Shown: positions 1-34,703 of the stretch, piece after piece | How the letters are laid out: each line of letters opens with the position of its first letter | Numbering within the stretch: position 1 is the stretch's first letter | Assembly: GCA_022573485.1 (NCBI GenBank) | Contig: JACZTW010000003.1 | Span: 1 to 34,703 of the forward strand | Length of the DNA: 34,703 bases | Direction of reading: 5' to 3' | Origin: Planctomycetota bacterium | GTDB lineage: Bacteria > Planctomycetota > Phycisphaerae > UBA1845 > CAIVHJ01 | Program-made: the position numbers and the translations under genes | The notes under the pieces: model-generated | Seen by the model: only the letters and a program-made list of their open reading frames with translations | What the model was told of the DNA's origin: nothing | Databases searched by the model: none

Positions 1-57
1 GCGGATTGCGATAAAGTAGATCCCGCTGAAGGTCGCTCGCCGGCCTTCCCACTCGCA

Positions 58-99
58 GCCGGAGTGGCGGAATTGGCAGACGCGCGGGATTCAAAATCC
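58..99 (+). repeat. 5' fragment of tRNA-Leu(CAA), 42-bp exact direct repeat of 2088-2129; putative attL core
   Basis: GCCGGAGTGGCGGAATTGGCAGACGCGCGGGATTCAAAATCC is identical at 58-99 and 2088-2129. Identity starts exactly at tRNA nt 1 and stops just after the anticodon loop. Confidence 0.93.
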
Positions 100-267
100 A
101 AGAAAATCATTGAGACACAAGGAGTTATGATCGTTTCTACTCCGTATCTTCCCTTATCTTCCGCAGCTTTTTGATAGTCGGAGTTTACGGAATCTAGGCA
201 TCAAAGAGCACCATATCGAAGTGGTCGCCATTGCGCCGACGAGATGAAATGCTTTGGTGGTCGCGCT

Positions 268-297
268 TTGACATTCCTCCCCTCGCTCCTCTATTCT
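268..297 (+). promoter_or_regulatory. sigma70-like promoter for the cargo gene
   Basis: TTGACA (268-273), 18-nt spacer, TATTCT (292-297), upstream of the ATG at 416. Confidence 0.55.
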
Positions 298-415
298 TGG
301 ACTATTACCTGTTCACCTTCTGTATGCTGCGACCGACACCACTTGCGAAGTAACCCCGCGTCCGACCTGGGGCGTTGACCAATGGTTTTTCATGTGATAA
401 TGTGAGTGCCGAACG

Positions 416-1909
416 ATGTCAAGGATCTTGCTCATTCTCGCAGCTGTCTGGCTTTCGGGAGATCCGGAACGTGCTTCTGGCGACCTCAGTGCAGAACAGC
501 TTGCTGAACATGTGGAAGTCATTAGCGGCGGATTCACCGGCGGTGATCGGGCCTACGTTCGTGTTGGTGATCATGTGTTCTTCGACGAGAGGCGCCGTGG
601 GCCACAACTGGCCGGCTTGTATGTTGTGGCAATCCACGGAAACAAGATCCTGCAGCAATTCCACTACAACACGTACGCGGTGCCTGGCGCCAGCGAAGGA
701 CTGGCCCGGGACATCGATTCGTTTCCTGATGGCACGCTGGTGATCGTTGCCGCCAAGGACGAAGCAACTCGCTTATTCGATCGCCGCGGACAGGAGGCCC
801 TGAAGCAGATCGGTGCCCAAACCGGCTTACTCGGTCAGCCCCCGCGCGGATCGTATTTGTGTATCGGCGTGAAAGGGATGGCTCCCGGCGAAGCCCGCGA
901 GCAATACGGAGACAAGAGGCAACAGTTTCGAGGGGCAAGAGCCGCCCATGCCGCCAACCTGGCTCCGTTGGAGGAACCTGCCCCACCGAAGATCTCAAGC
1001 ACATCAGGCGCTCACGTCCTGCATGTTGGCATTGACGTGTTTTATTACATTCCCCAAAACTTCGACCCGATGACCGCGGAGTACCTTGTTTGCATTCACG
1101 GGGCCGGCGATTGGCATCACATCGGTGCCGAAGCCAACATCAAGCGCTTCCAGTCCACCGCAGACAACAACAACCTGGTCCTCATCGCCCCGGCTTTCGA
1201 TTGCCTGCTCAATTGGCCGTTCAACCGCAAAAAGGACTACAGGAATCACAAATTCACTGATCCGAAAATCATCAAGGATTGGCACTATCACGATTTCATT
1301 GCTTTGCTGAATCGCCATACTGACAAGAGAAGCGATCTGAAGGTCCTTGAGGTGTTCCGACTGTTCAATGATCAGTTGATGAAACGTGATCAGTTCCATC
1401 TATATGGACACTCGGGGGGCGCCCAGTTCGTCAATCGTTTTGTCACCTTCCATCCTGAGCTGGTGGGCAAAGTGGCTTTATCCGCGGCAGGCAGCTTCAC
1501 TTTCCCGCAAAGATCCAAGGACTACCCATGGGGCCTGCGAACCAGAAACCTCAAGAAGTTCTTCGGTGAACAGATTGATACGAGTGGCATTCGATTGTCA
1601 TCGAGCGAGCTAGATGAAAAACTCGGGAGATTGCTTGATAGGCAGCTCTTCATCATCGTTGGAGAAGAGGACCCAACGGTGGTCAATACGGATTGCCCCT
1701 GGCAAGGATCCAACACGCTCGAACGTTCGCGTAACTACGTCGAGGCCATGCGGGACGAACACCAACGCCAGGTGCGGCGAGGAATGCGTCCACTGGACGA
1801 TCCGTTTCGGTTCGAACTGCATGCGCTTCCCGGCGTCGGGCATGATTCCGCTACCGGTGCATCCAAAGCCATCGAGTTGCTGTTTCCGTCGGAAGAAAAG
1901 AAACCGTGA
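416..1909 (+). CDS. Secreted protein: ILEI/PANDER-like domain fused to alpha/beta-hydrolase (esterase-like)
   Basis: Signal-peptide-like N-terminus. ILEI-like segment GLYVVAI...GTLVIVAAKDEA...ALKQIGA...RGSYLCIGVKG. Hydrolase motifs HGAG, GHSGG (1406-1420), VGEED and GVGH. Confidence 0.8.
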   Translation: MSRILLILAAVWLSGDPERASGDLSAEQLAEHVEVISGGFTGGDRAYVRVGDHVFFDERRRGPQLAGLYVVAIHGNKILQQFHYNTYAVPGASEGLARDIDSFPDGTLVIVAAKDEATRLFDRRGQEALKQIGAQTGLLGQPPRGSYLCIGVKGMAPGEAREQYGDKRQQFRGARAAHAANLAPLEEPAPPKISSTSGAHVLHVGIDVFYYIPQNFDPMTAEYLVCIHGAGDWHHIGAEANIKRFQSTADNNNLVLIAPAFDCLLNWPFNRKKDYRNHKFTDPKIIKDWHYHDFIALLNRHTDKRSDLKVLEVFRLFNDQLMKRDQFHLYGHSGGAQFVNRFVTFHPELVGKVALSAAGSFTFPQRSKDYPWGLRTRNLKKFFGEQIDTSGIRLSSSELDEKLGRLLDRQLFIIVGEEDPTVVNTDCPWQGSNTLERSRNYVEAMRDEHQRQVRRGMRPLDDPFRFELHALPGVGHDSATGASKAIELLFPSEEKKP

Positions 1910-1982
1910 AACTCGGCGCTGCGGAAGACAATGCTGGTCATGCGGTCCGCAAGTCGTCGATTCCGACGTCTCGAGTAAGCCC

Positions 1983-2011
1983 TTGAGTCTGAAGAACTCC
2001 GATGGTACGTT
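1983..2011 (+). promoter_or_regulatory. Candidate sigma70 promoter for tRNA-Leu, inside the element
   Basis: TTGAGT (1983-1988), 17-nt spacer, TACGTT (2006-2011), about 75 nt upstream of the tRNA. Confidence 0.45.
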
Positions 2012-2029
2012 ACTGAAGCTTGGAAGATT

Positions 2030-2069
2030 TGATAGGAAGATCAGGTGGTGCCTATTGATCTTCCTGTCA
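2030..2069. repeat. Inverted repeat upstream of tRNA, built from the ATCTTCC motif
   Basis: TGATAGGAAGATCA (2030-2043) and TGATCTTCCTGTCA (2056-2069) are 13/14 complementary. Confidence 0.75.
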
Positions 2070-2087
2070 GTCTTTGCCACCGAATAC

Positions 2088-2171
2088 GCCGGAGTGGCGG
2101 AATTGGCAGACGCGCGGGATTCAAAATCCCGTTCTCGCAAGAGAGTGTGGGTTCAAGTCCCTCCTCCGGCA
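2088..2171 (+). tRNA. tRNA-Leu(CAA), CCA not encoded
   Basis: Acceptor stem GCCGGAG/CTCCGGC plus discriminator A. D-loop contains TGG. Anticodon arm CGGGA-TTCAAAA-TCCCG, long variable arm TCTCGCAAGAGA, T-loop GTTCAAGTC. Confidence 0.97.
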
Positions 2172-2235
2172 ATGACTTACGTTCAGGGCGTGCCTCGCAA
2201 ACGGCCATTTTCGCAAGAATTTCGCAAATCACAGG

Positions 2236-2366
2236 TCACGCCAGCCTTTGTACCGCGTCCCGCTTCGTGCCGTCGTCGATGTGCTGGTAGTACACCGCCG
2301 TCGTCCGCCCGCATTCGTGTGCGGCCAATCTCTGGACGACCAATTGATTTACACCCATGCGGGCTA
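2236..2366 (-). pseudogene. C-terminal remnant of a tyrosine recombinase/integrase truncated by IS630
   Basis: Translates as LARMGVNQLVVQRLAAHECGRTTAVYYQHIDDGTKRDAVQRLA*, matching the VQxLxGH...TT..Y catalytic tail. It lies next to the tRNA 3' end and ends at the IS630 TA site. Confidence 0.75.
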
Positions 2367-2455
2367 GTGGTCCATTCCGCATGAAGTTGCGGGTATTGGG
2401 GTGAAAGCGTCGATCTTCATGACCGGGATTTGTTCCGAGATCATGGAGGATCGAC

Positions 2456-2902
2456 ATGAAAAGGTACCTGGTTCGGCTGGAGGCCGAGGAACGTGGGCGA
2501 CTGGAGCAACTCGTGCGGGTCGGTAAAGCCGCAGCCTACCGGATTCGTCACGCAAACATTCTGCTGGCGGTGGATGAATCGGAGGCCGGGCCGAAGCTGA
2601 AGGACGCCCAGGCCGCCGAGGCGTTTGGCGTGGCGGTGCGGTCTATCGAGTCGTTGCGGAAACGGGTCGTGGAAGAGGGGCTTGACGCGGCACTGGAGCG
2701 CAAGAAGCAGGTTCGTCCCAGCGTCGAACAAATGTTCGACGGCGAGAAGGAGGCCCAGCTGATCGCGATTGCCTGTGGCGCCAAGCCCGCAGGGCGTGTG
2801 CGCTGGACGTTGGAACTGCTGGCCGAGAAGGTCGTGGCGCTGAAGATCGTGGATCACTGTTCGCCGCAGACGATCATGCGGACGCTTAAAAAAACGAGAT
2901 AA
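2456..2902 (+). CDS. IS630 transposase N-terminal HTH part (orfA)
   Basis: RBS GGAGG. Motifs RIRHANILL, DGEKEAQLIAIAC and GRVRWTLELLA are typical of IS630. Ends at an A7 slippery run. Confidence 0.9.
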   Translation: MKRYLVRLEAEERGRLEQLVRVGKAAAYRIRHANILLAVDESEAGPKLKDAQAAEAFGVAVRSIESLRKRVVEEGLDAALERKKQVRPSVEQMFDGEKEAQLIAIACGAKPAGRVRWTLELLAEKVVALKIVDHCSPQTIMRTLKKTR

Positions 2903-3594
2903 AGCCGTGGCAGCATAAGATGTGGTGCATTCCGCCGAAGTGCAACGCCGAGTTTGTCTGCGCCATGGAGAACGTGCTGGCCGTTTACACGCGGCCGTAC
3001 GACGCCAATCATCCGGTGGTGTGCTTCGACGAAAAGAGCAAGCAACTGGTCGGGGAGGTCTGCAAGCCGATCCCGGCGGCGCCGGGACGGGCCGAGTGCC
3101 ACGACTACGAATACGTCCGCAACGGCACGGCGAACCTGTTCCTGCTGGTCGAACCGTTGCGTGGCTGGCGACAGGTGGACGTGACGACGCGGCGGACCAA
3201 GCTCGACTTCGCGAAACAGATGAAGGAACTCGTCGATGTCCACTACCCCGATGCCGCGAAGATTACGCTGCTGATGGACAACCTGAACACGCATCGGTTG
3301 TCGTGCCTGTACGAGGCCTTTGCGCCGACCGAGGCGCGCCGGTTGATCGAGAAGACCGAGGTGGTGCACACGCCCAAGCACGGCAGTTGGCTGAACCTGG
3401 CTGAGTGCGAGCTCAGCGTGCTGGAGAAACAATGCCTCGGTGAACGCATCGCTGACCAGGCGACCTTGCGGAGGCGAATGCAGGTGTGGAATGACAATCG
3501 AAACAGCCGGTCCAAGAATATCGACGGGCAATTCCGAACAGCCGATGCACGGATCAAGCTAAGAAGGCGCTACCCGCAGACTGAAATGGAATGA
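2888..3594 (+). CDS. IS630 transposase DDE part (orfB), reached by -1 frameshift at A7 (2888-2894)
   Basis: The -1 frame reads KNEIKPWQHKMWCIP. DDE motifs CFDEK, MDNLNTH and TPKHGSWLNLAECE are present. The first ATG in frame is 2920. Confidence 0.88.
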
Positions 3595-3601
3595 ACCACT
3601 A

Positions 3602-5116
3602 GTCGTCCCTGAAAAACACGTCAAACGGCTGTGACTGTAGCGTGCCATGGGGTTTCTGGTGGAGATACTCGTGGTATCCTTTGCAAGGTAGTTACGGATG
3701 ACGAACGAAAACCTTGCAATTTCGGCCACGACATGGAGGCTCTATGAAGCCCAAACCGCAGCCCGGCGACGCGTTCGAACTGTTCCAATCCCATTTCGAT
3801 CAGTTGCTCAATCCCGACCATGAGTTGGTGCTTGTGGCCAAGAAGATAAACTGGCCTGGGCTGGAGGCGGCGTTTGCCGATTGCTACTGCCCGGACATCG
3901 GCGCACCGGCAAAGGCTGTTCGCCTGCTGGTGGGCTTGCATTATCTCAAATACGCTTTCAGCGAATCGGACGAATCGGTCGTGGCGCGCTGGGTCGAGAA
4001 TCCCTACTGGCAATACTTTTGCGGCTACACGCACATGCAGCACGACTGTCCGATCCATCCGACCAGCATGACCAAGTGGCGGAATCGGGTCGGTGCCGAG
4101 CGGCTGGAGCAACTCCTCGCCGAAACGATTGCCCTGGCTGTTCGTGAGAAACACCTGCCCCAAAACGATCTTCAGCGTGTCACGGTGGACACGACGGTGC
4201 AGGAGAAAAACATCACTTTTCCCACCGACTCGAAGCTGTTGTACAAGGCCATTGTCCAACTTGGCGACGCGGCGAAAGCGCGCGGTATTCCGCTTCGACA
4301 GTCGTACGTCCGGGTGGGCAAGCGGGCGGCGGTCAAAGCCGGTCGTTACGCTCACGCCAAGCAGTTCAAACGCATGCAGCGGCGACTCCACAAGCTGCGC
4401 ACCTATGTGGGCCGACTGATTCGCGACATTCGCCGTAAGACGACGGACCTGGATGAGGGGCTGGCCACCTTGCTGGAGGGTGCGGAGCGGATTCGTTGCC
4501 AACAACCCAAAGACGCCAAGAAGCTCTACAGTTTGCACGAGCCGGAAGTGCCGTGCATCAGCAAGGGCAAAGCCCGCCAGCGTTACGAGTTTGGTCAGAA
4601 GGTGGGGTTGGCCACCACGAATCGCAGCAACTGGATCGTAGCGGCCCACCTCCTTCCAAACAATCCGTACGACGGCCACACGCTCACGGCCACGTTGACC
4701 GCGGTCGAGCAGATCACGGGAGTGGCACTGACGGATGCGTATGTTGATAAAGGCTATCGCGGTCATGGCTACACCGGCGGCGTAACGGTTCACATTGCCG
4801 GGCAGCGTCAGAAGAACGGGACACGCGCCGAACGAAATCGGAGGCGCCGGCGCAGCGCGATCGAACCGAAGATCGGCCACCTCAAGAGCGATCATCGCAT
4901 GGACCGGTGCTTCCTGGCCAGGCTTGCCGGCGATGCGATCAACGCCGTGCTCGCCGCCGCCGGGTCCAACCTGCGAAAGCTGCTGGGATTGTTCGGTAGC
5001 CAGAGGCGGCGGTTGGTTCTTGCGCTGATTCGCTGGCTCGAACACCTGAACGGTGGCCGCCCATTCTACTGGCTCAGTTATCTCGCCGCCGCGTAGACGG
5101 CTTTTTCAGGGACGAC
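3602..5116 (+). mobile_element. IS5-family insertion sequence
   Basis: Perfect 15-bp terminal inverted repeat GTCGTCCCTGAAAAA (3602-3616) / TTTTTCAGGGACGAC (5102-5116) encloses the transposase. Confidence 0.9.
3744..5096 (+). CDS. IS5-family transposase
   Basis: GGAGG precedes ATG 3744. N-terminal WVENPYWQYFCG motif. DDE motifs VDTTVQEK, VDKGYRG and RSAIEPKIGHLK, plus SKGKARQRYEFG. Confidence 0.93.
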   Translation: MKPKPQPGDAFELFQSHFDQLLNPDHELVLVAKKINWPGLEAAFADCYCPDIGAPAKAVRLLVGLHYLKYAFSESDESVVARWVENPYWQYFCGYTHMQHDCPIHPTSMTKWRNRVGAERLEQLLAETIALAVREKHLPQNDLQRVTVDTTVQEKNITFPTDSKLLYKAIVQLGDAAKARGIPLRQSYVRVGKRAAVKAGRYAHAKQFKRMQRRLHKLRTYVGRLIRDIRRKTTDLDEGLATLLEGAERIRCQQPKDAKKLYSLHEPEVPCISKGKARQRYEFGQKVGLATTNRSNWIVAAHLLPNNPYDGHTLTATLTAVEQITGVALTDAYVDKGYRGHGYTGGVTVHIAGQRQKNGTRAERNRRRRRSAIEPKIGHLKSDHRMDRCFLARLAGDAINAVLAAAGSNLRKLLGLFGSQRRRLVLALIRWLEHLNGGRPFYWLSYLAAA

Positions 5117-5124
5117 CAAGTATC

Positions 5125-5421
5125 TCAGGATACGTTTGATTCGGGAATGACGAGTTGCTCGTCGGACTCGGAGAGGTTTGACTCTGGCGGCGGCAGGCCC
5201 GCTTTCTCGGGCAACAGCTTGAGCAGCTTTTCGACCTCGCTGCACGCGAACATCATCGCATCGACCGCATCCGACCACGCCTGCGACAAAGGCGTCTCAC
5301 CCTCGAAGTCGCCGCTAAGGTACTCATCCGGCGCGGCGGTTATCAAGATACCGCCCGCGCTGCGCAGCTCATCGAAGGCGTCTGAGACCCTTCTATGTTT
5401 CATCCGTGGTCGGCCTGCCAT
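5125..5421 (-). CDS. Small acidic hypothetical protein (MAGRP...), probable island cargo
   Basis: GGAG precedes ATG 5421. Encodes 98 aa and stops just before the IS5 end. No recognisable domain. Confidence 0.5.
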   Translation of the reverse strand: MAGRPRMKHRRVSDAFDELRSAGGILITAAPDEYLSGDFEGETPLSQAWSDAVDAMMFACSEVEKLLKLLPEKAGLPPPESNLSESDEQLVIPESNVS

Positions 5422-5893
5422 CGTCGCAACTCCATTCGCATCATCCCCATTGTAGGCCTTGCGGCACGGTCTTGCTACACCTGCGTACGCCCCGCGCATG
5501 GCAAGACGGACAGACGGGAGATTTATGCTTTCACCCCATCCCATCACGTCATCACTACGTTGTCCCGTGCATCCTGTCCGCTGCCATTCTGATCCCTCAC
5601 AGAATCGTTTGCGTCGTCGTACGAAAGACTTCTTGTCCGACGCGACCGGGAAGATGCGCCCCGAATGCTCAGATCGCCTGCATTCGCGTCTGCCACTCGC
5701 TGGCATCGCTTGACACTCCGGCTACTTCAATGAGCGTGACGATCGTTTCTTTGACGTGGTCGGGAAGGTCGGGCCATGCAGTTGCGATCTGATGCAAGTC
5801 GGGTTCGTTTTGCTTCAGGAACGACATGCAAGACGACATGCCGAGTTCTTGAGGTTCGCAAGTTGTTGTCTGATTGGGGGATAGCGAATTGCC

Positions 5894-5927
5894 GCATCGG
5901 CCTTTTAAGCCGCTGGTCGGAGGTTCG
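5894..5927 (+). pseudogene. Internal fragment of tRNA-Lys(TTT), putative att scar
   Basis: GCATCGGC-CTTTTAA-GCCGCTGGTCGGAGGTTCG gives an anticodon arm with TTT, a variable loop and the start of the T-arm. There is no acceptor stem or D-arm. Confidence 0.7.
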
Positions 5928-5971
5928 CCTGGTGGTCCGCGTTCTCGGTGTCCGAAGGGTTAAGATGTGAC

Positions 5972-8900
5972 TCAAGGAATGCCCAGCCCGGTAAGGCATT
6001 GGATGTCGGCTGCAGGGTCTGCCAACCACAGATCGGAATGGCCGTCGGCGGTGATGTCGCCGAATCTCACGGCCTGACCGGTGTCCTGTCCGCTCAGCAA
6101 GGCCATATCAAAGTCGTTGTCCGTGTCTGAGTACCGCAGGGGCGGACCGTTCGAACTGATCGGGCCGAACAAAACGTACGCATCGCCCGTGCCGTAGTTG
6201 CCGACGATCAGGTCGAGATCCCCGTCACCATCGAGATCGCCCAACGCCGTCGCGTGGCCTAGAATCCCTATGCTCACGGTTCGCGTATTGATGATCTCCA
6301 CGATGCCGTTGCGCGTGATCGGACCGCTGGTATTGATCGTCGGCGGAATGATCCGCACGGCGTTCTCGCCCGGCAATCCCACGATGACGTCGTCGAAGGT
6401 GCCGGCGCTGCTGGTGAAAGGACCGCTGACGATGTCTCCCGGCAAGCCGTCGCTGCCGAGCATGTCCGTCGATCCCGCGTATGTGTACTGGATCGCGGGC
6501 TGGGCGCTCAGGCTCCCTTCCGCACCGGGGAATAAGAACAGCCCTCCCGTGGTCGTGCCTGCCCCAGCAGTCGCCACCCAGAGATCCATCGGCCCGCCGT
6601 CGAAGTTGCCCACGCCCAGCGAGGCGCCGAAAAATTCGTCGCTGCCGGCCGTGCCGTTGAGCGCCACTCCGTTACTCCCGGCGACAGCGACCGTGAGCGG
6701 CCCCGACGGCGGCAAGTTGTTGGCCGGGAGCGTGCTGGGCCGGCCGTAGATCACGTAGACAGCGCCCTCATCGTTGCTGACACCGTCTTCGTCCTCGCCG
6801 GGGGCGCTGACCGCCAAATCGTCAATGCCGTCTGCCGTAAAATCCGCGACAGCCACGTCGGCGTGCAGGCCTTCGCCGGTGGTCGCATTCTGTGTGCCGC
6901 GAGTCGTGTAGGTGCGCAGCGAGGCGCCGTCGGCCGGATCGGGACCGCCCGACAGCAGCAGCACGTAAACGTGGGACACCGTGTTGGCCGAGGCAGTATT
7001 GCTCACCACCGCGATGTCCCGATGGCCGTCGCCGTTGAAATCACCGGAGCCGATGGCGACGATTCTCTCGTCAGGACCGTTGGCAGGCAGGATGATCGCG
7101 GTGCCGATCCCCGGCGTGAAGCTATTCACCGGGGAGCTCCAATCGCCGTTGACAGCCTCGGGACCGCCATTCGCATCTGCACCGGCGGTCAGCAAGTGCG
7201 GGGCGCCGAACATGATGTGGATTACCGGGGACAGGCCCGGTGTGTTGGCAGCTCCGATCGTGCAAACGTCGCCATAGCCGTCGCCGTCAAAGTCTTCCCC
7301 CACGATCGTCTTCCTCTGGGCCACGCCCGGGCCCGTACGCCGGAAAGTATCGCCGTTACCCACGCCCACGCCGGGATGCACGACCTTGTTGGCTTCGAAC
7401 GGCTGAACTCCCGTTCCCGCCGTAAGAGCCCTCGGCTCTCCCACCTCCAAGTCCAGATTGATGAACGGCGGCTCAGCCGCCTCCACGCCGGCCTCACCAT
7501 TCACCTGCGGGTTGAGTGGGGCATCCGGCGCGTTGCCGATGTACAGCACTACCGCGCCCGACACCGGATTCGTGGGATCGGTGAGCGCCCTATTGCCGGT
7601 CACCGTGCTGCCAATGGCTTGATTCGTACCCAGCAACACCGTTGCCGCACCGACGCCCAGTTCAGTCGTGTCGATGGTGATGGTGGTGTCGATATCCTCG
7701 CCGGGCGACACTTGGACTTGCCCGAGCAAAACCACGTTGTCTGAGGGCGGCAGTCCGCTGGGCCGTGAGTAGACATTGATGAGCGTCATCAAGGTCGTGG
7801 TGTATCGGATCGGCAAAGTAAGACTGGCTCCGGGCTCAATGTAGTAGCGGGTTCGAGCGCCCGGTTGGAGTAAGACTTCCGGAGGCTCAAGCAGACCCCA
7901 GCACCCCAGCATCAGGGCCAAGTCGAACGCACCCACCGCGCCGTCTTCGTCGAAATCCGCGGGATGGCCGGGGTTCGGACCCCACGCACCGAGCAACTCT
8001 GCCAAATCCGGAGCATTGATCACGCCGTCTTGAGTCAGGTCTACCGGCAGGCAGGGATTCTCGCATTCATCCGGGACGCCGCTGCCGTCTTCGTCCGGAC
8101 TCGTGCCGTCGGCGATGTCGCACTCGTCGGGCACTTCGTTTTCGTTGCAGTCCGGGCTTCCGCCGTCGGCAATATCGCAGGAATCGTCGTTATCGTTGCC
8201 GTTGCAGTCGGTAATCACGCCCGGCTGGCACGTGCCATCGACTGGCGCGCAGAATTCGACGCCGTTGCACGCATCGCCGTCGCTGCACACGATGCCCTCA
8301 TTGACGCATCCCACGCTCGGATCGCAGGTGTCGTCCGTACAAGCGTTGAGGTCATCACAGTCCAGCGGCGTACCCGCCTGACAGGTTCCGCCAACGCACA
8401 ACTCGTCACCGTTGCACACATCGCCGTCGTCGCAGGAATTGGCATCGTTGGGCGTATTCACGCAGCCGTCCAGCGAATCGCAAATGTCGTCCGTGCAGGG
8501 ATTGAGGTCGTCGCAATCCAGTAGCGCACCTGCCTGGCAGATTCCGCCAACGCAGGTCTCGGCACCGTTGCAGACATCTCCGTCGTCGCAGGAGTTGAGA
8601 TCGTTGGGCGTATTGACACAGCCGCCCAGCGGATCACAGGCGTCATCCGTACAGGGATTAGCGTCGTCGCAATCCAGCGGCGTGCCCGCCTGACAGATCC
8701 CGCTAACACAGGCCTCGTCACCGTTGCAGACATTGCCGTCGTCGCAGGAGTTGGTATCGTTGGGCGTGTGGACGCAGCCGGCTACCGCATCGCAGGCGTC
8801 ATCCGTACAGGAATTAGCGTCGTCACAATCGGGCGGCGTACCCCCCTGACAGATCCCGCCCAGGCAGGTCTCGTCACCGTTGCAGACATCGCCGTCATCG

Positions 8901-11224
8901 CAGGAGTTGGTATCGTTGGGCGTGTTCACGCAACCGACCAGTGGATCGCAACCGTCGGCCGTGCAGGGATTAGCGTCGTCGCAATCCAGCGGCGTACCTG
9001 CCTGACAGATCCCGCCGACGCACAGCTCGTCACCGTTGCAGACATCGCCGTCGTCGCAGGACGCTCGGGCAGGCTGATCGGTACAGTCAAACCCCGGGCT
9101 GGTGCAACGCGGATCGGCGCAGCCCACCGGGTTGTCACCTTCGCCATCACCACAGCAGAACCGATTGTTAGGATTGCCGCTTTGCAGGCCGTTGCAATCC
9201 TCCGGACAGGACAGGCAATCCTCCCCATCGCCGATCTCGCAGACGCCGTTGCCACAGCTTGCACCAGCGACGGGATCGTTCACGCAGCCAATCGCAGGGT
9301 CGCACGCGTCCGTCGTACAGGCGTTGGCGTCGTCGCAATCGAGCGGCGTGCCCGCCTGACACGTCCCGCCCACGCACAGCTCGTTGCCGTTGCAGGCATC
9401 GCCGTCGTCACAGGAATTGGCATCGTTGGGCGTATTCACGCAACCACCCAGCGGATCGCAACCGTCATCCGTACAGGGATTGAGGTCATCACAGTCCAGC
9501 AGCGTACCCGCCTGACAAGCCCCGCCCACGCACAGCTCAGCGCCGTTGCACACATCGCCGTCGTCGCAGGAGTTGGCATCGTTGGGCGTGTTCACGCAAC
9601 CAGCCAGCGGATCGCAACCGTCATCCGTACAGGGATTGAGGTCATCGCAGTCCAGCGGCGTACCCACCTGACAGGCCCCGCCCATGCACAGCTCGTTGCC
9701 GTTGCAGGCATCGCCGTCGTCGCAGTTGGAATCTGCAGGCGTGAACTGGCAATCGTTCAGGGGATCACACGTATCTTCCGTGCAGCTTACACCATCATCG
9801 CAATTGGCATCATTCGCGATCGACGTGCAATCGTTGACTGGATCACAGATGTCGTCCGTGCATGCCACGCCGTCGTCGCAGATCGTGTCGTAGGGTACAT
9901 TCTGGCAATCGTTTGTAAGGTCACAGAAATCCGTAGTGCATTCGACGCCGTCGTCACACAGGCTGTGGTGCGGCAGATGCAAGCAACCAACCAACGGATT
10001 GCAGCTGTCCGCAGTGCAGCCCACCTCGTCGACACAGTTGGCGTGATTGGGCGTGTTGACGCAGCCGATGGCAGAATCACAAGTATCATCGGTACACGGG
10101 ATCCCGTCGTCGCAAAGCGAAAGATCGACGGGCTCGTTGACGCAACCGGAATTCGGATCACACGTGTCGTTCGTGCAGATATCGGCGTCATCGCACGTCG
10201 CAGGATCGATCTGGGTAATCACGCATTCGCCCGCAATCGGTTCACAGAAATCGCTGGTGCAGAAATTGAGGTCATCACAATCGCTCGATGTCATGCAGAA
10301 GCAGAAAACCGTGATTTCGTCAACGAAGATGTGGGAATTCGTTTCACGAATCTTGAACGTGGTCGTCGCCAGCCCGTCGGGGACGGATGAAAACAAGGCG
10401 AAATCGACGGTGCCCCGTGATGGGCCGGTGCTGACGAACGCAGCCAGAATCTCCGACTCCGTGATCACATAGTCGATACCATCATTTCCCGAAATGAAGA
10501 TCACGGGATCATCATTGGAGAAGTCAATCTGGTTCAAGCCAAGGAGAATCTTGTCCGCGCGCACCGGGCCATCGAAGGTGAAGATGACTTCCTCATCTTT
10601 GGCGTTTCCCTGGCCATCGATTCCCAATCCGCCGATGCCGCAGTCTGTGCGGCGAACACCCGTGCCATCGAGAGTCAGCACAACGGAGCCGGGATTACCG
10701 GGGGCATTGGGATCAGTCGGGCTGCCGGTGGCGACGCTGGTTCTCGCCGTCAGGACCACAGAAGCGGCCTGGCCTTCGCTGTTCTGGGGGCGATAAACAT
10801 CTTGACAGACGCTTCCCTGGGCAGAATCCGTCAAAACGACCGACTCAAGGATGCACGGCACAGGCTGGTTGCAGACCCCATCGAGACATGCTTCATCGCC
10901 GGGACAGACGACAGGAGTGTGGACACAAGAGAAGTCGATGCAACTATCGATGGTGCAGCCATCGCCGTCGTCGCATTCCGCGGCGCCCCCGCAGCCGACA
11001 CCCGCAGCCGAACGTCTCTGTGTGCCGGCGACATCGTGCGGTGCTACAAGCGACGAGGAATAATCCGATGGAGACCAATCGCGAGGCCGGTCCACTGAAA
11101 CGCGTGGTAACCATGCTGGCAGGAGCACCATGCTCTGCAACTGACCGACTGCAGACGGCAATCTGAGCAGCGTTTGAACTCCGAGGAGCGCCAACGCCAA
11201 TGTGAGGACCGCCCACTTATTCAC
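5972..11224 (-). CDS. Large secreted/surface protein: Cys-rich CDDGxxCTxDxC repeats, DCNxN Ca-binding-like repeats, internal dockerin-like pair, C-terminal FG-GAP propeller
   Basis: 1750-aa ORF with GTG start and hydrophobic N-terminus. FG-GAP motifs include GDFNGDGHRDIAV, ADFTADGIDDLAVSAPG...GAVYVIYG and GDLDGDGDLDLIVG. Confidence 0.9.
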   Translation of the reverse strand: MNKWAVLTLALALLGVQTLLRLPSAVGQLQSMVLLPAWLPRVSVDRPRDWSPSDYSSSLVAPHDVAGTQRRSAAGVGCGGAAECDDGDGCTIDSCIDFSCVHTPVVCPGDEACLDGVCNQPVPCILESVVLTDSAQGSVCQDVYRPQNSEGQAASVVLTARTSVATGSPTDPNAPGNPGSVVLTLDGTGVRRTDCGIGGLGIDGQGNAKDEEVIFTFDGPVRADKILLGLNQIDFSNDDPVIFISGNDGIDYVITESEILAAFVSTGPSRGTVDFALFSSVPDGLATTTFKIRETNSHIFVDEITVFCFCMTSSDCDDLNFCTSDFCEPIAGECVITQIDPATCDDADICTNDTCDPNSGCVNEPVDLSLCDDGIPCTDDTCDSAIGCVNTPNHANCVDEVGCTADSCNPLVGCLHLPHHSLCDDGVECTTDFCDLTNDCQNVPYDTICDDGVACTDDICDPVNDCTSIANDANCDDGVSCTEDTCDPLNDCQFTPADSNCDDGDACNGNELCMGGACQVGTPLDCDDLNPCTDDGCDPLAGCVNTPNDANSCDDGDVCNGAELCVGGACQAGTLLDCDDLNPCTDDGCDPLGGCVNTPNDANSCDDGDACNGNELCVGGTCQAGTPLDCDDANACTTDACDPAIGCVNDPVAGASCGNGVCEIGDGEDCLSCPEDCNGLQSGNPNNRFCCGDGEGDNPVGCADPRCTSPGFDCTDQPARASCDDGDVCNGDELCVGGICQAGTPLDCDDANPCTADGCDPLVGCVNTPNDTNSCDDGDVCNGDETCLGGICQGGTPPDCDDANSCTDDACDAVAGCVHTPNDTNSCDDGNVCNGDEACVSGICQAGTPLDCDDANPCTDDACDPLGGCVNTPNDLNSCDDGDVCNGAETCVGGICQAGALLDCDDLNPCTDDICDSLDGCVNTPNDANSCDDGDVCNGDELCVGGTCQAGTPLDCDDLNACTDDTCDPSVGCVNEGIVCSDGDACNGVEFCAPVDGTCQPGVITDCNGNDNDDSCDIADGGSPDCNENEVPDECDIADGTSPDEDGSGVPDECENPCLPVDLTQDGVINAPDLAELLGAWGPNPGHPADFDEDGAVGAFDLALMLGCWGLLEPPEVLLQPGARTRYYIEPGASLTLPIRYTTTLMTLINVYSRPSGLPPSDNVVLLGQVQVSPGEDIDTTITIDTTELGVGAATVLLGTNQAIGSTVTGNRALTDPTNPVSGAVVLYIGNAPDAPLNPQVNGEAGVEAAEPPFINLDLEVGEPRALTAGTGVQPFEANKVVHPGVGVGNGDTFRRTGPGVAQRKTIVGEDFDGDGYGDVCTIGAANTPGLSPVIHIMFGAPHLLTAGADANGGPEAVNGDWSSPVNSFTPGIGTAIILPANGPDERIVAIGSGDFNGDGHRDIAVVSNTASANTVSHVYVLLLSGGPDPADGASLRTYTTRGTQNATTGEGLHADVAVADFTADGIDDLAVSAPGEDEDGVSNDEGAVYVIYGRPSTLPANNLPPSGPLTVAVAGSNGVALNGTAGSDEFFGASLGVGNFDGGPMDLWVATAGAGTTTGGLFLFPGAEGSLSAQPAIQYTYAGSTDMLGSDGLPGDIVSGPFTSSAGTFDDVIVGLPGENAVRIIPPTINTSGPITRNGIVEIINTRTVSIGILGHATALGDLDGDGDLDLIVGNYGTGDAYVLFGPISSNGPPLRYSDTDNDFDMALLSGQDTGQAVRFGDITADGHSDLWLADPAADIQCLTGLGIP
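8290..9724 (-). repeat. Intragenic 156-bp (52-aa) tandem repeat, about 8 units in blocks of 3 and 5
   Basis: Unit CDDGDxCNGxExCVGGxCQAGTPLDCDDxNPCTDDxCDPLxGCVNTPNDxNS, interrupted at about 9059-9260 by a different Cys-rich module. Confidence 0.88.
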
Positions 11225-11740
11225 AGATTCTTCTCCACAGCTAAATGAGCCGAAATGACCGCCTGACAGAGGTGGAGCGCTTCTCTCCTAAACCGATGCG
11301 CAGGTGCGCCATGCCGATAACCAAGTCGAGTATACAGACTTGATCCAAAAAATCACAACCGATCCGACTGACCCCTCGGGATTTGCCCGCTCATCAATGA
11401 TCCTGAGCCTCTCTGCAAGCGGGCGAGCGAGTGTAACTCCCGTTCTATAATAATGTTACGATCGCACTGCCGGACCCGACAGCGGCGTGGCGCATTCTCT
11501 CCTGACCCGGATTTCAGAGTTTCTTCGTGGCAAAAACAATGTGAGAAATACGGGCTAGTGACATGTCAGTATAGGCGCACGTCGATTCAGGATCACCGTC
11601 CTATAAGAGGATTTCACCTTGGACGCAGCGCTGAAAGTCTGAATATCCGCAGTCTTCCGGGCTGGAGATGGAGCCCGTGTCTGGAATCGGACAACCGCAC
11701 GCGATACGCTCGACGCAACTCCGAAAGGAAGTCGGTGCCG

Positions 11741-13009
11741 CTACGAAATCGCCTGCAGTGCGATATCCTTGCGGTAGAATACGCCGTTGTAGTCGATCAT
11801 TCCCGCCGCACGATAGGCCAGATCCCGGGCGGCAGAGACATCCTCTCCAAGAGCCGTGACGCCCAGCACGCGGCCGCCGTTGGTCACGATCCGGCCTTGG
11901 GCCTGGGCGGTTCCCGAGTGAAAAACGACGACGTCTTCGAGTTCGCCGGCGGGGTCGAGCCCCGAAATCGGTTTGCGCCTCAAGTACGCACCAGGGTAGC
12001 CCTCCGAGGCAAGAACGACACAGACGGCTGCCCGGCGATCCCAATCGAGCGTGATGTGCTCCAGATTCCCATCGATCACGGCTTCGATAACGTCGAGAAG
12101 GTCTGTCTGAAGTCGCGCCAGGAGCACCTGCGCCTCCGGATCACCGAAGCGGCAGTTGAATTCCAGCACTTTCGGCCCCGCCGCTGTAAGCATGAGCCCG
12201 GCGTACAGCACGCCTTTGTACGGTGTTTCCCGCCGCGTCATGGCGTCGATAGCCGGCACAAGAATCTCCGAGCAGACCTGCCGCATCGTGCTCTCATCGA
12301 GAATCGCCGCCGGAGAATACGCCCCCATGCCTCCCGTGTTCGGTCCGGTGTCTCCTTCCCCGATCGGCTTGTGATCTTGCGTCGGCTCGAGAACATAGAT
12401 ATTCCGCCCATCAACCAGGGCGTGAATGGAAATCTCCGGGCCGCTAAGCCGCTCTTCAACGACGACTTTGTCACCCGCAGCGCCGAACTGCTTTTCGATC
12501 ATGATCTTGTCCAGCGCGAGCAAGGCCTCAGCCGGCTCCGAACAAACCAAGACGCCTTTGCCTTTGGCCAGTCCGGAAGCCTTGACCACCAGGGCGCAGT
12601 CCCGCGTGGCCACATACTCTCGGGCCTGCTCATAATTATCAAAGATGCGCGCTTCCGCCGTCGGGATGGCGGCGCTCTTCATGAATTGTTTGGCATAGGC
12701 CTTATCGCCCTCGATTCTGGCGGCGCCCGACGAGGGGCCGAAAATGCGCAAGCCCGCGCCCGTGAACAGATCGACGATGCCGGCGCACAAAGGATCTTCA
12801 GGGCCGACGATGGTGAGATCGATCGACTGCTGCCGGGCGAAATCCAGCAAACCGGGCAGGTCTTCCGCATCTATATTGACATTCTCGGCGATGCCCGCCG
12901 TGCCGGCATTGCCCGGGGCGCAATAGAGCTTCGTCAATCGGTCCGATTGATCGATCTTCCAGGCCAGCGCATGCTCGCGGCCGCCACTTCCCACTATCAA
13001 TACTCTCAT
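11741..13009 (-). CDS. purD: Phosphoribosylamine--glycine ligase
   Basis: MRVLIVGSGGREHAL, GPNTGGMGAY, EFNCRFGDPE and TNGGRVL motifs. Start placed at ATG 13009. Confidence 0.98.
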   Translation of the reverse strand: MRVLIVGSGGREHALAWKIDQSDRLTKLYCAPGNAGTAGIAENVNIDAEDLPGLLDFARQQSIDLTIVGPEDPLCAGIVDLFTGAGLRIFGPSSGAARIEGDKAYAKQFMKSAAIPTAEARIFDNYEQAREYVATRDCALVVKASGLAKGKGVLVCSEPAEALLALDKIMIEKQFGAAGDKVVVEERLSGPEISIHALVDGRNIYVLEPTQDHKPIGEGDTGPNTGGMGAYSPAAILDESTMRQVCSEILVPAIDAMTRRETPYKGVLYAGLMLTAAGPKVLEFNCRFGDPEAQVLLARLQTDLLDVIEAVIDGNLEHITLDWDRRAAVCVVLASEGYPGAYLRRKPISGLDPAGELEDVVVFHSGTAQAQGRIVTNGGRVLGVTALGEDVSAARDLAYRAAGMIDYNGVFYRKDIALQAIS

Positions 13010-13070
13010 GGTCCTGATAGGATGCCCGACCAATTGAGCTGGGTCAACACTGTTTGAATGCAGGCCGCCC

Positions 13071-14756
13071 GTGCTGCCAACATTGCAGAAGTACATTTTT
13101 CGCGAGATGGGCAAGACTTTCCTGCTCACGGCCATCGGCCTGACCGCCGTCTTGAGCACTTGCGGCGGGGCGGCGAGCATTCTCCCGCTGGAAAGCCTCA
13201 GCGCCCGGCAGACTCTGTTCCTGCTGGCGCTGTCCGTGCCGATCAGCACCGCTTTCACGCTACCGATTGCGGCTCTGTTCAGTGCCACCATCACCTACGG
13301 CCGACTTGCGGCGGATAATGAATTCACTGCTGTTCGCAGTGGCGGTATCAATATTCACGTGCTGTTCCTGCCGTGCCTTTTGATCAGTCTGGTGTCCGGC
13401 ATGGTGACATTCGTGCTTTTCAATTTTGCGATCCCGGGCATGATGCGCCAGATGCGCGTCATCGCTCAAAACAGCGCCGTGGACATCGTGGCCGGCGTAC
13501 TCAAGAGCGGTGAAAGCATCGATGTTTTCAGAGGCTATCGTATCCGAGCCGATGGCGTTCGACGCGTGACGCCCAATTCCGGATCGAACGATGAGGAAAC
13601 CGCGTTGTACCTGGAGAATGTCGTTTTTCTGCAGTTTGAGTCGAGTGAAGATGAATCCGGCTCTGATTCGCGGCCCGCCGGCACGAGCGCAATTAAGCAG
13701 TGGGGATGGGGCGAATCGGCGGTGATCAAGTTCTTCCATCATCAAGGTCGCCCGCAAATCGAGGTCGGTCTGGAGAACGTTACCCGATTCGGCAGCGATG
13801 GCAAGGCAGAACCTCGAGCGCCATACGTGCATCTGGGACCGCTTGAGTTTTCCCCGGGCGGACGGAGGCTTCGTCCCAAGCATCTGTCGTTGCCGGATCT
13901 GCTCGACTATCTATCGCGGCCCGAGGAGGTCTTCTCCGCTGTGACCAAAGAACTTCATCGAGCCAGAGAGGCCGTCCAGACGATGCTCCTCTTTGACCAC
14001 TTGCTGGCCTGCCTGGATCGTCAGGGAGACGGCTGTGAGCTGAAGTCCACGGGTATCACCCTCCGAATTGAGGCCGACCACGCGGAGATCGCCCGGGACT
14101 CCGCACGCAAAAGCGCTCAGCTTCGGGTGGCCGGCTTGAAGGCCATTGAGCAAACCGCAGGCCACACCAGAGAGTACCAAGCCAAGGAAGGGCGAATCCG
14201 CCTTTTGATTCAAGAAGATCAGCAACCGAGAGTTCAATTACTTTTGACCGAGGACGTCACCCTCCAGGAGATCGGCCGTCAGAACCCGGCCACCTCAATC
14301 AGAGACGTGCAGCTCGGTCCTTTCGAGCTCCCGCCGGAGGTTCAAGCGAAGTTGAACAGCGACCAATACACGGATGAGCAATTGTGGAACAAGGACGCCA
14401 GGTTTGGGCTTGGGCCTGAAGTCGATTGGCAGTTGAAGCGACTTCGCAAGCAGCGCAGCAAGTATCTGCACCAGATACTCGCCGAAATCAATGTACGAAC
14501 GGTCTACAGCATCAGCGTCCTTGTGCTGGCCGTCCTGGGCGCCGCTCTGGGGATGATCTATCGTGGCGGCCACCTCCTGGTCGCCTTCGGGATCAGCTTC
14601 GTGCCGACGTTGTTCGTCGTCGTGCTCACGATCCTGGGCAAGAACATCGCCAAGGGCGAGAGTACCTTGCTCGTCGGCCTGGCCATCATGTGGCTCGGTT
14701 TGATCATCGTAACCTCCGTGGACTATGTCGTCCTCAAACGCTACGTGCCAAGGTGA
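13071..14756 (+). CDS. lptF: LptF/LptG-family permease (LptF-like) with long periplasmic region
   Basis: TLQKYIFRE N-terminus, YGRLAADNEFTAVRSGGI motif, and a 3+3 TM layout. First of a tandem pair. Confidence 0.85.
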   Translation: MLPTLQKYIFREMGKTFLLTAIGLTAVLSTCGGAASILPLESLSARQTLFLLALSVPISTAFTLPIAALFSATITYGRLAADNEFTAVRSGGINIHVLFLPCLLISLVSGMVTFVLFNFAIPGMMRQMRVIAQNSAVDIVAGVLKSGESIDVFRGYRIRADGVRRVTPNSGSNDEETALYLENVVFLQFESSEDESGSDSRPAGTSAIKQWGWGESAVIKFFHHQGRPQIEVGLENVTRFGSDGKAEPRAPYVHLGPLEFSPGGRRLRPKHLSLPDLLDYLSRPEEVFSAVTKELHRAREAVQTMLLFDHLLACLDRQGDGCELKSTGITLRIEADHAEIARDSARKSAQLRVAGLKAIEQTAGHTREYQAKEGRIRLLIQEDQQPRVQLLLTEDVTLQEIGRQNPATSIRDVQLGPFELPPEVQAKLNSDQYTDEQLWNKDARFGLGPEVDWQLKRLRKQRSKYLHQILAEINVRTVYSISVLVLAVLGAALGMIYRGGHLLVAFGISFVPTLFVVVLTILGKNIAKGESTLLVGLAIMWLGLIIVTSVDYVVLKRYVPR

Positions 14757-14761
14757 AGCGC

Positions 14762-15853
14762 ATGGTGACCACGCTGGATCGATACATCGCGAGGCAGTTT
14801 GTCCTGAATTATGTCATTGCCTTCAGCGTACTCGTCAGCTTGTACATCGTTCTCGATTTGTTCTTCAATCTTGACGAGTTCTACCAGGGCACGGATCTGG
14901 GGATTGTTGAGATCGCGATCGCGGTGGTCAAGTACTATACCACGCAGTTGTTTTGGTATTTCTCGCAGATTTCAGGCGTGATCACGTTGTTCGCAATGGC
15001 GTTCACGTTGGCCCGGATGCAGCGCGACAATGAATTCGTAGCCATCATTTCGTCGGGTGTCAGTCTGTACCGCATCGCCCTGACGGTGATCGTCCTGGGC
15101 GTCGCTCTGAACGGGCTGTGGCTGGTGGATCAAGAGTTGATCATTCCGCGACTGGCGCCCAAGCTCGCCCAGAGTCACAAAGCCGTCGCCCTTAACGCGC
15201 CCTATGGGATCTGGTTGCTGCGTCAAAAGGATGGCTCTCTGCTCTCAGCGTCCCAATTTGACCACAACTCAGGCGTGCTCCGCGACGTCTTGATCATGCC
15301 CTCTCCTGCGGATCAGCTCGCCGAAACCATCGTGGCCGACCGGGCGACCTGGGAACCGAACCCGCAAGAAGGCCCCGGCACTTGGATTCTGGATCGAGGC
15401 CAACGGTTGTCCATCATACCCAATGACGACGGCGGCTACGACACGCTGAAAAGACCCCTGGCCAGTTTTCGGAGCGAGACGGGACCCGATGAAATCGCCC
15501 AGCGTCAATCGACTCAATGGGTTGATTTCCTCAGCCGGTCTCAACTGATGGAACTCGGTGACAGTGGGATGGGCCTGCCGGCTCGAATCGCCGCCGCCAT
15601 CCACAACCGTTTTTCGACGCCGATTGTCAACATGCTGATATTGATCATCGGCGTGCCCATTTTTCTGGATCGGCATCCGAGCACAGTCATCCAACGCGGC
15701 GGCCGGTGTTTGCTCATTTGCGGTGCGTGTTTTCTCTTCGCCTACTTTTGCCGAAGTATGACCTTCAAGGATTACGTAGCGCTTGCGGCGTGGTTGCCGA
15801 TCATTCTGCTGGCACCGGCCATGGTCGTTATGCTGGACCGAATGAAGACTTGA
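14762..15853 (+). CDS. lptG: LptF/LptG-family permease (LptG-like)
   Basis: TLDRYIARQF, MQRDNEFVAIISSGVS and LAAWLP motifs. Start is ATG 14762, immediately after the lptF-like gene. Confidence 0.87.
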   Translation: MVTTLDRYIARQFVLNYVIAFSVLVSLYIVLDLFFNLDEFYQGTDLGIVEIAIAVVKYYTTQLFWYFSQISGVITLFAMAFTLARMQRDNEFVAIISSGVSLYRIALTVIVLGVALNGLWLVDQELIIPRLAPKLAQSHKAVALNAPYGIWLLRQKDGSLLSASQFDHNSGVLRDVLIMPSPADQLAETIVADRATWEPNPQEGPGTWILDRGQRLSIIPNDDGGYDTLKRPLASFRSETGPDEIAQRQSTQWVDFLSRSQLMELGDSGMGLPARIAAAIHNRFSTPIVNMLILIIGVPIFLDRHPSTVIQRGGRCLLICGACFLFAYFCRSMTFKDYVALAAWLPIILLAPAMVVMLDRMKT

Positions 15854-15880
15854 GCATCCGGCGAGCTGCCTGCGGAACGG

Positions 15881-16447
15881 TCATACCGCGGTCACTTCTT
15901 TCTGCTTCGCTGAGGATTGTTCGTCAATCTTGGATTCGAATTGCTTGGTCAACTTTTGGATTTCGTCTTTGGCATCGGCAGCCTGATCTTTGCTGAGTTG
16001 ATGTTCATTTTCCAGGGCGTCGATATGCTTGTTGGCGTCGCGTCGGGCGTTTCGGACGGCGACTTTCTGCGCCTCCGCCATCCGCTTGATTTCCTGGGTT
16101 AGTTGCTGGCGTCGCTCGCCGGACAGCATGGGAATGGGCAGGCGGATCGTGGGGCCGTCGACGTTTGGCGTCAGCCCCAGATTCGAGGCCAGAATCGCCT
16201 TTTCGATGTCTTTACTCGTGGCAGGGTCATAGGGCTTGACAATCAAGAGGGCCGGCTCCGGAGTGGAAATCGTCGCCAGCTCACGCAGGTCCATCGACGA
16301 GCCGTAGGCCGTCACGTCGACCTTGACATGCTCCACCAGTCCGGGCGATGCCCGCCCCGTTCGAACACCCTTGAGTTCTTCGGAGAAGTAATCCTGCGCT
16401 TTGCGCATGTGATTCTTGCAATTGTCGAGGATTTCCTGCGCCGGCAT
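15881..16447 (-). CDS. frr: Ribosome recycling factor
   Basis: RTGRASP, DIEKAILASNLGLTP and KVAVRNARRDAN motifs. Start placed at ATG 16447. Confidence 0.97.
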   Translation of the reverse strand: MPAQEILDNCKNHMRKAQDYFSEELKGVRTGRASPGLVEHVKVDVTAYGSSMDLRELATISTPEPALLIVKPYDPATSKDIEKAILASNLGLTPNVDGPTIRLPIPMLSGERRQQLTQEIKRMAEAQKVAVRNARRDANKHIDALENEHQLSKDQAADAKDEIQKLTKQFESKIDEQSSAKQKEVTAV

Positions 16448-16554
16448 CTGCGCACCTCCAACGTGGACAGCGATCTTGACTATGTACAGTCTAGCCGGGC
16501 TGGAGGCAACGAGCAAGACGTGAGCACCTGTCGACGAATGGACGGCTTTCCAAC

Positions 16555-16600
16555 AAGAAAAAAGCGTTTGCGGCGGTCTGGAAAGAACCGCCGCAAACGC
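16555..16600 (-). terminator. Rho-independent terminator after the prepilin-type gene
   Basis: 14-bp perfect stem GCGTTTGCGGCGGT/ACCGCCGCAAACGC (16564-16600) followed by a U-run on the minus strand. Confidence 0.85.
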
Positions 16601-16634
16601 GAATGTCGCATCTCTTAACGATTAACGTCCTCAG

Positions 16635-17807
16635 CTACGGCCAGAGGTAGGTGTCGGTCGTGCCATTCGTGAACACGTCCGAACCCTCAACGATCTCAAC
16701 GGTCTCAAACCCCGGCGGCAAGATCTGGAGGTTTCCGCGCCAGGGCGTTGCGCCCCAGTCATTCCCTGGTGGAGGAGGAAGAGCATCCGCATCCGTCGCA
16801 GTCGGGGGGGTAACAGGCTCGCCCTGCCTGAGATAAATATTGTCGTTGTCGACGCCGACGCAGGGCCTTTCTTTGAACGATGCGCTGCCATCCACTCGAA
16901 AGACATTCTGTCCGCCCCCGTTGCCTCGACCGCCGTGGTTCGGGGAGTTGCCGCGCCGCCAGCGGATGGGCGTGTGCTTCGGCAACAGGTTCGCAAGGGT
17001 GTCGGTATGAACCGTGCCCGGGTTGTTCGGATTCCGATAGCCGCTGTTGCCGGAGTAAACCGACTCGATCGAACTATCCGGCGGGGGAACCAAGGGAGTG
17101 TCGGCGCCGCCCATTTCGATTACTTGCGGGACGTTTTTGCGGTTAAACGGCCCTTTGTCCGCCATGACCACGAGCCGAGGATCCGCCCGGCCACTCGGCT
17201 TAGCCTTATTCGCTTTTGAATTCCCGAACGGCACCTGGTAAGCGTAGCTGCACGTGCGATAGCCCTCAAAGTCATAGAAAACATCCGGCGAGCGCACGTT
17301 CCGATCCCCAGCGTCCGTGTTGCCATCGGGGTTGTCCCGAAGTGGATCAATCACATCATCATCCGAACTCGGACAAACCACCTGTTTGGGAGCGATTCGG
17401 GTTTCCCGAATCAACTGCCAGAAGACCCGGCTGACGCTGACTCTCGTCGCTACGAAGGGATCTCCCCATGGCTGAGGAGTATCGCCGTTGCTCCACAGAG
17501 ATTGGCGGAATTTCTGATCGACGCCGGCGTCGTGGCCACCCATTGTTCCGGGCCAGATGATTATGTCACTAGGAAGGGCCGAGTCAAATCCGACACTCTT
17601 GTGCGGCGGAATCATCCACGAGCCCGCGTTGTCATTGCCGTACATGACGGTTGCGCTGCCCACGGCTTTCAGATTCGTGCCGCAGACGGTGCGCTTGGCC
17701 AACTCCCGGGCCCGTGCTAGGCTGGGCAGCAGGATCGCGATCAACAGGGCGATGATCGCGATGACCACCAAGAGTTCGACCAATGTGAATCCTTTGGTTC
17801 GTCGCAT
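16635..17807 (-). CDS. Prepilin-type N-terminal cleavage/methylation protein with C-terminal H-X9-DG-like motif (DUF1559-like)
   Basis: GGAGG RBS, then MRRTKG^[29 protein letters not shown]...C..NLK. C-terminal SPNH...QNVFRVDGS. Confidence 0.92.
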
Positions 17808-18234
17808 GAGAACCTCCTGTGCAAAAGCACATTGTTGTGAACGACGGTTTGACGCAAGGCAGTTTCGCCGCATCAACGGTGATTCGAATAAAACGGATGA
17901 TAGCATGGGCCGACAATTACGAGCGGCTCCAGCATCTGATGCGTCGACACTATGTCACCCAAACCGAGCTTTCACTCGGGCACGGTCACAACGAGCGACC
18001 TGCCCGAACATCGGAAACGCGGAAGGCGAACGCCGCCATCCTCTGAAACACAAACCTACGCAGATACAACATCTGCGTCAATTTCGCAGTCGGGAAACGG
18101 TTTAATATCACCGAGTGAGGGCTTCGCTGGAATGAATACGGACGCACGAGCCCGTGGTAGGCCAGTCCGGTAATAGTGTGGATATTATAATAGCTGCTTG
18201 GTTCGCGAAGCTCTCCGAACCATTATCCGCATAA

Positions 18235-18263
18235 ATTCTACAACGCGTATGGCCTAGTGTCAA
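18235..18263 (-). promoter_or_regulatory. Near-consensus sigma70 promoter facing the prepilin-type gene
   Basis: Minus strand TTGACA (18263-18258), 17-nt spacer, TAGAAT (18240-18235). Confidence 0.65.
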
Positions 18264-18536
18264 TGCCGAGTTTCGCGGGCAGCCATATTATTAGAAGAGC
18301 CTGTTCTGGCCCAACAAGCCACCTGTACCGTTCCTGTTAGGCAGCCCCACGCCCTCCGAAACATGGGGGAATTCATGGGGATCGGGCAGAACGAACGCAG
18401 GGTGTGCTCCAGAATAAAATGGCCCGCTGTGCCGGCGGAAACAAGAATTAGACTTATTGCCGCTGTTTCGGATAGAATGAAGGGGACGAAGCCTCGATCG
18501 ACGATTCCCGCATTGTTCATAGACCAGGAGTTCTTT

Positions 18537-19805
18537 ATGCCCAAGCACACCAATATCTTAGGTGCAGTGGTGTTCGTGCTGGTGACGCTGCCAGCGGTCG
18601 GCCAGGATTTGATCACCAGCCCCGACCTTGCCCAAGTCGAGCACTACAAGTTCTGGCAAGTGCAGCTGCCTCTCTTGGCCGACGACGTGGTCTCGCGAGT
18701 GTACTTGGTCGAGGAGAACATCTACGCCGTCACGGCGCGCTCGAATCTCTATGCCGTGCATGCTGACGTAGGGACGATTCGGTGGGCAGTGAACCTCGGC
18801 GGTCCGGGCAATCGCATCTTTCAGCCGACCCACGTCCGCAGCTTCTGGGGCCGGGATCTGACACTCGTGTCGACCTCCGAAACAATCAAGTGGCTCGACC
18901 GCGCCACTGGCGAGCAAGTCGCCACTCTCGATCTGGACTTCATTCCCTCGACTTCCGCATTGAGCGACGGCGTACGCACGTATGTCTGCGGGCTCGACTC
19001 GATGCTGCACTGCATCGAACTCGTGCCTTCCGGCGGAGGTGTGGCGGCAATCGAGAAATGGCGGATCAGAACTCAAGCGATCACGGTGTCGTCACCGGTG
19101 CTCTGGGGAGGCGGTCTGTTTTTCGCGTCACAGGACGCCAAGATTCGGGCCTGCGATTCCTATGACAAGAGTCGTTTCTGGGTATTCAAAGGAATTGCTC
19201 CGATTACGGCGGACATCTATGTGGACAGCACGGGCGTCTATTTTGGATCCGGCGATCACAATCTTTACAAGTTGGATGTTAACACCGGCAGAGGGCTGTG
19301 GCGTTTTCGCACGCCGGGCATGATCCGGAGCCAGCCCGTCTTGATCGGTGAGACGCTTTATCAACAAGTCGAGGAAAACGGCATTTACGCGGTCCACACC
19401 GACACGGGAAAGCAACTCTGGCACGCCCCCGACGCGGCTGAGTTCATCTCCGCTTCGGACGATCAAATCTACATACTGTCCCGCTATGGCGAAATTGTCG
19501 GCGCCAACCAGTTGACAGGCCGCGTGCAAAGTAGGATGGATGCGGGAAACGTGGAATTGGTGGCCCGCAACACCGCCAGCGCTGCCATGTACTTGGGCAG
19601 CCGTGACGGCCGGCTGATGTGCGCCCAGCACAAGTCGATCCCGTACTTGAGGTTCGAGGATGTTCAGGCCCGCCAGACAAGTCAAGGGCGCGTCGCGGCA
19701 CAGACGAGCATGTCGGCCGAGGACACCGTCGCCGAGCAGGGACCGAGGCTGATTGACTTGCTACGCAGCAAGAGCGATGCTATGCCGGTGAGCAACGAGA
19801 ACTGA
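18537..19805 (+). CDS. PQQ-like beta-propeller repeat protein (BamB-like)
   Basis: AGGAG RBS and signal peptide. Repeated xxDxxTGxxxW blades, e.g. GSGDHNLYKLDVNTGRGLW. Confidence 0.88.
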   Translation: MPKHTNILGAVVFVLVTLPAVGQDLITSPDLAQVEHYKFWQVQLPLLADDVVSRVYLVEENIYAVTARSNLYAVHADVGTIRWAVNLGGPGNRIFQPTHVRSFWGRDLTLVSTSETIKWLDRATGEQVATLDLDFIPSTSALSDGVRTYVCGLDSMLHCIELVPSGGGVAAIEKWRIRTQAITVSSPVLWGGGLFFASQDAKIRACDSYDKSRFWVFKGIAPITADIYVDSTGVYFGSGDHNLYKLDVNTGRGLWRFRTPGMIRSQPVLIGETLYQQVEENGIYAVHTDTGKQLWHAPDAAEFISASDDQIYILSRYGEIVGANQLTGRVQSRMDAGNVELVARNTASAAMYLGSRDGRLMCAQHKSIPYLRFEDVQARQTSQGRVAAQTSMSAEDTVAEQGPRLIDLLRSKSDAMPVSNEN

Positions 19806-19820
19806 GTACGGTCCCCAAAC

Positions 19821-21476
19821 ATGCCTGAGCGCAAGATCAAGCGGGCGCTGATCAGCGTCCATGACAAGACCGGTATCGTCGAGTTCGCTCGCGGGCTGGT
19901 TGAGCTGGGCATCGAGATCATTTCCACCGGCGGTACCGCAGCCTTATTGAAAGAAAACACTGTTCCCGTCACGCTCGTTGAAGAAATCACCGGCTTTCCC
20001 GAGATGCTCGACGGCCGGGTCAAGACGCTGCACCCGAAGATCCACGCCGCCATCCTCGCCGACCGCGACAATCCCGAGCACATGCGACAATTGGCAGAGC
20101 AGGGCATCGAACCGATCGACATGGTTGTGGTGAACCTCTATCCGTTCAAGGAAACCGTCGCCGATCCCGATTGCACGTTCGAACAGGCCATCGAGATGAT
20201 CGACATCGGCGGCCCCTGCCTACTCCGCGCTGCGGCGAAGAACCACAAACATGTATTGGTAGTGGAAGGGGCAGGGCTGTACGACATAACACTGCGGCAA
20301 CTGCGCGGCGAGCCAGAATACTGCAGCCATGACGACTTCCTCCGCTCTGGCGCGTTCGGTGCCTTCTGGGCTACCTCGCGATACGATGCAGCCATCACAC
20401 AGTGGCTCGGATTCAACGAGGATGAGCAAGAATCCGATGTTCATCTCCTGCAGCTTTGGTGTGAGGGGCGGCTGCGATACGGCGAGAATCCGCACCAGAA
20501 GGGTCTGCTGTATGGGTCCGTAGACGGCGATAGGCCCAATGATCTGACCGCGGCGGACACTGACTTAGAAGGGCAGCAAAACAAGACTTCGTACAACAAT
20601 TACGCAGATGCGCACGCGGCCTTGGAACTGTGTGGTGAGTTGTCTCGCGGGTGGTCCGAAGCAAGCGCGTGTGTCTTCATCAAGCACACCAACGCCTGTG
20701 GTGCAGCCGTGGCGGAGAATCGAGTCCAGGCTTATCAGCAGGCTTTCCTCGGCGATCACAACGCTGCGATGGGTGGAATACTGGCTTGTAATTTCGAGGT
20801 CGATGCGGGGTTTGCCGGTACGGTGATGGACACGTACGCGAAGTGGGGCAAAGCGGCCGGTGCCGGCGGGTTCTTTGTCGAGGTCTGGGTTGCGCCGGCG
20901 TTCGAGGAGCGCGCCATCGAGGTCATCCGCAAGGCCAAAGCGTGGGGAAAGCGCGTCAGGCTCCTTGCCGTCGAGGATTTAGGGAAACCGTTCGATCCCG
21001 ATCCCGAACTCGAATACAAATCCATCAGCGGCGGAATGCTCGTTCAAAGCCGCGACTTGGTCGGGCTTAACGAAGATGAATGGAAGACCGTCACGAAGCG
21101 AGCGCCAACAAATCAAGAGCTGGACGATTTGCGGTTGGCTTGGCTGGTGTGCAAGCATACCAAGAGCAACGCGATCTCGATTTGTAAGGACGGCATGTTG
21201 ATCGGCAATGGCGCGGGGCAAATGTCACGGGTGATGAGTTGCCGGATCGCGACGTGGCTGGCGAAGGAGAATGGGCACGCGGACCAACTCGCCGGCGCGG
21301 TGGCGGCCTCTGACGCTTTCTTCCCATTTCGAGACGGGCCGGACTTGCTGATCGAGGCGGGCGTGAAGGCCATCATTCAGCCGGGCGGCTCAAAGCGGGA
21401 CGCCGAGACGATCGCAGCCTGCGATGAGCAAGACGTGGCCATGATTTTCACGGGCACCCGGCATTTCAAGCACTAG
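19821..21476 (+). CDS. purH: Bifunctional AICAR transformylase/IMP cyclohydrolase
   Basis: [45 protein letters not shown] and TGTRHFKH motifs. Confidence 0.98.
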
Positions 21477-21666
21477 CTGACGGCGCGCAATTGTCAGACA
21501 TCCATCTGAGCCCCAAGCGCCCGCGCGGGGTCTTCAGCCGATTCCAGGCACCCGAATTCTCAGCTCGCAATGCCGCCGGGACGATGCTGTTTCACCGGCG
21601 TCGGCCGGGATATACATCACTGCGGGGTTTGGATACGATAAGCGCAGAATTCTGGAGGCCGAACGC

Positions 21667-22224
21667 GTGAAGTTGTATACCCGGACCGGCGATGACGGCA
21701 CCACGGGGCTGATCGGTGGGGGCCGAGTGCCCAAGGATCACGTCCGCGTGTCGGCCTACGGCGAAATCGACGAACTCAACGCCGTGCTCGGCTGGTGCGG
21801 TTGCGCAGCGGAAGAAGCCCGCGTGCAACGCCTTCAGCACGCCCAGCATCAGTTGTTCGCAATCGGAGCCGAATTGGCCACGACTCCTGGGAACACAGCC
21901 CGTCCCTCGTTCGTACCCATTGAGGATGCGGAGGTCGAGCGCCTCGAAAGCTGGATCGATGAATCGACCGATCATGTGCCGCCCTTACGCAATTTCATCC
22001 TGCCCGGCGGATCGGAAGGGGGCGCCCGTCTGCACGTGGCCCGGAGCGTGTGTCGCCGGGCGGAGCGGGCCGTGATCACCCTGGCGAGTTCGGAAGAAGT
22101 TCGCCCGGTAATCATTCACTATTTGAACCGTCTCAGCGACTTGCTCTTTGCCTGGGCCCGAGAGACAAACCACAACCAGAGCCAACCGGAAATACCTTGG
22201 GAACCAACCCACCCGCAGACATAG
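21667..22224 (+). CDS. PduO-type cob(I)alamin adenosyltransferase
   Basis: KLYTRTGDDGTT, AYGEIDELN, FILPGG, CRRAER and YLNRLSDLLF motifs. GTG start with GGAGG. Confidence 0.95.
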   Translation: MKLYTRTGDDGTTGLIGGGRVPKDHVRVSAYGEIDELNAVLGWCGCAAEEARVQRLQHAQHQLFAIGAELATTPGNTARPSFVPIEDAEVERLESWIDESTDHVPPLRNFILPGGSEGGARLHVARSVCRRAERAVITLASSEEVRPVIIHYLNRLSDLLFAWARETNHNQSQPEIPWEPTHPQT

Positions 22225-25175
22225 ACGATCAACAGCGCGCACAGGGAGACCTCACGCCGCTCAATGTGGTAATGATCTTCGTGGTCATCGCGACGTGCTT
22301 CGCGGTCTGCTTTCTGAACAGTCCGCCACCCGAACGAACCCCGGATGGGGCAGTGCCGTGGGCGGATGGCTCGGTGCTAAAGGCGCTGACCGACGCACTG
22401 GCGTTTGATTTTAGCATCCCTACGCCGCTCGGGATAGGCGTCAAGAATCTGGTGTTCGGCATCGCTTGCGGCGTGGGGGCGATGATCGTGTCGCTGGGAC
22501 TGTTCGCCGCTTCACGCTCACGCGAACGGGATTTCACGCTCGTGGAAGATCAGCCCGCGGAACAACCCGTCAGTCACTTGCAGAAGCAAATCGACGCGTT
22601 TCAGGGGGCTCAGGTGCTTTTGGTTCTCCTGTTGGCAATGTCGTTTCTGAGCAGCTTGTGGGCGCCGATGGCGGAGTTGGCCATCGGAGGGTCCATTCTC
22701 CTCCTCGGCCAGTGCCTGTGGGTATTTGCGATCCGCCACGGGCTCAACGGCCGGGCCTGCCGGGTGGCGGTAAGCGGCTTGGCGGTCGTGCTGACTTTGA
22801 CTGCTGCTCTGGCAGTCGCGTATTACTACGAACGCAACAGAACGATGCGCGCCGGATACCCGATCGGTAATCCCTTGTTCTTCGCTGCCTGCCTGATGCC
22901 CGCCGTGTTGATTTGCTTCTGCTGGATCGCTTCGAGCTTCAGCGCGCTGCTGCGAGGTCAACGCCGCGCCTTGATTTGCCTTGGCCTTTGTGCCGGAGCG
23001 CTCGTGCCGCTCCTTTGGGGAACGTTCTTGGCGGATCCGCGAAGTACGTACGTCGGCCTGGCGGCGGGATTCGTCGCGATTGTGTTCTTCGCCGTTCGCG
23101 GAAGGGGGGCCAAGAGTGCCGTGGCCGCACTCACCCTGGTCAGCGTGGTCATCGGCTATGTTGCGTGGCTTGGCCCCATTCTGGAACATCGCTCCGAGAC
23201 GATCCGGACGCGCCTGTATGCCTGGGATTATGCCGCGCAACTGATTGAACAGGCGCCGGCCGTAGGCCACGGGCAGGGGAGCTTCGCACTTCTGGGTGAT
23301 TCACTCACCGTTCAAGACGTGCTCGATGATCCTCGGGCGCTCCATGCGCGGCTGTCTCATGCTCATAACGAATGGCTGGAGACGTGCGTCGATCTGGGCA
23401 GCGTCGGTCTGGTCATCACGCTGGGCTGTTTCGCGCTGACCTTTTGGGCCGGCGTTCAGGCTTTGCGCCGCGACTCGACTCCGCATCTGCGTTGGTTGCT
23501 CATTGGGCTGCTGTCTTCTTTGGTCGCGCTGATTACGGAGGAATGTTTTGATGTGGCCTTACGCGTCGCGGGGTTGCCGACCATCTTCTACACGGTGTTG
23601 GGCCTGACCTGGGCGGTCATTGGGGCAGGCCGCTCCAGCGAACCGCCGGCAGCGGCGCCGAAGGGCAGGGCGGTGCTTCGGGGCCTGCTGACAGCCTGTG
23701 TGGCTGCGCTGGGTTTGCTCGTTAGCACCAGCGCGCTTCTGGACTTTCAGGCGTCGAGGGCGCTTTATGATTTCCAAGAGAAACTCCAGCAGCGGCAATG
23801 GGACGCCGCGACCACAGACCTGGAGTTCGCCCGCCGCTACCGCCTGAATCCGAGCCGCAAGCTCACCGCATACGCCACGCAGGCGTGGTGTCATTTGCGG
23901 ATCGCCGAAGCAGCGATGCAGGATTTCCTGACGCGCGCCCGAGCTGATGCCGATCCACAGAATCCCATGCCCGCCGAACAATTGTTGTCGGCTGGGCAAG
24001 AAGCTGTCAGCCGGGCAAGCAGAGTCCTCGAACTGGTTGATCATCTGTCCCGGCAGACGACACAGTATTACGGCACGTACCGCCTCGCCGGCGAGGCGCT
24101 CGAACTCATGCGGCGCGTGGCGCTCGCCACGGGCGATCTGGCGCGGGCAGAGCAATACCGGCAGGCGGCGCTGGCGGCGCTTACCAAAGAGCATGAGCGG
24201 CAGCCCTACGATGCGGGCTTGGCTTGGCACATCCTCGAACTCTCAGGCGAACTCAGCGTGCGCGAGGTTGTCGAGCTCATTTGCCCGCCCATGCAGTATC
24301 ACCAGGTCGATGAGCGGTATTACCAACTGGTCCAGGAAATGGCACAGCGCCCAAGTTTCAACACGGAATTTCAGCCGATCCTCACCGAAGCGCTGGCGAC
24401 GCTAATTGCCCAGCCGGCGGGCAACGCACCGGTCCGCTATGCAGCCCAGAAACTTCGAATCGCAGCTTGGGTCGCTGCCGGCAGGGGGGAATTTGCTGAT
24501 GGGCGCGCCTACACCCGCAACGCCTTGAATCTGACGGAAAAGGAGCGCGAGAGGTTCCCCATCGCGTATGCCATCGCTCACCGCGAACTCGCCCATTTCA
24601 CGTTCCTGAATAGCCCCGGCGATCCGCAAGCAGCCGTGGAGATCGCCCTCAAGGGCATGTCGCTGCTGCCCGCGTCGCACGAGGCGGAGCCGGTCAAAAT
24701 GCGGATGCGCGAACGGCTAGCGATGTATTACCTCGCTGCCGGCGAGGAGCAGGCCGCGCTCGATCTCATGGTCGGGCGCGATCAACTCAAGCCGGAAGCC
24801 ATGCGGGCGGGGATGGCTTCTCGGTATCTGTCGCTGTGCCAGTTGCTGTCCTCCTTTGATGCGCCGCGCAGGCCGGACTATCTCCCGGCGCGCCTGGATC
24901 GATTCGATGAGTTGTGTCAGACGAGTCAAGTGGCGCCGCAAATCAAGCCCGTTGCGGCCATGCTCAAGGCTAATCTGGCCATGCAGGCCGGAGATCTGTC
25001 GGAGTGTGTAAAGCACTGGGAAGACGCAATTGCGAAGGGCGCCAATCCGGCACAGATCCTCGTGCAAGCCGAGAATGCCGCGAAAGAACATCCGCAAGAC
25101 GAGATCCTCGGCCGGTATCTCCTGGAACTGAGAATTCAGTTGACGGGTCCCGGCTTGCTCGATGCCGGTCAGTGA
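22197..25175 (+). CDS. O-antigen ligase (Wzy_C)-family membrane protein with long helical/TPR-like C-terminus; start uncertain
   Basis: Many TM segments. GNPLFFA, RLYAW...GHGQGSF and HAHNEWLE motifs. About 470-aa soluble helical tail. Start lies between 22197 and 22272. Confidence 0.82.
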   Translation: MGTNPPADIDDQQRAQGDLTPLNVVMIFVVIATCFAVCFLNSPPPERTPDGAVPWADGSVLKALTDALAFDFSIPTPLGIGVKNLVFGIACGVGAMIVSLGLFAASRSRERDFTLVEDQPAEQPVSHLQKQIDAFQGAQVLLVLLLAMSFLSSLWAPMAELAIGGSILLLGQCLWVFAIRHGLNGRACRVAVSGLAVVLTLTAALAVAYYYERNRTMRAGYPIGNPLFFAACLMPAVLICFCWIASSFSALLRGQRRALICLGLCAGALVPLLWGTFLADPRSTYVGLAAGFVAIVFFAVRGRGAKSAVAALTLVSVVIGYVAWLGPILEHRSETIRTRLYAWDYAAQLIEQAPAVGHGQGSFALLGDSLTVQDVLDDPRALHARLSHAHNEWLETCVDLGSVGLVITLGCFALTFWAGVQALRRDSTPHLRWLLIGLLSSLVALITEECFDVALRVAGLPTIFYTVLGLTWAVIGAGRSSEPPAAAPKGRAVLRGLLTACVAALGLLVSTSALLDFQASRALYDFQEKLQQRQWDAATTDLEFARRYRLNPSRKLTAYATQAWCHLRIAEAAMQDFLTRARADADPQNPMPAEQLLSAGQEAVSRASRVLELVDHLSRQTTQYYGTYRLAGEALELMRRVALATGDLARAEQYRQAALAALTKEHERQPYDAGLAWHILELSGELSVREVVELICPPMQYHQVDERYYQLVQEMAQRPSFNTEFQPILTEALATLIAQPAGNAPVRYAAQKLRIAAWVAAGRGEFADGRAYTRNALNLTEKERERFPIAYAIAHRELAHFTFLNSPGDPQAAVEIALKGMSLLPASHEAEPVKMRMRERLAMYYLAAGEEQAALDLMVGRDQLKPEAMRAGMASRYLSLCQLLSSFDAPRRPDYLPARLDRFDELCQTSQVAPQIKPVAAMLKANLAMQAGDLSECVKHWEDAIAKGANPAQILVQAENAAKEHPQDEILGRYLLELRIQLTGPGLLDAGQ

Positions 25176-26266
25176 CTCAGGTTCGCTCCGCGCTCCAGCT
25201 CACTAACCTCGCGATACACTCTCGCAGTCTCCCTGGCCATCTCGCTAAGTGAGTGCTTGTTCTTGCAGTGCTCCAAGGCCCGGCTGGCCAGCAGGCGGGC
25301 GGCGGCGCGGTCCCTGAGCAGTTGGCGAATGGCCCCGGCCAGTGCTTCGGATGAAGGGTCCGGGCGAACCAGGACGGTGCGGTTGTCGATCACGAAGTCT
25401 GAATTGGGCATGGCTCCGGTCACGGCGGCCATACCTGCTGCCAAGGCATGCAGCAGCCGAACATCAACGCGGTCGACGTCACCCGGGACGACGAAAATAT
25501 CGGCGGCCCGCATGGCGGCGGACCAATTCGTAAGCGGCAAGCCGATGGTGACGTGCTTGATCAAGTTCTCCTTCTCGACTAACTTTCGCAAACGTGATTC
25601 CATGCGCCCCGTGGCGACTAGAAACAGCATCAGATCGTGCTTCTCGGTGATGAGGATCTTGGTCGCTCGAATGAGCCGATCGACACCCGTCGAAGACTCG
25701 AATGCCGACATGCACAGCATCGTGGGGATGCGGTCCTCGTGATCGAAGCAGGTCGGCGCCGACGCCGGCAGCAGACCGGGCCTGACCAGCACAATGTCCT
25801 CCGCATCCAGCAAGTGACGCTCGCAGGCCGCCTCGAGCAGCGGCTTGCTCGCAGCGATGAGCTTCTTCATGCGACCGAAGACGCCCGAATCTTTGGGGTG
25901 CAGGTCTTCGGAGCCTAACAAGTGCCCAACCAGTGGTCGTCCAGTCTCCAATGCCAATTCATCAGCCAATCCGAACGATCGGCTCGTGATGGCATGGATC
26001 ACCGTCGGCGGCTGGCGTTTCAATTCGCTGAGGATCTGCTGGACAGTCCGATCGCGCATAGGCCAGCGCAATCGCGGATGCTCGATCACCCGCACCGGGC
26101 CCAGCGACAGTCGCCGCGCCGCGGTGGCCGGCGTGATGAGAATGACCTCGCTGACGAAATCAAGCAAGCCGACCGACAGATGCTCGATGACGGGGCCCAG
26201 GCGATCGAAGGTCCGCTGATCGATCACCAGGGCAGCCCTAAATGCTCCGGCATCTTCATTCGTCAT
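25169..26266 (-). CDS. GT-B fold glycosyltransferase family 4-like protein
   Basis: GVDRLIRA, TGRMESRLRKLV, ADIFVVP...ALAAG and EALAGAIRQLL correspond to the Glycos_transf_1 pattern. Confidence 0.85.
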   Translation of the reverse strand: MTNEDAGAFRAALVIDQRTFDRLGPVIEHLSVGLLDFVSEVILITPATAARRLSLGPVRVIEHPRLRWPMRDRTVQQILSELKRQPPTVIHAITSRSFGLADELALETGRPLVGHLLGSEDLHPKDSGVFGRMKKLIAASKPLLEAACERHLLDAEDIVLVRPGLLPASAPTCFDHEDRIPTMLCMSAFESSTGVDRLIRATKILITEKHDLMLFLVATGRMESRLRKLVEKENLIKHVTIGLPLTNWSAAMRAADIFVVPGDVDRVDVRLLHALAAGMAAVTGAMPNSDFVIDNRTVLVRPDPSSEALAGAIRQLLRDRAAARLLASRALEHCKNKHSLSEMARETARVYREVSELERGANLSH

Positions 26267-26281
26267 CTTTTCCTCGCTCGT

Positions 26282-29014
26282 TCAATGCGACTTGCCTTCC
26301 AGCCAGTTCCGACCCCAACACGTATCCACGGCCAGAGGCACCTTCAGCGGCAGGGCGCTGCACATTTGCTCCCGTATCTTCTCGGCTTCACACGCTGCGC
26401 TGTCCTCATGCACCTCGAACACGAGTTCGTCGTGTACTTGAATGAGCATTCGAGGTCCGGCGGGATTCTCCTTGATTCGATCATGCACGTCGATCATGGC
26501 CTTCTTGATGAGATCGGCGGCGGAACCTTGCAACACCGTGTTGACCGCCAGGCGCTCTCCCAGCATTCTCTGCTGTCGGTTGCGTGATTGCAATTCCGGC
26601 ACGGGCCGGCGGCGGCCAAGGATCGTCGTGGCATATCCCGTCTGTTTGGCCTTTTCGACGCACTCGTCGATGAACAATCGAATACCGGGGTAGCGCATGA
26701 AGTACATGTCGATGAAATTCTGGGCCTCCGGCACGGACATGCCCGTGGTGCGGGACAGGCCGAAGGCCGACTGCCCGTAAATGATGCCGAAGTTGACTGC
26801 CTTGGCCCGACTTCTTTGATCGGCCGTGACTTCTGCCGCATCAACTCCGAAGACCTGCGCTGCCACAAACCGGTGGATGTCTTCATTGCGCTCAAACGCG
26901 GAAACCAATGCGGCGTCCTGACAATAATGCGCCAGCAAACGCAATTCGACCTGCGAGTAATCCGCCGTCAGCAGCACATGATCCGGCTTGCCGGCGACGA
27001 AAGCTTTGCGGATCTGCCGGCCCAGAGCGGTCCGAATCGGGATATTTTGCAGGTTAGGGTCGTTGGATGCCAGCCGGCCCGTGACCGCACCGATCATGTT
27101 GTAACTGGCGTGTACTCTTCCGGTCTTCGCGCAGACCATCCTGGGCAATGTGTCGACATATGTGCTCTTCAACTTGGTCAACTCGCGGTAATGCAACACT
27201 AACTCCGGCAGCGGATGGTCCGTCTCCGACGCCAGCGTGCCCAGGGAATCCGCGTCCGTGCTCCGGCCGGTCTTGGTCTTTCTAACCACGCGGAGCCCCT
27301 GTTCATCAAAGAGCACTTCCGCCAGTTGCTTCGTGGAATCGATATTGAAGTTGCGGCCGGCCTCTGCGTAAATCTGCGCGGTGACTTCAACACGCTGGCG
27401 CTCGAGGTCCTTTCCCATTTCAACCAGCAATGGAACGTCCAGGGCGACTCCGTTGCGCTCCATTTGTGCGAGAACCTGCACCAGACGCATCTCGGTTTCC
27501 GCAAACAGCGGCAAGAACGATGATTCATCGAGCTGGGGTCGCAGGGTTTCATAAAACCGCCACGTGAAATCCGCATCCTCCGCCGCATATTCACAAACAC
27601 GCGTAATATCGACGTTGTCGATGGTAATTTGCTTCTTGCCCTTACCGATCAAATCGGAAATCGGAATCATGGTATGGTCGTACAATTCCCGAGCCAGCCA
27701 GTCCATGGAGTGCGATCGACGCAGCGGATCGAGCAGGAAACTGGCCACCATCGAATCAAACAACTCGCCCACGACGGCGATTCCCGCCTCCGCCAGCACG
27801 ATTAAATCGTATTTGATATTTTGGCCACACTTGGCAACTGTCGCGTCTTCAAACATCGGCCGCAGCGCGCGAACAACATCATCCTGAGGCAAAGTGTCAC
27901 CGCCAACGCCACGTACCGGGACATAAAACGCTCTGCCCGCCTCCCAGCTAATCGAGATGCCGACGAGATTCGCAGCGACTGGATTGAGGCTGGTCGTCTC
28001 GGTGTCGAAAGCGAAGATCTTTTGCCGCCGCAGTTGCCCAACGAGCGCTGCCAACTTCTCGGGAGTGTCAACCAGTACGTATTCGGTATCAGCGGACGAT
28101 GCGATCGGAGCGACGCTGCGTTCGGGCGGCGTTTCACGTGTCGTGCCCCCGCGATCGACGATCAAGTCGAGCTGTTCCAAAAGGCGTGTGAAGCCCAGCT
28201 CCCTGAAGACGGGCTCCAGCTCCGCAAAATTCAGCGCCGTAACCCTGGCCTGTTCGAGGTCGAATTCCACCGGCAGATCGGCCCGCAAGGTCACGAGTTT
28301 GCGGGTGGTCGCCAAATGCGGCGCGTAGGCTTTGACTTTCTCGCTCATCTTCGGCGTCAATTCGTCGGCATGTTCGATGACAGCCTCCGCGGTGCCGTAC
28401 TTGGCAATGAGCTTTGCTGCCGTCTTGATTCCGACGCCGACGATGCCCGGAATGTCATCGACGTTATCACCCATGAGGCTCTGAATCTCGATGGCCTTGT
28501 CGGGCAGATAGCCTTTGGAGGCTTCAAGGGCGGCCGCGTCGATTACGGCGTCTTTGGCAGGATCGTAGAGCTTCACTCGTTCGCTGATGAGCTGCTCAAA
28601 ATCTTTGTCTTTGCTGACCAGAAACGTCTCAATACTTTGCTTCTCGAAACGCCGCGCCAGGGTCGCCAGTATGTCATCGGCTTCATAGTTCGCGACGGAC
28701 AATACAGGCATGCCGATCGCTTTTAGTGACGCGACGATGCGCTCGATCTGGGGCGGCAAATCATCCGGCGGCGGCTCGCGTGTCGCTTTGTATTCCGGGT
28801 AGATCTCACGCCGCGATTTCGCCGAATCGATTGAATCAACGGCCATTGCAAAATAAGTCGGTTTTCGGTCTTTGAGCAGGTTGAAGAACATGGAAAAGAA
28901 GACGTAGGTGGCCCGCGTCGGTTCGCCGGAGGGGCTCGTCAAATCGCGAAATGGGGCATAGTAGGCGCGATAAATCTGTGCATGGCCGTCAAGAAGGTAC
29001 AGCGACTCGGGCAT
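26282..29014 (-). CDS. polA: DNA polymerase I
   Basis: 5'-3' exonuclease motifs LLDG, EADD and GDNVDDIPG. 3'-5' exonuclease FDTETT. Polymerase motifs DYSQVELR, KAVNFGIIYG and QVHDEL. Start is ATG 29014. Confidence 0.99.
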   Translation of the reverse strand: MPESLYLLDGHAQIYRAYYAPFRDLTSPSGEPTRATYVFFSMFFNLLKDRKPTYFAMAVDSIDSAKSRREIYPEYKATREPPPDDLPPQIERIVASLKAIGMPVLSVANYEADDILATLARRFEKQSIETFLVSKDKDFEQLISERVKLYDPAKDAVIDAAALEASKGYLPDKAIEIQSLMGDNVDDIPGIVGVGIKTAAKLIAKYGTAEAVIEHADELTPKMSEKVKAYAPHLATTRKLVTLRADLPVEFDLEQARVTALNFAELEPVFRELGFTRLLEQLDLIVDRGGTTRETPPERSVAPIASSADTEYVLVDTPEKLAALVGQLRRQKIFAFDTETTSLNPVAANLVGISISWEAGRAFYVPVRGVGGDTLPQDDVVRALRPMFEDATVAKCGQNIKYDLIVLAEAGIAVVGELFDSMVASFLLDPLRRSHSMDWLARELYDHTMIPISDLIGKGKKQITIDNVDITRVCEYAAEDADFTWRFYETLRPQLDESSFLPLFAETEMRLVQVLAQMERNGVALDVPLLVEMGKDLERQRVEVTAQIYAEAGRNFNIDSTKQLAEVLFDEQGLRVVRKTKTGRSTDADSLGTLASETDHPLPELVLHYRELTKLKSTYVDTLPRMVCAKTGRVHASYNMIGAVTGRLASNDPNLQNIPIRTALGRQIRKAFVAGKPDHVLLTADYSQVELRLLAHYCQDAALVSAFERNEDIHRFVAAQVFGVDAAEVTADQRSRAKAVNFGIIYGQSAFGLSRTTGMSVPEAQNFIDMYFMRYPGIRLFIDECVEKAKQTGYATTILGRRRPVPELQSRNRQQRMLGERLAVNTVLQGSAADLIKKAMIDVHDRIKENPAGPRMLIQVHDELVFEVHEDSAACEAEKIREQMCSALPLKVPLAVDTCWGRNWLEGKSH

Positions 29015-29117
29015 GAGGGCATCGTACTTCAGATCATTGCAGTGCTCAACTCCCACCGGCCCAGGGCCGATGAGAATGCCGGGCAAGTTGTTCGGAAGCT
29101 CAGTGACGAGGTGCTGC

Positions 29118-29486
29118 ATGTCGGACTTTGAGGAAATGACCTTCGAAACTTTGCCGGAAGCTCTGGTCGTCGGCGTGCAGTCTGAGAAATTGGACTACAT
29201 GGTGCTCGACAAACTGGAGCGCCGCATTACCGCCCAGGCGACAATGGCGGGCAAGTTCAACGTCATACTCGATCTCGGGGAGGTTGAGTTCATTCCCAGC
29301 ATGCTCATGAGCGTGTTGGTCAAGACGCTCAAGAGTCTCGGCGATCAAGGTCGCAAATTCCTTCTCGTCGGCATGAATCGCCACATTCGGGCGTCTTTGA
29401 AATTGACGCGAATCGACGTCTTGTTCGACCTCCACGATTCCGTCAACGCCGCGCGCACGGCTCTGGGTGCGGGAGTATGTCCGTAG
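29118..29486 (+). CDS. STAS-domain anti-sigma factor antagonist
   Basis: VILDLGEVEFIPSMLMSVLV and LKLTRIDVLF motifs. GAGG RBS before ATG 29118. Confidence 0.88.
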   Translation: MSDFEEMTFETLPEALVVGVQSEKLDYMVLDKLERRITAQATMAGKFNVILDLGEVEFIPSMLMSVLVKTLKSLGDQGRKFLLVGMNRHIRASLKLTRIDVLFDLHDSVNAARTALGAGVCP

Positions 29487-29658
29487 CCACGCTGGCCAAT
29501 CCCCACTATTCCAGCCTTCGCTTCCACACGTGGCAGATCCCTCGCACGGGTCGGAAAAGCCGCTAAACACGACCGTATTCCATTGACCCGCATCGGCAGC
29601 GTCGATAGCATGGCAGTAGTATCGATTCTGGGGATGATGCTGGTCGAGGGAAGCAAAC

Positions 29659-30480
29659 ATGAAGCACACCGCCTTGCTTTTGTCGTCGTGTATGGTTTTT
29701 GCGACATCCCCGGCCTCCGCCGATACGTTTATCGAATCCTTTGATGGGGGTTCAAACGAAGGCAGTTGGACATTCGGATCGCCCAACGGAGCTATCGAAC
29801 CGTTCGGGGGCAATCCCTCGTGGTTCTTCCACGACTCATTTCTTGACACCTTCGCGCCCAGACCTCGTACCGCGTTCGGCGCGGCCTCGGAATTCACGGG
29901 CAATTATCGTGAAATGCGTGTCACTTCAGTCGGTATCGACCTCATCCTCTTCGACGTCGATTTCAGCGCCGGCGGTCGCCCGCTGACGGTGATGCTGATC
30001 AGCGATAACTCCACGCCCGGTGATTTCAGCGACGACTGGGCTGCGTACTTGATAGGGCCGGACAACGTGCCCTTGGTGGGCCAGGGTTGGCTCAGTTACG
30101 ACTTCGAGATTCCTTCGCAGTCCGAGACCTTGCCGATCGGCTGGCAGACGGTCATCTTCGGACCGAACTCACCCGTCGATCCGGATTGGAACGATGTAAT
30201 CACGAATGTCGCCCAGTTGCGATACTTCTACGGCGATCCGACCTTCTTCTTCATTTTCCAAGGCTGGGACTTGGGCATGGACAATCCGCGCATCATCACG
30301 ACTGCCGAGCCCTGTCCGGCGGACTTCGACGGGAACGGCACGGTAGAGGCATTTGATCTGGCGATGCTTCTGGGGAACTGGGGCGCCTGCGCGGGTTGCC
30401 CAGCCGACCTGAACGGCGACGGCACCATCGGCGCCGCCGATCTGGCAGAGCTGCTGGGCAGTTGGGGGCCCTGCCCCTGA
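29659..30480 (+). CDS. Secreted protein with C-terminal dockerin-like double repeat
   Basis: Signal peptide ending ASA. C-terminal CPADFDGNGTVEAFDLAMLLGNWG and CPADLNGDGTIGAADLAELLGSWG. Confidence 0.85.
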   Translation: MKHTALLLSSCMVFATSPASADTFIESFDGGSNEGSWTFGSPNGAIEPFGGNPSWFFHDSFLDTFAPRPRTAFGAASEFTGNYREMRVTSVGIDLILFDVDFSAGGRPLTVMLISDNSTPGDFSDDWAAYLIGPDNVPLVGQGWLSYDFEIPSQSETLPIGWQTVIFGPNSPVDPDWNDVITNVAQLRYFYGDPTFFFIFQGWDLGMDNPRIITTAEPCPADFDGNGTVEAFDLAMLLGNWGACAGCPADLNGDGTIGAADLAELLGSWGPCP

Positions 30481-30636
30481 GAAACTTCTAAACAATCTCG
30501 ACAACGAAGATGTGGTCCCGGCGCCCCTTGTTGCCGACGTACCGCTGTCTGCTTTTCCGCCCGGCGAGAGGGGGCACCGCGAGGCCGGCACCCGCTCTAA
30601 CATCATGCGTTGCTCGGAAATACGGAGTATCGGCGC

Positions 30637-30665
30637 TTGACAAACGCCGGCCGGATGCCGAGAAT
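30637..30665 (+). promoter_or_regulatory. sigma70-like promoter
   Basis: TTGACA (30637-30642), 17-nt spacer, GAGAAT (30660-30665), upstream of 30751. Confidence 0.5.
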
Positions 30666-30750
30666 CGAATAGTGTGTCAGTGTGCGTCCGCCTACCCCGG
30701 ACAGCGCGCATCATCCTTTGTTGACAATTGGCTGAATGGGAGGCCCGTGA

Positions 30751-32163
30751 ATGGCAGGCAGACCCCCGGCAGCGAGTCCGACTGGTCTTCTCGTGGGCAT
30801 GTGTGTATCGGTCGGCATCGCCTTGATCGCACTCGTGCTCTTGGTCGTATTGTGGACCAACCAGGAAGAGCTCAAGGCCGCCGCAGACAAGGCAAACAGT
30901 GATGCGCAGCGCCTCATGACGCCCGGCGAGAGACAGGGCGCCTGGGCCGATTGGTTCAATCAGGCGACCGGAGGGAAATCTGTCGCCAAGCTCATGCACG
31001 ACGAAATGGCTGATCTGGGCGAGATCATCTCAGCCGAGTCGGCCACGCCCGCTCCGGGTTTGGCGGCCCGCCTCCACGACAACCAATTGAACGGGTTGTG
31101 GAACATGATGGAGGACGACGAAATCCTGGATGATCCTTCCGCCGTGGTTGAAAGACCGCTCGTCGACGCGCTGACCACGATGTACGACCTGTACAAAGCG
31201 GAACATGAAGCACATCAGCGGGCCAATGAGACGGCCGCCGACCGCCAAGAGCAAATCGACATGCTCATCGAGACGAACGAGAACCTGGGTAAGGAATTCG
31301 AGCAGGAGGTGGGTACGCTCCGGGCCCGGCTTGATGTCATCGATGAGGAATGGAAGAGCTATCGGCAGCAAAAGGAAGATCAATTCGCCGCATTTGAAAA
31401 GTCAACCCAGGATCGCGCGGATGCCAGCTTCGCTGCGGAGCAGGAACTACGCGGCCAAATCACTGGACTCTCTCAGGAGCTGAGCAAGAAGGCGGACCGC
31501 GCCCGGGAACTGCAACACAAACTCCGCGAGTTTCAAATCCTGCCGCAGAGCTTGATGGCCGCACGCCAGACGGACGGCAAGGTGCTGATGGCCAAGCCCG
31601 GTGAAGACACCGTGTTCATCAACCTGGGCGCCCGTGATCGCCTGGTGCTCGGCATTCGATTCGCGGTCTACCCGCCCGACACGGGCATTCCCAGCTCCGG
31701 CCAGGCGAAGGCCACCATCGAGGTGATCGATATCGACGAAAACGTCTCGACATGCCGTATTTTGCGGGACAATGCACTGTTCCCCATCCTCGAAGGCGAC
31801 CTCATAGCCAATCCGGTCTACGACCGAGGACGCAGCTTGACGTTTTATGTGCTCGGCAAGTTTGATTTTGACTACGACGGCCGGGACGATCCTAACGGGA
31901 AAGCGACGCTCCAAGCGCTCATCAAAGAAAACGGTGGCCTCATCGCCGACGAACTCAGCGCCCGGATTGACTTCGTGATCGCCGGAGCGCGCCCCGCAGT
32001 GCTGCGCCTTTCCAGTAACCCCAGTCCGGAGAACCAGGCCGTCCACGACGATCAGAGTCGCAAGAAGGACACCTACACCGCAGCCATCAACGACGCCCAG
32101 GCACTGTCGATCCCGATTTTCACGCAGGAAACCTTTCTGCAATTCATGGGCCGAGTGCGTTGA
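30751..32163 (+). CDS. Membrane-anchored coiled-coil protein with beta domain and C-terminal BRCT-like domain
   Basis: GGAGG RBS, single N-terminal TM and a long heptad-rich region. Contains VFINLG...ILEGDLIANP, then LIKENGGLIADELSARIDFVIAG...AQALSIPIFTQETF. Confidence 0.75.
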   Translation: MAGRPPAASPTGLLVGMCVSVGIALIALVLLVVLWTNQEELKAAADKANSDAQRLMTPGERQGAWADWFNQATGGKSVAKLMHDEMADLGEIISAESATPAPGLAARLHDNQLNGLWNMMEDDEILDDPSAVVERPLVDALTTMYDLYKAEHEAHQRANETAADRQEQIDMLIETNENLGKEFEQEVGTLRARLDVIDEEWKSYRQQKEDQFAAFEKSTQDRADASFAAEQELRGQITGLSQELSKKADRARELQHKLREFQILPQSLMAARQTDGKVLMAKPGEDTVFINLGARDRLVLGIRFAVYPPDTGIPSSGQAKATIEVIDIDENVSTCRILRDNALFPILEGDLIANPVYDRGRSLTFYVLGKFDFDYDGRDDPNGKATLQALIKENGGLIADELSARIDFVIAGARPAVLRLSSNPSPENQAVHDDQSRKKDTYTAAINDAQALSIPIFTQETFLQFMGRVR

Positions 32164-32190
32164 GTCTTCACCGCGCTCCGCGGACGCAGT

Positions 32191-33003
32191 ATGGCGCCTG
32201 TTGACCTGCAACACATCCTGACCCGCGCGAAGGCGTGGGCACGCGAAGCAGGGGAGTTGGCCCGCACTCGCCAGGGCTCAGACTTCGCCGCCTCCACAAA
32301 GAGCGATCAATCCCTCGTCACCGAAGTCGATATTCAAATGCAGCAGTTGATTGTCGATCACGCAGCGCGCGAATTCCCGGAGCATGGAATACTGGCCGAG
32401 GAAAGCGCCTCGATTGCTTCGGAAGCAACCGGGCGCGGCAGCGCGGAATACTATTGGGTGATCGATCCGTTGGACGGCACCCGGAATTACGTACACGGGT
32501 TGCCGTTTTATTGTGTCTCCATTGCCCTGATGGATCGCGGTGTGCCGGTCGTCGGCGTAATCCACGATCCCAACTGTGACCGCACCTACACTGCGATCAA
32601 AGGGCGGGGCGCATTCGCCGGTGAGCGGCGGATGCACGTCTCAGCCGCCGACTGGTCGGACGGCCCACTCCTGGGCATCCCCACACCGAGGCGAACGCCT
32701 CTGCCGGCTGCGATTTATCAGGATTGGGCTTCGCGGGGTGTCCTGCGCCACATTGGTTCAACTTGCTTGAATCTGGCCCTGACCGCCTGCGGGGCGCTGG
32801 ATGCCTGTTTCGCTCAGGAAATTAAGCTCTGGGACGTCGCGGCGGGGGCGATATTGGTCACCGAGGCGGGCGGGTGCGTGACGTCGCCGACTGGGCAGAC
32901 CATTTTTCCCGTCGACCCCGAACGGTATGAAGGCGAGAACATCGCATTTCTGGCCGGCGGCCAGCCGCTGCACGATGAGTTGATGGAATCCCTGCGGAGC
33001 TGA
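32191..33003 (+). CDS. Inositol monophosphatase family protein (SuhB-like)
   Basis: LVTEVD, ILAEE, WVIDPLDGTRNY and WDVAAG motifs. Confidence 0.95.
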   Translation: MAPVDLQHILTRAKAWAREAGELARTRQGSDFAASTKSDQSLVTEVDIQMQQLIVDHAAREFPEHGILAEESASIASEATGRGSAEYYWVIDPLDGTRNYVHGLPFYCVSIALMDRGVPVVGVIHDPNCDRTYTAIKGRGAFAGERRMHVSAADWSDGPLLGIPTPRRTPLPAAIYQDWASRGVLRHIGSTCLNLALTACGALDACFAQEIKLWDVAAGAILVTEAGGCVTSPTGQTIFPVDPERYEGENIAFLAGGQPLHDELMESLRS

Positions 33004-33055
33004 CTTTGTCCGTTCTTGATCGCGGACCATCCGCCAAGCTCAGTCGGCCCACTGT

Positions 33056-33439
33056 CTAACGTGAAGTTTCTTCCGTATCGCCGGTGATCACGCGCTGAAT
33101 AGACTGACGAACGAACGTCATCTTTGTGTTGTTGGTTTCGTCGACGCGCACCACGATCTCGTCTTCTTTCGTGGTGACCACGGTTCCGACAATGCCCCCG
33201 ATCGTCACGACGCGGTCGTTCTTCTTCAATCCCTGGATCATTTTGGCGAGCTCTTTCTTCTTCCTGCCCTGGCCTCTGAACAGAAAAATGTAAAACACGA
33301 CCATGGCCAGCATCAAGCCAAAGAAAATGTTCGGGAAGCCACCGGCTGACTTGCCTGTGCCGCCTGGCTGAGTAGGAGGGCCGGTGGGAACAGGGGTTTG
33401 GGCCACGAGTTCGATCATCGATTGATTCATGTTTTCCAC
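33056..33439 (-). CDS. yajC: Preprotein translocase subunit YajC
   Basis: FYIFLFR followed by LKKNDRVVTIGGIVGTV. Located downstream of tgt. Exact start uncertain. Confidence 0.93.
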   Translation of the reverse strand: MENMNQSMIELVAQTPVPTGPPTQPGGTGKSAGGFPNIFFGLMLAMVVFYIFLFRGQGRKKKELAKMIQGLKKNDRVVTIGGIVGTVVTTKEDEIVVRVDETNNTKMTFVRQSIQRVITGDTEETSR

Positions 33440-33467
33440 GTCAAAATCCTATCCATGAGAGTCGCGC

Positions 33468-34568
33468 TCAAGTGGCGACGGGGTATTCTGAATAAATGGC
33501 CTGTAGATTGTCCTGTTCGATCAATTCCCGAATCCTAACCATCAACCGCTGGTAGAATCGGATGTTGTGGATCGAGGCCAGAATCGGTCCCAGCATTTCG
33601 TCCACCACAAACAAGTGCCTAATATAACCTCTGCTGAAGTGCGTGCAAGCATGGCAATCGCAGCCGTCCTCGATCGGCTGATCCGCGGTCTTGTGCTGCT
33701 CATTACGGAGCTTTACAGGCCCGTTGGCAGTGAAGGCTTGGGCGTTCCTCCCGTTGCGGGTGGGCAGCACGCAGTCGAACATGTCCACGCCGCGGCGGAC
33801 CGCCTCTACGATGTCCCTCGGCATGCCCACGCCCATGAGGTAGCGCGGGCGATCCTCGGGCAGCTCGTCCGGCAGGTAGTCCAACACTTCCATCATTTGC
33901 TCGTGCGACTCGCCCACGGACAGCCCGCCGATCGCATAGCCCGGGAAATCCAGTTCGCACAGCTCCGCCGCACAGCGCATCCTCAGGTCCTCATACACCC
34001 CGCCCTGCACGATCCCAAAGAGCGCCTGATCTTCCCGCGTGTGAGCCTGGCGGCAGGCCTGCGCCCAGCGCAGCGTTCGCGAGACTGCCTCTTCGACTTG
34101 GCTTCGCTCGCACGGGTAGGGCGGGCATTGATCGAAAGCCATGATGATGTCCGCGCCCAGCTTGTTTTGCACGTCGATGGCGGATTGCGGATCGAGCTTC
34201 AACTTCGCGCCGTCGATGTGCGATCGAAACGTCACGCCCTCGTCGCTGATCTTGGCCAGCGATGCCAGCGAGAAGATTTGGAATCCGCCGCTGTCGGTCA
34301 GGATCGGCTTGTCCCAGCCCATGAAGCCGTGCAGTCCGCCGAACTCCGCGACGACCTCGGGCCCGGGCCTCAGCAACATGTGGTACGTGTTCGCCAGGAT
34401 GATTTCGGTTCCAGTGGCGACGATTTGGGAAGGCGTCAGGCCTTTGACCGAGGCCTTGGTGCCGACGGGTATAAACGCAGGAGTCTCCACCACGCCGTGC
34501 GGCGTGTGAAGCCGCCCGCGGCGGGCCTTGCTGCCGGAATCGCTGGCCGTTAGTTCAAAGGAAAACAC
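33468..34568 (-). CDS. tgt: tRNA-guanine transglycosylase
   Basis: TPAFIPVGT, LANTYH, LTDSGGFQ, GIVQGG, YLMGVG, DMFDCVLPTR and CDCHAC motifs. Probable GTG start at 34568 (ORF is open to 34604). Confidence 0.98.
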   Translation of the reverse strand: MFSFELTASDSGSKARRGRLHTPHGVVETPAFIPVGTKASVKGLTPSQIVATGTEIILANTYHMLLRPGPEVVAEFGGLHGFMGWDKPILTDSGGFQIFSLASLAKISDEGVTFRSHIDGAKLKLDPQSAIDVQNKLGADIIMAFDQCPPYPCERSQVEEAVSRTLRWAQACRQAHTREDQALFGIVQGGVYEDLRMRCAAELCELDFPGYAIGGLSVGESHEQMMEVLDYLPDELPEDRPRYLMGVGMPRDIVEAVRRGVDMFDCVLPTRNGRNAQAFTANGPVKLRNEQHKTADQPIEDGCDCHACTHFSRGYIRHLFVVDEMLGPILASIHNIRFYQRLMVRIRELIEQDNLQAIYSEYPVAT

Positions 34569-34703
34569 CGCACAATCTTTACAGCTCCGCTGCGCGCGAG
34601 CCACGGGGATCGGGCAGTCGTGTCGGAGTTTATCTAGATTCCAACAACTTCAAAATATCCACAAAGAAGCCACCATGTCTGCCCCCTGCCCAGGACGAGT
34701 AAT

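Follow-up and report, generated by a model that had tools for sequence, protein, structure and literature searches.

A one-gene insert without an integrase upstream of a planctomycete tRNA-Leu(CAA) gene, probably a reduced relative of integrative elements that enter tRNA genes from the 5' side

Results

A displaced tRNA-Leu half and the intact gene bound a single-gene insert

The DNA analysed here, which we call the window, is an entire MAG contig of 34,703 nt from a Planctomycetota bacterium (G000:C235). Its sole tRNA gene is a tRNA-Leu(CAA), which is also the only CAA tRNA that ARAGORN found in the MAG, and upstream of it lies a second copy of its first 42 nt (Table 1). A previous reading, made from the sequence alone, had reported this copy and had placed its end near the anticodon loop. 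Our repeat search recovered the same exact direct repeat, with a spacing of 2030 and both copies on the + strand; it starts precisely at tRNA nt 1, the preceding bases being different (A at 57 and C at 2087). The anticodon occupies nt 35-37, so that the loop comprises nt 33-39 and the stem nt 28-32/40-44, and the last identical base, nt 42, therefore lies 3 nt beyond the loop. Of the anticodon arm, the displaced copy, or stub, retains the 7-nt loop, the 5' strand of the stem and just 3 nt of its 3' strand; ARAGORN called no tRNA there. Chance is far too small to account for an identity of 42/42. A 5' fragment upstream of the intact gene is the upstream (5') configuration of a tRNA island, and the repeat boundary falls inside the anticodon stem-loop, a recognised sublocation of crossover.

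The insert consists of two arms and, between them, one cargo gene, which the earlier reading had also noted; this is the single long open reading frame between the copies, where Pfam and tblastn detected no recombinase, the tblastn searches of 100-2087 having been made with G060-type and G274-type integrases from the elements in Table 1. The encoded protein has a hydrophobic N-terminus, matches PF15711 (ILEI, E = 2.4e-11) and PF00561 (alpha/beta hydrolase, E = 4e-5), and carries a GHSGG nucleophile elbow in the hydrolase domain. The profile of its family matched poly(aspartic acid) hydrolase-1 (E = 3.9e-23) and also the putative PHB depolymerase LpqC, FAM3A/B and the stem domain of POMGnT1. 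Homologues of the cargo protein number 56, with a best non-self identity of 69%, and at six other loci they have flanks without a tRNA. Full-length homologues occur in 2 of the 279 genomes of the order and in 0 of the 4 genomes of the family, so the cargo gene is not ancestral DNA upstream of the tRNA gene, a possibility against which the earlier reading had proposed to check its own proposal. The GC content of the cassette is 53-56%, against 56-65% elsewhere on the contig. The promoter-like site ahead of the cargo gene is weak, since the one site found compares with 1.0 expected in shuffles.

Table 1. Features of the window, integrase-bearing elements of the same geometry in other genomes, and Logan contigs that cover the locus
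Feature	Position or site	Strand	Description
Presumed native DNA upstream of the original tRNA-Leu(CAA), with any native promoter	1-57	+	57 nt only
Displaced 5' stub of tRNA-Leu(CAA), nt 1-42; putative attL core	58-99	+	Repeat of 2088-2129
Left arm	100-215	+	Homology to left ends of integrase-bearing elements and metagenome loci
Promoter-like site TTGACA-18-TATTCT ahead of the cargo gene	268-297	+	Consensus scan, 10/12 positions
Cargo gene, 497 aa	416-1909	+	ILEI/FAM3-like N-terminal and alpha/beta-hydrolase C-terminal domain; Pfam
Right arm	1990-2087	+	Alignment A3 with six integrase-side arms
Intact, presumably rebuilt tRNA-Leu(CAA); first 42 nt putative attR core	2088-2171	+	ARAGORN
Tyrosine integrase C-terminal remnant, 42 aa	2236-2363	-	His and Tyr region; stop-to-stop frame
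G060 element	tRNA-Leu(CAA), 7.9 kb		Repeat nt 1-44; integrase present; same element in G056
G014 element	tRNA-Thr, 11.2 kb		Repeat nt 1-43; integrase present
G037 element	tRNA-Thr, 28.4 kb		Repeat nt 1-38; integrase present
G274 element	tRNA-Leu(TAA)		Stub on separate contig, 40/42 identical; integrase present
X2 record 17	28-2116		In one piece; Logan contig, independent run
X1 record 1	1-87		Extends 693 nt further left; Logan contig
X10	70-2064		Logan contig
X8	70-633 and 675-2117		Logan contig

Searching the 279 genomes of the order at the DNA level with 100-2087 returned the cargo homologue of G174, the left arm of G274 and three short matches that we take to be chance, and revealed no second location of the cassette. 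Neither this search nor a scan of JGI metagenome contigs with the cargo protein, which yielded no relative, turned up a parent element carrying this cargo.

Independent runs reproduce the layout

Because the window is a whole MAG contig, no more than 57 nt separate the stub from a contig end, and many organisms in the samples have the same tRNA half; both facts would suit an assembly chimera formed at this shared sequence. However, Logan contigs from 4 of the 24 listed runs reproduce the layout, which speaks against the assembly artefact that the sequence-only reading had itself named as a danger. In the contigs of all four runs, which represent 4 studies, the cassette occupies one and the same site, and each record shows 4-16 differences; the junction of stub and left arm is covered in three of them (X2, X8 and X10), and one independent record runs from upstream of the stub into the intact tRNA gene. 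Contig ends in the MAG assembly overlap by 127 nt, which exceeds the 42-nt repeat, and the junction AAAATCC|AA with its adjoining arm recurs in unrelated metagenome contigs. We regard a chimera as barely credible. An origin of the contig start at an assembly-graph branch at 99/100 was considered and set aside, as the 127-nt overlap does not fit it.

Most of the k=31 contigs end some 30 nt inside a repeat copy; the flanking half-tRNAs are visible in them, but integrated and circular forms look alike. No joint of a circle or of an empty site occurs in the k=31 contigs of the four runs, which break inside the repeat and would miss rare forms. When 60 relatives were searched for an empty site with window positions 1-2240, the matches were to tRNA only, and the 57-nt flank and the cassette were absent. 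Single-nucleotide differences among the runs fall in the left arm and include position 148.

The arms are shared with elements that carry an integrase

The left arm contains the conserved blocks AGTTATGATCGTTT (124-137) and TTTTTGATAG (168-177) and two copies of ATCTTCC (146-152 and 156-162). It is 79% identical to the sequence directly after the tRNA-Leu 5' stub in G274:C64, 83% to the metagenome loci L229 and L285 and 76-77% to L241 and L242, each of which also follows a tRNA-Leu 5' half, and the junction AAAATCC|AA is common to four of these five homologous left ends. A composite pattern of the left arm occurs in 2 of the 279 genomes of the order and reversed-pattern controls in none. The same pattern marked 95 metagenome loci, of which 4 were real by blastn and the remainder, which blastn did not support, were set aside as chance matches; in viral contigs it marked 5 loci, none of which resembles the window.

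In the right arm, GGAAGATTTGATAGGAAGATCA (2022-2043) contains the family site TTTGATAG at 2028-2035, an inverted partial copy follows at 2050-2066, and copies of ATCTTCC are clustered. Alignment A3 shows 15 nt, GATTTGATAGGAAGA, that the window has in exactly the form seen in G073 and G153, and the TTTGATAG(GAAGA) site is common to this arm and to the integrase-side arms of G073, G153, G274, G065, G235 and G064. Across the 34.7-kb window, TTTGATAG occurs at 170-177 and 2028-2035 only, against 0.22 occurrences expected, that is, once at each end of the cassette and in the same orientation. A tRNA-proximal copy of TTTGATAG, present in six of the six aligned integrase-side arms, is missing from the right arm of the window, and for this reason the right-arm homology is short. 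The 57 nt to the left of the stub bear no likeness to the right-arm consensus of the family. The motifs TGCGGAA and CTTATC, tried as a link between the arms of G060 and those of the window, proved too frequent to carry meaning.

Integrase-bearing elements with matching arms, in genomes of the order and in metagenomes, are located on the upstream side of tRNA-Leu genes, where they leave a 5' stub of the same kind. In four other genomes we verified stub-bounded elements of this geometry that contain an integrase (Table 1). Together with the homology between the insert ends and those of integrase-bearing elements, they support the proposal of the sequence-only reading that the repeat records a site-specific integration at the anticodon loop and that the attP carries the 5' half of a tRNA. 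The repeat boundary agrees within 4 nt among the window, G060, G014, G037, G274, L229, L241 and L242. The integrase clade of the family is present in 38 of the 279 genomes of the order, and at 24 of 30 integrase loci the region upstream of the integrase start holds a tRNA on the opposite strand, and the integrase gene points away from the tRNA 5' end; the other 6 loci have no tRNA, and at none of the 30 is the integrase downstream of a tRNA 3' end, which is its usual place. The distance between the integrase gene and the tRNA 5' end downstream of it is 63-367 nt in intact elements.

To judge from its profile and residues, the G274-type integrase of the family is a divergent tyrosine recombinase. 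Profile A4 matched XerC-like 4a8e (E = 1.7e-8), followed by IntI4, XerA and XerD, and R277, R373-H374 and Y409 are invariant in 11 sequences, whereas a single integrase sequence stays under the Pfam cut-off (21.6 bits vs 27.1). A distant member of the family is encoded on the viral contig L299 (63.8 kb), where the 5' half of a tRNA-Arg (nt 1-40), and no more of that tRNA, lies 82 nt upstream of the integrase start; this is how an attP should look in the upstream geometry. Decayed relatives are common, with N-terminal integrase fragments beside tRNA-Leu in G235, G064 and L229, the last of which is a tandem array of such elements. Four distant family members were examined, and three of them (G155, G025 and G087) showed no stub within 20-40 kb, as was also the case for G153 and G064; at G073, G160 and G235 the stub search was bounded by contig ends.

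These comparisons bear on another explanation, namely that the tRNA gene was duplicated in tandem long ago, that the upstream copy then lost its 3' half and that the hydrolase gene between the copies is ordinary chromosomal DNA. Such a history would agree with the failure to find an empty site and with the identical placement of the cassette in four runs. However, the copy is truncated where verified elements have their att boundary, the hydrolase gene is flanked on both sides by arms homologous to those of integrase-bearing elements from other families and from metagenomes, and the hydrolase gene itself is missing from 4/4 genomes of the same family. We consider a duplication very improbable.

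A separate integrase remnant lies on the other side of the tRNA gene

Downstream of the tRNA-Leu gene and facing its 3' end is the C-terminal remnant of a tyrosine integrase, which has a weak match to PF00589 (E = 0.0056), resembles the C-termini of G060-type integrases by tblastn and is interrupted at 2364 by an IS. This remnant belongs to a separate island that has the usual 3' geometry and occupies the other side of the same tRNA gene. A matching 3' fragment (tRNA nt 28-84) is present at G000:C24:1379-1435, and the genes downstream of it on C24 gave no synteny match to the tRNA-Leu(CAA) loci of relatives. The nt 28-84 of this 3' island and the nt 1-42 of the cassette overlap exactly in the anticodon stem-loop. 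One tRNA gene can be occupied on both sides by way of the same anticodon stem-loop.

Discussion

Origin and present state of the cassette

Taken together, we think it likely that the 2030-bp unit is a miniaturised, CIME-like derivative, without an integrase, of integrative elements that approach tRNA-Leu genes from upstream and target their anticodon loop. In such elements the attP would consist of two arms bearing TTTGATAG-type sites, whose part in recombination is putative, with tRNA nt 1 to about 42 enclosed by them, and strand exchange would take place within the 7-nt anticodon loop. The host's own 5' half would become a dead stub adjoining the native promoter, and the tRNA gene would be rebuilt at the far end from the 5' half of the element and the 3' half of the host. 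Since such an attP carries the upstream half of the tRNA, the native tRNA promoter would not serve the element as it had before integration. What is left here would be a left arm of about 115 nt, one acquired hydrolase gene and a right arm of about 100 nt, most likely through an internal deletion in which the integrase and other core genes were lost. The cassette now appears fixed in a marine-sediment lineage and is probably immobile, while mobilisation in trans is possible. The homology of the arms supports descent from an autonomous element, although remnants of its genes were not found.

Another possibility, the one that the earlier reading had inferred, is that the unit is a functional non-autonomous cassette that has kept its arms and core, so that a co-resident or incoming integrase of the family could excise, circularise and re-integrate it in trans. 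This would explain the conserved blocks in both arms, with TTTGATAG on each side in the same orientation, and the 42/42 repeat, undecayed where the G274 stub has two changes. Unlike G235, G064 and L229, the cassette contains no gene debris, just two arms and one intact open reading frame, and this clean structure would also fit a selected, mobilisable mini-element. Tandem arrays such as L229 exist, which makes accretion with a helper plausible. However, the cassette is known from one site, with no copy elsewhere in the 279 genomes and nothing in the JGI protein scan, the tRNA-proximal arm site is missing, and one of the differences between runs in the left arm (position 148) falls inside an ATCTTCC copy. 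Circle and empty-site joints are absent from the contigs of the four runs, in which rare forms would be missed. The cognate, G274-type integrase was not found in the MAG, which is 81% complete, so that it may be unassembled. On balance we consider a functional cassette of this kind rather unlikely. A wider idea is that an integrase clade of this Planctomycetota order is restricted to the mirror geometry and has given rise to integrase-less miniature cassettes, each made of one cargo gene and two arms of roughly 100 nt, which would pass between sites in trans much as integron cassettes do but with a tRNA gene as their anchor. The window unit would be the first of them to be seen; this idea strikes us as quite unlikely. 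If such relics can be mobilised, they would offer a simple route for the transfer of single genes.

Comparison with known systems

The preferred reading, a reduced derivative of upstream-side elements, places the cassette close to the CIMEs, which are integrase-less elements that retain attL and attR (PMC5704250). Genes for integration and transfer are absent from the window unit, and a putative attL (stub and left arm) and attR (right arm and tRNA half) are kept. Like the CIMEs of the streptococcal ICE/IME families described in that source, it lies beside another element at the same tRNA gene, where those occur beside or in tandem with others. Known CIMEs differ in that they descend from conjugative elements and are found at the 3' ends of the genes that they target. 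Here the geometry is mirrored, no conjugation genes were recognised in those portions of the parent family that were seen, and mobilisation of the window unit is putative.

Integrases of the usual 3' geometry reportedly cross over in the anticodon loop, as Williams is said to have described in 2002. The elements studied here are alike in that their core is the anticodon stem-loop, with 5-bp inverted stems around a 7-nt overlap, and differ in that the attP carries the upstream and not the downstream half of the tRNA. For ICEAfe1, a 19-bp requirement at the anticodon loop is quoted in a preprint (10.1101/2020.11.02.365908).

Island searches provide a further comparison. Islander, as its description states (PMC4383910), marks the ends of tDNA islands by an intact tRNA gene and by a displaced fragment of one of its ends that is oriented like the gene, as seen here, and its configuration filter accepts an upstream 5' fragment. 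It differs in that an integrase gene is required inside the candidate, so the window unit, which has none, would fail that filter. Island finders and annotators usually check downstream of the tRNA and demand an integrase, so that units of this kind are missed, and the 5' stubs that such elements leave could be mistaken for tRNA pseudogenes.

The earlier reading had put the locus forward as a candidate novel system, a description that does not hold, as elements with the same geometry form a family and upstream integration has been published before. What we describe adds to a known, rarely documented geometry and does not reveal a new mechanism; it indicates that an entire clade of integrases in one bacterial order uses the promoter side to enter tRNA genes and that upstream-side elements may decay to very small gene-carrying relics. 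The closest precedent is the arg2 site of Klebsiella, where, according to the preprint 10.1101/2020.11.02.365908, a dedicated integrase clade integrates upstream (5') and islands occupy both sides of one tRNA gene. Its arg2A islands (clade I.d) resemble the elements described here in having an integrase clade devoted to the upstream side and a repeat that is the 5' portion of the gene. [quoted passage not shown] Unlike Klebsiella, the hosts in this study belong to an order of Planctomycetota, and the window unit has no integrase, but the arrangement described for arg2A, with an island on each side of the gene, is the one that we observe, the cassette lying upstream of tRNA-Leu(CAA) and the integrase remnant downstream of it, with the matching 3' fragment on C24.

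The half-tRNA repeat and its single gene

The sequence-only reading had claimed that a half-copy of tRNA-Leu(CAA) sits 2030 bp upstream of the intact gene, and this is borne out by ARAGORN, a repeat search and contigs of four independent public sequencing runs. The repeat is identical from tRNA nt 1 to nt 42. With the anticodon at 35-37, it takes in the 5' side of the anticodon stem (28-32) and the whole loop (33-39), and stops three bases into the 3' side of the stem. The window is one entire contig (C235) of a MAG of 345 contigs (81% complete), in whose assembly contig ends overlap by 127 nt, more than the length of the repeat. The cassette layout is seen again in a single contig of run X2 (record 17, window 28-2116), in X1 (record 1, window 1-87 plus 693 nt beyond the left end), in X10 (window 70-2064) and in X8 (window 70-633 and 675-2117). 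The repeat is not an assembly artefact, and an origin of the cassette by duplication or as an assembly chimera, both taken together, appears very improbable.

ORF calls, a domain scan and integrase searches also upheld the earlier description of the interval as one cargo gene with no recombinase; neither the domain scan nor queries from the two integrase families described below found traces of an integrase or other core gene in the cassette, which consists of a single foreign gene between a left arm of ~115 nt and a right arm of ~100 nt. The cargo protein has a hydrophobic N-terminus, an N-terminal domain resembling ILEI/FAM3 and the POMGnT1 stem domain, and a GHSGG motif in its C-terminal hydrolase domain. 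Its family profile matches poly(aspartic acid) hydrolase-1 (E 3.9e-23) and also a putative PHB depolymerase, and it is likely a secreted esterase or amidase that acts on polymers and carries a glycan-binding domain.

Homologues of the cargo number 56 in a large protein set, the closest non-self match being at 69%. Full-length homologues were found in 2 of 279 genomes of the order, the source MAG and G174 (57%), and in none of four genomes of its own family, while the hydrolase part alone was matched in nine further genomes of the order. No tRNA flanks any of six cargo-homologue loci elsewhere. So patchy a distribution suggests that the DNA was acquired and is not ancestral, and it refutes the view of 100-2087 as the original region upstream of the tRNA.

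Features of the window and of related contigs
Feature	Contig	Position	Strand	Remarks
tRNA-Leu(CAA)	window	2088-2171	+	ARAGORN; sole tRNA called in window
Exact 42-nt direct repeat	window	58-99 / 2088-2129		spacing 2030; repeat search
Cargo ORF, 497 aa	window	416-1909		only long ORF between repeat copies; ILEI and alpha/beta-hydrolase domains
Tyrosine integrase remnant, last 42 codons	window	2236-2363	-	faces tRNA 3' end
IS630-like element	window	2364-3602		two ORFs; 32-nt terminal inverted repeats; cuts integrase remnant at 2364
IS5-like element	window	3602-5116		21-nt inverted repeats; abuts IS630-like element
1750-aa ORF	window	5972-11224	-	many Cys-/Asp-rich repeats of 'CDD..C..D.C' type
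Exact copy of tRNA nt 28-84	G000:C24 (source MAG)	1379-1435		small phage-like genes left, chromosomal genes other side
Integrase N-terminal remnant	L229 (metagenome)	2002-2283	-	
Exact 42-nt Leu-CAA half	L229	2393-2434	+	
Excisionase-like ORF	L229	2546-3424	+	

Mirror geometry with an integrase in relatives

Elements that lie upstream of a tRNA gene and displace its 5' fragment, the mirror image of the usual downstream, 3'-side geometry, exist with an integrase in relatives of the source MAG. In G060, a genome from another family of the order, nt 1-44 of tRNA-Leu(CAA) are copied 7.9 kb upstream (44 nt), and the interval encodes a tyrosine integrase adjoining the tRNA 5' end together with AAA_25 primase/helicase-type, HTH_17 excisionase-like and HTH_3 proteins; G056 carries the same element. 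G014 has an exact copy of tRNA-Thr(TGT) nt 1-43 placed 11.2 kb upstream, and here too the integrase adjoins the tRNA. This G060-type integrase family occurs in 121 of 201 genomes sampled. Among its best 30 loci, the tRNA lies just past the integrase 3' end in 27, with usual geometry in 22 and mirror geometry in 5. Two G060-type relatives are found elsewhere in the source MAG, on C283 (tRNA-Ser, usual geometry) and C288.

The integrase frame of the G060 element (contig C38; L015 4251-5891, -) stays open as far as the rebuilt tRNA-Leu(CAA) and meets its first stop within that gene; the listed ORF extends ~110 codons beyond the catalytic Tyr and reaches the 5' half of the tRNA. G056 has the same layout but one TGA within the match.

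The arms and the G274-type integrase family

Judged by sequence, the cassette arms belong with a second integrase family, which we call G274-type. A DNA search of 279 genomes of the order with 100-2087 as query found a match in G274:C64, 79% identical to window 117-181 and likewise behind a 42-nt tRNA 5' stub, at a site downstream of rpoN. This stub matches, at 95% identity, the 5' half of a tRNA-Leu(TAA) located on G274:C173, where a 431-aa divergent tyrosine recombinase lies upstream of the intact tRNA and is directed away from it. Compared with that intact tRNA (L152 1502-1588), the C64 stub (L147 1088-1127, -) has 2/42 differences, including a TAA to TGA change in the anticodon, which fits decay of a dead stub after integration.

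A profile from 11 family members matches solved Xer and IntI recombinases (best E 1.7e-8), and R277, R373-H374 and Y409 are invariant among the 11. The family is present in 38/279 genomes of the order. In 24 of 30 fetched loci a tRNA lies upstream on the opposite strand, 63-367 nt separating its 5' end from the start of the integrase; six loci are without a tRNA, and usual geometry occurs in none of the 30. Targets include Leu-TAA, Leu-CAA, Ser, Arg, Thr, Lys and Met, with Leu-CAA used in G065 (integrase 61-63% identical) and G235 (integrase fragment only). For a distant member in G037, tRNA-Thr nt 1-38 are duplicated without change 28.4 kb upstream. No stub turned up within 20-40 kb for G153, G064, G155, G025 and G087, and the contigs of G073, G160 and G235 are too short for a stub search.

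Six integrase-side right arms have two copies of TTTGATAG, or a near copy, ahead of the tRNA, the first being TGGATGG/TTGATGG-like in G065 and G064; an example common to G073 and G153 is GGATTTGATAGGAAGAATTTGATAGTAC. The window right arm has GGAAGATTTGATAGGAAGATCA at 2022-2043, with a 15-nt exact match to G073 and G153; in place of the tRNA-proximal copy it has ~45 nt, among them an inverted partial copy. Within the order, a composite left-arm pattern occurs only in the source MAG and G274 (reversed-pattern controls, 0), and a metagenome-contig scan with it gave 95 loci, mostly chance, four being real by blastn. L229 and L285 share 83% identity with window 58-186 and carry an exact Leu-CAA half of 42 nt; for L241 and L242 the identity is 76-77% and the half is Leu-TAA. 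Five-way alignment of left arms gives conserved blocks AGTTATGATCGTTT and TTTTTGATAGTC, with the junction AAAATCC|AA common to four of the five. TTTGATAG occurs exactly twice in the window, at 170-177 and 2028-2035, both + (0.22 expected; 0/100 shuffles reach 2), and five of the 11 ATCTTCC copies in the window fall within the two arms. We infer that these motifs are putative arm-type binding sites.

Viral contigs and a possible tandem array

The 63.8-kb viral contig L299 encodes a distant family member at 2455-3555 (+), only 27% identical over the catalytic domain, which makes its support for the geometry indirect. On the opposite strand, 82 nt upstream of its start, lies nt 1-40 of tRNA-Arg(CCT) (2333-2372, -), a 5' half that stops at the anticodon loop with no 3' half after it. 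It looks like the attP expected for mirror geometry; alternatively, it may be a decayed integrated copy. A second viral contig, L300, also encodes a distant member but carries the 3' part (nt 34-73) of tRNA-Arg(CCT) at 1654-1693 (+), upstream of the integrase; distant relatives therefore include both geometries. The two look like a pair of attP sites for one tRNA, opposite in geometry. Metagenome contig L229 has, in order, the integrase remnant with a right-arm-like stretch, the Leu-CAA half, a left arm, the excisionase-like ORF and a 584-aa ORF, and looks like the internal junction expected in a tandem array of such elements.

Mobility and transcription of the cassette

Probably, the cassette is a miniaturised CIME-like derivative that arose by internal deletion and is now fixed. 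It lies at one and the same place in four runs, with 4-16 differences per record, and contigs of these runs, which cannot show rare forms, contain no circle or empty-site joints. No G274-type integrase was found in the source MAG (81% complete). Its clean structure and undecayed repeat would suit a cassette mobilisable in trans, now or recently, a reading we consider unlikely. The rebuilt tRNA may be transcribed by read-through that starts at either the cargo promoter or the native promoter of the tRNA. A promoter scan gave only one promoter-like site, at 268-297, and a scan for terminators found none between cargo and tRNA. In integrase-bearing arms, alignment places a TATAAT-like box ~45-50 nt ahead of the tRNA, and the same alignment has none in the window right arm.

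A second island on the 3' side

The IS630-like and IS5-like pair stands in for most of the downstream integrase gene, and run-contig depth over the two is several-fold above cassette depth, which suggests that they are multi-copy. The integrase remnant and the tRNA fragment on C24, whose right end joins C194, represent a second island at the same tRNA, with usual 3' geometry. Its fragment (nt 28-84) and that of the cassette (nt 1-42) overlap by exactly the anticodon stem-loop, as two integrations via one core site by attPs with opposite halves would produce. On G274:C173, a G060-type integrase (L153 1781-3157, -) faces the 3' end of the same tRNA-Leu(TAA) beside which the upstream element sits, so two-sided occupancy recurs in another family of the order. 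Farther along the window, the C-terminal part of the 1750-aa ORF has repeats that, by eye in the translation, look FG-GAP/VCBS-like.

Comparison with known systems

Integration sublocations were reportedly treated by Williams in 2002. The Islander rules accept a 5' fragment upstream of a tRNA gene as a legitimate configuration but require an integrase (PMC4383910). In a Klebsiella preprint, one integrase clade integrates upstream of arg2A with a repeat in the acceptor/D-arm region, and some strains have one island at each end of it (10.1101/2020.11.02.365908); upstream integration is common to both cases, but the repeat described there lies in the acceptor/D-arm whereas here it extends to the anticodon loop. 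CIMEs, by definition, have lost integration and transfer genes and kept attL and attR (PMC5704250).

The first interpretation holds in part: integration with the tRNA 5' half at the anticodon loop is supported by the relatives' elements and by arm homology, but the cassette is not a new system, since the upstream configuration and CIMEs were already described. Given these precedents, the finding extends known kinds in two ways: a clade that integrates upstream and uses the anticodon loop in mirror image, and a very small derivative of it that lacks an integrase. The cassette illustrates well a geometry that is rarely documented, and the pattern across the family deserves to be recorded.
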